From NCBI GenBank assembly GCA_000091205.1, contig AP006497.2: a stretch of DNA of 64,000 nucleotides; one strand, 5' to 3'. The stretch comes from Cyanidioschyzon merolae (taxonomy: Eukaryota). The notes under the pieces were generated by a model. The model saw only the letters and a program-made list of their open reading frames with translations, was not told the origin of the DNA and made no database searches. The position numbers and the translations under genes were made by a program. This document shows positions 1 through 64,000 of this stretch, piece by piece. How positions within the stretch are numbered: position 1 is the first letter of the stretch; every line of letters starts with the position of its first letter.

Positions 1-140
1 CGCCATTTCCCAGCGATTCCAAGAAGGAGACTCGAACCTGGAGGCCATGCATTTTTGCAGCTCAAGCCGCTGAGGCGCACACGCGCTACCACCGTTCTGG
101 GTGTATGCATCTACGTTTATCCCGTTCCGATCCCGAGCGC

Positions 141-1052
141 CTAGCGGTGCTTTTCGTAAACCCCTTGTGCCCCTGCGACAATGACCACAGAGGCCATGTC
201 GAGAAATAGTCCATGCTCGACAACGCCTACTGTGTCGCGCAGCGCTTGTGCTGCCTGGTAGGCATCGGCAATGGGCTTCTCGAAATACAGATCCACAATA
301 TAGTTCCCGTTGTCAGTGACGTACAGGGCACCAGCGGCATCGCGACGTGCCTCAGCGCGGCAGCCTGCCAGGGCAGGAAGCGCGGCAATTTTCCGCATGG
401 TATGCTGCCAACAGAAAGGTGTGACTTCCACAGGCATGGCTCCGCTGACGCCAAGACCCGGTACAAGCTTGCTCTCATCAACAATAACAATGAACTGTTT
501 GGCGCAGACTTCGACCATTTTTTCCCGCAATAGAGCACCACCGCGTCCTTTCACCAGGTTCAGTGCCGAGTCAACCTCATCCGCTCCGTCTATGGCAACA
601 TCGAGTTCTGCATCCTCGTCCAAGGTGGTCAAAGGGATATTCAAAGATCGCGCTTGCTCCTCGGTGCGCACCGAGGTTGGTACGCAGCGGATGTCGCGCA
701 GTGCTCCAGCGGCGAGTTTCTGACCTAGCCGCTCGACCGCAAAAGCAGCAGTGGAGCCTGTACCTAGACCAACCACCATGCCCGAGCGAACGTAGTCATC
801 GACTGCCTTGTACCCGACCTGTTTCTTGAGATCGTCGGCGCTCGCCATTGATGTGGAGAAAACGCCCCCAACAGCTAGTCGACGTGAATGCGCGCGTAGC
901 CAGCGTCCACTGGTACTGGCTGTTGTGCTTCTGCCCAGGATGCGTGTATACCGGTCAGTTCTGGCGCCTATGTTGCAAACCCGAGGTTGATTTTTGAGAG
1001 TCCACAGGAACGTTCCTGTTGGTGATGCGAAACTCACAGAGCGGTCGAACAT
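141..1052 (-). CDS. rpiA: ribose-5-phosphate isomerase A, probably plastid-targeted (about 70 aa S/T/R-rich N-terminal extension precedes the conserved core)
   Basis: 303-aa ORF with RpiA motifs GLGTGSTAAF, IDGADE, KGRGGALLREK; TAG stop. Confidence 0.85.
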   Translation of the reverse strand: MFDRSVSFASPTGTFLWTLKNQPRVCNIGARTDRYTRILGRSTTASTSGRWLRAHSRRLAVGGVFSTSMASADDLKKQVGYKAVDDYVRSGMVVGLGTGSTAAFAVERLGQKLAAGALRDIRCVPTSVRTEEQARSLNIPLTTLDEDAELDVAIDGADEVDSALNLVKGRGGALLREKMVEVCAKQFIVIVDESKLVPGLGVSGAMPVEVTPFCWQHTMRKIAALPALAGCRAEARRDAAGALYVTDNGNYIVDLYFEKPIADAYQAAQALRDTVGVVEHGLFLDMASVVIVAGAQGVYEKHR

Positions 1053-1620
1053 AGCCTACGAATACGTCGACAGCTTACGACTCCTGCAAATGCGACTGGG
1101 GAGCGCAGTCGCACCGCGAGCCGATGCGCCTCCTGGGCAGCCGCTCGCGCTGCGCCACAGGCGCACGGCGTGTTACGAGCAGCACGCCTTGCGGCAGGCG
1201 CTGCTTCGCCTCGGCAGACCTGCTGGTCGTTTTGTGCACGAGGGTTGCAGCTGCACGTTCCATGTGGGTTGCTGAAGCGTCACGGCTGTATTGCCGTACG
1301 ATGAATGGCGGCGCATCCGGTGTTGCGCCTCACGCTAGGCGAAAGGCGACGCAGCAGTGGCACGATCCCTGGCGGGACTCGAACCGCTGCTCTCGCTACC
1401 GACTCTAGAACATAAAAGACGCACGTGTCGTGGACAGAGTTTGCATGTTTCCTGGTGAACTCCATTTGTCAAGCATGTTGGGTCGCATAGAGCGTGAGGC
1501 ACGCGCGGTTGCGTCTGTGCGGAACGCACACCCGTTTCGTTTCGGTGCTGCGCGCCCGAACGTGGACTGCGCGGTCGAGCCCCCAGACACCACGGCAGCG
1601 AACTGGATTTGGAATGGTAA

Positions 1621-1650
1621 CGATGATGGTGATGGTGATGGTGATGATGA
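1621..1650. repeat. (GATGGT)n hexanucleotide microsatellite; produces spurious poly-His ORFs on both strands
   Basis: gatggtgatggtgatggtgatgatg seen directly in sequence. Confidence 0.9.
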
Positions 1651-2099
1651 AATTCGAACTCCGAAGCAACCACAAAGGAAGTGTGCTTGATGGCCCGACA
1701 ACCGCTCGCAGTCGCATGTTCGGGATTCTCGGATCCGATGCATCAACGCCGTGCCATGGAGGCAGTGAAGAGGCGCAACCAGCAGCGAGTGCGACATGCG
1801 CGCCTGATGCTCAGCTGTCCGGGCATCATGCGGATGCCTGAAAACCCGCTCCGAAGCAGTACATCCAAAACCACGATGAATGCTGGTAAAAATGGAATGT
1901 ATTACAGCATGCATGGCGGCTGCATCGATTTGGAACTGTTGATCTGGGACCAAGATCCGGCTAGATGGATCCCAGAATACAAGTGCGAACGGCGGTGCAC
2001 GAATCGATATCCTCACCGCTTCCTATGCGCATGCATCTTTACAGCCTCCTGAACGCAACTGGACTCGAGACGGCGCTCTGTACGCAAATCGTCCATGTT

Positions 2100-2525
2100 G
2101 TATGGTGAGGTACATGCGCTCACCGTGCCTCACCACGGAGCTTGCATCCCGCCGTCTACGCGGCACCCTGGTATCGAGCGCGCAGTCAAGGATCCCAGAA
2201 TGATCATGTATCCTGATTCCGTGTCGGGATGGAGCATTCCTTCATTCGACGCTCTCAGTGGTATGGCAAAGCCGCTCTGTCTCCGTGCAGCCTCGGTAAC
2301 AGTAATTCAGGCGCCAATGCGGGCGCTCAAAGCAGGCACCTGTCACACGACAGAACATACGAAACGACCAATACATCCGAGAACAAACAATGGAACTTGG
2401 AGGTAAGATGCAGCATGATGGACACTTCTTCGATTACCATTACCCATCCGGCAATATGGGATTCATGGTCAATGTAAACGTTTTGTCATCGAAAAAATCA
2501 GTGTACCATTTTCATCGCGTCCGGG
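2100..2525 (+). repeat. 5'-truncated copy of the 3' region/tail of the LINE family annotated at 3700-7300 (family A copy A1)
   Basis: DNA and ORF similarity (…MIMYPDSVSGWSIPS…, …acgaaacgaccaatacatccgag…, …ggtcaatgtaaacgttttgtcatcgaaaaaa) to 6900-7300, 17500-17910 and 22960-23430. Confidence 0.7.
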
Positions 2526-3699
2526 GTGAAGGGCGAAGCACCGGTTGGTGCATCAAAAACAGTGTTGTGTCCCTAGACTGACGCAAGTTTTGGATAAAAA
2601 CGGGCGTTTACATCTTGTATGTGGACGCGTGCTCGCAACTGAACTCGCTCTAGCACGTTGCTTGCAAACACATAACTACCCGTACATAGTAGACACGGTT
2701 CCAAGGTAGCTTCAGCGTTACCGGGAAAGCCACCGAGCCTAGTTGCAGCGCAACGTGAAGCAGTTGTCACTTGCCTGCATCTGTTCAGGACAACTGAACG
2801 AGACAGTTTTCAAGTTGTCCACAGTTTAGGCTCAGTTAGCGAGAGGAATACCGTTGAACAGCGCCAGGTACCTGTCCAGAGTCATACCTCCCGTATCTGT
2901 AGTACATCCGCTGGAACGCTTGAGGCAGTTCTCTGCCAGCGCTCATGCGAGCCGTCGGCTACAGCCCTGTGGTGCCGCGGGACTCTTTAAACGCGGTAGA
3001 AATGGCAGCAGCAAACACTGCAGAATGATAAATAACAACAAAAGAAACCGGTCACAAACTATACATGAAAGAACAACTATCTTAACGCCCCATGCACCAC
3101 GTCCGCCTAGGAGGTCTAGTATTTCCGGAGGAGCTCTGAAAGTGGGTTAACACGGGGTGCTTGGGCGACGGCGAAGGAAGCCCACACCAGGGACCTTGAC
3201 CGTAACGAACGGAGGCGCGGAGGCAGTTGCAGCAGAGAATGATGACGAGAATTCTGAGCAGTTATCCGCTGCTCTCGAAACAACGCTGCGGGTTCCGGCG
3301 CAAATCCTGGATCCATCCTTGAACTCGGGCTACGTTTTACCTCCTACCTTGGCTACCTACCTCAACTTTGGAAGCAATCTCGGCGGATTCTGCGGAAGAC
3401 GGCTGGCAGCATGTTCGCGGTCGAAGCTGGAATGAGCGACTTACCCGCCTACGTGTTTGGGGAGCGGATACGAAGCCGCTGAAAGGGTGGTTTGCAGACT
3501 GTTCCCAGTGATTGAGGGGAGCTTCACGTGTCCGGCAAGATAAAGGTCGCATTCGAATCGACCTTGACTAGAGTCCTTCTGATTCTACGCTAGCGCTGCA
3601 GCAGACACTCAGTGAACGACTGGAATGCAGGAGGCAATGGTGGCGTGTGCGTTCTCACACCCTGGGGAGGGTGCATCTAAATTGACGACGTATCTCTGG

Positions 3700-6600
3700 A
3701 GTACCGCAGCGCTATTCCTATTCCCTTATGCGCTACGACTCGATAGGTTTCGCATCATGGAATATTTGTGGGATAACCTCGAAACTATACGACGAGATAT
3801 CGAATTACCAGTACAGTAATGAAGAACTGATACACGTCGAGGACTGTACAAAAGGAAAAGAGATCCAACGGGATACGGAGAAGGAGACACAGAAACCTCA
3901 TGATCCACCTAGATGCAAAATAACCAGAGAAAGCAGCTCAGGAAAGAGCCCGAAGAAGAAGAAGACCAGCAAGAAAAAAACAGAAGAATAGAAAAAAGAA
4001 CTCCCAAACGAGCCCATCACAAGTTATCCCCTGAAAGGGCACCCCAGCGGGAACTCAAGAAAGCCGTCGCCGAACCCAGGCACCTGCTCACAGCGCTGAA
4101 GATCCGAAATGCCGTGCATGCAAATCTTTAGACCAATTGGCACGCGAGTTTGTAGATGGGAATCAGAAGACTGCCAGAGAACTGGGACTGCTTGCACCAG
4201 AACACAACAGTTGCAAACCTCAGTACCTCAAACGACGTACCAAAACTCGGATTGATGAATGCCACCGACTCAATAAGATCCTCAACCGCACCGCCATACG
4301 CGCCAACGCCGGAGACAAGGAAGCGAAGGCAGTCCCAACGGCGCTACAGGCACAACATGAGGAAGCTATCAAAAGAAAGAAGAAACGTTCCAGAGAAGAC
4401 AAACGAGGGGATCGAAACCGCAAAATCGCCTCCCTGGCGAAATCTATGCTCGAGAGCACCACCGAAGATGAGACCTGGCGCTACATTCGATCGAGACTGG
4501 ACCCACCAAAAAAGTGCTTGGGGCTCACACCAATCGTTTATAAGAAAGCGCTGAGGACGGAGAGTGCCTCAGTGAATGAGGCCTGGACGGACCACGGCAC
4601 AGAATTACATGAAGACGCAACTGGGCACTGCCGAAACCGAAACTATTGGCACCAATATGCTGCAGAACTACCACGCCTCGACCCGGTACCGGAATGGAAC
4701 GACCCAATCTTCTGGCCTGAATCTGTTCGGGCCCTGTTAAGCTCATGCAACCGCAAAACACCTGGCATTGACGGTATCGCTGCCGAGTGGATGAAACTGG
4801 TGATCCCAAAATACGAGACAACAGGGACACCATCGATACCAGATAAACCTGACACAATCTTAGGCAAACGCCTTCTGGAGCTCATCCAACGCATGTTTGA
4901 AGAAGCCTACATCCCTGATGTATGGAGGGCTGCCGAGGTCGCACCGATCCTCAAAAAGGACTCCCACATACACAGACACGAACAACTACCGGCCTATCGG
5001 CCTCATCCCGTCAATCATGAAGCTACTTTTGCGCCAACCTCACGAACCGGATCCAGAGAGGCCTCGAGGAACGCAAGTTCTTCGCCCCAGGGAGGGCTGG
5101 ATTCCGGAGCCGCGAGGAGTGCATGAGCCATGCCCTGACCCTCACTGAAGTGGCGCAACGTCGCTTTATTCGTGACCGACAACCAACTTACGTATGCTTC
5201 ATTGACTTCCAAAAGGCCTTTGACACGGTCCCGCACGAGGCCCTATTTTTGAAGATGGAACGAGCCGGAGTCTCCGCAAAGTGCTTGGCGTTCTTCCGTG
5301 CGCTCTCTGCAGACTCGTGGATGCGCATCCGACTGGGCGACGGCTGAAGAACCCCTTCCATAAGAATCCGCCGTGGACTGCGGCAGGGCGAGCGCGCATC
5401 CCCGCTCCGTTTTAACATCTTCATCAACGATCTGCTGAACAACTGCAGACAATTCGCGGCTGAGGCGCCGTGGATAGACTGTGGAGATGCTCGGTGAGGA
5501 GCGCCCACATGGGAACTGCCTCGAAGGCCTTCTACTTGCGGACGATGTCGTGCTGTTGGCACCCGCCCTGGAAACGCTTGCGGCTAGCATGGAACAAGTC
5601 AGCGCCTGGGCCGATCGCTGGGAGATGAACGTAGGAGCATCGAAGTGCGGCGTCATGGTCATCCATGGAGACTCGCAGAGCATTCGCAATCGCTCGTGGC
5701 GGTTGCAGAATCAGGAAATTCCGATCGTGGAAAAATATCGCTACCTGGGGGTCGGTCTCACGCCGACGCTCGACGAAAAGGCACACGTCGACGTGGTGAT
5801 CGCCAAGATGCATAGACGTACAGCGATCGCACGCCCAGTCCTATCCGACCCCTCTATCCCCTTAGCAATCCGTACCAGGGCACGAAGGATGTGTATCATC
5901 CAGCCTGCGACCTGGGGTGCTGAATGGTGCGGCATGAAGCACCCAAATGCCTCGCGTCTGCAGACAGCCGCCAACAGGGCAATGAGACTCGTTGTTGTTG
6001 GATGCTCAGTGCAGAGCAGAGCAACCACCCCGCTGGCACTCGGACCTGAACTCCAAATACTCTCAATAGAAGCGATAGCACCAGGTTGCCGGGCACGCAT
6101 ACGGGCCAAAGGGCGCACTATGCGCACCTCTTTGAGTCGGGTTTTCATGCAGACCCCAACGCACCGCAAGAACACTTGGATGAAATCAACGCAGATTTGG
6201 GTGAAGCGCCTCTTAGGAGACAACATGCTCCAATCGTTCCCCAGGAATACAGAATTCTCCCGTCGCCTGAAGCGAACGGTCCAAACAACAGTACGGGAAT
6301 GTAGACATGCAGTCAGTCGCGCCCTTAACGCCGGCTTGACTCTATACCGGAACTACAACCTAGCATACACATGCAAGTACTGGTGGGAGGCGCTGGAGTT
6401 CCCGGGACTTGCTCGAGGTACCCAGTGGCTCGCGAAAATCCGCGTTGGTGGCTTCTGGCTACCAGCACGGGCTCTAAGCCGTATGGGAACACTGGAATCG
6501 CACTGGGAATCACACTGTCCCTGCTGTGGGGATGAGACCCCCAAGACGCTGACATATTTAGGCTTACAGTGCCCGCGCTGGATGCAGGAGCGCAACGAGC

Positions 6601-7300
6601 TCCTTGAAGGACAGCAGCAGCTGGGCATCATCGTGATAGCCGAAGGCCGGACACTCACTCTGAGTGTAGCACTGGCAACTGATGGTCCGCTAACGGAGCC
6701 TCAGCGCTCATTAATGGCGAACAAACTCACATGCTACCTTCTAGAAAAAAGGGTCCAGCGAATCGGATGCGAACACGGGTTTAGTGTTCTTTGTGCCTAC
6801 CCACTGGTGGGTGTCAAGCACAAACCCGCATTGCCAACCGACAACAACGCATTCCATGCATGATCACGAAGGAGAGAGGCGGCTCCCAGGATATATCCGA
6901 ACAGCCATGTTTCTCCAGCGTGTCGTGCAGCGAAGGCAAGCCTGCATCCGCAGACTGTCCAAGCACAAACTGACGTCGAGTTCCGATTCTACGTCGGGTG
7001 AAACACGCCTCGAGCCGACGCCCGCTGTGGTACGGTAACGCCGTTCTAGCTCGATGAACTATCTGCTCTAGCGTTCAAGCGCAAAGGCGAATATCGAACG
7101 GCAGGTACGAGGCACACACGATAGGACGTATGAAACGACCGGAATATCCGAGAAGAAGTATAGGTAATGGAACTTGGAAGTAGGCTGTTTGATGGATACT
7201 TCACCGCGCATTGGAAAACACAAAAAAAGTAAGAAAAGAAAAATGCGCATAATCGGAGAACGCTGGCCAAAGTAAACGTTTCGTCAATGAAAAAAATGCC
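3700..7300 (+). mobile_element. degenerate non-LTR (LINE-type) retrotransposon; 5' boundary uncertain, 3' end at the A-rich tail ...gtcaatgaaaaaaa (~7300)
   Basis: K/E-rich upstream ORFs; RT motifs in three different frames; C-terminal Cys motif; shared 3' tail with truncated copies elsewhere in the window. Confidence 0.8.
4137..6863 (+). pseudogene. reverse transcriptase ORF of the LINE, disrupted by frameshifts and stops (frames 0/1/2/0)
   Basis: KTPGIDGI pre-RT motif; NYRPIGLIPSIMKLL (motif 0/1); FIDFQKAFDTVPHEALF (motif 2); RQGERASPLRFNIFINDL (motif 4); LLADDVVLLA (YxDD-type motif 5); CPCCGDETPKTLTYLGLQCPRWMQER C-terminal zinc-finger-like motif typical of LINE ORF2 C-termini. Confidence 0.85.
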
Positions 7301-7480
7301 GCAGTTGAAGGGAAACGTGATCTTGATATCTAGCATGTAGCTCTAATGTAAACGCTGTATTTTCGTTACCTTCATAGCCAAGTATAGTTTTCAGTTCATT
7401 GGAGTTCCAAACCTCAAACATGTGTATTCAATTGTTTTGTCGCAGTATATAACAGAAGCGTTCAAGGAGCTTTCTTTTTC

Positions 7481-7500
7481 AAAAAAAAAAAACTAAAAAA
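7481..7500 (+). repeat. poly(A) tract (a10-a-c-t-a6) at the start of the AT-richer island
   Basis: seen in sequence. Confidence 0.8.
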
Positions 7501-7653
7501 GGAAAGTTATGAAAAAGCAAGTCGACAATCCTGGAGGCCGAGGGTCGTCGGCTGCCAAAAAAAAAACAAAAAACTCTGCCGAGTCCAGAAGAAAAGGAAG
7601 AGAAGAAGGACCGAAAGGAGGAGGCTCTCCGTCGAAGGCGGCAAGAAAGACGA

Positions 7654-9660
7654 ATGTACGACGAGATGGTTGTGAAAGCCGGTTTTCTTAAACATATCAA
7701 GGATCCGTACAGGGAAAACTTGCGTGACGCTTTCGAAAAACGTGTCGACTCGTACTCCAAGAGTACTGTGAAGGCGTCGTCAGGGCTGATGCATTTGGTG
7801 AGCGAGATGTATCGCGACGTGACGCACATGGAAACGGTCGAGATTCGGGGCGAGTCTCTCGACATCGCCTTTATTCGTCACCTGATGCTTGATACAGGTG
7901 AAGCGCGGAGGGAAAATGTGCTAGTGCATGCCCTCCACGAAAAACATCCCTTTGACGGGTTCGAGGGTACTCGGTACAAGGGTGACCGGAATATTTACGA
8001 CTATGGGGCCATGAAGTAACTCACGAATCTGAAGAACCGTTTGACAGTGAACCTCGAACGTTTCATGATACGCGCCGTGTTTGCGCTCTACCCGGGCATC
8101 TCTCGCAAAGGAAAATGGGCGATTATCAATGGCATCACGAACGATCGCAAACATGAAGATGAGGTCGAATTTGTCGACAAGAAGGCGTCAAACGAGAACA
8201 CGAATGCAGCTTCTGTCATCCGTGCGGCTATAAAAGAGCATCGTGCAGTCTCGGGGCTGACGAACCCAACAGAAAAGGTATTAGATTTGAAAAAAGATAA
8301 GGAAAGATACGATCGCCTCGTCCTACGGTATTTCGTGTTTTAGGACCGAGAGCTCGAACGCAAGGCAGAGATGAAGCAGAGCGAGGAAAAAAATGAAGAG
8401 TGGGAGAGACGGAAGGCGTTCCTAATGGGGAAGCGCTTCAACGTCGTTCCAATATGCAACATCAAGTCACATTTCGTGACTGTCGACTCCGGCGTCCTTT
8501 ACGGCATCATGAAGGAGATCGGTCCGGAGTTCAACGTTAGCAGGGAGGAGTTCTCCAATGAAGCCCGTGAGACGTACTGGAAGAGTATCTTCGATTTCAA
8601 ACGTCTCAAAGTAAGCAAACAAAAGGTATTCACTGGGATGATCGAAACCGATGGGATGGCCATGTGTGTACACTATCGGCGGTTGAAGAAAGATCGTCCA
8701 GTCCCGCCCTCGGCAGCGCCCGTGACGAAGGATGAAGAAAAGGAGGAGGCTGGTCCTGCGACTCGGCAGGTAGAGGATAACGACCTTGTCGTTGGCTCGG
8801 TGAAGCATGAGGATGAGAAGGAGGCGGATCCTGCCACACAGAAAGTGCAGGATAACGACATTGTCGTCGGCACAGCCCCCGGAAACACTAATATCATAAC
8901 CATCTCTGTACCAAAGCGTGCGGAAGATGGTACTGATGGTAACTTATGTCAGAAAGACATGCGTCTTTTGAGGTTCTCGAGAGCGAGATACTATAGAGAA
9001 TCCGGTATAATGAATGCGAGGGAGAAAATTGGTACGTGGAATGCAGGAATGAAGGATCACCTGGAAGCTTTGAGCGAGATGACTAGCCGAGGAGCGGACT
9101 TTCAAGCTTTTCGGGAGTTCATGGAAGTTCGCGTTGCTCGTTGGGATGCACTGTGGAAAGAGTATACAAAGCCTCGGTGGGCTCGTCTACGTATGAATCT
9201 ATTCGGTGGGAGGCAGCGAGCGTCCGCGAACTTTTTCAATCAGTTGAGTGCCCTCAAAGAGGACAAGACTCAAAGGCTCGTAGTAGCATATGGAGCAGGG
9301 CGCTGGAAGACCCAAAAAGAAACTATGCCAGCTCCAACGACAAGAACATACAAGGAGTGTGCACGGCGTTTCGTTACGATACCTGTAGATGAGTTCCGAA
9401 CGTCCTAAACACAGCATGAACTGGGTTGTACACTTCAGAGCGTCGAGATGGAAAAGTGCCAGCGGAGTGCTGAGGATATAGCAACGTACGGACCGCTGAC
9501 GGAGGAGCTAATGGAAAGGAGGGCGAAAGTTCGGGGACTACTCGCATTAGTAAGTACAACCAGCGATGGCAAGAAACGTATGGAGTTTGTTCAACGAGAC
9601 TTTAACGCTACCATGAATATTCGAAGAGGTGCGGTGTTGGAGAAAAGACCTCCAGAGTGA
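7654..9660 (+). pseudogene. TnpB/Fanzor-like (OrfB_IS605-family RuvC-like) transposon-encoded nuclease relic. One ~669-codon frame interrupted by three in-frame stops (TAA 8017, TAG 8341, TAA 9406).
   Basis: C-terminal …VTIPVDEFRTS[TAA]TQHELGC…EKCQR…FVQRDFNATMNIRRG matches the TnpB/Fanzor pattern V-x-P-x-x-TSQ-x-C-x-x-CG … RD-x-NAA-x-NI (zinc-finger remnant plus RuvC-III). The stop at 9406 falls exactly where the conserved Q (CAA) is expected. A K-rich NLS-like ORF lies just upstream (7509-7691) in another frame. Local GC is lower than in flanking DNA. Confidence 0.5.
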
Positions 9661-9831
9661 ACAAGAAAGAACTTTATTGGACAACATCTCAAAGTCGATT
9701 TATATGAGAAGAAGTTGGAACCAGCAGTGGGTGGCCGGTCCAAAAAGACGGGGAGGCGTGTTTGCACTTCAGTTGGAGACGCTTTTGCTAGGGCACGTTC
9801 ACCACCACTCCTGTACACCGGTGGCGATGGC

Positions 9832-10698
9832 ATGCAGCCTAGGAGACGGTATCGAGGCCACGCAACCATAAACGAGGAACGACATCGTGCAGCACAGTTC
9901 GCCACTGCTGCTTCTGGGTATGTCGAAGAGAGGGAGGCGGCGCTTCGTGAGCAGTGCGTCGTTTTCCAGGGAAAGTTGCAGGCGTTTGCGAGAGAGCACC
10001 GACGGGAGATAGAGTCTGATGGCGCGCTTCGGACTCGTTTTCTGGAACTCTGTATGAACCTTGGTGTTGAGCCGTTTTTGTCTCGCCGCTCAGTATGGTC
10101 GCAACTGCTGGGACTCAGTGAGTGGTACGCCCGACTCGGGTTTCTGGTCGCGCAGATCGCTTTGGCGACACGGGACTGGAACGGTGGTGTCATTCGTCTG
10201 ACGGTTCTCCGAAGGGCGCTCCAGCGACGTCTGGACGTAGACTGTGGCACTCAGGAACCCAGTGAGAAACGCGCACGCATCGTATCCAACGACGATATCG
10301 CACGCGCAGTTCGAACCCTGGAGCGATTGAGGGCAGGGTTTCGGATCATCAGTATTGATGAAGGTAAAAAGGAGTGTTGCCTTGTCTCGGGAGCGGCTGG
10401 CGAGATCAGTTTTACAGAAGACGAGAAAGCCGTGTTGCAGCGTGCACGAGCAACAGGCGGTTCGATTTGTCGACAAGACCTGCCATGGGAGAATATTCGA
10501 TGGGGGCGATCCATAGAGCGTCTGCTCCAGCTGGGCATTCTGTGGGTCGATGACGGCGCAAGTGATGGCCAGCGACGATACTGGGCCCTCGGGCTGATCC
10601 CAGAATCCATCGAGGATCAGAATCCAGTTTCCGAGTCGGGCCCCAGCGATCGATACGAAGGTCGCCCCATAACCTCAGTGGCGTCTAAGCTCCCGTGA
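9832..10698 (+). CDS. VPS22: ESCRT-II subunit Vps22/SNF8 (EAP30 family)
   Basis: alignment by eye to Vps22: …FQGKLQAFAREHRREIESDGALRTRFLELCMNLGVEPF…WSQLLGLSEWYARLGFLVAQIALATRDWNGGVIRL…NDDIARAVRTLERLRAGFRIISI…RYWALGLI; start taken at MQPRRRY (the ORF extends upstream to 9715). Confidence 0.8.
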   Translation: MQPRRRYRGHATINEERHRAAQFATAASGYVEEREAALREQCVVFQGKLQAFAREHRREIESDGALRTRFLELCMNLGVEPFLSRRSVWSQLLGLSEWYARLGFLVAQIALATRDWNGGVIRLTVLRRALQRRLDVDCGTQEPSEKRARIVSNDDIARAVRTLERLRAGFRIISIDEGKKECCLVSGAAGEISFTEDEKAVLQRARATGGSICRQDLPWENIRWGRSIERLLQLGILWVDDGASDGQRRYWALGLIPESIEDQNPVSESGPSDRYEGRPITSVASKLP

Positions 10699-13600
10699 GC
10701 GGCCATCATGCGAACTTCACTATCGTACGTCCTGCTTGCAAGATGCGTGCCATTTCCACCCGGTGGACTCCGAGTGCTCTCGATACGTTCGTTGACAAGT
10801 CGGCACGACGAACGATGCCTGCGACCTTTGCTCTGGGATGGAAACTGAGCCGTCTCTGAATGTTGCAGCGGGCAGGGTCGAACGGCGATTTCCAGCACCG
10901 CTTGCAGTGCTGCTCGCTTTGAGGCTGTGACGCGTGCTCCTTTCATAAAGATGACTTTTGTTTCGCTTGGTACTGGGTCCATGGATCGAAGCAGGTTTCC
11001 CCAGAAGTACGGCTGCTGTGGGGATCCGCAATGGTTACCGCCCTTCCCCGAGAAACGTTCCTGTGCTGTCCAGGCACCAGGCCTGTCTTTCTGTCGAGAA
11101 GTTAGATTGCGTCGATGACCGTCCGGGTCAGATGCCTCATAGGTTGTCGCTGGACATGCTGCTGCGCAGGTAGGGTGCACGTCATTGTCTTTGCAGAAAG
11201 GCAAAATTCGGTGAATGCCGACCCTCGCATTCGAAACGGATTTTGGCTCGGTTTCCATATCGAAAACGATGTTCTGCAAGCGAACATCAATAAGTACTGT
11301 GGTGGACGTCTCTGATACCCGATTCGGAGAACGCTGGTGACGAACCTGGCCCTCGTGACTGTTGCTCTGTGTGGATGCTCGCGGTACCGCTTAGCAGGTA
11401 GCATCGCGTGCTGATCGCCAGCGAAGAGGACGAACACTGCACACCTCGTACACATGGTGTGCGTGGTGCCCACTGGAAGTACTGCACTCGTCGAATGCAT
11501 CGTAGACATGGTGCGCATCCTTTTCGTAGAGCACGGTCGATGCATCAACATGAATGATCGCAGAAGCACCGGTGCTGTCCGTAACCAGGAAACACAGTGT
11601 TGTTCTTCCCTGTACGACGCAACGCTAGTACCGCTCCAGTCCAGTGCTCCCCAATGGGGTAGAGGCATGGTGCAGGCAGTCGCCTGCTGGTCGCCGAGTC
11701 TACCGTAAGCGCCTTCTCCGGCATTGCATGCTTTTTCCTAGTCGTCGCACAGAGAAACAGAGAGAGCACCAGAGCACTATCGGGTGATGTCAACAGGGCG
11801 ACAACGCCCATGTACAGGGGCGCGTAGTCCTTCGGGTCTCGGTCTGTATCGACGGGTGCATTCGCGTGTGAGGTCGTCTGCGAACACTGACACATGAATA
11901 GGCCCGGTTCCGCATTCACGTGATATCCGGGCCACTTTGGTTCGATGCAGAGGCTATCGGAGGCATATCGACGGTCGCCGAGGTCTGCTGCACAACGCTG
12001 CGACTATAGAGCGGTGGTATCGCGACGTCCGCAGGACGCAAAGCATTGGCTCCAGAAGAGGCAAACGCATACGAGTGTGTGGGCGTTACCTCCGAGCGGC
12101 GACAGCGAATCCTCAGGGACAGGCGTACGCTTCGCTGATCACGCTGCAAAGGAAACACAGCGAGTATGCACTGGCGACCGTCAAGGACGCGTGACCTCGA
12201 GAATTTTCGTGTGCGATACCGCACGACGATACTCCCGTCGCTCTGCATTCTCGACAACCATGATATCCAGAATTTACCCAGGCAAGGATCCACGACGACA
12301 GCCTATCTCCCTGTCTGCGTGCTTCCGTGAATCAGCGACATACGCCAGGCACGATCGTTCACAGGCATTGAAGCAATCATCAACACCTTGGCTGGTAACC
12401 TACCCGTTCCAAACATGGAACAATTCTTCACATCTAGATTTTGTTCTTGTGGCGGTTTTGTTTCCGCCTCTTTCGGTGTTTGTGTTTGTTCATTTTCAAC
12501 TTGCGTTTTTTCAAAACGGAGGCGCAGTCCATGTTGGCCTCATCTTCGAGGCAGGTGAGCTTGCATTGTGACTCTCGCGAGCCCTGAAGACCCGCAGATA
12601 TCCATCGTCGAGACGAGTCGTATCCTGCGCAGAGCAACAATGTCAAGTCCAGCCTGGAAAGCGGTTGAGCGAACGGAGCCTTCGATGCGTAAACCTCGGG
12701 TACCGGTGACCCGGGCGCTATCCAACAGTCGTTGCCGACCGCCGGGCTGTGGAGCCTGGTTACAGTCCTTGGGCCAGTACGGGTGAGACCGTCCAAAGGA
12801 AAGCGTGTTCCCCTGCGAGTGCAGTTGCAAGGTGGTGCTTGCTTGAGGAACTGTGGCCAGAAAGCGAGCAGGTTCCAACGCCAAGCTCGCAGGAGGAGGT
12901 CACGCATCCGACACGCTGCACCAGCCACCCGGTCCTTCGGGATAGAACACGGCCTTTACCCGATAAGCGGCAACGCGATCAAGCTAGTTGGTCCACCTTT
13001 GTATTTCTACAAGGGTCTGGGCCCTACCGCACGCTGTGACACGCCACAGGTGCCACGTCTTCGTCCGCTCCAAGTGCCAACGCCGTGCACCAAACCGGGT
13101 AGACGTTATCCAGGCAGCGGGTACGGACTGCACAACGCAATAGCGGTTTATGCGAAGTGAAAGCTCGTCGCCCTAAACAGAGAACGTAGAAGAGAACGGC
13201 TGTGCGCTTTGCACCCGCGCTCGAGAGTACACACGACAGGCGTGTCAGGTGGAAATGGATTAGTTCCCGTCTTTCGATTTTTTCTGAACTTCCGTCTGGA
13301 TGGACAGCCCCGGTAATCGAAAAGCCAAAATAGAGGCTTATGGATGCACACGTAGTTTCAGGATTCTGCGTCGCGTTCTTTTTTTCCGGAATAACTGCCT
13401 CGACGCTGTGTCGGAGGCATTCGTTAGGTCACTGGTGTCAACTTGTGTCTCAAGGCGCTCGAACTAGGATTCGTAAAATGACCGATATCATTACCCGATT
13501 CATACGAACAAGTGTCCACCCTGCTCCTATATTTGTCCAGCATGCTCCATTCATGCATTCTTTGGTTTTCCAATTTTTCCAGTCCAAGGCAACAAGTGGG

Positions 13601-14129
13601 TGCAGCTGTTTGCGATAGCGGATTAACGAGGTTCGATGATCGTCGGCATCGTTCCTCGAGGACTTGTTCAACGGTTCGCGTCAAAATGCCACTGAACCCT
13701 GTAATGTCAAATGACAGGTTCCGTTTGGAAAACAAAGCCTTCTCTCTTTCTGGCCATCTCCGAGATGCCATTCGACATCAGCATGGTATCTACCTTGGAA
13801 AATGCTCGCAGAGGCGCCCGTCTCTTCTGTTTATATGGAACAGAGTCTTGCACTCGGCCTTGATTCGTCTTGGCGATCGCTGGCAGAGGAGCGGGCGTCA
13901 CAAGTTTGCACGAAGACAGCGTCGAAAGATCGAGATTTCTCGATATCACCTCTGGGCCAGATATCCCTTCCTTCACCTGTCCCTTGACGTGTACCGCCAC
14001 GTTCCTGAAACCCTTTATCGACTGGAACAGCGTTCGTTTGCTTGTACAGCGGACTGTGTACACGTCGAGCGGATCATCAAGAAGAAACCCTTAATGGTAT
14101 CGTTCAGCACCGGGCGTGGGAGCGGAGAA

Positions 14130-14230
14130 GAGAATCGGTGCGAGCCTTCTGTACCCGTCAAGGGCATCTGCCGAGCGATAATGAGAGCGTTCACGCGCCA
14201 AAGAGCAAGCCCCTGAGGAGAATGTGTTGT
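14130..14230 (+). repeat. ~100-bp segment of a second dispersed repeat (family B), also present at 23670-23760
   Basis: gtcaagggcatctg[c/t]cgagcga…agcgttcacgcgcc shared between the two loci. ORF peptides VKGICRAIMRAFTRQRA vs VKGICRATKRAFTRRRA and, on the opposite strand, RVNALIIARQMPLTGTEG vs RVNARFVARQMPLTYTVCSG. Confidence 0.6.
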
Positions 14231-15952
14231 TGTTGGCATGTGGAAAGACCTGACCACAGGCATCTATAATCGCCTCGATGGGCGTCCTGCGGCTGTATAC
14301 AACGAAGATGAAAACATGGCAAGCGAAGCGTAGGTCGTAACCCCCCTCTGTTCATGACATGCATCGGCAGTAGCCGGAAGCAGCGTACTCGGGGCTTTGA
14401 CGCAACCATCAGCAACCTTCGGCTGCTCCCGATGGAGCTGGGGCGAAACGAGACACCAGCATATTCAAAGCTGTACATTCGGAAAAAGAAGCAGTCGCAG
14501 AAAAACCCCGTAAAGGTTGGCGTTCATGAAACTGGGAACAAACCCAGCCTTTAGAATGTACGTGCGAGTTAGAGGAACCGTCCAATTGTTATGCTCCTAA
14601 ATCTATAGATACGAAGAGTGTCTCCTCATTTTCGCATTGTGATTGAACAAAGTGAACGCTAGTGTAGACGGACAGGTCAGCTGCTCTCTTTCGGTTCGCA
14701 GCTGGTTCCGTATTCTCACCAGCCTGACGTTCATTTGCTGTATGAACTTGTTTGCTCCCAGAGTAGCGTTTATGTATCGGTACCAGCTATTCGTATCTGC
14801 TTTCGAGCGGGTGTTTCAGCAGGTCAACTGCGAGGGTGTGCGGATCCCGCTGCAGCTAACGGGTTTCCGCACTGCACTTGAGCCGTCGCAAACTTGCCAA
14901 TAAACCGTCAGCCGCTGGTTCGAATGCTTCCGGACTCCAGCAGGTAGCCCTCTGTTCGCGCGCGTCCTGCACTGCATTCGCTGGTATCATATGCGGCGGG
15001 CGTACCAGGGACGTTTTGGACAGAGAATGACGGCTTGAGCGGAAACGAACCCCCGACGACGGGCCCGAGCGTGCACAGTCGTGGAATGTTGGATCGCGAT
15101 ACCTCGACGATCGCTCTTTGGCAGGGTTGCGAGACTTTCCTCGCCGCTTTGTACTGTCGAGACAACAGCTGGATACTCGGTCACAACCCTGGACTTGAAT
15201 GCTGCATTCGTCAGGACAACGACAATGCAGCCAGCGTGCGCATGAGGCACCGAGAAGCCACAAATCGCTCCGAAAGTACCGACATACACGGAACTCGCCG
15301 ACTCGGTGCAGTACCGCGAAAAAGGCCCTCGCTTCGGTGCACCATCATGTGAATGCGTTCACGACGAGAACATAAGTACAAGACCCAGTACCAAAAGAAC
15401 TTGGTGCCTACACTGAAAGCTCGTTATCGAAGTCGCAAAATCAGCGCCTCAAGCTCTCACTTGGATGAATGTCCGAATGAACTGGGCATTTGCCTCCATC
15501 CTGGACGCGTCTCTATCGGTTCAACGTGAGAGCATATGCATACGCTCACTGGGCCGCGCTCCTTCAACGACGGCAACAAGACCTGGTCAATGAGTACTCG
15601 TGCCTGTGCAGCCCTGATTCCACACGAGACCACAATCGTCCATTTTCGGGCTCTTCACCCAGGACAAGGTATCTTCAAGACGCCATGCACAGAGAGGGCA
15701 AGCGCAGCGACGCAGCGTGCATCCATCTGGAGAAAGAAAATGGAATGCTCGCCTGTACCGGCATCAGCTGCATCCACCGAGAATGCCCTCGCCACTCAAC
15801 CGAACGATCGAGCTGTGGTACGCCATTGCGAGCCTTCAACAGAGACTCGGATCGTTGCTTACGGCATCGCACACGATTTCATCGCGAGCCAGTACTCCTT
15901 GTGACTCTGGCTCGACATGCAGCGTTCAGCTGCTCTGCTGTGCGGATGTTAG

Positions 15953-17041
15953 TTACCCAACACTGTCAGATGGTGCCGGTGTCATCGATGATGGTTGCGC
16001 ATCTTGGGACGCTCTTCGTAGCTGATGTTGTCGTTTCAGTAAATACTTTTGCAGGTGACTTCGTACTTGCTTGTTGTCACGCGTTCCAATGCGTTCGCTC
16101 ATAAGGCTTACATTGTATCGGCCATCCTCTGTTCGGCAGGATGGATCGTGAACAAGTTCGAGAAACTTGGCATGCTCCTCAGGTGTCCAGTGGCGATTCA
16201 TCGTTTCCGAACGGATGCGCTTTCTTCGAATGCTACCTGCTGTGGGCGTCTCCGAGGGTGCCTCCAGGGCATCCTTTCTGGCCATGGCAGCAGCACCGAT
16301 TGCCATCTTTGCTGCAATGCTGGCTGCTGCATTGGAGCCCACGTGGCGCGGAATCTGTGCCCGAGCTTGCAGCTCCTGTGCAGCAGCTGCTTTTTCTGTA
16401 GCGGCGATGGTATTCGCCGCAGCGATGCCTGCTAACCCAGGTGTATTGGCCGGTTGATGGTCCGCCACTGTCGCCAGATATACCAGGTTGGCATGCAGAC
16501 GGCTTCCTAGTGCTGCGCAGTGTTCAATACGGCCCAGTTCTTGTGCAGCGCATATGGCCCGAATCAAGTCATAGTTTTCATCCAAAATAAGTTGAATAGC
16601 GTCCGTCGTGAGCAGCGGAAACGGCGGTCGTGTCGTTGGGTTTTGGAGCGTCGATAACAGATGCGCCGCTGCCTGCTGCTGGGTCGTGACGCCTTCCCCG
16701 TCGCGCGGTGTGGCGCCCCCCGCTGCGGAGCACTGACTCCTGGACCTCGTGCCCGTCGAAGTGTCCATTTCTAACGTTATATGCTCTGTCACAACGTCTT
16801 CATGAACACTAGGCGACGAGGACGTTGCACAAAAAGACGTCGCCGTCAAAGTAGGTGTTTGCTGACCTCCTGACCCGTGAGCCGCAGCACCGGGAGCACT
16901 GCCGTTGTCCATAAGCGCTCTGAGAAATCCAAGACCAGACAAGGTCAGAGGACAGCTCCCAGTGCGGCTTCTTTCACGCGACAAGAGGCCTGAGCGGAAA
17001 ACCTTGGATAGAGCCCTGCAATCGCACCGGCGCCGCTGCAA
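15953..17041 (-). CDS. putative transcription regulator combining an SSXT/SNH (SS18/GIF-type) domain with a SHAQKYF-class MYB/SANT DNA-binding domain; A/Q-rich linker
   Basis: SNH-like: DAIQLILDENYDLIRAICAAQELGRIEHCAALGSRLHANLVYLATVADHQ (cf. IQKMLDENNHLIQCI…QQILHRNLVYLATIAD). MYB: NRHWTPEEHAKFLELV…IGTRDNKQVRSHLQKYLLK (cf. W-EEEH-FLEAL…IGTKT-QIRSHAQKYF). True start may be an internal Met. Confidence 0.65.
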   Translation of the reverse strand: MQRRRCDCRALSKVFRSGLLSRERSRTGSCPLTLSGLGFLRALMDNGSAPGAAAHGSGGQQTPTLTATSFCATSSSPSVHEDVVTEHITLEMDTSTGTRSRSQCSAAGGATPRDGEGVTTQQQAAAHLLSTLQNPTTRPPFPLLTTDAIQLILDENYDLIRAICAAQELGRIEHCAALGSRLHANLVYLATVADHQPANTPGLAGIAAANTIAATEKAAAAQELQARAQIPRHVGSNAAASIAAKMAIGAAAMARKDALEAPSETPTAGSIRRKRIRSETMNRHWTPEEHAKFLELVHDPSCRTEDGRYNVSLMSERIGTRDNKQVRSHLQKYLLKRQHQLRRASQDAQPSSMTPAPSDSVG

Positions 17042-17499
17042 GGCGTCTACGCGACGTCAAACAGACAGTGCGCGAGCTCGCACCTGTAGCTTAACTTGAG
17101 CACGTCACGCTTGATGAGTGCGTAACCAGCTGGGTCAACTGCCCCGGCTCTGCTGGTACCGCAACACGAACGCGTAACGAACGAATGAATAAATGCAGGA
17201 AATGAAAATGTGCGCATTGCGCGCCACTAGGCAGCGCCAGGCGTACCAAGCGCGTACTGTAAAGAAAAAAAGAACAGAAACGAAACAGTAACTAGCAACG
17301 AGATAACATTTTCTTTCCCGTCTAGGACAAGCCTTAAAAGGGAGAAGAGGTTTCCGGGTTATCGAACGTTTCCTTCCTAGACGGAAGGCCCGCGATCCGG
17401 ACGAGTGTGCTGGGCTCGTGCTTCATGCTCTCTCCGGTTGCGGGCGCTGTAGTGAGATCTGAGCAGCTCCTCCGCAACGCAGTTTATTCTAGGAGCGGA

Positions 17500-17910
17500 C
17501 TACTGCATGTGGGCGTCGCGCTGGTCGCAATGGACTCCCAGTCCATCGCTCCCTGCCACCGCAGGCAACAGGTCTGTCTGCGCATTTCGCAGGATCCCAA
17601 CATGTTATTGAACCCCGATTCTGTGTCGGGTGAAGCATTCCGTGATTCGGCGCCCTCAGCGGTATGAAAAAGCCCTCCAGTCGCCGTGATGCACCTGTTC
17701 CAGCGGTGTAGGCGATATGGCTGGAGCTCAAAGCAGGCTCAGTGAACGATAGAACGTACTGAACGACCAGTACATCCGAAAGAAAGTACAAGTAATGGAA
17801 CGTGGAGAGAGGGTGCAACATGGTAGTCGTTTTACCGATCATCAAATTCCATACCGCATCCCGGAACATACGTGGTCAATGGAAATCTTTTGTCATCGGA
17901 AAGAGAATAC
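17500..17910 (+). repeat. 5'-truncated LINE family A copy (A3), arranged head-to-tail with A4
   Basis: …gggcgtcgcgctggtc…; NMLLNPDSVSGEAF; acgaccagtacatccgaaag…ggtcaatggaaatcttttgtcatcggaaagag tail. Confidence 0.7.
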
Positions 17911-17914
17911 CTTC

Positions 17915-18470
17915 TAGGCAAAAGGTCCAGCGAATCGGATGCGCATACGGGTTTCGTGCGCTTTCTGTGCTTACCTTCTGTGGTGGGTGTCACGCACAAA
18001 CCCGCATTGCCAACCGACAACAATGCATTCCATGCATGATCACGAAGGAGAGAGGCCGCTCCCAGGATATATCCTAACAGCCAAGTTTCTCCAGGGTGTC
18101 GTGCAGCGAAGACAAGCCTGCATCCGCAGACTCTCCGAGCACGAACAGACGATGAGACCCGATTCTACGTCGGATGAACCACGCCTCAAGCCGACGCCCT
18201 CTGTAGTATAGCAACGCCGTTCTGTCTCCGTGCAGCGACCGCACCGGCGCTATAGGCGCTATTGCTGTCGCTTTCGGCAGGCTCGGCACACGATAGGACG
18301 TATGAAACGACCAGAATATCTGAGACGAAGTATAGGTAATGGATCTTGAGTGTAGGGGGTTGATGGATACCTCATTGCGCACTGAAAAAAAGAGAAAAAA
18401 GTAAGAAAAGAAAAATGCACATTATCGGAGAACGCTGGTCCATGGAAACGTTTTGTCAATGAAAAAGAAA
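17915..18470 (+). repeat. 5'-truncated LINE family A copy (A4) retaining ~90 codons of the RT C-terminus plus the 3' tail; ends 99 bp upstream of the cyclophilin ATG
   Basis: near-identical to 6752-7300 (…ggtccagcgaatcggatgcg…gtgggtgtca[a/c]gcacaaacccgcattgccaaccgacaaca…gtcaatgaaaaag). Confidence 0.85.
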
Positions 18471-18568
18471 TCGCAAAGAGAATCGCCGTAGCGTGCAGCG
18501 CGTCGATTGCGCATATCTATTTCGACGTGCTCCTGCTGCTTTTGGCTGTTAAAGTGCTCGCCACTGCT

Positions 18569-19075
18569 ATGCCGAACCCACGTGTGTATCTCGATATAGA
18601 AATCAACAAAAGCCCTGCAGGCAAGATCGTTTGCGAGTTGTTCGCTGATACCGTGCCGAAGACAGCTGAAAACTTCCGGCAGTTCTGTACGGGAGAGTCG
18701 AAAAAGGCGGCAGGGGGAAGCTACGAAGGGTGTCCTTTCCATAGGATCATTCCCGGTTTCATGATGCAAGGCGGAGACTACGAGAGAAAGAACGGCACTG
18801 GAGGGCGGAGCATCTACGGTGGCAAGTTTCCGGACGAGAACTTTACGCATCGGCACACCGGACGGGGGTTGCTCTCCATGGCAAATGCAGGCAAGGACAC
18901 GAATGGTAGCCAGTTTTTCATCACGTTCGCGCAAACGCCTTGGCTTGACGGGAAGCACGTCGTTTTTGGGAAAGTTGTTGAAGGGCTCGAGGTCCTTGAC
19001 AAGGTCGAGGCTGTAGGGAGTCGCTCGGGGACACCCACCGCAAGTGTGGTGATCGCATCCTGTGGCCAGCTGTGA
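18569..19075 (+). CDS. cyclophilin-type peptidyl-prolyl cis-trans isomerase
   Basis: [12 protein letters not shown]…[19 protein letters not shown]…[22 protein letters not shown]…GTGGRSIYG…[24 protein letters not shown]…[12 protein letters not shown]; ends …ASCGQL-TGA as in CypA. Confidence 0.92.
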
Positions 19076-20913
19076 GCGTGTATCGTGTCTGAACCGTCCG
19101 TCTTCTTGACGCAGAGGTTGCCACTGACCATCCAGGATACTCTAATACATAAAGGACAAGTGTAATATCCGAATGAGCTTGTCAGACGCAGGTCGGTCGC
19201 GGAGTGTGACGCTTGTCGCGCCCCTCCGTGCAAGGTTCAGCGATATCGCCACAAGCGTTCCACTAGCGGGCGTTTATGTTTGCCGTGGCCTGCTTCACCA
19301 TGCAGTCATTACCATTTGTCATGGTGATCCTAAAACCTCATTGGTGGTGTCGACTCTGGCATGCGCTGATTCTATAGCAAAGTATCTCGTCTAGGGCGCA
19401 TGCCCGACTGAAAAAGATTTCAAAACGAGGCCGGACCGATGATCCCGACCATAAACGTCCCGGATGGGCTCATATCGCCTGCAACCAAAAAACTTATGTC
19501 AGCGACGCAGCCGTCACCTGAACGCTCTGCGAACAATGGAACCAGGTTGCGCCAAAGGTCGTAGACCTGACGGATCCAAAGACCCTGCAACTGCCGAGCC
19601 TATGAAGAGGTCGCCCGGATTCGGAACCGCTGTTCTGCGGATGCCCACCCGAGGGACAGCACCGGCAGCGGCAAACCGTTTCTTCATCAGGCAATGCTTG
19701 GTACAGGCGTACGAGCCATGCTGAGCTGCTAACGAAAAGCTCGGCAATTTGACAGAGCCGCTGCCGCCGCGGACAATGGTTGCGCGCCTGATGCATAGAG
19801 TCATCATGATTTGGCGTCGTTTTCACCTATGTCTGAACTCGACGCCTCTTGACCCGGGATTCCTCTGAATGGATGTCGGACGGAGCTCCGCGCAAGCACA
19901 TGCTGCAGCCCAGAACGCGCGATGCCAGCAGCAGCGCGACCCCGCACCAGTGTACGCTCAGCGCGTACGAGGCGTGGCTCGGGGACGCTGCGTCGCGCTT
20001 TCCCCAGTCAGGCCAGTTATCCGCCGTTTTTTCCAGTCGTCATCCGTTGGCAGCAGCTCATGTGCATCATTCCCAGACATATACAAAGTATCTGGAACCA
20101 GTCCTGCAAAAAGATAGTCAATTCGATGCTCACGTGACTCGCGTATCGCTCTAGCAATAGTATCGCAGATCGGGGCTCCCGGTAGCGTTGGTGCTGCACC
20201 CGCAACTCGGGGTCTCTATTTCTCGATGGATGAGAAGGAAACGAGTGCGTGTCGCAGCTCCTGAAAGAACGCACGATCTCCGACATATCAGCGAATCCAT
20301 TCAGTAGGCATACGGGTTTCATCCCATGATCCGCTCGCAAACAGCTATCCTAGCAGTATGCGCCTAGCGCTCGAACGATGCAGCTTCGTGCTGGTTCGCG
20401 TCCATGCTCCAGGAAAGCGCGCACAGGGCGCAAGGCGATCGACGACCTTCGACCCGCTACGATGGCGCGTACAGCGCACACTGTCACGTGACCGAACGCC
20501 ACACATCGGCGTGATCGCCGTCTGCGCTGCGCCCGTGCTATCGCCGCCGTTGTGCACGACGGCAGCGTACGGATGGTTGGGGCGTAAATGTACATGGATG
20601 TTTATGAAGATACAAGAATTGGGGAGGGATACGTTTGAAGATACTGGAATTAATGTCGAGGGCGGAGGCCGGGCGCGCAGTGTCCCTTCCGCTGCGCCGC
20701 GCCGCGCCGCCCCGCCCGACCTGCTTCGCTACGCGCAAGTGCAACGATCGCTAAGCGCTTGTTGCGACCTTGGCATTCGCTCAACGTACCTGGAGGGGCA
20801 GGGCACTCAGTGGGTCTGCTCCTTTGATTGCGCTTTTGCGCGGAGAGTACCCGAGTACACTTCGGTTTCTGCTGTCGGTTCTGAGTCTTCCGTGGGCATT
20901 GTTGAACTGGTCT

Positions 20914-21459
20914 ATGCCGTTTAAACAATATGTTGTTGTGGGCAGGCGGTTGCCGGAACAGCAGCTCGTCAAGGGCGCAGTGGACGACACGCTCTACAAG
21001 ATGGTTATTTACGCGCCAGATCCTGTTAAGGCAAAGTCGAAATACTACTACTTTCTGTCGCAGCTACTGAAAACAAAGCGATCAACTGCGGAAGTGGTGG
21101 CTATTACGGAGGTCAAGGAGCGCGACACGACGCGCGTGAAGAACTACACCATTTGGTTGCGGTATCGGAGCCGCACCGGCCAGGTGAATATGCTGAAGGA
21201 GACTCGTGCAACATCTGTTGCCGGAGCAGTCGAGAATATATACCAAGAGATGGCTGGGAGGCACCGGGCACGAGCTGAGTCCATTCAGATTCTCCGCGTT
21301 CAGGAGACGCCAAGCAGTCAGTGCAAGCGTCCGGCAACGCTACAGCTTATTGACCCGCAGCTTCGATTTCCACTGCCTCGTCAACGCCAGAGAGCATCGA
21401 AGCAATCGCTTCGAACAACGTTCAAGGCGAAACTACCGGTGACCACGATAACCAAGTGA
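20914..21459 (+). CDS. RPL18A: 60S ribosomal protein L18a (eL20)
   Basis: FKQYVVVGRRLP…LYKMVIYAPDPVKAKSKYYYFLSQL…VKNYTIWLRYRSRTGQVNMLKETRATSVAGAVENIYQEMAGRHRARAESIQI…CKRPA…QLRFPLP aligns along its full length to eL20; intronless. Confidence 0.93.
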   Translation: MPFKQYVVVGRRLPEQQLVKGAVDDTLYKMVIYAPDPVKAKSKYYYFLSQLLKTKRSTAEVVAITEVKERDTTRVKNYTIWLRYRSRTGQVNMLKETRATSVAGAVENIYQEMAGRHRARAESIQILRVQETPSSQCKRPATLQLIDPQLRFPLPRQRQRASKQSLRTTFKAKLPVTTITK

Positions 21460-21482
21460 GAACAGCTCGGCAAACAGCTAGT

Positions 21483-22676
21483 TTACAGTGGACGCGCAGT
21501 GGAGCTTGATGAAGCAGGCAGCTTAAGCCATTGTCTCATTTTTTCGTAGACTGCGAAACTGATGCCAACAGTGGGCGCTGCTTTGATAAAGTTAAGACTG
21601 AGTCCGCGATAGAGCGCCCGAACGCCTTCGGCACGCACGATACTGTAAATGGTGGAAACGACGCCTTGGCTGGGGATCCGCGGCTGCCGCTGGATAAACC
21701 TGCTCTGCTTTCGATCAACCTTGGTTTCCCACGCGTCCATGTTGTCACCAGCAGCAGCAGGAGCAGCAGCAGCAACATCAAAGTCCGTTGTTCGATGATG
21801 ATGATGATAATGATCCCAGCAGTGCGCTCGGCGGCGTACCGTTTCCAGCGGGTATGCTGCGCTCTGGCCAATAAGGCCGGCGCTGCCGCCACAGACCAGC
21901 GCGGATAAAGTTGGATAACGTTCCGCAAAGCCATTGTTTTGCGCCAGTTGCCGCAGGACGCCATACATGTAAAAGTTGATGCCTGCATATGGTATGATGC
22001 CAACGAGCGTTGCGGAGAGCCCACTGTACAAGCCACGCACACCGCCCCGTCGAAAGAGTGAACAAAGTGCGTCAAGGATACTGTGGTAGATCATACCGGG
22101 ATGTGCACCCCCGGAGAGCGCCACCGCCTGGGCAGCGAGGCGCGTACGTACGAGGTCCAGCGGATAGGTGGCCACGACGGCCGTGGAGCCCGCCAGAGCA
22201 CCCGCCAGAAACCGGAGGAAAGGTGGCGACTGCGACGAAGATGCGGCACTCTGCTGGTGCCTCCATCCACGAGCCAACATTCGGGACAGAAGCTCATGAT
22301 ATTTTTCAAAGGCTGTAAACTGTATCGCTGCGTAGGGAAAGATGCGGGTCAGAGTCGCGCTGTTTCCGCGAAAAAAACCGCGCAAACCCTCTTCTATGTA
22401 GATACTCCGAACAGTTTGCGGTATGGAGGAGTACGCACGCGCACCTCCATGCAGTTTCGAGACCTGAAGGAGGATTTTGACACGATCGAACGGGGCTACT
22501 GCAGTCTTCGCGACAGCTCCAGCTGTTCCACCCGCCAATAACGTTTTCAATAGCGTGACTGCGCGCTGCACTTCGCGAGTCTCTGGTTGAGAAGTCGGGC
22601 CCACGAAACTCCGGTGCACGGGTTTTGTCCTTGGCCGAGCGTGCGTGCGTGCATCTGCTGAATTTTCGTCCATCAA
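21483..22676 (-). CDS. mitochondrial carrier family (SLC25) protein with an His-rich insertion in the third repeat
   Basis: three Px[DE]xx[KR] signatures (PFDRVKILLQ, PLDLVRTRLAAQ, PLETVRRRAH) with GG-rich TM helices; ends 23 bp from the RPL18A stop (convergent). Confidence 0.85.
   Translation of the reverse strand: MMDENSADARTHARPRTKPVHRSFVGPTSQPETREVQRAVTLLKTLLAGGTAGAVAKTAVAPFDRVKILLQVSKLHGGARAYSSIPQTVRSIYIEEGLRGFFRGNSATLTRIFPYAAIQFTAFEKYHELLSRMLARGWRHQQSAASSSQSPPFLRFLAGALAGSTAVVATYPLDLVRTRLAAQAVALSGGAHPGMIYHSILDALCSLFRRGGVRGLYSGLSATLVGIIPYAGINFYMYGVLRQLAQNNGFAERYPTLSALVCGGSAGLIGQSAAYPLETVRRRAHCWDHYHHHHRTTDFDVAAAAPAAAGDNMDAWETKVDRKQSRFIQRQPRIPSQGVVSTIYSIVRAEGVRALYRGLSLNFIKAAPTVGISFAVYEKMRQWLKLPASSSSTARPL
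21794..21815. repeat. (GAT)n-like trinucleotide microsatellite inside the carrier CDS (encodes HYHHHH on the coding strand)
   Basis: gatgatgatgatgataatgat. Confidence 0.8.
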
Positions 22677-22959
22677 CGAATTCCCAAGTCGCTTTCGTGG
22701 CGATCCTCTGCTCGCCGCTTTCCACGTCTAGCACAGCGGGAGCCTGGTTGGAACTTGCTGATCACGCCCGCACGGCAACCGCTGCAGCAGCGGCAACGCT
22801 GGGCCTACGACGAACCGAACCGCGCACTCGAGCGCTGACTCCTGTTCACGCACTTAGTTCTCGTCTCCGTTAGCTGCTGACTGGAGCTGTGCTTGAGGGC
22901 GACGCCTTCGCTCGGTTCGTCAGCTGAAGCCATTCCAAAGCAGCACCATTTTCCGGTGA

Positions 22960-23430
22960 GTTCGTGCAAGCGGTTACGCGGCCGGTGCGTTGTTTTTTTT
23001 GATGACAAAACGTTTACATTGACCATGGATCCCAGATTGCAGGATGGATATTGGTAATCGAAAAAGTATCCATCATGCTGCTGTACCCTACCTCCAAGTT
23101 CCATCACCCATACTTCCTCTCGGATATACTGGTCGTTTCGTACGTTCTAACGTGCACCGAGTACCTGCCATGCCGTACCCGCCGTAGAGCCTATACTGCT
23201 GGTCCGGATTCAGCAAGGGAACGGAACGGCGTTGCCATACCACTGAGGGCGTCGACTCGAGGCATGGTTCATCCGACAGGGAGTTGGGATTCATTATCAT
23301 ACTGGGAGCCAGCAAGCTGCGCAGACAGACGTACTGCCTGCGACAGCGCGAAGCGATATCCTAGGAGTCCTCTGGGACCAGCGCGACGCCCAGAAGCAGC
23401 CCATCAGCACCTTGTGTCAGAATGAACTGC
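22960..23430 (-). repeat. 5'-truncated LINE family A copy (A5) on the minus strand; its tail ends ~284 bp upstream of the carrier start codon, in the same orientation
   Basis: reverse complement shows …gggcgtcgcgctggtc…ctcctaggatatcg…MIMNPNSLSDEP…acgaaacgaccagtatatccgagagg…ggtcaatgtaaacgttttgtcatcaaaaaaaa. Confidence 0.75.
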
Positions 23431-23669
23431 GTTGCGGACGAGTTGTTCAGATCTCACCATACCACCTGCCACTGGGGGAAGCATGAAACGCAAGCCCGGC
23501 AGACTTGTCCGGCTCGCGGGACCTTCCGCCTAAAAGGTAAACTTTCGACAATATGGAGACCTTTCCGCCTTGGCAGGCTTCGATGGCGTCGAGGCGGTCG
23601 ACTGAGCACATCCCCAAATCCTATAGTACGGCATCTGGCTCGGAAACGATGCACAACATTGAACCGGAG

Positions 23670-23760
23670 CATACTGTATATGTCAAGGGCATCTGTCGAG
23701 CGACGAAGCGAGCGTTCACGCGCCGACGAGCGAATCTCCGTGGCAAGCGAGATACTGTCG
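23670..23760 (+). repeat. family B dispersed repeat segment (second copy)
   Basis: see 14130-14230. Confidence 0.6.
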
Positions 23761-24984
23761 ACATACGGGAGAACGCCTGACAAGCAGCAATTCTCACCGC
23801 TGCGGAAGGAGCATCGAGTTTGTGTGCAAGGAGGACGAAAATGGCGTGCAAAATTTAGACCATAACTTTCGTCTGAGCATGAGATGCATCCACAACAGCC
23901 TCAAGAGGCGTTATCGACACCTTAACGCTGATATGAACTTGCTTCACCTAGTTACAATGGATCAGGAGGAAAAACAGAGATCCGCGTATTTCAAGCGGGA
24001 GATTAGATAGACATATCAGACACATTCGCAGAAAAAGCCAGTAAATTCTAGAGCTGACGATACCGGGAGCAGACCCCAATGTTGGCCTGTGCGCCCGAAT
24101 CAGCAAAGTGGATCCAAGCTGTTTCATGCTGAAATGAGTGCGTACGCGTGTCCCGCTTCGTACGAATAGAAAAGTGCGGATACGCCAGTGACACCCGCCA
24201 TCGCTGCGGTTGGGCTCTCCACAGGTCTCTGCAGAGCATCTCACATCGCCTGCCGTTCTATGTTCCTACAGGACGCACAATACTTGAAGCATTACCCAAC
24301 CACAGGCAGAAGCGGGTGCATGTGCCTGCACTGCGCCTCGAATTCACACACACACAGACAGACATTTGTGGAACGTTGGCCACGGTGGGTCAGCCGTGCC
24401 TCATCGCATATGTGGCCTGCGAGACGACACCGGCTCAGGCAGCTCAGGCCCGTTTTTCTTACTGCAAGGCATTTGCGGCGTTGCAGCAGTTATCTGAAGC
24501 AGGCGTGCTATCCAGACGAACCGTTTTCTTGGGCGGAGCTGAACGAATATACCCGATATGAAGAGTAAAATGAGCTGACTGGTGTACAGCGAGATCCAGC
24601 GAGCTCCGGTAGTCTCCTCTTTGGTAGCCAACGGTAATCGCGTTTCCGAGCGACTCTGGTTCGAAGCATCGGTCATACACTCCATGAAAAATACCCCTGG
24701 GTGTTTATCATGAGCCTCTGCGCCCGCTTGACACTAGTGCATCGCTATACCAATCATAACCGATATGATAAGTGAACATAGCAAACGTGCACCATATGCT
24801 GCAAGGATAACCGTGCCCGTGTCCCTGGTCCATACTGCATAACGCGATGTATTTCGGAACCGCCTGATGATGATCATGCAGCCACGAACCGGAACGGCCT
24901 TCGTCTTCTCGACATCGCCTCGTGTCAAGGCATGCACGAACCTTGAGCGCGTCCGAGGCCATGGACAGGCTAGACAGCGCCCTT

Positions 24985-26034
24985 CTAATCGACTTCCATA
25001 TCGCTATCAACCGGTGATGCGAGCAGTCCCTCCGAAACAGCTTCCACCCCAGCTATCCTGACTTGATTCGCCGTTCGAGGACGACCAGGCTCTTCAATGA
25101 CCCATTCGTTTGCCTCTGCATACTCCCTGCAGCGCTGCTTTGCGTCCTGTATAGCGGAGCGGACACGGCGAATGCGCTGCTCCCAAGCGTCGAGTCGCTG
25201 CAAAAAAAGCTGCACCTCCTCGGTCTCGACCTGCGCACTCGCCTCTACGCCGTGCACTGTAAACACCTCACGCTCAGAGTCAATTTGACCGCAGATGACT
25301 CCGTTTTCTATTGCGGTGAGCAGCAACGATACGAGCTCGGAACGCTCTCTGATCCCGAGCGCAGCAGTCAACTCTCCGTACGACCACACGTTCCGCCTTG
25401 CAATCAAACGAAGCAGCGTCCCTACCGCTGAATTATAGCCCAGCAGTTCACCACCAGACTTTAGCCTCTGTGAGCCCGGTCTTTCAGCGTGCAACGCTGT
25501 GCACACAGCTTCATTGGTTTCGCCAGTAACGCTGTCTGTCACCACCGGTTCCACCGAACTGTGCAGTGCGGTAGCTGGCAGCCGCTGAGCTTCCCCCAAA
25601 GCCGTTGACGCCGGTGCTTTCGTATGCCCACTCATAACCGTTTTCCCTGTTCAGTGCTTTGTACGGACTCCACATCCTTCAACAAACGCCTTCCCTCGCA
25701 CCAGCTGGCGAGACAAGTCCAAGCAGAAGACGTCAGTCTCAGTAACTGCGAACAGTTGAACTTGGCGGGCGCGCGGGCACCCACCCACTACCTGCTGCGT
25801 CCGTTGCGGCAACGCTGCTGCTTCCACGAGCAACGTGCTGGTGCATACTGCACCTCCTGAACTCTGCTGACACGCCTTGAATTGTTTTGGTTCCCTTCTT
25901 AGCACCAAAGTTGATCTCTCTTCGAACGTGACCACCTGGTGCTGGACGCATGTCGAGTGAAAGCGGTGTGCCGGCAACGTCGGGTAGCGAAGCGGCAGAG
26001 CGTTTGACCAAGACGCTGTGCGGTGTTTACGCAC
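24985..26034 (-). CDS. PCI-domain protein resembling COP9 signalosome subunit 7 (CSN7). The reading frame is continuous except for one in-frame TGA (plus-strand 25651-25653) between the two halves.
   Basis: N-half …LLVEAAALPQRTQQV…DVFCLDLSRQLVRGKAF (cf. CSN7 …ILALPNVAQLEG…VYLDLLRLFAHGTW). C-half …SYGELTAALGIRERSELVSLLLTAIENGVICGQIDSEREVFTV (cf. PYDTLMVELDVSNVRELEDFLINECMYAGIVRGKLDQLKRCFEV) followed by a coiled-coil tail. Both ORFs (25651-26034 and 24985-25635) share one frame. Confidence 0.5.
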
Positions 26035-27047
26035 TATGCTTCGTTATCGGGTGGCTCTACAAGCGCTGGCTCCTTCGGCGTTGGAAGCGCGCCATCCTAG
26101 AGGTATTGCGAGAACAATGTGCGGTGGTTGGCGAGGACCTTGTGCGCTTAGCGGGGTCCAGTGCGAGCCGGGACGCCACCACACTCGTTACCGACGTCTG
26201 GAAACGAGCAGACAACGGCGTGCTCGAAGTGTACGCCTCTGGGAGGCGGCACGTTGCTGGGGTTCTACTACGCCTTGATCCCGTTCCTCGAGAGGACGTC
26301 TTTACCTTGATTCACGACTTTTTGTTCGAGGAAGCACCGGATCGTCTGTCGATCAAGGCATTTATTTCTACGAAAATGGAGCGTTGCGTCTTTGCCTTGG
26401 CAAAGAAACATGAACTGAAACGCTTGCATGTCTCGTATCGAGAGCTCGAGCACTACACAGAGCAAGTCACAACCGTGGCACCGGAGCTCTCCAGTGAGTA
26501 CGGCGTTCTGGCGGATACGAAAGAACTCGCGCAGCGAATCTTGAACGCTTCTCGCGTCGCCCTGCTCAATCGATATGTCGATATCATTCAGCGGCTGCGT
26601 TTCAGTGATATCTATGAAGACGTACCTCAGGACGATGACGAGGATGCCCAAGAAGCTGATTCAGAAAAGCCGAATGCATCGGTGGAATCTCGCGAGCCGC
26701 CTGGTACGCTGCATCCCAGCAGCTGGAGCCAAGTCGTTCATTTGCAGCTTGCGTTACCTGTGAATCTGGAGTCGCTGTCGGAGGTGCTTCGCTTCTTTTT
26801 CGATTTGGTTGACGAGGTTGCCACGATGCGGATGTCGCATGAAGCGCAGCATGCGACGCAGGCGCTTCGGGAGCTCGTCCAGCGGGAGCGTCAGAAGCGA
26901 CTCAATCGAGCCCGAGCGAAAGAGGAGAAGGAAAAAGCCGAAGAGCGTGTGGCTCGTTTCGAAGACGCAGAACGCCGTCGCCGCGAACGTCGTGAGTACC
27001 GTCGCCGGGCCAGGAGCCAACGAGCACCCCTGCGCATCTTTTTCTGA
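25950..27047 (+). CDS. hypothetical membrane protein with an N-terminal TM helix and a C-terminal K/E/R-rich coiled coil (possibly CCDC47/DUF1682-like, tentative)
   Basis: 365-aa ORF; LCGVYALCFVIGWLYKRWLL TM helix; C-terminal …RERQKRLNRARAKEEKEKAEERVARFEDAERRRRERREYRRRAR. Confidence 0.4.
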   Translation: MSSESGVPATSGSEAAERLTKTLCGVYALCFVIGWLYKRWLLRRWKRAILEVLREQCAVVGEDLVRLAGSSASRDATTLVTDVWKRADNGVLEVYASGRRHVAGVLLRLDPVPREDVFTLIHDFLFEEAPDRLSIKAFISTKMERCVFALAKKHELKRLHVSYRELEHYTEQVTTVAPELSSEYGVLADTKELAQRILNASRVALLNRYVDIIQRLRFSDIYEDVPQDDDEDAQEADSEKPNASVESREPPGTLHPSSWSQVVHLQLALPVNLESLSEVLRFFFDLVDEVATMRMSHEAQHATQALRELVQRERQKRLNRARAKEEKEKAEERVARFEDAERRRRERREYRRRARSQRAPLRIFF

Positions 27048-27738
27048 TGCACAGGGCGAAAGCTGCGAGTTTCAGTGCGGGGCACCCCAGGCGTCGCCCT
27101 CGCGGTGCATTTACGCCGCTGAACGTCGCCCATGCCGGTTGTCTCTGCACGTATACGTCCATACTGGGCGTGTTCGGTCGCAGGTGTGCACCCTGCACGC
27201 TGCCGAGGCTCAAGCGCCCATCGCCAAACTGCCGCCAAAGCGTACGTATCGCTGGGTACACGCCAGGCAACTGGTCGCTGGTATCGCCAGTAGGCGTAGA
27301 CGCCTACCAGTGGTTCAGGAGTGGCATACCTGCAGCGTTGATCGGACGGTTTCCTGTTCCAGAGTTCATTGTGCTCATCTCACCGATAAACTTTAATGAC
27401 TAGGGCAAATTGAATTCGAGCATTTGCGCTTCCGGGAAGAGAACCACCAGCTTGTGAACATCTGGATTGCCCTTGGTACAAAGCGTTTTGGCATTTGCGC
27501 ACGCACCAAAAGAACCACCTACCGAGGTGATCTAGATGACCCCTGGTACATGGTCCTCGTACCTCGTCCATCATGAGTGCCATATGCGAGCACCGGATCC
27601 GTGCCAACGGGCAGAAACACATCGGGCTATTGCGTATGCATACGCTGCACCATCGCCAGACGCTGTTGCATGCGTTATCCGCACTGCTGGCACGTTACCA
27701 GCGATGCAGAGGCCCACAGAAGCCGGCCTGCCAAGTTC

Positions 27739-29070
27739 CTAGGCTTTAATCTCGCTGGTTTTCACGGGACGGCCTTCATCAAGGCTCTTCTTCGCTGCCC
27801 GTGCGATAACCATTGCTGCGCGACCGTCGCGGCCACTGGTCGGCATCGGTTTGTTGTTCAGCAGGCAGTCCACAAAAACTGAGACTTCGTTGCGATAGGC
27901 TCTCTCGTAACGATCCATGAAGAACGAATACGGCATTGCCGCACGACGCACGCTGCTTTTGTCCTCTAGCATCACATCATTCGGATACGCGTTTCCAAAG
28001 GATACTTGGCCTTTGCTGCCAAAAACCTCCACGCGCTGATCGTATCCGAAGCTGCATAACCTAGACACTTCCACCGTTCCGAAAGCACCGTTATCGAACC
28101 TCAGCAAAACGACCATGACGTCGGTATCGCCAGCCTCCTGGGCAATGCGCGGATCCACCCGACACGCCCCTACCGTGTAAACCTCCGTGCATTCCGCCCC
28201 GTTCATGAGAAAGCGAGCAACGTCAAAGTCGTGGATCGCTTGATCATTCGCCTGCCCACCGGACATTTTCAGGTACTCAATAGGCGGCGGTGCTGGGTCC
28301 CGCGATGTGAGCTTGAAGGTGAACGGCTCGCCGATATCTCCGCGAGCGACTGCCGCCTGGGCACTCGCGAAAAACGGATCAAAACGACGCTGGAATGCGA
28401 GCATCATCTTGACGCCGCTGCGCTCTACTGTCTGAATGACTTCATCCGCCTCAGCTAAGGTGATTGCAAGCGGCTTCTCACAGAATATATGCTTTCCTGC
28501 AGCGCAACATGCTTTGATCTGCGCTGCGTGGAGCGTTGACGGCGAACATATGAACACGGCGTGTATGTCCTTGTTCTCTACAAGATCCTCAAATCGCGTC
28601 GATACTCGTGGTATTCCGAACTTAGTGGCAGCGGACTGGGCTGCTTTCTCTATAGTGTCAACGATGTGCACAGCCCGGGCGTTTGGCAGACGCGAGAGCG
28701 TCTCTGCGTGCACCTGGCCGATACGCCCGGCCCCGACAATACCAATGTTGACGCAGGCTCCCGCGCTGCTTTGAGACGACAGCGAACGCTGCGTGCTGTT
28801 TAGTTGGCGCACAGCAAAAATCTCTCTAGTCGATCCGATGCCATTCGAGTTAAAAGTGCTCAGTCGAATCAATCGGCCACAAAACTTTGCAGCTTGCATG
28901 GTGGACGCCCAGTACACGCAACGAGCAGCGCTCAAGGGAGGCGCATCGTCCGAAACGACGCAGAAGCTGCAGCGGCGACGGCGGTGGAGAGCGCCGGCGT
29001 TGGATGAGCGGCGCCAGGCGCAGCATCTGCACTCTAGGATGTCGTTTCCATTTGATACCAAAACATTCAT
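27739..29070 (-). CDS. Gfo/Idh/MocA-family NAD(P)-dependent oxidoreductase, myo-inositol 2-dehydrogenase-like, with ~100 aa N-terminal presequence
   Basis: Rossmann NIGIVGAGRIGQVHAE…; HIFCEKPLAITLAEADEVIQTVERSGVKMMLAFQRRFDP; C-terminal alpha/beta domain. Confidence 0.75.
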   Translation of the reverse strand: MNVLVSNGNDILECRCCAWRRSSNAGALHRRRRCSFCVVSDDAPPLSAARCVYWASTMQAAKFCGRLIRLSTFNSNGIGSTREIFAVRQLNSTQRSLSSQSSAGACVNIGIVGAGRIGQVHAETLSRLPNARAVHIVDTIEKAAQSAATKFGIPRVSTRFEDLVENKDIHAVFICSPSTLHAAQIKACCAAGKHIFCEKPLAITLAEADEVIQTVERSGVKMMLAFQRRFDPFFASAQAAVARGDIGEPFTFKLTSRDPAPPPIEYLKMSGGQANDQAIHDFDVARFLMNGAECTEVYTVGACRVDPRIAQEAGDTDVMVVLLRFDNGAFGTVEVSRLCSFGYDQRVEVFGSKGQVSFGNAYPNDVMLEDKSSVRRAAMPYSFFMDRYERAYRNEVSVFVDCLLNNKPMPTSGRDGRAAMVIARAAKKSLDEGRPVKTSEIKA

Positions 29071-31343
29071 GAATGTTCATTATTTGCATGCTTTTGTCGA
29101 TGCAGCATTCGGGAACGACACGACGGAGCGATCTCGCTGAAACCCGAACTCGAATAAGCGACGTGACACGTTCAGTGAGACCTTCGGCAGGGGCTTTTTT
29201 CAACAACTCGCCAGGGAACGACGTCGATTAATTCGCGTCCTCAGTCTAGTGGCGCATATTGCTGGGTCCACGAGTTTCCTGAAAACGTAAAGATCGAAAA
29301 CTTGAAGAATATGTTATTGAAGCATGCGGTATGTATGGAGAAGAGAGACGTGGAGGCTAGTACTTGCTAGCAGGAAGATATCGATTACTTTATGAATCAG
29401 TGGTACACTGCATCGCGAATCATTTCCAAGCCACTTACGTCAAGAATCGCACCGGCAAACTTTCGAAGGAGTCGCTCTGAAACGACGACAGAGAATCCGA
29501 AAACTTCGTACGAGGAGTCCCTGAGCTCTGATACCTGCACTCCGTGCCTCCAGGCCGTGAATCTACAGTGCATTCGGGAACGTAATCGAGAGGCAGGAAC
29601 AAGGCAGCCTGTTCAGTGTACCAGGTTCATTGAGCACGAGTCCTTCGAAGGTGACCGCTGCCCAGCTCCCGTCAAGGCGCTGGGTCAACCAGCACGCAGT
29701 CAGCCCTATTTGCTTCCACATCCATAGCGCCAGGTGTCGCACAGTGGCATATCATATCAAACGGACATGAACTGCGTTTCAAGAGGAAAAAACCCTGCCG
29801 AGATGCCAGACGTGGAGACGCAGGCTCGCATCCCGGATCTCGACTACGAAACAAATTCTAGTCGGCAAGTTTCAGGGCTCTGGTGCTGTTTGACAAAGTG
29901 CATCCGCGCTGACAGACTATCTGAGGGTAAAGCGCAAAGCGTCTTAGTCTAGACGAGACAACCGTTGGTAGTGCAAACACGACATAGTTGTTGCCGGAAA
30001 AGCAAAGCTCCGCGAAAGCACTCGCGTCCCTGGCAACATTGCGATCGACGTTTCGCGAGCTGTCGCGTTCGATGAACAAACGAAAGTTGCGTCGTTCGCG
30101 AACGTCAAGTCCTCAGTGGAAACTGCGTTACTCGACCAGAACGAAAGTTTTTATAGGTAAAAGAGCAAGACTGAACCTTCTATGGGGTTTTACCCTTTTC
30201 ACTGGACCTGGCGGACCCGCTCTGGTGGTCAGGTGCGACTCTTTGGCGTGCTTGTGACGCTTCCACTTCTCGGTGGGAGCTGGTGGTGGTCGCAAAGCGC
30301 GTCCTTCCACGAACGATCCACAAATGTTGTACCTAACGACCGATTTCAGCGTGAAAAAGATGGAGGCAGTAACTCACGGGAGCTACCGCCTCCACAGTGA
30401 CGGTTGTAAGAGTTCTGGGAGTTGCCACGCCTTACTGCAAACGAGGTCGACCTGGTCGCTGCTCACCGGGAGGTTGTCTCGGGCCCAGCTCCGCCCGAGC
30501 TTTTTCCGCCAAGAGTCGCTCTGACTCGAGCAGTGCGTCGGCTTTGTCTCTGAGCAAACGAACAAACCGTGGAGCGTTGACGATCATAAGCACCAGAGCC
30601 ATGAGTATAATGTGCGCGTACGGGGCCGGTACTTTGGAAAAGTACCAGCCCAAAGCGCGCGCCATGTACTCCCCTATCACTGGACGACTCGAAATGGACT
30701 CCATGTTGCTCAAGGCTTGGCAAGTGTGGAGCTTGTCTTGAAGTGCAGGTGAGGTTTCGCTTCCACAGTGCCAGCTTCCGTTACCTTCCCAGGAACCTGT
30801 GCCGTTGACGCCACTGCCGCTGCCGCCGTCGATTGATAACAACCGCTTGCGGGAGCGCTGACGGAGACACAGTAGCCTTTGTAACAACCACTACTTGCAG
30901 TGATGCTTGCCTTTGTACGAACTGGTGCGGTAGACGCCTCTACAGCTGCTCGTAGCGAACAAAGGCACCTGAAAGCGCAAGCGTATAATCGTTAGCGTCG
31001 CGGCGTCATGACGCACAGCGGCAGCAAGTCTCCAACGACACGCCCTGTTGACTTTGGACGACAGGCATCGTTTCTTCAGCGTGTACGTTTGGGACCTACG
31101 CATTCGCGTACTTTTGCCTTTGTAAAGTAGAGTTTGAGTTGTTGGACCAGTTTTTTGGTGGAAGCCTCGGAATAGTTGGACAGCGTGTCTCGAACGATCT
31201 CGTGACATTGTGATCAACGTCGAGCGCTCTCCACGACCGCGTTTGTGCTGGTTGTCGCCTCGCACAACCGCCTCGAACTGTGCGATGCTCGGTACGCAAC
31301 AAGTTCAACAATCACGGCAGACCTGGGAACTAGACGCAGCATC

Positions 31344-32570
31344 ATGACCGACCTACGACCAACTTTCGGGAAGCGACCTCTGCGGCGCTCCGCAATACTG
31401 GAGCACTTGGCGGCAATTCGTTATCGTACGGGTCGCCGCTACCCTTGCGCCATACTGGACGGCGGCTTTGCTACCGAGATAGAACGATTAGGGCACGATC
31501 TGTCGACGACTGCAACCCAAGGAGAATGGGCAGCAGCCGTGCTTCACAAAGCGCCGCACGATGTGCAGCGAGTCCACAGGCGATACCTGGAAGCAGGTGC
31601 TGAAATCCTGACATCTGCCTCTTATCAGGCTTCTATGGCGAGCATTCCGACTGCAGTGGAGGTTCTAGCTCGGTCTCTTGATCGACTTGACACACAAGCG
31701 TCGTATGTACTGCGGGCTGTGTCGCTAGGCCCCCTGGCTGCTAGGCTTGGGGGCGGCCTCGAGTACCGCGGCTACGCGGATACCGAGCTATTTGCGGCGG
31801 GTGATGAGGCCGCACGTGAAACGTTTCGGCGGTATCACGAGCCGCGTATCGCTGCATGTGTACCGTTTTTTGCGGAAAACTCGAATGACCGGGATCTCAC
31901 GGGCGATGGCACGGTTCCGCGAGCTGACTTTATCCTCTTTGAAACCGTACCAGACGCCCTCGAGGCAACGTGTATTTCGGAGCTCATGACCAGTGATACG
32001 CGATTCGAGAACATACCGTGGGCCATATCGTTGCAGTGTCGACTGGCATCGTCATCGCCGCCTCTAGCGCCTGAGTCCTCAGAGCGCTGCACCAACATGC
32101 CGCAGCTGGCTGGCGGCGGCCCAGTACCCTCTGTTGTTGAAGAGTTGCTTGTGTCGAGTTTTGGGCCTGATCCCGAAAGCGGTACGCGAAACGGTCCGCT
32201 CTTCATTGGATTCAACTGCTGTCCTCCGTGGTTGATCCGCCCGATACTTGAAAGCCTCCAGCGGTGTCGTCATCCGCTGGCGCGACAGTGTGCTATCTTG
32301 TCCCGGACTTTGGAACGAACCGAGGTCAGGTCCGCTGACAAATGGGCAAACTTCGCCGGTTGGGCCGTGTACCCAAACTCGGGGGAAATGTGGGACCCCG
32401 GAACCCAGACTTGGGGACGCCCATCGGCCTCGACGCTGGATCCCGAAAACGACGCGTTTTGGCAGTATCACGTACCCGTGTGGAGCGCTCTTGGCGCTAC
32501 GATCATCGGTGGCTGCTGTAGAATCGGACCCCAGGGCATTTCAGCGTTGGCGCGTGTCGTTCTTGGATAG
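31344..32570 (+). CDS. homocysteine S-methyltransferase domain protein
   Basis: …CAILDGGFATEIERLGHDL…AGAEILTSASYQAS…IGFNCCPP…ATIIGGCCRIGPQGI (Hcy-binding domain with Zn-ligand Cys); the ORF extends upstream to 31245. Confidence 0.8.
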   Translation: MTDLRPTFGKRPLRRSAILEHLAAIRYRTGRRYPCAILDGGFATEIERLGHDLSTTATQGEWAAAVLHKAPHDVQRVHRRYLEAGAEILTSASYQASMASIPTAVEVLARSLDRLDTQASYVLRAVSLGPLAARLGGGLEYRGYADTELFAAGDEAARETFRRYHEPRIAACVPFFAENSNDRDLTGDGTVPRADFILFETVPDALEATCISELMTSDTRFENIPWAISLQCRLASSSPPLAPESSERCTNMPQLAGGGPVPSVVEELLVSSFGPDPESGTRNGPLFIGFNCCPPWLIRPILESLQRCRHPLARQCAILSRTLERTEVRSADKWANFAGWAVYPNSGEMWDPGTQTWGRPSASTLDPENDAFWQYHVPVWSALGATIIGGCCRIGPQGISALARVVLG

Positions 32571-33261
32571 ACGCAAGGTGTTGCGACTTCAGAATCGCGC
32601 TATTGTCTTCCATGAGCGGGTCTGTCGACCGCCGTAGATGCCGGGTGTAGCGACGGATCATTTGCGACTGGTCTGGTGCGTGCCAGCGTTCGTGCTGCGG
32701 GCCCTGCATCCTCGTTACCTGCAAAGCGACGCAGCATCTCTGGCCTCAGTACAAAGACGCCTTTCGAGAGCGTAATGGCATCAGGATGAGCTATGATCGC
32801 AACATGAGCCGGTAGCCTTTCCGCCTGCAAAGACTCGGAGCAACACGAACGCGGTGCGACGGTTCAGCCCAGGGGCGCCGACGATTGCAGCGATCTGCGA
32901 GCGACTCTTGCCTCTAGCATCTCAAGACGGAGACGTTTTCACACTGATGTCAGAGGAATGTTGCACGGGCGCGAGGAGAACCCGTACACGCCTGCGAAAA
33001 ACCCGAATGTCTATCTCGGGGGAACCGAACTTTCTCCCGTATCCACGTGTAATTCGTTCGATACATCGCCTGTGTTCATAAAAGATATCGTCATCTGCAG
33101 AGCGCACCTCCGCAGACGCCGCGGCAATTACATATCCCTCTGATCGTATGAGCACCGTACATGGATGAACCTCTTCGGCACCGGTGCCTATGAACAGCGC
33201 GTGCCCACGAGCTCTATGGCTACGCAGAACACGTGGCAGTGCCTGGTGGTGGCGACTTCGA

Positions 33262-34268
33262 GGGCCCTCCGGATACATTTGAAGGACTCGAAGGATCTCG
33301 ACTTTTATGGACGTGTTAGATCTAGGAGGACAGATCGACAGCTGTGCGCTGCTGGCGCGCGCCACGCGCTGGATACATATGCGGGACTGGAAGGAGCTCT
33401 ACGTTTATGGACAAGTTAGATCTAGGCGGCCAGATCGACAGCTATGCACTGCTGGCGCGCGCCACGCGCTGGATACATATGCGGGACTGGAAGGAGCTCT
33501 ACGTTTATGGACAAGTTAGATCTAGGCGGCCAGATCGACAGCTGTGCACTGCTGGCGCGCGCCACGCGCTGGATACATATGCGGGACTGGAAGGAGCTCG
33601 ACTTTTATAGACAAGTTAGATCTAGGCGGACAGATCGACAGCTGTGCACTGCTGGCGCGCGCCACGCGCTGGATACATATGCGGGACTGGAAGGAGCTCT
33701 ACTTTTATGGACGTGTTAGATCTAGGCGGACAGATCGACAGCTGTGCACTGCTGGCGCGCGCCACGCGCTGGATACATATGCGGGACTGGAAGGAGCTCT
33801 ACGTTTATGGACAAGTTAGATCTAGGCGGACAGATCGACAGCTGTGCACTGCTGGCGCGCGCCACGCGCTGGATACATATGCGGGACTGGAAGGAGCTCT
33901 ACTTTTATGGACGTGTTAGATCTAGGCGGACAGATCGACAGCTGTGCACTGCTGGCGCGCGCCACGCGCTGGATACATATGCGGGACTGGAAGGAGCTCT
34001 ACGTTTATGGACAAGTTAGATCTAGGCGGACAGATCGACAGCTGTGCACTGCTGGCGCGCGCCACGCGCTGGATACATATGCGGGACTGGAAGGAGCTCT
34101 ACTTTTATGGACGTGTTAGATCTAGGCGGACAGATCGACAGCTGTGCACTGCTGGCGCGCGCCACGCGCTGGATACATATGCGGGACTGGAAGGAGCTCT
34201 ACGTTTATGGACAAGTTAGATCTAGGCGGACAGATCGACAGCTGTGCACTGCTGGCGCGCGCCACGCG
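33262..34268. repeat. tandem minisatellite, ~10 units of 100 bp, organised as a 200-bp higher-order repeat (two alternating unit variants)
   Basis: unit ctggcgcgcgccacgcgctggatacatatgcgggactggaaggagctctac[g/t]tttatggac[aa/gt]gttagatctaggcggacagatcgacagctgtgcactg. ORF-track entries 100 bp apart (33344, 33444 … 34144) are artefacts of the period. Confidence 0.95.
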
Positions 34269-34328
34269 ATTCTCCATTGCATTATTTTGTTTTCCCGGCA
34301 AGGTGCCGTGTGTTGCAGCGTCTCTGCA

Positions 34329-35789
34329 ATGGAAACAGCAACGAGTTCACCGGAGCGAATGCTGGTGGGTTCTCTTATCCAGCTCATCCAAGCAGAGACA
34401 CGCCTGATTATGCTAGGATGGAAAGCGTCTGACCAAAATCAGCCGACGCTCCGAACCCAGCCCTTGCCGTGGTCGCCGAGGTCCGCTGCAGACGAGTTTG
34501 CGGAGCCGCTGCAGGCATACTTCGTCCTCGGCTGCGGGGGCGAACTGCGTGCGCCCGCTGCATGTGGCCGAGTCGTCGGCATCTACCACAGAGGCTTCGT
34601 GCGCTCCGTTCATGATAACGACGAGGTGCTCTATGCGGATGTGCGGCTCGTCGTTGTCCGTGAAGCCGGAAGCGCCCTCACCCCTGCCCTGGAACGAGCC
34701 TGGCTGCGTCTGGAAAACTGGGTTTCGCTCACAATAAAACAACAGAACGACCTCAACGCAGATGCGTCAACTGATGGCTGGCGGCGACGCTCAGAGTATT
34801 TTGAACGGATATGCCGAGACTTGACTCACCTTGCGCGAGAGCGAGACCGGCTTTTGAATCAGACCAGGGAGCGCTTGAACGTTGCGCGTCGATCACAGAT
34901 GCACCTGCGACGCGTCTTCGTCGAGGCCTTCGCTGGACACCTGCTCTGTTTCGAGTCATCTAGGCCGGATCAGGGTTTCGAAGGCGCATCTAGCGAAGCC
35001 GGTGCGAGTAAGTGCGATGCTGCATCCGCGTCTGAACCGGTGTTTTTTACTGGCCAACCGCTCGTGCTCTTGAACGACGCTCTCCCGAATGACCTGCCTG
35101 CTGATGGTGATGAGAAAGAGCATCATTCATGGCGTTGGCTCACGCACGATCTCTTTGGACGCTTTCGCATTCCATTGGGTAGACCGCCGGCGATCCAGTC
35201 GCTGGGCTGGCTCTATATTCCTGTGGTCGACGACGTCGGCAACGCGATTCGCGTTGAGGAGATTATTGAGGGGGATCCACCCACAACTGATCCGAAAACG
35301 AAGCGTTATTTGCATACGAAACCCATTCGTCTCGCACCGGACGTTGAGCGAGAGGTTCAGTTCCGGTTGACAGCAGCGAAACGCTGCTGCACGTGTATCC
35401 GCGAAACCGCGTGTGCCGGAGCGCCTGTGCAGCCGGATGCGAGCGGTACAGATGCCAGGTCTGCAAACCGACATGCCCTGCATTCCTGTGTAACATGCAG
35501 CGCGTGGGCACTAACCTGGCCCGGTGTCTTCGAAGTGACCAGTGATATGCTTCGAGGGTGGTCAAACTGGCAGGTCCACCAGAATCGTTCCGATGAGAAT
35601 ACGTTTACGTTTGCAGTGGACGGCACGGAGCGCGTGTATCGCGCTTGGTCGCGGCATGAACGCGATGTCATTGTGGCTTGTCTGCGCCACTGGCAAGAGG
35701 AGGCTCGCGCTGGTGCCCATGATCCGGGAGCCGCGTTGCCCGCAAGTGGAGTGCCCCTCAGCACTGGTTCAATGTTCCAAGACAAGTGA
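34329..35789 (+). CDS. hypothetical protein (486 aa) starting just after the minisatellite; C-terminal region resembles a PH/GRAM-like fold (weak)
   Basis: long ORF in GC-rich coding-like sequence; METATSSPERMLVGSLIQLIQ start is the first Met after the repeat array; no recognisable catalytic motif. Confidence 0.45.
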   Translation: METATSSPERMLVGSLIQLIQAETRLIMLGWKASDQNQPTLRTQPLPWSPRSAADEFAEPLQAYFVLGCGGELRAPAACGRVVGIYHRGFVRSVHDNDEVLYADVRLVVVREAGSALTPALERAWLRLENWVSLTIKQQNDLNADASTDGWRRRSEYFERICRDLTHLARERDRLLNQTRERLNVARRSQMHLRRVFVEAFAGHLLCFESSRPDQGFEGASSEAGASKCDAASASEPVFFTGQPLVLLNDALPNDLPADGDEKEHHSWRWLTHDLFGRFRIPLGRPPAIQSLGWLYIPVVDDVGNAIRVEEIIEGDPPTTDPKTKRYLHTKPIRLAPDVEREVQFRLTAAKRCCTCIRETACAGAPVQPDASGTDARSANRHALHSCVTCSAWALTWPGVFEVTSDMLRGWSNWQVHQNRSDENTFTFAVDGTERVYRAWSRHERDVIVACLRHWQEEARAGAHDPGAALPASGVPLSTGSMFQDK

Positions 35790-36299
35790 GCATTTTCCAA
35801 AGACACTTGGTTGCGAATGCCTTTCGTGCGGAGATCATACCAGTAGAATACGGGAACGATCGGAGCCTTCAGCGCATGAGCGTGTTCGTGTATGATCCGT
35901 GTCTCCGGGAAAATGAAAAGTTTTGCGTCCAACAGCGTTGGCTTCCAGCTGTGCTTGGTTGGCAGGAAAGCCGCCGAGCGGTAGAATGCTGGACCCCAAA
36001 ACCCACGCGGGGCGGACAAGTGCACTCACCAGGCTCGCCATGCGATGCCTTTTCGAAAAGCACGTATTTACGCGATGGCATGATTTCTTTGGTCGCATTC
36101 GCCAAAATCTAGGTGTATCGTCCTCGGCGCTTTGTTGGTCTCAGAAGGCGCAGCACCAAGGCGTGCCTTGTCGGACTGCTAACCTGCAACCGAGTCGGTT
36201 TCGTATTCATCACTCGGACCGACAGACGTTGGACGCCTGGTACCAGCTTCCGTTAGCGCCAGTGCCTCCCACAGAGACTCTACCAGATAAGCAGCTCGT

Positions 36300-37034
36300 C
36301 TAGTTCATTTGCCGGATGAGTCTGTTGATGAGTTCTTCGCGATTTCCATGGGAACCTCCCTCCACGAAATGGCGGAGCTTGCCGCGGCGCCCATATCCAC
36401 CACGCGGTGACGATAACTTGAACGGCCACAGCGCCTGGTTCACAATCTTAAACTTGGGCCCACAGGTGAATAGCTCGTGAATGATGTCTTCCACGCAAAT
36501 GATACCGTGCTTGCCCAAAACCCGCTCCACGAGGTCGTTGCTCGTAATTCCGATGCGGCTCCAACCGCCGGGTTTCCCTACTTTCAAAAAACCCCGTTTA
36601 TAGACGAGCTCTCGTACAGATTTGAGGTTCGGATAGCCATACGCTATATAGGGCTCGATGAGCTGCAGCATGCGCAAGGTAGCGTAGTTGATCCGCACAA
36701 ACACACCGTTGTGGATCTGTCGAAGTCGGAACAGTTGCAAGATCTTTCTCTGCTTCGGTGGAACGCCACGAATACCTCGAATCCGAACTACGAAAGCTAC
36801 CTTTGCTCCTTCGGGAACATAAAACTTGCCCTCTGCACGCGCTGCACGCCGAGCGTGGATGACGGCACGCTCTTTCGCGAGGTACTCGGCGACGTACGAC
36901 TCCGCTCGACGAATAGCTTCTTCCTTGCTCTTTTTCCGCTTCTCCCGCTGCGCTTTGAGCTTAGCCAAGTGAGCAGCCTTCGACTTCTCTTCACTGACCC
37001 TTTTCTTCAACACACTTTCTGGTACCTGCTCCAT
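36300..37034 (-). CDS. RPL7: 60S ribosomal protein L7 (uL30)
   Basis: [12 protein letters not shown]…[80 protein letters not shown]…FKLSSPRGG…[23 protein letters not shown] aligns end-to-end with eukaryotic L7; intronless. Confidence 0.95.
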
Positions 37035-37406
37035 TGTGGCTTCCAGTGCGCACAAACCGATACCTTTTACGCTTATCCGTCGTGTAGGGTGCGCGTGGAC
37101 GACGCCTCCGACGCGGCGGCGTCTTACAATATCGACATTAAGGAATCAATCTGTATTTTCCTGGACATCGATCTAGAGTGCCATGCGCGCTGCGCTTTCA
37201 GCCACAGCAGCTGCAGCCGCAGCAGCCTTGGGCCTCGACGCGTGACCCATGATGGAGCGACAGCGCGTGCCCCAAGGATGCCTGCTCCCGTTCGGAAACG
37301 TTTCCATGGCTGCTGCTCACGAGCATCCTTTACGTGATATGTAAAGAGCGCACTCAGGCCGTCAGTGATCGGGGTATGGGCGCTTTGTTTCCGGTCGTTG
37401 GTACAC

Positions 37407-37440
37407 AGAGACACACACACACACACAGAGAGAGAGAGAC
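37407..37440. repeat. compound (CA)n(GA)n dinucleotide microsatellite in the RPL7/TIM23 divergent intergenic region
   Basis: acacacacacacacacagagagagagagag. Confidence 0.9.
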
Positions 37441-38186
37441 CTGTTGCAGTGGCGTTGCCCTCGTGGGATGTCCTCTGCACGGCGCTTGCATGCGCATGCT
37501 CCCAGAGCGACCTCCATCGAGCGTCTGATTGCCATGCGACGGCATTGGTATGCAATGCGACTCCAGCGGGACACTTGTCCCTCAGAGCACGAATGCATGC
37601 GCTTGAACAATGCATGCATGTTGTGCACTGATCACTTTAGGCAATATGCAGTGATATGCCTCCAGCTCGTCGATCATTCGCCTCTATCCGAGGAGCGTCG
37701 GAAATTCGCCGCACCGCCCGTGACTTGTTCCGAGAGCGCCAGCATTCAGCGTCCAGTCGAAGACGCATGAACTAGATGCAAAGTAGGCCGGATTTGTTCG
37801 GGTTCCCATACACGCGAGCACTCGACAGAGACAGCAGTAGCGTCGTCGTCGTTGTCGTCGCATGCAAGAAAACTGGGTATCCTTTTTGCCGTGCGATTTC
37901 CAGGCACGGCGAGTGCCCGGAGCTTGCGTTCCGGCACATGGGTTTCTGCGTATCAGGTTATCGAGAAACCAGAAGAAATCTACTGAGTGTACTGGTGCAA
38001 GCTTCACGGAGAGGAATGTGCTGTTTCGAGCACTCGCATGCTCAGTTGAGCGTAGGTGCGCAACGCCGTTGCCGAGGCCGCTGGCGTTGCGCGGCGCAGC
38101 GCAGCGTTCATCCGCCATGCTGTTCGACGCTACGAAGACGCGGAGCAAGTATCGTTTTGGTGAGCACGGCAGCTGAGCGCGTCATC

Positions 38187-39014
38187 ATGAGCAGCATCTG
38201 GTCACGTTTGACAGATAAGCGAAGATCGAACAAACCAGACGACGCTTCCGGTGAGAAGTCGGATATTCTTGGAGCTGGAACCTCGTTAGACTCACGAGCG
38301 GACCCGGCACCGGACCACTTGTGGGCACAGGTCGACCAAGTTGACAGCGTCCCCGATATCGAAGAAGAGAACGGACCCCGAGTGGATTTTTCGAACTTGG
38401 ACAGAATACAAGCGGAGACTGTGGCTCCAGCGTTGGGCATTTATGCGACGCCGCGGGGCAAGTCCGGCGAAGTGGATTACTTGTTCGCGGAGGAGTATCA
38501 CGAGTATCGCCATAAGAGCTGGGGCGAGCAACTCACCTTCTGGGCAGGGGTGAGTTATTTAGGCGGTGCGATAATTGGAGGCTCGTTAGGGTTTCGTGAA
38601 GGCATCCAGAAAGGAAACGAAATGGTCGCGGAGCTTGTGTCGCCAGTGACAGGAGCTGGCGGCGGCCCCAAAGCCGCAACTTCGCTGTCAGTCTCGCATG
38701 TATCCAAGGCAAAGCTTCGACTCAACGCACTGCTCAATGCAGTAGGTCGACGCGGCGGTCGCATGGGTAATGCTGCAGGCGTCTTAGCGATCATGTTCTC
38801 GGGATTTGAGTCGTTTCTGCACTGGCTCCGCGATGACGTCGACGACTCGTGGAATTACATTGGTGCCGGAGCGCTGACTGGCGCGCTCTACAAGTCCACC
38901 GCAGGTCTACGGGCAGTGTCTATGTGGAGCGCAGGGCTGGCGACTGTCGGCCTCGTTGGCCTGTACGGAGCCAGACGAGGGGTCTACGGCCGGCGGTTAC
39001 GGCAACTGCTCTAA
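38187..39014 (+). CDS. Tim17/Tim22/Tim23 (PRAT) family protein, Tim23-like mitochondrial inner-membrane translocase subunit
   Basis: …YLFAEEY…RHKSWGEQLTFWAGVSYLGGAIIGGSLGFREG…KLRLNALLNAVGRRGGRMGNAAGVLAIMFSGFES…DDSWNYIGAGALTGALYKSTAGLRA; start taken at MSSIWSRL (the ORF extends to 37776). Confidence 0.7.
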   Translation: MSSIWSRLTDKRRSNKPDDASGEKSDILGAGTSLDSRADPAPDHLWAQVDQVDSVPDIEEENGPRVDFSNLDRIQAETVAPALGIYATPRGKSGEVDYLFAEEYHEYRHKSWGEQLTFWAGVSYLGGAIIGGSLGFREGIQKGNEMVAELVSPVTGAGGGPKAATSLSVSHVSKAKLRLNALLNAVGRRGGRMGNAAGVLAIMFSGFESFLHWLRDDVDDSWNYIGAGALTGALYKSTAGLRAVSMWSAGLATVGLVGLYGARRGVYGRRLRQLL

Positions 39015-39080
39015 GCAGGTAGGCGGTGGTGTTGGGCGTCACGTAGACGGGCACAGCTCGGGAACGCCGCAACCTACGCT

Positions 39081-39120
39081 CATGGTGGTGATGGTGATGG
39101 TGCTGATGGTGGTGCTGGCG
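39081..39120. repeat. (ATGGTG)n hexanucleotide microsatellite (same motif as at 1621-1650); yields a spurious poly-His antisense ORF
   Basis: catggtggtgatggtgatggtgctgatggtggtgctg. Confidence 0.9.
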
Positions 39121-40187
39121 GCCGCCTCTATCGTTGGCATGTTGCGCGATGGCTTGCTCTGAGAAGCGCGCAACTCCTTCGATGGATCCAGACTCGGGCG
39201 ATGTGCGCTGCGCGCAAGCCCTGGGTACGCCCGCGCAAAGCCTCGTATTGCTGGCGACAAGTACCCGATTTCCATACATTGTACTATGCTCGGCTTTCGG
39301 TTGAAAACGGAGACACGCGCGTTGCCCTGTGTACAGCGCAGCATGCGCAGCAGCGCGAAAGCAGTAGCAGCTTCCGGCATGAGCACTGGACGCAGGTCAA
39401 GCTTCGTCAAGCCTCAGATGCTTCAATGGACCAGGCTCGATGTCAACGAGTCCAAGGCACGATCCACATGACAGGTTGGCACCTGGGGATCCCCGAGGGA
39501 ATGCAGCGCAGATGCTGTATCAGAGAAGTTCATTGACGGATCCGAATATTTTCGTTCACACTTGAAGCAGAGAGACAAGCACCGCTCTGTTTGAGGCTGT
39601 TGAGCTGCCGTTGAATAGGAAAATTCGTGAAGATACGATCGTCGTGTAGTGAGCCCCTGGGCTGCAACTCCGCTCCCTGAGCGAATCAGTTCGTTCGCCT
39701 GCTCGGACGGACCTGGGGTCGGATGTTCCAGGCCTCAGCTCAAACGCTAAAGGACCTTTGCTCCCTTGCTCTTGCACAGCCGCGGGCACACGCTGGTGAT
39801 GCAGTGAGCTCTTGAGTCGCATATCGATCCCAAATGCGAATCAAGGCGTTTACATGCTCGGACGGCGCTGGGGTGTGCTGTTCCAGGCGCCCGGCATACC
39901 GATAAAGGCACCTCACTCCGTGGTGATGCTGTTGTCGCTTCCCCATCGAGTCTACCAAGTTGGAGAGGCGGCAATGCCGGCGTGCACAGCTGCTCGCTGG
40001 CACCGCGGCTTCCCTGCCGTTTCCGACCGACCAGCATATTATCGTTTCCGATCGCAACGCTTGGACTCGTAAAAGCGAGCCAGTGCTCCAGCAACCTGCT
40101 TCACCGTTTTGAGTGAAACTGCTTCCTACTGAAGCCTGCCGCAGGCGTCGGCATTGCCACATGGAGCCGCTCGTGCCCGCGCGTGCT

Positions 40188-41750
40188 TCACTCGATCCAA
40201 CGGAGATCCGTCGAGACTTGGAGTAGTTTCGATGGCAGCTTGCCCGGTGACGGGGACAGAATTCGCAGACGACCTCGAAACCGATCCACCGCCGTTATCT
40301 GTACGAAACCGAAAACCGGAGTGCCCACCATACGAGTAACGATGGTCGGATCATCCAAGTGAGGCCGCTCCCAGACGGTGCTCGGCGCGTCAATATGGCT
40401 GGACGCCTCGGCCGCTGGGGGCGCTGCGGAGGCCCCGGATATCACGTTTGGTAATCTCGCGGCCAGCTCTTGCTCTGAGGCCTGACTCACCGCACCCACC
40501 GTATGCAGCATCTCCTCTTGAAGCTCTGTAAGGAACTCGATTTCTAGGGATTCTTGGTCCGGAAACGTTTCGCCTAGCGGTAACGCCGTCAGAGGCGCGA
40601 GCGCTCGCTCACAGATTCGATAGAGTAGGATGTCTGCGGTCGGAAGCCATAGCGGGTGGGGATGAAGCTCCCCGTGAAGACCATAAAAGTAGGATCGAAA
40701 GCGCTTCGCACGCTCTGCTCGACGGATGGATGTATCCCGAGGCACGACGCCACCGCTCTTGGGAATTCGAACGAGATCCACGCGTTGTTTCGTATCGGTG
40801 TTCACCCGATCGTCATATGATTGACGGAGTAGCGCATACAAACGTTCCGATTCAAGAACAACGACACAAGTGGGTGATAGTTCATGAAGCGCATCGGCGA
40901 GCAGATCGAAACTCTCGCGAGTCTCTGTCCATGCGGGCAGTACTGCAATGCAACCGGCGTTGTAGAGCAGAGGTGCCTCGGTGTCAGCTCCCTGATCACC
41001 CGCTTTTGCCGCTTTTGCGTCTACTTCCGTCATCCACGCGTCCAGCTGACGTCTGATGGCTCCAATGAGCGTCAAATAGGACTTGGCGTTATCATGTGGA
41101 TAGAAATGCCCAAAGTACCAACAGATTGGCCGTTCAAATGCCGCCGCATCTTCCAGCGCAAGCAGCGGCCGATGCAGCGACATCATCACCAGGGCGCCGG
41201 GAACCGCCGTTAGTCGGCTGCACGGCCCGAAGCCAGCGCCAGGGTCCAAGTCTAGCCACGCAAGTCGAGCACCGAGGTGCCGCAGTGCGTAGGCTGCCAG
41301 AGTTGCCGCCACCGTCAGCTTGCCGCTGTCATGGGGGCCCACGACGGCCACCCGCGGTGTCTTATTCGAGCGACCGTCGCGTCCAGTGCGAAAGCTTTGC
41401 TCACGTTGCCGCTGGAGCACTGCATGAATGTTCATCACAAGTGGGTTTGGTGTTTCCTCTGCAATATACGGCGGCACATGGAACGATCCGCGAACCTCGA
41501 CACGACATCCATGCCACGTGAAGACGCCCAAACGACTTCCAGGCCGCAGATCAAAGCTCTGATGAAGCGCCAGCTCCCGTCCGAGGACTTCCGCAGTGCC
41601 ACGCAATAAGCGCAGCTGTGCGGTCGACTGTGTGTCGTCGGAAACCTCAAGTCGTAACTCGTTCTCGGCTCTCAAGTCAAAAACTCGCCAGGCATCTGCG
41701 TTGTGTCCGGTACCCAGGCCTGAACTGTGCGAACTTAGGGTATCGGCCAT
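40188..41750 (-). CDS. CLP1: Clp1 polynucleotide 5'-kinase, mRNA cleavage/polyadenylation factor II subunit
   Basis: ELRLEVSDD…LLRGTAEVLGRELAL…GVFTWHGCRVEVRG…PRVAVVGPHDSGKLTVAATLAAYALR (P-loop) …LVRIPKSGGVVPRDTSIRRAERAKRFRSYFYGLHG…ILSPSPGKLPSKLL all align to Clp1; start at MADTLSS (the ORF extends to 41888). Confidence 0.85.
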   Translation of the reverse strand: MADTLSSHSSGLGTGHNADAWRVFDLRAENELRLEVSDDTQSTAQLRLLRGTAEVLGRELALHQSFDLRPGSRLGVFTWHGCRVEVRGSFHVPPYIAEETPNPLVMNIHAVLQRQREQSFRTGRDGRSNKTPRVAVVGPHDSGKLTVAATLAAYALRHLGARLAWLDLDPGAGFGPCSRLTAVPGALVMMSLHRPLLALEDAAAFERPICWYFGHFYPHDNAKSYLTLIGAIRRQLDAWMTEVDAKAAKAGDQGADTEAPLLYNAGCIAVLPAWTETRESFDLLADALHELSPTCVVVLESERLYALLRQSYDDRVNTDTKQRVDLVRIPKSGGVVPRDTSIRRAERAKRFRSYFYGLHGELHPHPLWLPTADILLYRICERALAPLTALPLGETFPDQESLEIEFLTELQEEMLHTVGAVSQASEQELAARLPNVISGASAAPPAAEASSHIDAPSTVWERPHLDDPTIVTRMVGTPVFGFVQITAVDRFRGRLRILSPSPGKLPSKLLQVSTDLRWIE

Positions 41751-42383
41751 GGCAGAGTCTTCCTCCGCAAAGTGGTTGCCGAATGGACGTCCGATCCGGT
41801 GAACGCTCGCACTGCTACGAATTCGGCACAAAAACACCACAACAGTGTGTTCTCTGGCAAGCGCAGCAGCAAGCGTATACCGCAGCAACGCCTATCATCA
41901 GCTGTGGGGAAAACACCCCTGCGAGTCTCCCGTTCAAGGTACTGCTGATCAAGCCGACTGCTGTTGCGAGTCTCTCTGTCTCTCTCTGTCTCTATCTCAG
42001 CGGTCCGGTTTTCGGTGATAGGTGTACCCAGTCACTCGGTGGTGTTGCAGCCGTAGAACCCTCGGGGCACCTTCCGTAGCAACTTCCGCTGATCCGTTCG
42101 AACTGCTTGTGCGAGTGTCTATTTCAGTCACCCTGTTTCCGGTGATATGTTAACCAGCCACTCAGACCGCTAGCAGTACTTGATCTTTGGGAGTTTCTCG
42201 TAATAGTTCGTGAAGATCAGTCCGAATCGCTTGCACGAGTCACTCAGGATGCTTCCAGTACTAGACTAGAGGACGTTCGTATCCGTCTGGCGGTCGAGAT
42301 TCGTCTAGCCCAGCAGGGTCGCGGCGAGTCGCTACTGGGAGGACGCGCTGCAGACTGCGCGGGAAAGCCATGAACAGGAGGCG

Positions 42384-43760
42384 TTGACCGAGCCTACACG
42401 TGTACCTGTATTAGACTTGTCGCCACGTTCTATGCGAAAACGAGTTATCGCTGAGACCGCTCCTGGAGAAGAGGAGCTGGCGGATCAGGTCATTCGTATA
42501 AAAGCGAATGATGTCGATTCGGGGCTCGCTGCACTCAAAAGCTGTGCGCTCCCTGCACTGAGTCGGGCGGAAAGTCTCCAGCGTTATTACGCAGAGTGGT
42601 TCCCGGCTACGGTTTTGGCACAGTGGCTTGCTGGCCGTCCAGGGGCTGAAGGCGAAGACCTACTTTCACGTCGGGAGTTCAGTTGCGAGGCGGATGACGG
42701 AAGCGGAGGCGAGAAGAGGATTCGCTACCTTGCCTATCAGGATGCTGCTGGACTGCGTGCCGAATTCTTGCGACTGCTTCCGCTCCGGTACGATATAGGA
42801 CCTGTGTATGATGCGAGTCCCAGAGATAGGTACCGACGTATAAATAAACTGGAACCCGTAGAGCGCGAACTGGTCTTCGACGTGGATCTCGATGTGTACG
42901 AGTCTGTCAGTGCGCTAGGTCAGTCAGAGCCGGCAGGTGCCGCTGCGAACTTTGCTGACGACCCTCTGCGGGCGTGTGCCGATAACTGGCTATTTGTTGA
43001 GGCGGCTGTGACGGTTATGGAACAAGCGCTTCGCGAAGACTTCGGATATGAACACGTTCTTTGGGTTTTTTCGGGACGGCGTGGTGTCCACGCCTGGGTG
43101 TGCGATACGCGGGCCCGGCAGCTGACCGATGAAGCTCGTGCCGCTATCGTGGAATACCTACAGTATCGCGGGATATCCGCCGTTTCGAACCGCTCGTCTC
43201 TATCATCTACCTTCAACAGAACTGCGACAACATTCCTGCACCCGGCGCTTCGGAGGGCTGCAACAATCCTGCTACCATTCATGGACAGGTTTCTTGAAGA
43301 GCGGCCGTCGATTTGGGCGGACGAAGGCGCCATGGACACTGTCTTGGGCATGTGTCCCGATGCTCAGGTACGAGAGACGCTCCGTCGCTTTATTCAGCGT
43401 TCCCATACGAGAGAATCTGCTGCCGCCGTCTGGCGCCTGGCGTTGGAGCAACTCGACAGCAAGCGCCTGGATACGGATGCCGCCATGCATATCGTGCTAG
43501 GATTGCTCTACCCACGCCTGGATGTGAACGTAACCCGACAACGAAATCATCTGCTCAAAGGCCCGTTTAGTATCCATCCGAAAACGAACGCGATTTGTGT
43601 CCCGTTCAGAGCCGACCAGGTCTCCAAGTTCCGACCAGAACGTGATGTGCCGCGGCTTGTACCCCTGGTGACGGGCGACGCGAAAGCGCAGAAACAGCTA
43701 CGCGCCGCCCTGGATATCATGGAAGCCTTTGTAACGGAGTTATACCGCGCTGATACGTAA
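42384..43760 (+). CDS. PRI1: DNA primase small (catalytic) subunit PriS/Pri1 (p48)
   Basis: …REFSCEADDG…RYDIGPVYD…RELVFDVDLDVYE (catalytic D-x-D) …VLWVFSGRRGVHAWVCD…NHLLKGPFSIHPKTNAICVPF. Confidence 0.9.
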   Translation: MTEPTRVPVLDLSPRSMRKRVIAETAPGEEELADQVIRIKANDVDSGLAALKSCALPALSRAESLQRYYAEWFPATVLAQWLAGRPGAEGEDLLSRREFSCEADDGSGGEKRIRYLAYQDAAGLRAEFLRLLPLRYDIGPVYDASPRDRYRRINKLEPVERELVFDVDLDVYESVSALGQSEPAGAAANFADDPLRACADNWLFVEAAVTVMEQALREDFGYEHVLWVFSGRRGVHAWVCDTRARQLTDEARAAIVEYLQYRGISAVSNRSSLSSTFNRTATTFLHPALRRAATILLPFMDRFLEERPSIWADEGAMDTVLGMCPDAQVRETLRRFIQRSHTRESAAAVWRLALEQLDSKRLDTDAAMHIVLGLLYPRLDVNVTRQRNHLLKGPFSIHPKTNAICVPFRADQVSKFRPERDVPRLVPLVTGDAKAQKQLRAALDIMEAFVTELYRADT

Positions 43761-43812
43761 GATCCCTCTATCCTACTCTATAGACCTTGGGGTGCGCACC
43801 TGGACATCCGCC

Positions 43813-45345
43813 TCAGACGTTTTCCGGATGAAATTTGAGCAGCACGCCATCAGCACCCAAGACAAATCCTCGCTGCGAGCCGAAAAATTTGATCTTATAA
43901 AGATTGGCGCCTACTTTGCTCACAAGCGGATCGCGTCGCCATGTTTTGCCGCCATCATCGCTGCGGTACATGCTTCCACCACCAACCGCTGCCCAGACGT
44001 GCCGATCGTCCTGAAAAGCGACATCCAGGATACCGTAGCCACCAGTCTTAGAATCGACCATATCGAAGGCAATCGTCTCAGTTGAATTCAGGTTCACGTT
44101 CGGCTTGGTGAACCCCAGACCGCCGCCCCTGATCGTTTCCCAAATACCTTTGGTAGCGTCATTCTGAATGAAGCCGATTGCGCTGATGCGTCGCGAAGTG
44201 GATCGAGCGTGAGGCGTCCAAAAATCGGATCCCGGCACCCAGGTGAGGAAAAAGTTACCCCTTGAAGGTATCGCGATATAATTCCCGTGAACATCGCGCG
44301 ACACGGAAACGATGCTGCCGGTGAAATAGCTCGCTCCGGTGATACCAGAGGAGATCGTTCGATTCAAGGTAGCATCAATAGTCTCCCGTACCAGCGCCTT
44401 CCAATTGATACCACCATTTTCCGTCACGTAGATGGCACCCGAGCTGGTCACCATTTCAGCGCAGTTCGGACCGAGCGCAGTAACCAGCAGTGGCTCTCCG
44501 GGTAGCTTTGGAGAGAGGAGAATACGTGACCAGTTTTTGCCCCCGTCGGTCGAACGCAACATAACCGGAGGCTTACCTATGACCCAGGCCTCATCTCCAC
44601 TGAAACTCACGTTCGAGAAACGGTAGTTCAGCTCCTCCTCACGCTCGACGTCCTCGAAAGCGCGCGGTTCCCAGGTCTCGCCTCCGTCACGCGTTTCGAG
44701 GACCAGGCCACGAGTCCCTACAAGCCAGCCGTGATTAGGATCCTTCTGGCTGAAGTCTATGTCGAAGAGCACACTCTCCGTCGGCAGCGGCACCTGTTTC
44801 CAGGCGGCGCCTCGCACGGTCTCAGCGAGCGGTGCCGCAACTAGCGCTCCGCTGCGCGGCAAAGCAACAGCTAGCGCGCCAAGAGCTAGGTGATGCAAAA
44901 GTGCTCGTCGCGAAACGCTGAATCCAAGCTGAGACTCAACAACAGTTTCCGTATAGGCGTGTACGCGCTCGCCGTCGCTCATGCAGATACGCCACCGCTG
45001 ACGGTCCCCGCTAGCTCTCTCTGCTGCTGACCTGCTTCGCAGTACCTCCGCGTTACGACACCTGCTTTTGCTGCCGTGTGCCAGCAAGCCAGCAACGTTC
45101 GTGAACGCTACAGATACTGACGTCATCGCCCAATATATCCTGATCAGAGGCCCTTCTAACCACTCACCACCACCGTCCCCTAGGTCGCACAGTGCTTCTA
45201 GTGATGCGATGCAGTACAAGATGCTGGCAGCGATGTGGGCGTGAGCGCTGCGGCTTCGCAGATCGCCGCCGCTGTCGCCGCGGATGCAGCGCATCGAGGA
45301 GCCTCTGCGGCGGTGCGTTGCTAAAGTGTGAAGCGACCTGTGCAT
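43813..45345 (-). CDS. HCF136: photosystem II stability/assembly factor HCF136 (Ycf48 homologue), nuclear-encoded with transit peptide and twin-arginine lumen-targeting signal
   Basis: mature part aligns throughout with HCF136 (…LETRDGGETWEPRAFE…EELNYRFSNVSFSGDEAWVIGKP…STDGGKNWSRI…NGGINWKA…GNFFLTWVPG…SDDGGKTWRRD…ANLYKIKFFG…GFVLGADGVLLKF). Presequence contains SRRALLHHLALGALAVALP…AAPLAE. True start probably an internal Met. Confidence 0.9.
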   Translation of the reverse strand: MHRSLHTLATHRRRGSSMRCIRGDSGGDLRSRSAHAHIAASILYCIASLEALCDLGDGGGEWLEGPLIRIYWAMTSVSVAFTNVAGLLAHGSKSRCRNAEVLRSRSAAERASGDRQRWRICMSDGERVHAYTETVVESQLGFSVSRRALLHHLALGALAVALPRSGALVAAPLAETVRGAAWKQVPLPTESVLFDIDFSQKDPNHGWLVGTRGLVLETRDGGETWEPRAFEDVEREEELNYRFSNVSFSGDEAWVIGKPPVMLRSTDGGKNWSRILLSPKLPGEPLLVTALGPNCAEMVTSSGAIYVTENGGINWKALVRETIDATLNRTISSGITGASYFTGSIVSVSRDVHGNYIAIPSRGNFFLTWVPGSDFWTPHARSTSRRISAIGFIQNDATKGIWETIRGGGLGFTKPNVNLNSTETIAFDMVDSKTGGYGILDVAFQDDRHVWAAVGGGSMYRSDDGGKTWRRDPLVSKVGANLYKIKFFGSQRGFVLGADGVLLKFHPENV

Positions 45346-45974
45346 CGTCGGAGTAGGTGCAGGAGTAGGTATAGGTGTAGAGGTAGGGGGTAGGAGTCAG
45401 TTGCGTCTGGGATAGACTTGACGACATCCACTGCGTCGCTGGATCTAGCCATTATGTCTGCGAGGAACTCTTCTCTGGGATATTGAGATGCACAGGCGCG
45501 TTTCTGGGGCGATCCAAGTCTCTTTCCAGCTCTGCTGAGGCAGCGGATGCACCTCGCGGCGGTATCTGGTTCGATGCATCGATCTGACGGCATGGGAAGA
45601 CTTGCGTGGCCGGTGTCTGCTGAGCCTCGGAATTTTTGGCGGGTCTCGGGGCCAACGTTGCCTCCTGCATGGTTTGGAATCGAAGGTAATTGCGACGCTT
45701 TGCGCATGGTCACGTGGATTAGTTCGCTGGGGCATGGCTATTGCCTCTCGTTCAGACACGCGTATATGGACCGCTTTGCAGGGTGTGCCTGCGTGAAGTA
45801 GACGCTGGACCAATCGGGGGATCCTCCAAGCGTCGAGCCTCTGATATTCGCAGCTGTACTGGCGCTTATGGGGCGTCGACTCGCTTCAAGCTATTGGATC
45901 CGATTTTTCTCCCGAGCGATCGGATGATTGATACTTCCTGTCAGACACACTCGAGTACGCAAATGCTACCAGTA

Positions 45975-46215
45975 ACCGGGACGTCAGCGCCCATTCCCCC
46001 AGGGAGAGAGGCTCTCACGCTGGACCAGTCCCAGTCCAGCTTGCTCGTATGAAGTAGAGGTATGACTCTTCCCGTCTACATGACGCTCGACCAGTAACCA
46101 GAGCCTCAACGTCCATTTCCCCAGAGAGGGAGGGAGAGACTCTGACGCTGGACCAGTCCCAGTCCAGCATGCTCGTATGAAGTAGAGATATGACCGTTCC
46201 CGTCGACACGACGCT
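45975..46215. repeat. ~120-bp imperfect tandem duplication (2 copies)
   Basis: …ccattcccccagggagagaggctctcacgctggaccagtcccagtccagcttgctcgtatgaagtagaggtatgactcttcccgtc… repeated at 46110-46215. Confidence 0.75.
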
Positions 46216-46506
46216 CGACTTGCTGCCTGCTGACGCTTCCTGCTGTATATGATGCGAACGCATCTCGGAGGCGACATCGCATTTAGCACCCAATTTTGGC
46301 GAACGGAGCATCGCGGCGGAATGCACGCTGCGCTCTCACCAGCCCTGCTCTAGCCGTACGTGTGGGGCGGCGAGGTGTCGAACGCTGTGACGTGGAGAGC
46401 GCTGGGCATATCGCTTGATAGGGCGTCATATCCGGAAAAGCGATGCGGTTGCTGTACAGTGGCTTTGTGTAAACGCTTGATAGCGTTGTTTCTTGCTGGA
46501 AGTACA

Positions 46507-46531
46507 GCTTGCTTGCTTGCTTGCTTGCTTG
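46507..46531. repeat. (GCTT)n tetranucleotide microsatellite
   Basis: gcttgcttgcttgcttgcttgcctgc. Confidence 0.9.
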
Positions 46532-46847
46532 CCTGCAGGTGCTCCACGAGAGACTGAGCACGCTCACGTCGTTACCCGGGTATAGCGTTGCGGTAGCTGC
46601 TGACTTTGTCCTGGAAGCCTGGATTTTGTGCGCGTTTCTAGTGATCGCGCGCTCGTTGGTACAGAAATCTTGTCAATCTGTGCTGTCTAAGTGTGCATTA
46701 ATCACGCCTTGGTCGCAAGGGTTTGGGCTTGAACAAGGAAGCGCGGACGCTGGGGTTTGCGCCACAGTTCTCGGTGGGGGACACGCTTGCGGTGCTTGAC
46801 AGCCGCACCTACACAGTAGAGAAGCGATTGATGCTCTTTCGCCGAAC

Positions 46848-48215
46848 ATGGCCGCTTACGTTTGGCGCTGTAAATTTGAGAGGTTTCCGTTTCGGAGCCT
46901 TCGGGAATGCCTCGATGAGGACAGCGGGAGCTGTACGTGTTGCTTTCGACGCTGGAGCTCGAGTGCTGAGTACTCGAGCGGCAGAGAGAGTTTTTCGGAA
47001 GATTGGAAAGACCGTACACGTGATGCATCGGAGTTGACGGGAAAGCGGAAGTACCCACGCGAGGCGCAGCCTGTTCGGATATGGACCAATCCCCGAGAAT
47101 ACGCGTTTTCAGAGTCATGGCTATCCAGCGATAGTGCCTTCGACTTGATTGCTATGGATGCGCAAGGGCGCCTAAGCACGTACCACTGGCACCGACGTCG
47201 GCTCCTACATGAGCTAAGTACGAACAGCTCAAGCACGCGACGAGCATCATTTACTGAAGCCGATTCCCGCAGCTCACCGGTACCGCATTCACAGTCGGAC
47301 TGGGAAAGCAGAGCCGCAATCTTGCAGTCACGTGATTTGCGGTTGCTGAATCCGATCTATCGAGACCAACCCGTATTTTTGATGCGTTCTGACCTGATTT
47401 TAGCTGCACTAGATCGTCATGTGTTGGCAATCATGCAACCAGGCAGACTTTTCCTGCAGCAACTAGCGTGCCCCGAATCGAAGTCTCTGAATGACCGCCT
47501 GATTCAGTGGATCCGCGTACGGCTGAGTGAGCACGGCAATGCATTCGAAGTGGTCGCTCTCGAAGCTCTGTTGGTGCTTGCCCACGAAACCCTCGCGCGA
47601 CGAGCGAATGTGGTCAAACTGGCACTTGAGGAGCGTCTTGCACCGTTCGCGAGTCACCCGAACAAGCGCTTACTCGAGGAAATCCGCGTGTTGAAACGTG
47701 AACTCGCCTCTGTGGCTACCGAGGCGCAAAACTACAGTGCCGCGTTGGAACGCGTGCTCGGTGACGATTTGCCGTGGCATATCGCTGAAATGACGCTTGT
47801 AGTGGCGTCATCTGGCGATATGCTGACAACGAGTAGCGATCTGGAATCGCTTTTGGAGAGCAGTATGCAAAAGTTTCGGGGCTGGAGCCGCCTCGCAAAC
47901 GAGTTATGCCATCGGGTCGGGAATGCGGAGCAGATTATTGAGTTGAGTTTAGCAGTCACGCAGATGCGCCTATGGTCGTTCGATGCCCTACTTCACCTCG
48001 TTACCGTGTCAGCGTTCCTGATAATGATTCCACCCGATTATTTCGGGATGAGCATCTGGATTCCGGTCTATGATCGTGTAGATATCTACTGGCCGTGGCT
48101 TCTTACTACGTTCCTTTTAATGTTGCTCAGTTTCGGATTCCTCGGGACTGGAATTTGGATACTTCGCAGAAAGAAGCTCCTGTTCCCTTTATTTAAATCG
48201 CGGGTAGATCATTAG
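46848..48215 (+). CDS. CorA/Mrs2-like divalent-metal transporter (putative) with variant GMS in place of the GMN selectivity motif
   Basis: C-terminal two-TM architecture …VSAFLIMIPPDYFGMSIWIPVYD…YWPWLLTTFLLMLLSFGFLGTGIWILRRKKLL matching the CorA pattern (P-x6-(Y/F)GMN after TM1, basic tail after TM2); N-terminal part weakly conserved. Confidence 0.5.
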   Translation: MAAYVWRCKFERFPFRSLRECLDEDSGSCTCCFRRWSSSAEYSSGRESFSEDWKDRTRDASELTGKRKYPREAQPVRIWTNPREYAFSESWLSSDSAFDLIAMDAQGRLSTYHWHRRRLLHELSTNSSSTRRASFTEADSRSSPVPHSQSDWESRAAILQSRDLRLLNPIYRDQPVFLMRSDLILAALDRHVLAIMQPGRLFLQQLACPESKSLNDRLIQWIRVRLSEHGNAFEVVALEALLVLAHETLARRANVVKLALEERLAPFASHPNKRLLEEIRVLKRELASVATEAQNYSAALERVLGDDLPWHIAEMTLVVASSGDMLTTSSDLESLLESSMQKFRGWSRLANELCHRVGNAEQIIELSLAVTQMRLWSFDALLHLVTVSAFLIMIPPDYFGMSIWIPVYDRVDIYWPWLLTTFLLMLLSFGFLGTGIWILRRKKLLFPLFKSRVDH

Positions 48216-49299
48216 GGTTCAGGGTTGATCGCAGCGCCGAGACGCTGTTGACGTAAAGCGCGTAGCAACTGGCTGCGGTGCATTGCACGAAACCTGGAGA
48301 TTGATATCAAGTGCGTATCATCTGGGTGCTGTGTTCGCTTGAAACCGATCCCGCTACGCTGGAGCGCTCACCGTCGGGACGTTAGGCTCTCCAGGATATG
48401 CACATCACAGATCTCGTGGCCTGATAGCGATCGCTTTCACAAGTGGTGGCGCGCACCAGCCGACCATTTTCTTCGGTGTAAGATCCAAAAACCAAACCGG
48501 GATCTCCCCGAATGCACCACAGCATTCGCCAATGCGGGAATCGAACATCGCTCCACTCCATATAGCGTTATGTTTCAGAAAGCCCGGACCGGCTTTCACA
48601 AATCCATACCCCAAAGGAAGTTGCACTAGGGCGACACTGCGGCGACCGAGTACCTGGCGCGTCATCTTTATTCATGAGGTCGCAGCGTGCCATCGGACGG
48701 TTGCGTGTGGGTGATCCCGCTGACCTCTCATTGCAGTTTGCGTATGCGAGAAAGTCGCTTTCTGGAGTTGACCGCATACCCCTTGCAGGATGATGCGCCG
48801 CATCATCAACATATGGGGCTGGTTCCGCGGTGCAATGATGACTCGAAACCTATCGAGTAGGGCAGGAGGTATGCCCACCAGCCCCAGAAACAAGCCAGTA
48901 TGCCACATGCATGTTCTCTCCAGCGAATAGATCCCTTGCTGGAAAGTCGCCAGATAAGGATACGGCAAAGCCAAGGTTGCTTGTGGAGGCAGCGCACCAT
49001 TTCCAAACTTCTCGAGCAGAAGAGCGGTGGCGGACCTCGTCCATGCGTCCACGGTAACTTATGCTGTATCGCATTCGATGCTCTGAACGAGCGGACCAGT
49101 TTGACCAGTGGGAGCACTCCAGCTCCAAATGAATGCAGATAGTGTTTTGGCCCCGTGGCCTGGCATCACCACACGCGGACTTCATCAAGACACGGCACAA
49201 ACGAGCGGCAACATCCAGAACAATGCATTTCCGCTCCGGAATGCTGGTGAGAAACCGCCATGACGGACAATCGAAAGCCCGACATTCTATTGCGTCTAA

Positions 49300-49640
49300 C
49301 ACATTTACGATCATGCGCCACCCAAGTACGCGCACAGTCGTCCATGCAGTGTTCAGCACCTGGAGCGAACGCAGCAAATGAGACTCCAGCGCAAGTCACA
49401 TACACTAGTACGCGCACAGTGGTCCATGCAGTGTTCAGCGCTTGGAGCGAACGCAGCAAATGAGACTCCTGCGCAAGTCACATACACTAGTACGCGCACA
49501 GTGGTCCATGCAGTGTTCAGCGCTTGGAGCGAACGCAGCAAATGAGACTCCTGCGCAAGTCACATACACCAGTACGCGCACAGTGGTCCATGCAGTGTTC
49601 AGCGCTTGGAGCGAACGCAGCAAATGAGACTCCTGCGCAA
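49300..49640. repeat. tandem repeat, 82-bp unit x ~4
   Basis: unit cgcacagtggtccatgcagtgttcagcgcttggagcgaacgcagcaaatgagactcctgcgcaagtcacatacactagta; overlapping ORFs on both strands offset by 82 bp. Confidence 0.9.
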
Positions 49641-49998
49641 GTCAGATACACAAGTAGGCACATGTAAGCGCGCGTCCATCGGATCGCTTGACGCGTTATG
49701 GGCGCACCCTGCCGTTCCGTCCGCATAGACACGTTCATGATCTCGACGTTGGAGATAAGTTGAACAAAGGCCCATATTTCTGGACTATCCCCACGGCGCC
49801 TACTCCAGATCTTGCAAAGCACACGGGCGCGAGGGTCTCGGGTTCCGCGCAGTGCACCCGGCGACGCGGGGGTTGCATGTCCATCGAGACATATTTGTAC
49901 AACTGTGGAGGTGCATCCCAGCGCCTCGATGGGCGCACGCTGTATCGAGTCAACAGGCTTTTATTCTCTAGTATTGGTGTGCGCTACCGCGTGCCCTT

Positions 49999-52716
49999 GT
50001 GCAAACGCGCACGTTGGTGAACACTATGGAAAAATTTGCGGATAATATTCCTGAAGAGGACCTGTCAGCCCTGGTGGAACTGGTTGAGGAGGGTGAAATC
50101 ACGTCGGAGGAGTTGGTGCAGCAACTGCAGCGCGCAGACTTGGGTGACCTCTCAGCGGAAGACGTCTACGAGCGCGTTTCGCGCTGGTTGGAGCGCCAGG
50201 ATCTCGCCGAAAACGTGCACGAATCTGTGGGTAGCGATGAGCCGGTTGAAGCACAGCCAGCTCCACAGATCGAGACTGACGTCAGGTCGGGTGAGGCACC
50301 GCGTGCCGTGACATCGAGTGCAACTAGTGACGCGCTGCTCGTGAGCCTTCTCCAAAAGGTACGCCAGCGACAACGCTTCTACGCTTCGCAGGCGGAACGG
50401 GTTGGTGCGGAGCTCAAACGCCTGCGCCGCCTTCTCCTCGACGAGCTGCGGCCGGGTTTGGAGGCGATTCACTCGGAAGCTCTAGATCGCCTTACAGAGT
50501 TGGCTGGTGATATCGGGGAACTTCGCTCGATACGCGATGAACTGCTCCAGCGTCGGGAAGAACGTTTACGAGAGCAGCTTGCAAGCGCTTCTGCAATGGC
50601 GAATACGCTCGAGAATGAACTGACCGAAGCGCTTAAGGAGGACGACGGCGAACGTGCTGCAAATTGCATGCTGCGTATCGAGGCGCTGTCGCAGGAAATC
50701 GAGGAGACACTAGGGCTGTCGCCTGGACAGATTGCAAAGGCCCGGCGGATGGCTCTCGAGCGCTACCGCACCTGGGTCTATAAGAGATGTGGAGCGTACC
50801 TCAATCGTCTGGGTCCGTGGCCGTCTAATCCGGACGCTGCTTTTTTGCGCAGACTGGAGGCGAGTGAGATCGCTGCTCGAATTCGAGCTTTAGCACAGCA
50901 GTCTGTGCGCGTGTTCCGGGGTCCAGATGCTGCCGGTTTCTACGGAGGCACGCTTAACGAAGAGGATGACCGCCGGAGTGCAACTAGTGAGTACAGTGGT
51001 TCCACCGCACATCGAGCTTCTGGACGCGATCGTCGCTACTTCGAGCACTGCTTCCTGCAGACCCAGGTAGCTGCGTTTGAAAAGGCGTTTCGCGAGGCCA
51101 TTCGCGCACCACCCGTACAAGCGAGCTCGGAGTCCAAGTTGTCTGTTGAGCAAGGAGCCCAGAAAGTTTCAAGCCAAGTCAGCGAGACAACGCCCAGCAG
51201 AGCAGTAATCGATTTCGCTGTTCACTATTTGAAAGAGTTTGCTGAGCGTTATCGACCGCTTTTGCGAGTCGTGTTTGATGGCATGGACGAAGACGTAGAT
51301 TTATTGGTCGAGTCCATGGTTCATGAGTTCATGGCGACCATCGCTGAAGTTGTATTTGCAGAGTTGGAGAACCGTTACAGTTTCGGTGAGGCCGAAGAGG
51401 ATAACGCGCGCCCAGCTTCAGGAATCTCGCACCTCTACGCGCATACATTGCAGCTGGTTGACGCGTTGGTAACGTTTGATCGAGATATGGCGTTGATAAT
51501 TGTCTCGGAGAATCACTCCTTAATGCATTCCTGGATGGAGGCGGAATTCCAAAGCGCGCTAAACAGGTTCGAAACCGCGCTGCGAACTCCTGGCGCTCTC
51601 GGTATCGTGATCCCCGGAACTGCAGCCTCCAGCGACCAACTTGACCTGCTCACCAAGGGTCGAGCCATTCTGGATTCATTTGCAGGTCATCAAAACCGCG
51701 CAACGACCGCTGCAGCGCTGCAGCTGGATGCCCTTCAACAGGCATCTCTAATCGGAGAAACGCTGCATTCCTTGGCGACCAGATGTCGAGCATTACCGCC
51801 ACATCCTCACCGTGCCCGTTACCGTTTTGCACAGTCTGTGATCGCTCCTCTTATCGGGTGGATCATGGCACAAATTCATTACCTGATGACCGAGACTGAA
51901 GCGCAATGTGCGACAAGTCTTCAAGCATCCATGCATGCAAGCGGGGCGCCCTCGGCGGAACGCTTCAAAGACTGTTACCTTTTGAGTGCGGATGCCTTGT
52001 ATCGGACGCTTTCCTATGCGGCGGCTGCCTACTTGCTTGCCGAGGATATTCGCCAACGAGTCGAAATATACCTCTACGAATTGGAGTTCAGCAACGCACC
52101 CGATCAAGGACCCGACAGCGAGCTCGAGTCCGAGAATGAGCAGAGCGCGCGCAGTGACGTGGTTGGCGCAGGCAATCCCTACGACGCCATCACCGCTGAG
52201 GTGACTGCTTTGCGCAAACTCTCAAGCAAAGCACTCGCTTCGTATGCTGACACGGTCACTGATATGCTAGCACCGTGCTTCCTTGAAGCTGACGCCGATG
52301 CGTCTCTAGCGACGCCGGCGCTGGTTGCGGCAGCGATGAGTACCATCCAGGATCTTGTTGCTTTGAGCGAGCTTCTCCTGCGTGGACACAGAACGCTGCT
52401 TCTCTGGCTATGGGCACCGTTCTTCCTTCAGCTCGATGCGAAATTGGCGATGTTCATTGCCCAGTGGCGACAGCAGCTGCAGGAGGCGAACGAAGCATCG
52501 CAGCCATTGCACAGCGCACGCGCGCACCACGAGTCAGAGGCACGTTCCATGCAGCAGAGTTTTGGCGCCTCCAAGCATACAGCACTTCCTATCCAAGCGG
52601 GTACTGTGCAGCAGCTTGCTGATTTTGCTGCTGCACATTTCCAGCTACGCCACACGCCACTGCATCAGACCCGCTTGGCACTTGAGCATATGCTCCAGTT
52701 CAGCGCTTCGGAGTGA
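49999..52716 (+). CDS. large hypothetical alpha-helical/coiled-coil protein (905 aa). The same frame continues for a further 172 codons (52717-53235) after a single TGA.
   Basis: long ORF with coding-like composition; no recognisable catalytic motifs. Confidence 0.5.
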   Translation: MQTRTLVNTMEKFADNIPEEDLSALVELVEEGEITSEELVQQLQRADLGDLSAEDVYERVSRWLERQDLAENVHESVGSDEPVEAQPAPQIETDVRSGEAPRAVTSSATSDALLVSLLQKVRQRQRFYASQAERVGAELKRLRRLLLDELRPGLEAIHSEALDRLTELAGDIGELRSIRDELLQRREERLREQLASASAMANTLENELTEALKEDDGERAANCMLRIEALSQEIEETLGLSPGQIAKARRMALERYRTWVYKRCGAYLNRLGPWPSNPDAAFLRRLEASEIAARIRALAQQSVRVFRGPDAAGFYGGTLNEEDDRRSATSEYSGSTAHRASGRDRRYFEHCFLQTQVAAFEKAFREAIRAPPVQASSESKLSVEQGAQKVSSQVSETTPSRAVIDFAVHYLKEFAERYRPLLRVVFDGMDEDVDLLVESMVHEFMATIAEVVFAELENRYSFGEAEEDNARPASGISHLYAHTLQLVDALVTFDRDMALIIVSENHSLMHSWMEAEFQSALNRFETALRTPGALGIVIPGTAASSDQLDLLTKGRAILDSFAGHQNRATTAAALQLDALQQASLIGETLHSLATRCRALPPHPHRARYRFAQSVIAPLIGWIMAQIHYLMTETEAQCATSLQASMHASGAPSAERFKDCYLLSADALYRTLSYAAAAYLLAEDIRQRVEIYLYELEFSNAPDQGPDSELESENEQSARSDVVGAGNPYDAITAEVTALRKLSSKALASYADTVTDMLAPCFLEADADASLATPALVAAAMSTIQDLVALSELLLRGHRTLLLWLWAPFFLQLDAKLAMFIAQWRQQLQEANEASQPLHSARAHHESEARSMQQSFGASKHTALPIQAGTVQQLADFAAAHFQLRHTPLHQTRLALEHMLQFSASE

Positions 52717-53435
52717 TTGCGGGAAACGAAAGATGTATCGCCGTCGCAGTGCGGATTTTTTGATGCGCTTGCCGCAGATGATTCATATGCTGTATCTGAA
52801 TATCATGCGCAGACCGTTCAGCGACTAGCATTTCGTGCCTTGACCCAAACGAGACAAACCTTGGGAGTTCTAGATGCCAACGTCTTAGACGCGGCGTGTT
52901 GCTCACTCCTGCAACCTGTTCAGCGCACGAGAAAGGCGCTGGATCACACCAGTCGCCTTAGGTCTGTCCTTGACTTGGTATTTATGTCGGGAATTTCAGA
53001 CCCTGTTCGCCTCGTTTCATACCTGCTACTCGTCGAAGAAGAATTCGAAGCACTCCATTCGGGGTCATGTCCAACGAACACAGCGCTCAGTGTCGCCTTT
53101 CTCCTATTCGTGTCGTGCTCTAAAGCATCCTCGCCAGCGGGCAAGGTACTGTTTTTGTCTCCTGCAGATTCCTCATCCTTCGCGGACATCGTGTCTGAGC
53201 AACTCGTTCTCGTGCACGTCAAGCTCTTTGCCTGATGTCTTTTTTCGTGTCTAGCATCGACGATTGACATCAGGTCTTCCCGAATGCACTCACAGCTACA
53301 GCCGGTAGCCAGGTGCAAGAACTTTGCCGCCAATGGAGAAACTCCCGGTACACGGAGGCATCTTGCACGCGGAGTTGTTCCACGGACAAACATGCGCAGT
53401 GAGCAGGTCGCTGATGCACCACGGCGACGCGTTTA

Positions 53436-54605
53436 CTAGTCAGCTGGATCGGTGCGATAGCGTGCGGCTTCCGTGTCGTACCACGGAAAACCGACAATAT
53501 CCCGAACCTGTTCGAAATCCATCAGATGCGGAGCGACTTTCTCGGGATTCCCGGACTGCAACGCTGACAAGGCAGCTTGCATGGCTTTCATGGAAGCCGC
53601 CAGGAGCGTCAGCGGATAAGCAGCGATTCGATAACCCATGCTTTCGAGCGTTTTCGCTGGGAGCATCGGGGTCATCCCATTCTCCAGCATATTCGCCAAC
53701 ATGGGAACACCGGCGAACGTTTTCGTGAAGCGCTCCATATCTGCCACGGAGCGCGGTGCCTCTAAAAAAAGCACGTCGGCGCCAAGCTCCAGAGCCTTGT
53801 CTAGTCGCCAGAGAGCCTCATCGAGTCCGTGGGTGGCTATCGCATCGGTACGCGCGACAATGACGATGTCCTCGAACTCGTTGCGAGCATCGATGGCTGC
53901 CCGCCAGCGCTGCACCGCCTCGCTGCGTTCAACCACGGCTTTGCCGCGCGTGTGTCCACAGCGCTTCGGATTGACTTGATCTTCAATCAGGATACCAGCC
54001 AGACCGGCCAGAGCGAATCCTCTAACGGTACGCTTGACGCTCACCGGGTTTCCGTAACCAGTGTCGCCGTCGCCAATGACTGGATAGCTTGCGGGGAGCA
54101 CTTCCATGATGGAGGCCGCGCGGTCGCGAATCTCACCAAAGGACAGCAAGCCTGTGTCTGGAAGCCCAAAGCTCGCAGCGACCCCGAATCCGGTCATGAA
54201 ACTCAGCGGAAATGCTGCAGAGCAGATCATTTTCGCAGAGAGCCCATCGAAGCAGCAAGGCATAAGATGCAGTTTCGGCGTTTGAAGCAGGAGACGCAAG
54301 CGCTCCACCGCTTCCATTCGTCCCGAACGAGCAGTGCGTTCGAGCTGGCTGGGATGCAAGCTCTCTCCGGCAGCATCTGCAACAGCCACAAGCCGCCCTC
54401 GTCGCCACGAGTGAGACGATCGCTCGAACAGCGCCAGAGCGCTCCTCAGGCCCGCTGAGGGAAGGAGCGTACGCGGGCCCTTTCTGGTGCGCCGCTGACC
54501 CCACAATGAATTGTAGTCTACGACATGTCCCGAGATCGTGAACATGTTTTCTCGTGCAGGTGGTAAACGGCGTTCCAAGCGAGCTAGCCTCTGCAGTGCG
54601 AACAC
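53436..54605 (-). CDS. PEP mutase/isocitrate lyase-superfamily enzyme (2-methylisocitrate lyase / carboxyvinyl-carboxyphosphonate phosphorylmutase-like), with ~95 aa N-terminal presequence
   Basis: …MPCCFDGLSAKMI…YPVIGDGDTGYGNPVSVKRTVRGFALAGLAGILIEDQVNPKRCGHTRGKAVV…IVARTDA…GADVLFLEAP. Confidence 0.85.
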   Translation of the reverse strand: MFALQRLARLERRLPPARENMFTISGHVVDYNSLWGQRRTRKGPRTLLPSAGLRSALALFERSSHSWRRGRLVAVADAAGESLHPSQLERTARSGRMEAVERLRLLLQTPKLHLMPCCFDGLSAKMICSAAFPLSFMTGFGVAASFGLPDTGLLSFGEIRDRAASIMEVLPASYPVIGDGDTGYGNPVSVKRTVRGFALAGLAGILIEDQVNPKRCGHTRGKAVVERSEAVQRWRAAIDARNEFEDIVIVARTDAIATHGLDEALWRLDKALELGADVLFLEAPRSVADMERFTKTFAGVPMLANMLENGMTPMLPAKTLESMGYRIAAYPLTLLAASMKAMQAALSALQSGNPEKVAPHLMDFEQVRDIVGFPWYDTEAARYRTDPAD

Positions 54606-54717
54606 GCCTGAGGAGGGCGCATCGACACTGTGCCCGTTCAGACGAGCGCATCTGCCGCATGCCTCGTCAGCGTGGTGCTCTAGGGTGGTTTACGATCATC
54701 ACGCTTTCAGCGTTCCG
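54606..54717. promoter_or_regulatory. short divergent intergenic region (112 bp) between the PEP-mutase-like gene (-) and the GST gene (+); likely bidirectional promoter
   Basis: inferred from head-to-head gene arrangement only. Confidence 0.3.
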
Positions 54718-55383
54718 ATGATAACACTCCACTATTTGAACCAGTCGAGGGCGCTGAGAGTTTGGTGGCTACTAGAAGAACTTGAGGTTCCGTACGACGT
54801 CAAACGTTATCAACGCGATGAGACGACTATGCTTGCGCCCGCAGAGTTGAAGCGGGTTCACCCGCTTGGCAAGTCACCGGTCATAGAAGACGACGGGCAG
54901 GTGATCGCAGAGTCCGGTGCTATCATAGAGTACTTGACGGGAAAGTACGATAAGAAAGGTCTGGTTCCGCCGGCCGGAACACCTGAGCGGCTGAGGTACA
55001 CTTTCTGGTTACACTACGCAGAGGGGTCACTGATGCCGCCGCTGTTGCTCAAGCTGGTTTTTAACCGGCTGGCTACTGGCCCTTCACCGTGGATAGTGCG
55101 TCCTCTATTGCGCGTTATCTCGAGGCGTGTGCAGGAGAGCTTTGTGGACCCCCAGGTGCAACTGCACCTGGGTTACGTAGAACAGGAGCTTACCCGCTAT
55201 CGTTGGTTTGCAGGTGACCAGTTCACTGCTGCGGATATACAGATGGGCTTTCCTTTACTGGTGGCAAAGTCACAGAAAGCACTGGACGATCGCTATCCGC
55301 ATATTATGGATTTTCTAAAACGTATGCGGGAGCGTCCTGCATACCAAAGGGCGCTTGAAAAGAGCGGTGGCGATGAAATTTGA
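54718..55383 (+). CDS. glutathione S-transferase
   Basis: MITLHYLNQSRALRVWWLLEELEVPYDVKRY…LAPAELKRVHPLGKSPVIEDDGQVIAESGAIIEYL (thioredoxin-like N-domain with ESGAI) plus helical C-domain; the ORF extends upstream to 54538. Confidence 0.85.
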   Translation: MITLHYLNQSRALRVWWLLEELEVPYDVKRYQRDETTMLAPAELKRVHPLGKSPVIEDDGQVIAESGAIIEYLTGKYDKKGLVPPAGTPERLRYTFWLHYAEGSLMPPLLLKLVFNRLATGPSPWIVRPLLRVISRRVQESFVDPQVQLHLGYVEQELTRYRWFAGDQFTAADIQMGFPLLVAKSQKALDDRYPHIMDFLKRMRERPAYQRALEKSGGDEI

Positions 55384-56282
55384 AACGGGTAGGTAAGAAA
55401 GTACAGAATGCCCAAGTCCCGAGGTCTCGGCATATCCAGGCTAACGAGGACGCATCCATGCATACACGATGGCATGGAAGTACCTGCATAAGATGCTCGG
55501 CTTTCGAGTGTCTGGGAGTAAGTCGCTTTTTGAGGCGCGCGTGCATAGACTAGCTTGTACGTGTTTTCGAGTTCAGCCTTGGAAATCAATGCTTTCGACT
55601 GCGATTGCGCTTCTTTCTGGGCAAGTACATCATAGTCGAGTGGCTCTTGCATGATGGCGCTGTTGCATCGTTGCGAGGCTGGGTTTCTGCACCATCAAGT
55701 AGGTGTTTTCGCTTTTCAGCATGAATCTTCACCAACGGTGGTAAATGGGAAAAGCGAGCCAGCCTCTTGGCATAAGATCATTGAACAAAGACTGACGGGC
55801 GCGAGCGCCTCAGCTCAAAGGCACTCCATGAGCCTATCTTGGATGGAATTTGATTTCAGGTCTCTGTTTATGGTATGAGATAGTTGGACGGAGCGCTCAC
55901 CGGCATTAGTAGGTCGCACATGTCATTCACTCTACCTCCCGCATTCTTGCTCGGGAGCTATTCACGTTTTCGGGTTCACCAGAAGCGGCTTTCCGTGCGT
56001 CCAGAACCCAGCACCACGTTTGGCGATGCAGCTCTGGAGAGTGGAACTTCATCAGGATAGCCATGGGCAACTTTGGGAAGTTCCCTCCGCAACTTCGCTG
56101 GCATCGCAGTGCTTGGGTCTACCAGAGTGCGCGCTCGACTGGACGACACCAAGTACCGTTCTGCTCAGATGCAGAGCGTGCTTGCGAGAGCGTCACAGCA
56201 CTGCAGAGCATCCTGAGCAGAGCAGGTGCTACTGCAGCTCATCCGAAAACATCAGGGGACCTCGATTGCCACCGAGGGCTGA

Positions 56283-57983
56283 TCAGTCACGCTTTTCTCC
56301 TGATAAAGAATTCCAGATTAAAGAAAAATTGCGCACAAAGGCCTCCTGTGCCATACCACCGCCGTCACTGGAGTAGAGACTCTCGCGTGAGAGCGCCTCA
56401 TCCACGCTGGTTCCCTGTGTGATCCGCCAGCAGGCAATCATTGTGCCAGTACGTCCTATACCTGCTTTGCAGGATACATACAACGGCCAGTTGCTGGGTT
56501 CATTTACAAGTTGCACAAACTGCATAACTTGTTCCAACGTTGGCGCGCTGAAATCTTCAATATGGAAGCGTATCATGCGAACATCACCCCACGCCTCCTC
56601 GTGTGGCGCATTCCACTGGTTGCCTCGGTCGGTGCCACGCAAGTCGATGGTCACACGAACCCCGTAATCTCGAAGCCACTGGATACCTGCCGAGGTCGGT
56701 TGGCCGCCTCTCAATAAGCGGCGCGGAAGAACAACTTCGAAATTCGGAATGTCCGACGGACGCGGTCGCAGCAGCATCGACTCACCGTGCAGCGCTGGAG
56801 CCCGCTCCGGAATGAGCGTCGCGTAAGCCATGTCCTCCTCGAGCGCCTCCTGCAGCATGTCCAATGAATGCCGCACTGTAGATGGGGTCGGCAAACCGCT
56901 CGAGCGTTCTAGTTCTCCAAGATAATGCGCGAATGAACGAGCTGCCTGGAGCAGCCGAGACCTTCCCCGAACTCGATAGGTACCCAAATGCAACTGCGTG
57001 GCCGCGTCACGCAGCTCACACAAGTACCTCTTTGCGTTTTCATCTTGCTGGACCCAGTCCCACGATGCGCAGCTTAACTGGACCTCGTGCTGCAAAATTC
57101 GTAGCGAGAGCAACTCTAGCATGAGAAAGTTGTCCTGGACCAATAGTTGCAATGCGAAGAGCACAGTCTGATCCTGCTCCCTGAGGCGTGGTTGCACGTC
57201 ACCAGGTTCGGCGCCGGGGGATCCCCCAAGGGCGAGGCTCTCAAATCTATTGTCCATGAGGCAAGAACGCAGCTGCTCGACAAGCATCTGGAGCACTCTC
57301 GGCGGATTGTTCGGCTCAAGCAAGCACCGCAGTTGCCATAGCTTCTCCCTCATAGCCGACTTTGTTTGCGGAATACCGGCGCGAAAGCCAGGATTTTTGG
57401 AATACTCCTGCAAAAGCTGTGCGTCTCGCTTGAGCGCTTCGAGCAGAGGTTCCAACTGCTCAAGGACCTCGTCTCCCACGGGAACTCTGCACTCGTTACG
57501 AAGCCGACTAACCAAGTCCTCCGTCAAGAGTCGTAACAGCTGAACCTTGGCCTGCAAGACCTTAGCAGCAAGCTCTTCTTCTTTATCGGAACTATGATGT
57601 TTCGCCCGAAGCAGCTCGCCTGCAACGTGCTCCAGCTCCTGGCGCAGCGGCAGTAGTTGTGACGTGGGCGCTACCAGCCAGCGTGCCTCAGCTTCCTGGG
57701 CCATATAGACCCTGGCTCGCGGGAGCGGGCGCGAATCCCGAAAGCGGCTCCCTTGTACTGCTCTTCGCTGCCGTTTTCTCACAACATACGAGTCAGGTGC
57801 CGGTTCCGGGCAACACTCAGTTGAAACAGGCAACTTCTGCAGTGCAGTGCGTGCCGATGGTGCCTCCACGAGCTCGGGCCCGAAGCAGGAAGCCGCTCGA
57901 GCAACTCCACGTAACGAGCTTACTGGTTTCCAAGCAAAAACAGGCACAGCGAACATGCAGCAGACGGTGGCCCGATTCAGCAC
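56283..57983 (-). CDS. protein with C-terminal tyrosine/dual-specificity phosphatase domain (Cx5R P-loop) and a ~400 aa helical N-terminal region of unknown function
   Basis: …PNFEVVLPRRLLRGGQPT…VRVTIDLRG…VSCKAGIGRTGTMIACW (HC-x5-R active-site signature). Confidence 0.6.
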   Translation of the reverse strand: MLNRATVCCMFAVPVFAWKPVSSLRGVARAASCFGPELVEAPSARTALQKLPVSTECCPEPAPDSYVVRKRQRRAVQGSRFRDSRPLPRARVYMAQEAEARWLVAPTSQLLPLRQELEHVAGELLRAKHHSSDKEEELAAKVLQAKVQLLRLLTEDLVSRLRNECRVPVGDEVLEQLEPLLEALKRDAQLLQEYSKNPGFRAGIPQTKSAMREKLWQLRCLLEPNNPPRVLQMLVEQLRSCLMDNRFESLALGGSPGAEPGDVQPRLREQDQTVLFALQLLVQDNFLMLELLSLRILQHEVQLSCASWDWVQQDENAKRYLCELRDAATQLHLGTYRVRGRSRLLQAARSFAHYLGELERSSGLPTPSTVRHSLDMLQEALEEDMAYATLIPERAPALHGESMLLRPRPSDIPNFEVVLPRRLLRGGQPTSAGIQWLRDYGVRVTIDLRGTDRGNQWNAPHEEAWGDVRMIRFHIEDFSAPTLEQVMQFVQLVNEPSNWPLYVSCKAGIGRTGTMIACWRITQGTSVDEALSRESLYSSDGGGMAQEAFVRNFSLIWNSLSGEKRD

Positions 57984-58099
57984 GTGATTTATGCTACACA
58001 GGTTTCACTTGCGGTTGGTTGTTTCCACGGACGCGGCAGAGTAGATTTACGAGATTGCTTCAATTGTTCGCGAGTCGCCATCTGTCGCTACGCGATTCA

Positions 58100-58440
58100 C
58101 CGGCAGCATCGCGGAAAGTGTCCATATATGCTTGCAAGGAGGAACGCACACGCCGACATCGCGGATCGATGCTTTTGACGCCGTATCGATCGCGATGGTG
58201 ATGCGTCTTTCTGTGTGGAACATGTCCATATATGCTTGCAAGGAGGAACGTACACGCCGACATCGCGGATCGATGCTTTTGACGCCGTATCGATCGCGAT
58301 GGTGATGCGTCTTTCTGTGTGGAACATGTCCATATATGCTTGCAAGGAGGAACGTACACCCCGACATCGCGGATCGATGCTTTTGACGCCGTATCGATCG
58401 CGATGGTGATGCGTCTTTCTGTGTGGAACATGTCTTTGTA
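58100..58440. repeat. tandem repeat, 104-bp unit x ~3.3
   Basis: unit catgtccatatatgcttgcaaggaggaacgtacacgccgacatcgcggatcgatgcttttgacgccgtatcgatcgcgatggtgatgcgtctttctgtgtggaa at 58123, 58227 and 58331. Confidence 0.9.
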
Positions 58441-59436
58441 TGCTTACAAGGAGTAGTGCAGACCCAGGCATTTTAAAGAAATCCAGTGAGCATTCGACAA
58501 AAGACTCACATTCATAATAGCTCGATTCGTGTCTTGCGCTCCTTTCGATGAAATTGAACCTCTTCGCAAGATCGCCGTCTCTTTTCGAGAATGATTTTGA
58601 GTCGACCACCCCGGAGCTTTTCGATTAAAGCCTATTGCTACCCTGGTGCGCCTATTTACTGCATCGATTGCACAGGCATCCGAATAATCTCTAGCTCCGG
58701 AGAAGCGCACAGACTCGTGGACTCTGTAGAGACGACACCGCCTATGCAAGACTTGACCATATTTCAGATTATCTGACGTGCATCGCAGCAGCTCGAATAG
58801 CCGTGATTCAGCGACGTTGCAAATTCATGGCTCCCGTGGTATCACGAGGTGGGTTCCAGGACACACGTGCGCCCAAAAATGTTTACAACTCTCGTCAGCT
58901 GCTAGCCGCACTATTGCAGACAACTTGCCAGGGGCATCGCCCTCTCGCGGAATCAATCAGCCAACAGTCGTCCGCGTTCGCTGGATTATACTCTGGTAGG
59001 TCAAGGCGATTCGGTTTGTTTCGACTGGAATTGAACGCAATCCATATAAGTTCCCCATCGGATTTCCTGGGATTTGCACGCTGAAGAAAACATAGCGTGC
59101 GAAGCATCCGTCGATCATTAGCGTCATGGCGGCAAACTGTATCGCCCATGTCAAATCTGGCGCAAGGCGCGCTTCGTCTTGCTGCTCATGTTGCTACAGT
59201 CGCAAGTAGACACATCCCAGAACTTAAACCATATGAGCGAACGAGGTATACGTTCCTGGTTACCGCACAGCAGCACTGGTACAAGATCGCTTGTCATCTG
59301 CAAAAAGCGCTGGCTGGCGCGCCGGAGTCCTCTCTGCGCCTGGCCAGGGCGACGACACGACACGTTGCCCAGAGACTGCACAGCATAACAACGCAATAAC
59401 GCATTTTGAGGATTGATGTTGCACCTTGTAACAATC

Positions 59437-61629
59437 TCACGGCTCGTCTCGTGCTCGAAACTGACGAAACGCATCCAGTTCCCTGCAGCACAGTAGGAGC
59501 GCATGATCAGTCGAGCGTCCATCTTCCGTTATCGAGTCAAGGCATTGTCCACGACGCCGGCTCGAACGGGTTTCAGAATTCGTCGGAGAATCCATCGCAA
59601 ACGTGGTCGAGTCTTGCCGAACAGGTATGGAGGCAGCGGTGTAGGCCAAGAAACTCCGCTCGCCTAAAATAGCAAGGGCGCGGCGTTTGTCTGTCTCACG
59701 AAAGCGAACGATACCACGAACCTGATCGATGGTCGGAGTGCATTCCGCCAAACCTAGCAGTGACTGGTCAAGCTGGACGCTCTTTTCGGCAAATGCTCCA
59801 AACTGCTTTCGTTCAAGCATGCGGGTCAACACTTGTTCGACATCGATGCCCTCCACGATGTTTCGCTGTTCTCCGTCTTGATTTGCTGGTGCGTCCTTTG
59901 TGGACAGAGCCCCGCAACAAGCGTCAATTCTCGGTATAGGTGGCGAAACAAGACACCTCAAATCCTCTATATGGAGAGCATCACAGTGCTGTGCGAGTGC
60001 GTGTAGGTTGTGTTCCGCTATAGCCTGGTAGAAATGGTGACCACGCTGATGGGGCCGCAGATACTCGTTCGCCACGTAGCAATAGTCTTCGAGCCATTGT
60101 GGCACTTGTTGCGAAGAGCGTAAGACGTCGTCCGGATTTCCTGCTCTCACAAGGGGCCACCGAATCGTCCGGCCTGCAAGTAGATGATCGAGCAGAGCGA
60201 ACGGAGCGCGATATAGGTAGGCGTCGTACGCGCGCTCTACCCGCATATGTGAGACCCAAAGCGAGGCAGTAGCACTACGAAAAGCACATTTTTGAAGATA
60301 CCTCAAGAGTCTATGGCGCAGCGCATCAGCAGGGCTGAGAACACACGAGCAAAATGCCCTTCGAAATACGCTCGCAAATAGAATCTCGACTGCTTCAGCG
60401 TCCGTGATCCGATGAAAACGCGCTCCGAAAGGCGCACCATTCCTGCCGCGTAAAGTTCCTGCCTCCGGTTCAGAGCTGGCAAGCGATGACAACACCCTGG
60501 ACGCCGCTGGGGCCCGTGCAATCGCAGTGACCGCAGACGGCCCCGGTTTTTCAACCCAAACCTGACTGCCGGTTCCGTCGTGTGCCCTGCATCCGTTCGC
60601 AGTTTCCTGTAGGCGCAGCAGAAAAGCATCGAGACCGAAGACCACTGCGACGTACTGAAGTGCCGCACGGCTGTACTGGGCCCTGGCTTCTGCGATACGT
60701 CCCTGGCAAAGGCTCTGGGCCAAAACGAAACCGATATCCTCCCAGGTTTCCAGCGTGAGCCCCTGGACACCTAGGTAACGACCAATACAGCGTGGAGAAC
60801 TGAGCGGTGCTCCTGTGGCAACGAGTTCACTAAGCGCCGTCGACAGCTTCGACACCTCTTCGTGACGCCCCTTAGCAAGCTCGCTCTCCGCGAGTTGGGT
60901 GAACGACTCGCTTCTCGGTACCGATGCCGGAAACGAGAAATCATTCCGCTCCTGCAGCTTCTCCCATAGATTTAGGAATAGTAGTGCTCTGATAATTCGT
61001 ATCCGGTATGGATCCGCAATAACCTTCCAGAGCGCGTGTACGTGGGAGATCTCACCAGATTTCGGGTAAGGTTCAAGCATCGACAACGCAGAACTCCATC
61101 TCTGTTCCCTGTTCGTGGAGCGTGGTCTGTTTTGCCTGCAGAATACATGCCGTCGAAAGGCCAGAACATCATCCATCACATCCAATGACTGTTGCCAGCA
61201 TCCATTTTCCGCGTACCGCTCGACAAGGTACAGTTTGAGCACCTGAGTTACAAGTGTCACATCAGAAGAAAACCTCGTGTCCAAGGTTTGCTCTAGTTCA
61301 TGAACAAGCTGTTCAAGGGATGATGCGGAAAACGCACCGGTGGTGTTTATTCCGTCAAAGGTCGCATCAGAGCCGCACAGAACGCCAAGCCAGCCTGCTG
61401 GAGGCAGCTCCTGCAGCAGCCGTTCCGCAAAGTGGCCAGCAATGCCACCTGCACAGCTTTGATTAGGTTCCGCCACTTCCAGAGCCTTTCTCAGTAGGTT
61501 TATCAGCGGTTTCCATAGGGTATCCAAATAATCAACTTCGGTACTCTCTTCTCCATTTCGGAAGCGCCTAAGAAGTGAAGAAAGCTCATCAAGGTTGCGC
61601 GACACAGATAGTTCAGGCTCCACGTCCAT
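59437..61629 (-). CDS. hypothetical large alpha-helical protein (730 aa)
   Basis: long ORF, coding-like composition; no motif I can assign. Confidence 0.4.
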   Translation of the reverse strand: MDVEPELSVSRNLDELSSLLRRFRNGEESTEVDYLDTLWKPLINLLRKALEVAEPNQSCAGGIAGHFAERLLQELPPAGWLGVLCGSDATFDGINTTGAFSASSLEQLVHELEQTLDTRFSSDVTLVTQVLKLYLVERYAENGCWQQSLDVMDDVLAFRRHVFCRQNRPRSTNREQRWSSALSMLEPYPKSGEISHVHALWKVIADPYRIRIIRALLFLNLWEKLQERNDFSFPASVPRSESFTQLAESELAKGRHEEVSKLSTALSELVATGAPLSSPRCIGRYLGVQGLTLETWEDIGFVLAQSLCQGRIAEARAQYSRAALQYVAVVFGLDAFLLRLQETANGCRAHDGTGSQVWVEKPGPSAVTAIARAPAASRVLSSLASSEPEAGTLRGRNGAPFGARFHRITDAEAVEILFASVFRRAFCSCVLSPADALRHRLLRYLQKCAFRSATASLWVSHMRVERAYDAYLYRAPFALLDHLLAGRTIRWPLVRAGNPDDVLRSSQQVPQWLEDYCYVANEYLRPHQRGHHFYQAIAEHNLHALAQHCDALHIEDLRCLVSPPIPRIDACCGALSTKDAPANQDGEQRNIVEGIDVEQVLTRMLERKQFGAFAEKSVQLDQSLLGLAECTPTIDQVRGIVRFRETDKRRALAILGERSFLAYTAASIPVRQDSTTFAMDSPTNSETRSSRRRGQCLDSITEDGRSTDHALLLCCRELDAFRQFRARDEP

Positions 61630-61983
61630 ATTCTATTTCAAAACAAACAGAAGTTCACACCCGTACAGATGGGCGTTCACTAGCAATACTCCGCCTGCTA
61701 TTCCTGTCGGACGCCAGGCCCCGAAACAAGGATGAGTCCTTGGGATTCTTCGGCAGCTTTTCCGAAGCTGCCACCAGCCTCTGGGACCCTGAGACGCGTG
61801 CCGGGTTGGCACTCACTCCACCACGGTTCGCTGCCTCTATTGCCTGCTTGTCGAAAGCCTGCCTGGGGATACGGCAAAAGCTGCTACACAACTCTAGAGC
61901 CTGCGTTGTCTTCGGCCCACTGGGTCAGTCGCTGCAGAACATTGCAAAGCAGCTGAAAGCGGACGCAGTGCACCCAGGAAGCT

Positions 61984-63654
61984 GTGGGCGAGCTGCACGC
62001 TTCAATCCAATCTGAAACCGTTGACGCGGGCGATAGCTGTAAACGCCCGACTAGAGCGACTTGGACTGCCATGGTTTACGCTCCGCTACCGCAGATTCTG
62101 CGGCGAGCAGTGGTTTGCAAACAGGAAACGTGTTTGAGTGTACTGCAGGGGTTTCGCAGCTTTAAGCGTGGACAGCATCTTTTGCTTGCGGAGACACGGT
62201 TCCGACCGGGGTTCCGACCGGCCTCGCACAAGCTCGAATCAGCTCAAAAGTTGCGGAACGAGATGAACTGGTTGCAACGCCCCAAAGGACAGGGACAGAT
62301 GTTTTGCACCGAAGCCGCCTCGAGTTCGCAGGAGAGTTCAGCCGCGAACTCGATGATTCCGCGAGTCTCCATCGCGGACTACTCTTACGAACTTCCTCCG
62401 GAGCGGATCGCCCAGTACCCGTTACCACTGCGCGATCATGCCCGCTTATTCGTGTTTGATCCTCAGCAAGGCATGCAGCATCGATTCTTTTACGACTTAC
62501 CGAGCCTGCTGCCACCCGAGAGTGTGCTCGTTGGGAACGACTCACGCGTCATCGCTGCGCGGCTACTGCTTCGTCGTGCTCCGCCCCAGACAGACTCATC
62601 TCCGCAGGCGCCCTGTGCGGCGCGTCTCGTTGAAGTTCTGTGCTTGGAACCCATCGTACCCAGCACTGACCCTGCCGTTGTCCTCAGCTGTCGCGAGCCA
62701 CCGGTGGAATGGGCATGTTGGATCGGCGGCAGGCGTGTGTTCCCCGGACTCGAGTTGCGGGGTGAGCATTTGAGAGCTCGAATTCTAGAGCGAGCAGGTC
62801 AGGAGGGCACTGTTCGTTTCGATTGGGAGCCAACGACAGCGTGTTTGAGTTTCGGTGAGCTCCTCGAGCGTGAAGGTCGGACACCGCTCCCTCCGTATCT
62901 GAACAGGGATGACACTCCGCGGGATCGCAGCGACTACCAGACCGTGTTTGCCCGGGAATCGGGGTCAGTCGCTGCACCGACTGCTGGACTGCACTTCAGC
63001 GAGGAGCTGATCAAGAAGCACTTTGAAAAACGATTCATCCGGTTTACGCTTCATGTAGGTGCGGGGACGTTTGCACCGGTAAAAGCGGCTGATATTGGTG
63101 ACCATATCATGCACCGTGAGCGAATCATTGTCCGGCGGGAGCAGCTCGTACAGCTCATTCGGGCTGTGGAGAGCGCGTCCCCGTTGGTGGCTGTCGGCAC
63201 GACCACGGTACGCATCTTGGAGAGCCTCTACTGGTACGGGTCCGCTCTATGTCGGCCAGGTGCGAAGCGAGCGCACCGAGGCGCGGCGGCTGCATTTGAC
63301 GAGCATTTGAGCTTTGTGGTCGAGCAGTGGGACCCCTATGTCCGCTCCGGTGACGTTCCCGTGGAGCATGCGTTGAGCGCTGTTCTCGACGTACTGGAGA
63401 GGAATCGCGCTTCTGAGATTCATGGATACACGAGTCTCATCATTGTTCCTGGCTATTCATTCCGGGTGGTTGATGCGCTGATCACCAACTTTCACCAACC
63501 GCGATCTACACTGCTGTTGCTCGTGGCTGCATTCTTACCGGGCGGCCGCGAAACACTCTTCCGCATCTACCACGAGGCACTGGCGCGATCCTATCGTTTC
63601 CTTTCCTATGGTGACGCCTCGTTGCTATGGAGGAAATCCGTTCAAGGCAGATAG
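61984..63654 (+). CDS. queA: S-adenosylmethionine:tRNA ribosyltransferase-isomerase (QueA), with ~120 aa N-terminal extension (organellar presequence likely)
   Basis: …DYSYELPPERIAQYPLPLRDHARLFV…TAGLHFSEELIKK…FTLHVGAGTFAPV…GTTTVR are QueA signatures; the bacterial-type core begins near 62330. Confidence 0.85.
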   Translation: MGELHASIQSETVDAGDSCKRPTRATWTAMVYAPLPQILRRAVVCKQETCLSVLQGFRSFKRGQHLLLAETRFRPGFRPASHKLESAQKLRNEMNWLQRPKGQGQMFCTEAASSSQESSAANSMIPRVSIADYSYELPPERIAQYPLPLRDHARLFVFDPQQGMQHRFFYDLPSLLPPESVLVGNDSRVIAARLLLRRAPPQTDSSPQAPCAARLVEVLCLEPIVPSTDPAVVLSCREPPVEWACWIGGRRVFPGLELRGEHLRARILERAGQEGTVRFDWEPTTACLSFGELLEREGRTPLPPYLNRDDTPRDRSDYQTVFARESGSVAAPTAGLHFSEELIKKHFEKRFIRFTLHVGAGTFAPVKAADIGDHIMHRERIIVRREQLVQLIRAVESASPLVAVGTTTVRILESLYWYGSALCRPGAKRAHRGAAAAFDEHLSFVVEQWDPYVRSGDVPVEHALSAVLDVLERNRASEIHGYTSLIIVPGYSFRVVDALITNFHQPRSTLLLLVAAFLPGGRETLFRIYHEALARSYRFLSYGDASLLWRKSVQGR

Positions 63655-64000
63655 CGGCAGCGAAGCGAAGCAATTGTCGTCCGGGGAGATCTGACTTGCT
63701 ATCTTGATAGATCAGGTGGCGCTGCAGACATGCAGGGTTCCGGCAGCCGCTGCGCAGCACAATGCCAGAGTAGATTTTTTGGTAACACCAGAGTGAAACT
63801 AGCGAGCACCACACATCTGCAGGAAGCGAAACAGGTGTGCATGTTTTTGAGACAAGGGCGATATCTAGAGCGCCCTCTCGGTGCTGCCTGCTGGCGCTAC
63901 TCGTATCTGGAGCACGTCAACCGGCACCAGCATCGCAATGCACCCCAGAGAAGCGAGCTTCCAGCGACGGCTCGCTTCTGGACCCCTGTGACAGATTAGA

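Follow-up and report, generated by a model that had tools for sequence, protein, structure and literature searches.

What kind of element lies between the remains of a LINE-like retroelement and the VPS22/EAP30 gene of Cyanidioschyzon merolae, and how did it come to be inactive? The question is raised by a 64,000-nt stretch of contig AP006497.2 (assembly GCA_000091205.1), called the window below. The proteins BAM81627.1, BAM81635.1, and BAM81628.1 are encoded exactly within it, which assigns it to C. merolae 10D. A first-pass annotation had read here a decayed Fanzor/TnpB-like RuvC nuclease gene of a eukaryotic alga, lying beside LINE debris, and this reading holds. The main frame (7654–9660, plus strand) translates as it was quoted, ending in ...VDEFRTS-stop-TQHELGC...EKCQR...QRDFNATMNIRRG...RPPE-stop, and contains exactly three internal stops, TAA at 8017, TAG at 8341, and TAA at 9406. 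The depressed local GC content is also borne out (0.46–0.51 at positions 7001–10000 versus 0.55–0.58 in the flanks). Table 1 presents the coordinates of the features discussed below.

Table 1. Features of the Fanzor unit and its left neighbour in the window.
Feature	Position	Strand	Basis
Decayed, probably LINE-like retroelement, 3' half; outside the Fanzor unit	5123..7296	+	RT fragments, C-terminal extension, ~430-nt tail, oligo-A 7289–7296
Decayed copy of a CMe-1A-type Fanzor1 unit	7297..9826	+	Homology limits, consensus comparison
Non-coding 5' segment of the Fanzor unit, presumably promoter and 5' UTR	7297..7508	+	Consensus reconstruction, indel list
Fanzor1 pseudogene	7509..9660	+	Start ATG 7509, end TGA 9658–9660; compared with consensus
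K/R-rich, NLS-like N-terminus	7509..7653	+	Consensus MKKQVDDPGGPGSPAARKKQKTVPSPEEKEEKKNRKGEALRRRRQERR; the 7559 insertion splits the window copy across two frames
Disordered linker directly before RuvC-I, encoded by two degraded tandem repeat units of 75 nt (25 aa)	8727..8871	+	Self-blast, TRF on L001
Codon of the catalytic RuvC-I Asp, changed from GAC to GCC (Ala)	8875..8877	+	Window GTAPGNTN versus family GADPGNTN
Gly in place of the canonical RuvC-II Glu (VVAYGAG); Fanzor-type rearranged site	9292..9294	+	G623 invariant in 116 relatives; aligns with SpuFz1 VVMGDW
Alternative catalytic Glu (VDEFRTS), kept in the window copy	9391..9393	+	E656 invariant in 116 relatives; aligns with SpuFz1 LDEYKTS
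RuvC-III Asp (QRDFNATMNI), kept in the window copy	9598..9600	+	D725 near-invariant in 116 relatives; aligns with SpuFz1 NRDMLSTCNML
3' non-coding region, where a Fanzor omega-RNA scaffold would be encoded	9661..9826	+	3' end truncated in the window copy

Identity of the repeat unit

The membership of the window element in Fanzor1 is firm. Single-sequence searches of Pfam, NCBIfam, and the PDB with the stop-corrected window translation gave no match, and only profiles succeeded. No Pfam or NCBIfam model, PF01385 and PF07282 (the families first put forward as a check) included, was matched significantly by the window translation or by the relatives tested, and a profile search seeded with close relatives brought back only fragments of the same decayed family. 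A homologue search with the window translation yielded 59 homologues, and the intact 752-aa relative P0001 is 71% identical to it over 100% of the length. When a profile of 13 family members was compared with all PDB sequences, the sole match was SpuFz1 (8GKH, E = 1.2e-9, profile positions 246–587). An AF2 model of P0001, computed from a 116-sequence alignment, reached a pLDDT of 83 and a pTM of 0.81; a 13-sequence alignment had given a pLDDT of 43 and was discarded. Foldseek searches with this model placed solved Fanzor1 structures (SpuFz, PpFz, GtFz) at all of ranks 1–7, with E values from 5e-16 to 2.5e-13 and a full-length match at a TM score of 0.71 (up to 0.72), and Cas12 and TnpB scored far more weakly. 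As judged from sequence comparison, the resemblance to the Fanzor family is far beyond chance.

The element at 7297–9826 is one copy of a repeat family with 71 related loci, whose copies have a mean pairwise identity of 81%. Its limits, at window positions 7296/7 and about 9812–9827, recur in most of the related loci that have the end in question. The window copy is 87% identical to the family consensus, that is, about 13% diverged, and the search for intact copies found a fully open frame in only one of about 70 loci. [quoted passage not shown] The family described here shares with CMe-1A the species, the multi-copy state at about 80% identity, the 3-kb unit, the absence of TIRs and recognisable TSDs, the single Fanzor1 ORF with a few intact examples left, and a 5' module of about 620–635 nt that also exists separately (TE-N2_CMe). 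No difference between the two is known at the family level; the window copy is truncated, mutated, and joined to a LINE tail in place of the TE-N2 module. It is very probable that 7297–9826 represents an inactive member, truncated at both ends, of the C. merolae Fanzor1 repeat family published as CMe-1A, an assignment that follows the host species, the copy properties, and the protein family as set against the published description. The remark that such eukaryotic homologues are still sparsely catalogued does not apply to this family, which has been described since 2013 (PMC3627910); with the family already known and the window copy dead, the locus adds little as a finding. Its interest lies elsewhere, first of all in the modelled fold, which provides a structure-level, independent check of CMe-1A as a genuine Fanzor1 with the rearranged RuvC site.

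The ancestral unit measured about 2.65–2.8 kb and encoded a single protein of about 750 aa, in which a K/R-rich N-terminus and a helical REC-like half precede a disordered linker of 25-aa repeats and a split RuvC domain. Its triad is of the rearranged Fanzor type, with an Asp in GADPG, a Gly at the old Glu position, a Glu in DEFRTS, and an Asp in RDFNAA. Beyond the ORF come about 190 nt of non-coding sequence with a small hairpin at the end. Judging from its homologues SpuFz1, GtFz, and PpFz, the intact protein was presumably an RNA-guided dsDNA endonuclease; transcription of its putative guide RNA would take place at the 3' end of the element and continue into flanking DNA. An element of this kind, having neither transposase nor TIRs, would have to be mobilised in trans; no transposase ORF was found within the Fanzor unit.

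Other known systems resemble the family to different degrees. SpuFz1 of Spizellomyces punctatus (PDB 8GKH, 9CEU–9CEZ), together with GtFz and PpFz, is alike in its full-length fold (E = 5e-16, TM 0.71), in the split RuvC Asp, the Gly at the old Glu position, the Glu in DE(F/Y)xTS, and the Asp in RDxN, and in the non-coding sequence that follows the ORF. However, sequence identity to these proteins is only about 15%, and CMe-1A has a disordered insert of 25-aa tandem repeats before RuvC-I and no CxxC...CxxC zinc ribbon. The prokaryotic TnpB of IS200/IS605 elements (ISDra2, PDB 8H1J) is more distant. The two have in common the RuvC core fold, ends that bear hairpins and lack TIRs and TSDs, and a nuclease that is not the transposase, but a Pfam OrfB_IS605 or zinc-ribbon match and TnpA are absent from CMe-1A, whose protein is about twice as large, carries an NLS-like N-terminus and a rearranged glutamate, and matches TnpB in Foldseek at E = 0.04 only.

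RuvC site, protein architecture, and lesions

The catalytic residues can be followed from the family into the window copy. The RuvC-I Asp, encoded by GAC or GAT in 26 of 27 aligned copies and invariant as D484 among the 116 relatives, is present in the family and lost in the window copy. The Glu of VDEFRTS lies 33 residues after the Gly of VVAYGAG. A Gly at the old Glu position combined with an alternative Glu downstream is the layout described for Fanzors (PMC10312701). The 25-aa linker repeat counts four units in intact relatives, and the linker region (residues 380–470 of the AlphaFold model) has a pLDDT below 50. The zinc-finger layout claimed between the RuvC motifs did not hold in its canonical form. 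It is degenerate in the family, and the consensus between RuvC-II and RuvC-III (TSYTHHELGCTLQRVEMEKCQ...GLLALVS) contains no CxxC pairs but two Cys and two His. PF07282 reaches only E = 0.23 on P0001, and a few distant relatives do bear it.

The true start of the ORF is the ATG at 7509, which the family consensus places in the same frame as the main ORF. Relative to this consensus, a 1-nt A insertion at 7559 causes a frameshift in the window copy. The first-pass statement that no frameshift occurs over about 2 kb concerned 7654–9660, and the insertion lies upstream of that stretch. The K/R-rich stretch had been placed in another frame. The window copy is indeed split across frames by the insertion, but the block at 7579–7653 is already in the main frame and the N-terminus of the consensus, with its KKQK... 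and RRRRQERR stretches, is in frame. Fanzors typically carry an NLS at the N-terminus (PMC10312701). The first reading had overlooked that the RuvC-I Asp is lost, that the frame shifts at 7559, and that both element termini are absent.

One frameshift, three stops, the loss of the RuvC-I Asp, and the absence of both termini, and with them of the end of the putative guide scaffold, leave the window copy unable to act as a guided nuclease.

Termini, neighbours, and modes of spread

At the left terminus of the window copy about 57 nt are missing, including the LE hairpin GCGCTC-ggt-GAGCGC, and at the right terminus about 23–28 nt, where the RE hairpin CGTTCGA-ctt-TCGAACG lies. This additional terminal sequence is common to other copies and absent here. 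No TIRs were found in the unit; subterminal hairpins are present in other copies.

All copies share about 190 nt of 3' non-coding sequence. A multi-helix fold of this region is possible (84–90% of cells paired versus about 32–58% in slid controls; z-score -1.3). Covariation is marginal with the ribosum-scored structure, barely above shuffles (1–2/500 shuffles), and is at shuffle level, i.e. none, with the hand-drawn hairpin structure. RNAalifold gave -2.5 kcal/mol on the whole 3' block, and the region had no match in Rfam. Its divergence from the consensus (K = 0.147) compares with a dS of about 0.2, as does that of the 5' non-coding part (7297–7508; K of about 0.15–0.18), in which the A-run at 7476–7498 is 4 A longer than in the consensus.

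The left neighbour probably corresponds to the LINE debris and poly(A) tract noticed earlier, an identification supported by sub-threshold RVT_1 matches and by the oligo-A tail end at 7296. It contains two collinear ORF fragments (5123–5347 and 5481–6863) that match RVT_1 at E = 2e-5 and 6e-4, both below the Pfam threshold; no endonuclease domain was found within 5123–7296. The oligo-A end at 7296 is fused directly to the truncated left end of the Fanzor unit. The LINE tail recurs in the window at 18176–18466 and 23064–23270, as well as at many loci, with a variable 5' extent. Across the family, the left end of the Fanzor unit nearly always abuts other repeats, mostly LINE-related, and the right end abuts unique DNA. 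This reproducible and unexplained pattern, in which the 3' end stays constant and the 5' partners vary and are mostly LINE-related, is the second point of interest of the family. A search for TSDs around whole insertions and around the TE-N2 plus Fanzor composite gave nothing convincing.

Two readings of how such units spread have to be weighed. According to the first, which is somewhat unlikely, CMe-1A would be a non-autonomous ssDNA transposon of the IS200/IS605, Helitron, or rolling-circle kind, on whose subterminal hairpins an HUH enzyme would act in trans, the upstream modules being acquired by end bypass. Hairpins occur near both ends, and two LE variants retain their pairing (GCGCTC/GAGCGC and GCGCG/CGCGC), as do two RE variants. 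A conserved A|TCG or A|GCG marks the left junction, TIRs and detectable TSDs are absent, and one constant plus one variable end is the pattern of one-ended rolling-circle transposition. Fanzor1 genes are moreover known as Helitron cargo, and a similar pattern of fuzzy 5' ends has been reported for the Fanzor1 family MCi-2 of Mucor circinelloides (Bao and Jurka 2013). Like CMe-1A, MCi-2 combines a constant 3' region carrying the Fanzor gene with 5' regions that vary by subfamily, and lacks TIRs; in contrast, it has 11–12-bp TSDs, nearly identical copies, and a Crypton fragment, whereas CMe-1A copies are old and their 5' modules mostly LINE-related. Against an ssDNA transposon, neither the window nor the loci inspected yielded a Rep or Y1 gene, the termini do not fit the Helitron TC...CTRR, and Replitron-type Reps are undetected in red algae according to the literature. 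A specific identity as Replitron or Helitron was accordingly rejected, on the misfit of the termini and on Replitrons being unreported in red algae.

According to the second reading, which is unlikely, CMe-1A Fanzor units may not be classical DNA transposons: a few source loci would give rise to copies that include upstream sequence, possibly when LINE reverse transcriptase reads through, switches templates, or primes twice (twin priming). Such copying would explain the nearly constant fusion of left ends to LINE tails or LINE-tailed modules, the constant right end, and the absence of TIRs, TSDs, and transposase. In its strict form, which is no less doubtful, the unit would spread as RNA, a passenger of the LINE enzyme by read-through/3' transduction or template switching. 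At no fewer than six independent loci, one and the same LINE 3' tail, always in one orientation and with the LINE truncated to a variable degree at its 5' side, abuts the left end. At other loci the left end is joined to a LINE-tailed module of about 620 nt, consistent with the published TE-N2_CMe, and at L001 to an inverted LINE segment that begins at the LINE tail and runs inwards, resembling twin priming. At one locus the Fanzor 3' UTR is fused to the LINE tail at the microhomology ACGTTTTGTC. The right ends are constant and abut unique DNA, and neither TIRs nor a transposase is present. On the other hand, no poly(A) follows the right end, only a short G/T-rich sequence; TSDs were not recognised, clearly 5'-truncated units are few, and the 'class b' upstream module is not LINE-derived. 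The adjacency could also arise if repeats nest where insertions are tolerated or if the LINE prefers ATCG-type targets, and hairpins at both ends are more like those of ssDNA (HUH-type) transposons. If copying by the LINE enzyme were true, an RNA-guided nuclease riding on a retroelement would constitute a new kind of association between Fanzors and transposons.

Two related proposals were abandoned. The 'class c' left module had been considered as an inverted LINE 3' fragment generated by twin priming, but fits better as a LINE-tailed repeat in its own right, about 620 nt long and also found alone. A LINE tail on the right end of many copies was rejected, as it occurs at one locus only.

Retention and decay of the window copy

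The right end of the relic lies against a gene. The annotated start codon of BAM81628.1 (VPS22/EAP30) is at 9832, 6 nt past the last base of Fanzor homology. In this compact genome, such proximity raises the idea that the relic has been retained by co-option of its 3' end as promoter and 5' UTR of VPS22/EAP30. This is quite unlikely, as the argument is one of position only and the rest of the copy decays freely.

The least tenable reading is the mutational history first proposed, i.e. a recently silenced Fanzor gene killed by cytosine methylation or deamination, with stops created by CAA/CAG>TAA/TAG changes, which is highly improbable. Some features do point towards it. Among 260 substitutions, G>A (51) and C>T (32) lead, with 31 of these 83 in a CpG context, the GC content of the element (0.487) is slightly below that of the family consensus (0.505), and its dN/dS fits a relatively late inactivation. 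Nevertheless, the consensus codons largely refute it. The stop at 8017 derives from TAC (Tyr) and that at 9406 from TAT (Tyr), each by a single transversion to TAA, and the stop at 8341 derives from CTG (Leu) by two changes to TAG, one of which is C>T. Nor does the last stop fall on the Q of a TSQ motif, as the family has a conserved Tyr at this position (TSYTHHELGC). CpG is not depleted (observed/expected 1.19 in the element versus 1.12 for the window), TpG+CpA is at 0.97, most of the low GC is already there in the family consensus, and the copy is already some 13% away from that consensus. A motif-based call can thus be right while the mutational story attached to it is wrong, and this is the third point of interest, made by the precise list of lesions.

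Relative to the consensus, dN/dS is 0.28 for the window copy, against a family median of 0.38, and the values across the family record past selection on the protein. At the level of sequence, the value of 0.28 suggests a fairly late inactivation of an old lineage, since it implies that only a small, late part of the divergence of the window copy represents neutral decay. The description 'recently silenced' can be kept for the inactivation itself, and is to be dropped for the family, which is old, with copies that are about 81% identical.

Identity of the window copy

The frame 7654-9660 (+) comprises 669 codons and is open except for TAA at 8017, TAG at 8341, and TAA at 9406, as the first-pass annotation had described. 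Its C-terminal part reads VDEFRTS*TQHELGC...EKCQR...QRDFNATMNIRRG. The stop-corrected translation alone had no match in Pfam, NCBIfam, or PDB. It has 59 homologues in a large protein collection, and P0001, an intact relative of 752 aa, shares 71% identity with it over its whole length. In a PDB search with a 13-member family profile, the sole match was SpuFz1, the Fanzor of Spizellomyces punctatus (8GKH, E=1.2e-9), and it spans the RuvC half.

A diverse set of full-length relatives was obtained by seeding the search with distant family members. D484 (GADPG), G623 (VVAYGAG), and E656 (DEFRTS) are invariant in a 116-sequence alignment, and D725 (RDFNAA) is near-invariant. This layout is the rearranged Fanzor active site, in which the canonical RuvC-II Glu is replaced by Gly or Pro, with a compensating Glu downstream (PMC10312701). 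AlphaFold2 built a confident model from the same alignment (pLDDT 83, pTM 0.81), which was compared with PDB by Foldseek. The best 7 matches are all solved Fanzor1 structures (SpuFz, PpFz, GtFz), the best with E=5e-16 and a TM of 0.71 across the whole chain, and Cas12 and TnpB rank far below them. The earlier assignment to the Fanzor family was right and is now backed by profile, fold, and active-site evidence. An exhaustive profile search returned 4,122 representative clusters, and the protein family is therefore large. This lineage has only a degenerate form of the canonical CxxC zinc ribbon.

The initial guess of an algal-type eukaryote was borne out by three ORFs identical to annotated proteins of C. 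merolae strain 10D, carried by a chromosome of 902,900 bp. A single Fanzor1 family, CMe-1A, has been described in this species. Its copies, about 150 in number and some of them still intact, show about 80% identity to a consensus of about 3 kb; the family lacks TIRs, its TSDs are undetermined, its class is unknown, and its 5' 635 bp correspond to a separate repeat, TE-N2_CMe (Bao and Jurka 2013, PMC3627910). We found 71 related loci in hot-spring metagenomes, with a mean pairwise identity of 81% among copies, sharp edges of the Fanzor unit, and a module of some 620 nt, distinct from the unit, that precedes it in some loci and stands alone in others. Compared by description, these features agree with CMe-1A, and the Fanzor family of the window copy is already published.

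Features of the window
Feature	Position	Strand	Remark
BAM81627.1	141-1052	minus	identical to 10D protein
LINE-tail or TE-N2-like repeat copy	2190-2486	-	
Left neighbour	5123-7296		decayed LINE-like element with oligo-A tail
Fanzor1 relic	7297-9826	+	
75-nt tandem repeat	8727-8871		directly before RuvC-I
BAM81628.1	9832-10698		VPS22/EAP30-like; identical to 10D protein
LINE-tail or TE-N2-like repeat copy	17264-17814	-	
LINE-tail or TE-N2-like repeat copy	18176-18466	+	
LINE-tail or TE-N2-like repeat copy	23005-23571	+	
BAM81635.1	25950-27047		identical to 10D protein

Lesions and age

A majority consensus was built from 19 non-redundant full-length copies, and the window copy is 87% identical to it overall. 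In the consensus, the main ORF can be read in frame from the ATG at 7509; the window copy has an extra A at 7559, and the resulting frameshift divides the K/R-rich N-terminus between two frames. The RuvC-I Asp codon has changed from GAC to GCC, and about 57 left nt and 23-28 right nt common to other copies are missing, including the hairpins GCGCTC-ggt-GAGCGC and CGTTCGA-ctt-TCGAACG, respectively. The stops arose by TAC>TAA, CTG>TAG, and TAT>TAA, and the CpG o/e of 1.19 carries no deamination signature, which contradicts the proposed decay by methylation and deamination (CAA/CAG>TAA/TAG). The reported drop in local GC is real (0.46-0.51 over 7001-10000 vs 0.55-0.58 in the surroundings), and most of it is a property of the family itself (consensus GC 0.505).

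A fully open frame is kept in only 1 of about 70 loci. Since dN/dS against the consensus is 0.28-0.62 (median 0.38), most divergence arose in lineages with the protein under selection; by a rough estimate, the three stops of the window copy are consistent with a brief final period of neutral decay. The sole fully open 752-aa ORF (L001) is interrupted in L002, the same locus in a second metagenome (99.5% identical), reflecting either population polymorphism or an assembly error; at least 5 further metagenome contigs also encode the 752-aa protein.

The 75-nt array has 2 units in the window copy vs 4 in the intact L001 (11149-11449), and copy number varies from 2 to at least 4. Each repeat encodes 25 aa, acidic and K/E/D-rich, predicted to be disordered (model pLDDT below 50). 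The matched Fanzor1 structures are of shorter proteins, with 590-726 residues in the listed chains.

Unit ends and mobility

The left neighbour has two collinear RVT_1 matches, both sub-threshold. To the right of the relic, BAM81628.1 has its annotated start codon 6 nt past the last base of Fanzor-unit homology; by position, the promoter and 5' UTR of this gene would lie inside the relic's 3' end.

A 3' non-coding stretch of about 190 nt is common to all copies, and its rate of change is slightly below that of synonymous sites (K=0.147 vs dS of about 0.2). A possible multi-helix fold is closed by AGUAGUGG/CCACUACU and pairs 90% of cells. Its covariation is marginal, an alternative hairpin set for the block has none, the consensus fold z-score is -1.3, and an Rfam search of the block gave no match. 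Because this support is weak, the omega-RNA at the 3' end is a putative one that we infer from family biology.

How CMe-1A moves is the only question that we judge worth following. The Fanzor unit carries neither a transposase nor TIRs, and a search around its insertions found no TSDs. The right end adjoins unique DNA in nearly every locus. The left junction falls at a constant point, (A)TCGCG... or AGCGCG..., and the sequence fused to it almost always belongs to a small recurring set. This can be the 3' tail of the LINE that precedes the window copy, with the LINE truncated to varying extents, or the LINE-tailed module of some 620 nt in head-to-head orientation. It can also be a stretch of about 120-780 nt taken from the DNA downstream of a divergent Fanzor unit's right end, and the intact locus has an inverted LINE segment in this place. 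Across L001-L072 (window equivalent 7240-7297), the partners are the LINE tail, the TE-N2 module, and two further recurring upstream modules, classes b and d. The module of some 620 nt ends like the 3' terminus of a LINE (rc TTTTTGATGACAAAACGTTTAC) and has about 190 nt in common with the LINE 3' UTR at 6993-7184; the module appears to be the LINE's SINE-like partner.

A constant 3' end with a variable 5' end also characterizes MCi-2, a fungal family described in 2013. Three readings fit this pattern: a reverse transcriptase may have copied units out of a few source loci, a one-ended rolling-circle process may have acted, or repeats may simply have nested. One Fanzor copy (L069 7340-7366; also L057 and L064) breaks off within its 3' UTR and is joined there to a LINE tail at a 10-nt microhomology (..GGAGACGTTTTGTC|AATGAAAAAGA). 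This fusion, followed by a (CGCACACA)n-like microsatellite, looks like a reverse transcriptase template-switch product.

Independent LINE copies often end in ...GAAAAAAA followed by ATCG (window 18468; L025, L056/L058, and L063 junctions), the tetranucleotide that starts the Fanzor unit. Either the LINE terminus includes these four bases, or both elements prefer the same target. Divergent Fanzor subfamilies (L069 3516-3965; L024 252-2378; second copies in L021/L022) share about 64-79% DNA identity with the window type and have the same right-end architecture; in L069, a divergent and a standard unit are arranged in tandem, the divergent one being about 710 nt upstream.

Follow-up and report, generated by a model that had tools for sequence, protein, structure and literature searches.

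Hypervariable minisatellites, such as the human MS32- and INS-VNTR-type loci and those of yeast and other fungi, are kilobase-scale, single-locus arrays in which repeat units, each between tens of bp and about 100 bp long, follow one another head to tail, in which copy number varies among conspecifics, in which variant units are interspersed in an allele-specific order and in which the edge unit is the most diverged. The array described here, which lies upstream of the gene CMO309C in the alga Cyanidioschyzon merolae, shares all of these features, although its unit, with 100 bp, is near the upper limit of that length, shows no G-richness on one strand and lacks an obvious core motif, and although its polymorphism is known from short-read environmental assemblies only. 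A second comparable system is found in yeast promoters, where unstable tandem repeats are said to tune expression, as Vinces et al. reportedly described in Science in 2009; like the present array, these repeats are proximal to a downstream gene, vary in copy number among strains and thereby alter both the spacing and the number of promoter elements. The units of the yeast promoter repeats are, however, mostly much shorter than 100 bp, whereas the unit here is 100 bp long and the array is known from sequence alone. Higher-order repeat satellites, of which the primate alpha satellite is an example, likewise contain multimers that are more alike than adjacent monomers, but the locus considered here holds only three higher-order copies within 1 kb at one site, which is neither centromeric nor of megabase scale.

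The genome papers emphasise the scarcity of repeats in C. merolae (PMC1955436), and our literature search found no paper on intergenic minisatellites of this alga or on the array upstream of CMO309C. The window analysed is a single 64-kb stretch of DNA that exact protein look-ups identify as part of chromosome 15 of C. merolae 10D, a record of 902,900 bp; its genes are intron-free and lie on both strands, and its GC content is about 55%. The array within it is probably a hypervariable minisatellite (VNTR) of recent origin, confined to a single locus in the intergenic spacer 5' of CMO309C.

Genomic context of the array

The array begins 700 bp after the stop codon of CMO308C and ends 60 bp before the annotated ATG of CMO309C and 22 bp from a conserved TTTTCCCGGC (Table 1). 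Its placement in the 5' proximal region of a gene, as given in the preliminary description, is therefore correct, and the first Met of the 486-aa ORF at 34329 that was named there is the annotated start. The surrounding genes encode a CCDC47-like protein, ribosomal protein L7, a Tim17-family protein, Clp1 and the DNA primase small subunit. CMO309C has no Pfam match and no significant PDB match (E = 0.8), and its homologues, at 47%, 42% and 34% identity, occur only in related Cyanidiaceae, that is in Cyanidium (including Cyanidium caldarium), Cyanidiococcus and Cyanidioschyzon-type algae. The gene order methyltransferase, CMO309C homologue and L7 is kept in distant relatives, with Tim17 and Clp1 also in order at the two relative loci that reach that far. 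The spacer measures 700-775 bp in the relatives, about 860 bp in the one-unit alleles of C. merolae and 1,758 bp in 10D. No tandem repeat was found in the orthologous spacers of the distant relatives, to which the unit cannot be aligned beyond short motifs, and the ancestral state of those palindromes that vary within the array is for this reason not polarisable.

Table 1. Coordinates of the array, its parts, neighbouring features and further arrays (window positions unless a contig is named).
Feature	Position	Strand	Basis or remark
Minisatellite array, 10 head-to-tail 100-bp units	33271..34268	.	TRF; units aligned in register
Unit 0, edge unit	33271..33370	.	In-register print; palindrome count; allele extraction
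Units 1-3	33371..33670	.	In-register print; allele extraction
Three 200-bp A/B dimers, units 4-9	33671..34268	.	In-register print
Array-to-ATG spacer, 60 bp, including TTTTCCCGGC (34290..34299)	34269..34328	+	Orthologue comparison
CMO308C, homocysteine S-methyltransferase	31344..32570	+	Protein look-up and annotation
CMO309C, 486-aa hypothetical protein	34329..35789	+	Exact protein look-up
Upstream module in other lineages	L030 ~4916-4945; L033 ~4943-4975		
82 bp x 4 array	49325..49656		369 bp 5' of CMO316C ATG (50026)
104 bp x 3.2 array	58119..58453		162 bp 5' of minus-strand gene, ATG 57956

Organization of the units and their palindromes

TRF delimited one array at this position, with a period of 100, 10.0 copies, 95% matches, 0% indels and a score of 1814, which bears out the earlier impression of about ten near-identical 100-bp units, although the start falls at 33271 and not at 33262. 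When the units are set in register, units 4, 6 and 8 are mutually identical and represent the A type (ACTTTTATGGACGTG), and units 5 and 7 are identical and represent the B type (ACGTTTATGGACAAG), from which unit 9 is off by a single base, its penultimate, located at the boundary between array and flank. The two types differ at 3 of 100 positions, and multimers are accordingly more homogeneous than monomers in this part of the array, with 100% identity between dimers versus 97% between adjacent monomers; these dimers appear to be the product of the latest amplification. The A/B alternation is absent from units 0-3: unit 0, with 10 differences from the consensus, is the most diverged of all units and is devoid of CATATG and GAGCTC; units 1 and 2 each resemble the B type, with private changes (GGCGGCCAG), to which unit 1 adds ACAGCTAT; and unit 3 is a hybrid (GAGCTCGACTTTTATAGACAAG) of a type that is also present in wild alleles. 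Thus, the 200-bp higher-order repeat that had been proposed for the whole array holds for its last six units, as three dimers, but not for the first four.

Interior units carry six palindromes, namely CATATG, GAGCTC, TAGATCTA, ACAGCTGT, GTGCAC and the 12-bp TGGCGCGCGCCA, so that the five reported previously were real but under-counted, and the longest spans 12 bp instead of 10. There are 8 palindromic centres per interior unit versus 1.6 expected per 100 bp, a value reached by none of the background 100-bp windows (0/2476) and associated with P ~4e-4 in a first-order Markov simulation, in line with the earlier view that their density is above chance. Since all units were copied from one founder, this excess represents a single 100-bp observation and not ten. 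Only three of the six palindromes are found in unit 0. TAGATCTA, ACAGCTGT and TGGCGCGCGCCA are unchanged in all units of all alleles and have no occurrence outside the array in the 64-kb window; the remaining three differ from one unit or allele to another (GAGCTC/GATCTC, GTGCAC/GTGCGC and CATATG/CATTTG). Palindrome richness was not found in upstream regions in general. Folding of the 200-bp dimer as single-stranded DNA gave a stability not above that of shuffled sequences (z = -0.79), and a special propensity for hairpins or cruciforms is hence unsupported. The 100-bp unit also contains restriction sites for NdeI, SacI, BglII, PvuII, ApaLI and BssHII.

With regard to locus specificity, JGI metagenome contigs were scanned with a gapped pattern derived from two invariant parts of the unit; three contigs matched, and all three represent this locus. 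A blastn search of the unit against a phage collection matched nothing. Across the JGI metagenome contigs and the 64-kb window, the array is a single-locus element.

Allelic variation in wild contigs

Wild contigs were fetched through near-identical copies of CMO309C and CMO308C, and alleles were extracted flank to flank. These contigs, which are environmental and were counted as conspecific, are 99.2-99.6% identical to the window, in agreement with the published intraspecific divergence of C. merolae of 0.59-0.71% (PMC13353863). One unit was found in three samples (L001/L010, L012 and L024), two units in five (L003/L021, L004/L011, L007, L013 and L020) and three units in one (L022), and L009/L014 has at least 4.4 units, its contig ending inside the array; the exact counts of 1, 2 and 3 are unproven, as every copy number other than that of the reference was taken from a short-read assembly, a kind of assembly prone to collapse or under-count tandem repeats, and the figure of 10 copies comes from the reference alone. 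Many further contigs end in or at the array (L008, L015-L018, L023, L025 and L026). The copy-number variability anticipated in the preliminary description is thus seen at one locus as 1, 2, 3, at least 4.4 and 10 units.

The first unit is of the unit-0 type in every allele and is the sole unit of the one-copy alleles. Several wild alleles contain a GATCTCTACTTGTATGG unit type (T25/G34) that does not occur in 10D, and other wild alleles combine the A, B and hybrid units known from 10D in an order of their own; the interspersion of the unit types 0, A, B, H and T25/G34 is allele-specific, as in VNTRs. The presence of unit variants that are missing from 10D indicates that the wild alleles are distinct and not collapsed copies of the 10D array. 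Assembly of the one-unit junction requires reads in which bases specific to unit 0 and the 3' flank are joined within a single 141-mer, and there are good grounds to regard the one-unit allele as real.

A conserved module upstream of CMO309C

A module consisting of GGCGCGC, 13-30 nt and then RTTTTCCCSGC is present upstream of CMO309C orthologues in three lineages, with GGCGCGC located at -55 to -85 in all three and occurring once per orthologous promoter. The second element of the module in C. merolae, at 34290..34299, lies just beyond the array, and GGCGCGC there constitutes the core of the 12-bp palindrome of the unit (34253..34264); TTTTCCCGGC has 1 occurrence in the window versus 0.05 expected. 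As GGCGCGC is common to the unit and the orthologous promoters, the duplicated segment was probably promoter-proximal DNA that included a conserved cis element. The ten units multiply the GGCGCGC-containing element and shift the remaining upstream DNA 900 bp farther from CMO309C, and a regulatory consequence is plausible given that two other lineages have GGCGCGC about as far from the ATG.

The TTTTCCCGGC/GGCGCGC module presumably resembles E2F-type sites. The E2F-type motif TTTSSCGS is not enriched in the window (31 matches vs 25 expected), and CMO308C, CMO309C and CMO310C are not among the genes listed in the supplements of the E2F-knockdown paper. One of these 31 matches, TTTCCCGC on the minus strand at 42359..42366, precedes the ORF of the DNA primase small subunit by 18 bp, a location that would be compatible with an E2F-type site in front of an S-phase gene.

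Other arrays and junctions in the window

Two other arrays are present in the window (Table 1). The 82-bp array, whose first unit is without the AGCGCT and TGCGCA palindromes of its interior units, has three units with differing variants in L037 and L038 and is thus a VNTR as well. The 104-bp array comprises 2.2 units in L035 and no fewer than 4.95 in both L038 and L039, and the palindromes of its unit (CATATATG, ATCGCGAT, CTTGCAAG, ATCGAT and CGATCG) place it in the top 0.1-0.6% of background windows. The possibility that the three arrays form one repeat family was rejected, as they show no mutual similarity above shuffles. Because two unrelated arrays of the same window vary too, copy-number-variable arrays represent a general mutational class. 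All three arrays are situated in head-to-tail intergenic spacers and are closer to the downstream start, their distances to the ATG being 60, 369 and 162 bp, versus 700, 1109 and 983 bp to the upstream stop; this 5'-proximal bias, seen in three of three cases, is suggestive only (Fisher combination, P ~0.07).

Related contigs contain further minisatellites of 77 bp x 1.9 (L002, 321..466) and 140 bp x 2.4 (L031, 66..403), which suggests that arrays of this kind are frequent in genomes that otherwise have few repeats. Short repeats of the ATGGTG type, of 15 bp and 12 bp, occur in the window at 39082..39111 and 1614..1650, and the former encodes on the minus strand the histidine run HHHQHHHHHHH in an unannotated 119-aa ORF (38920..39279).

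Three contigs diverge from the window close to gene starts, L002 at 5996, L006 at 162 and L036 at 8252 (window 34324, 34287 and 50007), which places the break points 5, 42 and 19 bp upstream of the starts of CMO309C and CMO316C. L002 and L036 run into genes whose 10D orthologues are on other chromosomes (records of 1,253,087 and 1,282,939 bp, the genes of the latter including CMS434C), and L006 departs from the window over its first 161 bp. These junctions reflect chimeric assembly or else genuine rearrangement; the published differences between 10D and a Yellowstone strain include a translocation and an inversion (PMC13353863).

Origin of the array and alternative explanations

The founder of the array would have been a 100-bp stretch of unique promoter-proximal DNA that was tandemly duplicated and that would still be single-copy in some wild genotypes. 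Copy number would then have moved up and down through unequal homologous exchange between misaligned units, replication slippage or both, and the latest events in the 10D lineage would have been two amplifications in 200-bp steps, giving rise to the three A/B dimers. We infer unequal exchange or slippage as the mutational mechanism from the diverged edge unit, the homogeneous interior, the allele-specific interspersion and the amplification in two-unit steps. In this regard, C. merolae possesses efficient homologous recombination, including the excision of direct repeats, as well as meiotic recombination (PMC13353863). The palindromes probably hitchhiked from the founding segment and are then not the cause of the array. 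The array is most likely close to neutral, and any effect that it has would be exerted through promoter architecture. Two findings run counter to neutrality: three palindromes are invariant everywhere, which this explanation does not predict yet which is allowed in a young array, and no other 100-bp window tested here is as rich in palindromes as the unit.

An alternative would make the array a copy-number-tunable cis-regulatory element, in which every unit supplied sites for dimeric transcription factors and the number of units set the expression of CMO309C, an interpretation that we consider unlikely. It would accord with a position 60 bp from the ATG and directly 5' of the conserved TTTTCCCGGC, with the palindrome excess of the unit, with the constancy of TAGATCTA, ACAGCTGT and TGGCGCGCGCCA, with GGCGCGC at a similar position in three lineages and with the bias of all three window arrays towards the start of the gene that follows. 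The candidate sites would be the E-boxes CATATG/CAGCTG and a GC-rich palindrome like the GGCGCGC of the orthologues. One-unit alleles are common, however, which makes the array as such dispensable, and distant relatives have no array at all; GAGCTC, GTGCAC and CATATG change from unit to unit and from allele to allele; the long palindromes are missing from the other upstream regions of the window; upstream regions in general show no palindrome richness, and the window shows no TTTSSCGS enrichment; and the literature search found no expression or binding data and no mention of CMO309C. The array of dimeric protein-binding sites envisaged in the preliminary description is thus not supported: half of the palindromes are variable, the long ones are confined to the array within the window, and one-unit alleles and array-free relatives exist. 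A broader proposal would hold that C. merolae promoters host a class of hypervariable 80-140-bp minisatellites, seeded from palindrome-rich, factor-binding and nucleosome-free segments that are hot spots of recombination breaks, that their copy number tunes the adjacent gene and that their sites are preferred breakpoints of inter-strain rearrangements. It would fit the variability and 5' proximity of three of three arrays, the palindrome richness of two of them and the three wild contigs that switch sequence 5-42 bp upstream of starts, two of them to another chromosome, these start codons being downstream of two of the window arrays; we nonetheless regard this proposal, taken as a whole, as improbable.

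The dimeric pattern of the last six units could also recall a chromosome-structural satellite with a centromeric or architectural role, an option that had been raised at the outset, but the array spans 1 kb only, was placed at this locus alone by the metagenome scan, lies in a gene-dense site between two expressed-type genes and consists of a single unit in some genotypes while being absent from relatives, so that a structural satellite has hardly any probability. An error of the reference in the array or its copy number, that is the assembly collapse that had been named as a possible refutation, is very unlikely: identical tandem units are hard to assemble and many short-read contigs break here, yet arrays of 2, 3 and at least 4.4 units with ordered variants were recovered independently in the assemblies of several projects, and the 10D reference was finished with Sanger and BAC sequencing (PMC1955436). 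The existence of the array is secure, and the exact number of 10 is the count in the reference. It is likewise scarcely conceivable that the array encodes an N-terminal extension of CMO309C or a structured RNA. ORF finders do run into it, yielding a 581-aa ORF with a GTG start in the window (34044..35789) and calls of 560 and 574 aa in wild contigs (among them L001 6001..7725 and L003 3268..4950), the length of which depends on copy number. As 100 bp is not a multiple of 3, however, the reading frame shifts from each unit to the next and is closed before 34044; copy number varies in steps of one unit, and the orthologues begin at the equivalent of the ATG at 34329. Neither Rfam at a relaxed threshold nor ARAGORN returned a structured RNA or tRNA match in the region or the window, and the fold z-score given above argues in the same direction. 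The array is non-coding, given the unit length, the frame and the variable copy number, and the 560-, 574- and 581-aa database proteins are artefacts of ORF finders and prokaryotic gene callers. A 147-aa ORF on the minus strand (32922..33365), called with 118 aa in several wild contigs, lies partly in unit 0 and partly in the left flank; it has no Pfam hit recorded in the wild contigs and is probably spurious.

Concluding remarks

Taken singly, the array matters little, being an ordinary variable minisatellite of a published genome upstream of a gene for a hypothetical protein. It explains, on the other hand, the 560-581-aa versions that prokaryote-style gene callers return for a protein of 486 aa, as well as the breaks of short-read assemblies at this locus. 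The genome of C. merolae has been described as unusually simple and poor in repeats, and yet three independently variable minisatellites are found within 64 kb of it. The three arrays could serve as cheap PCR-sizing markers for strains, haplotypes and crosses, with the restriction sites of the unit making sizing and ladder assays easy, and such use is timely, as C. merolae is now known to have a sexual cycle and to occur as diploids in the wild. If copy number affects the expression of CMO309C, the alleles of 1 to 10 units would constitute a natural allelic series of promoter architecture in a tractable alga.
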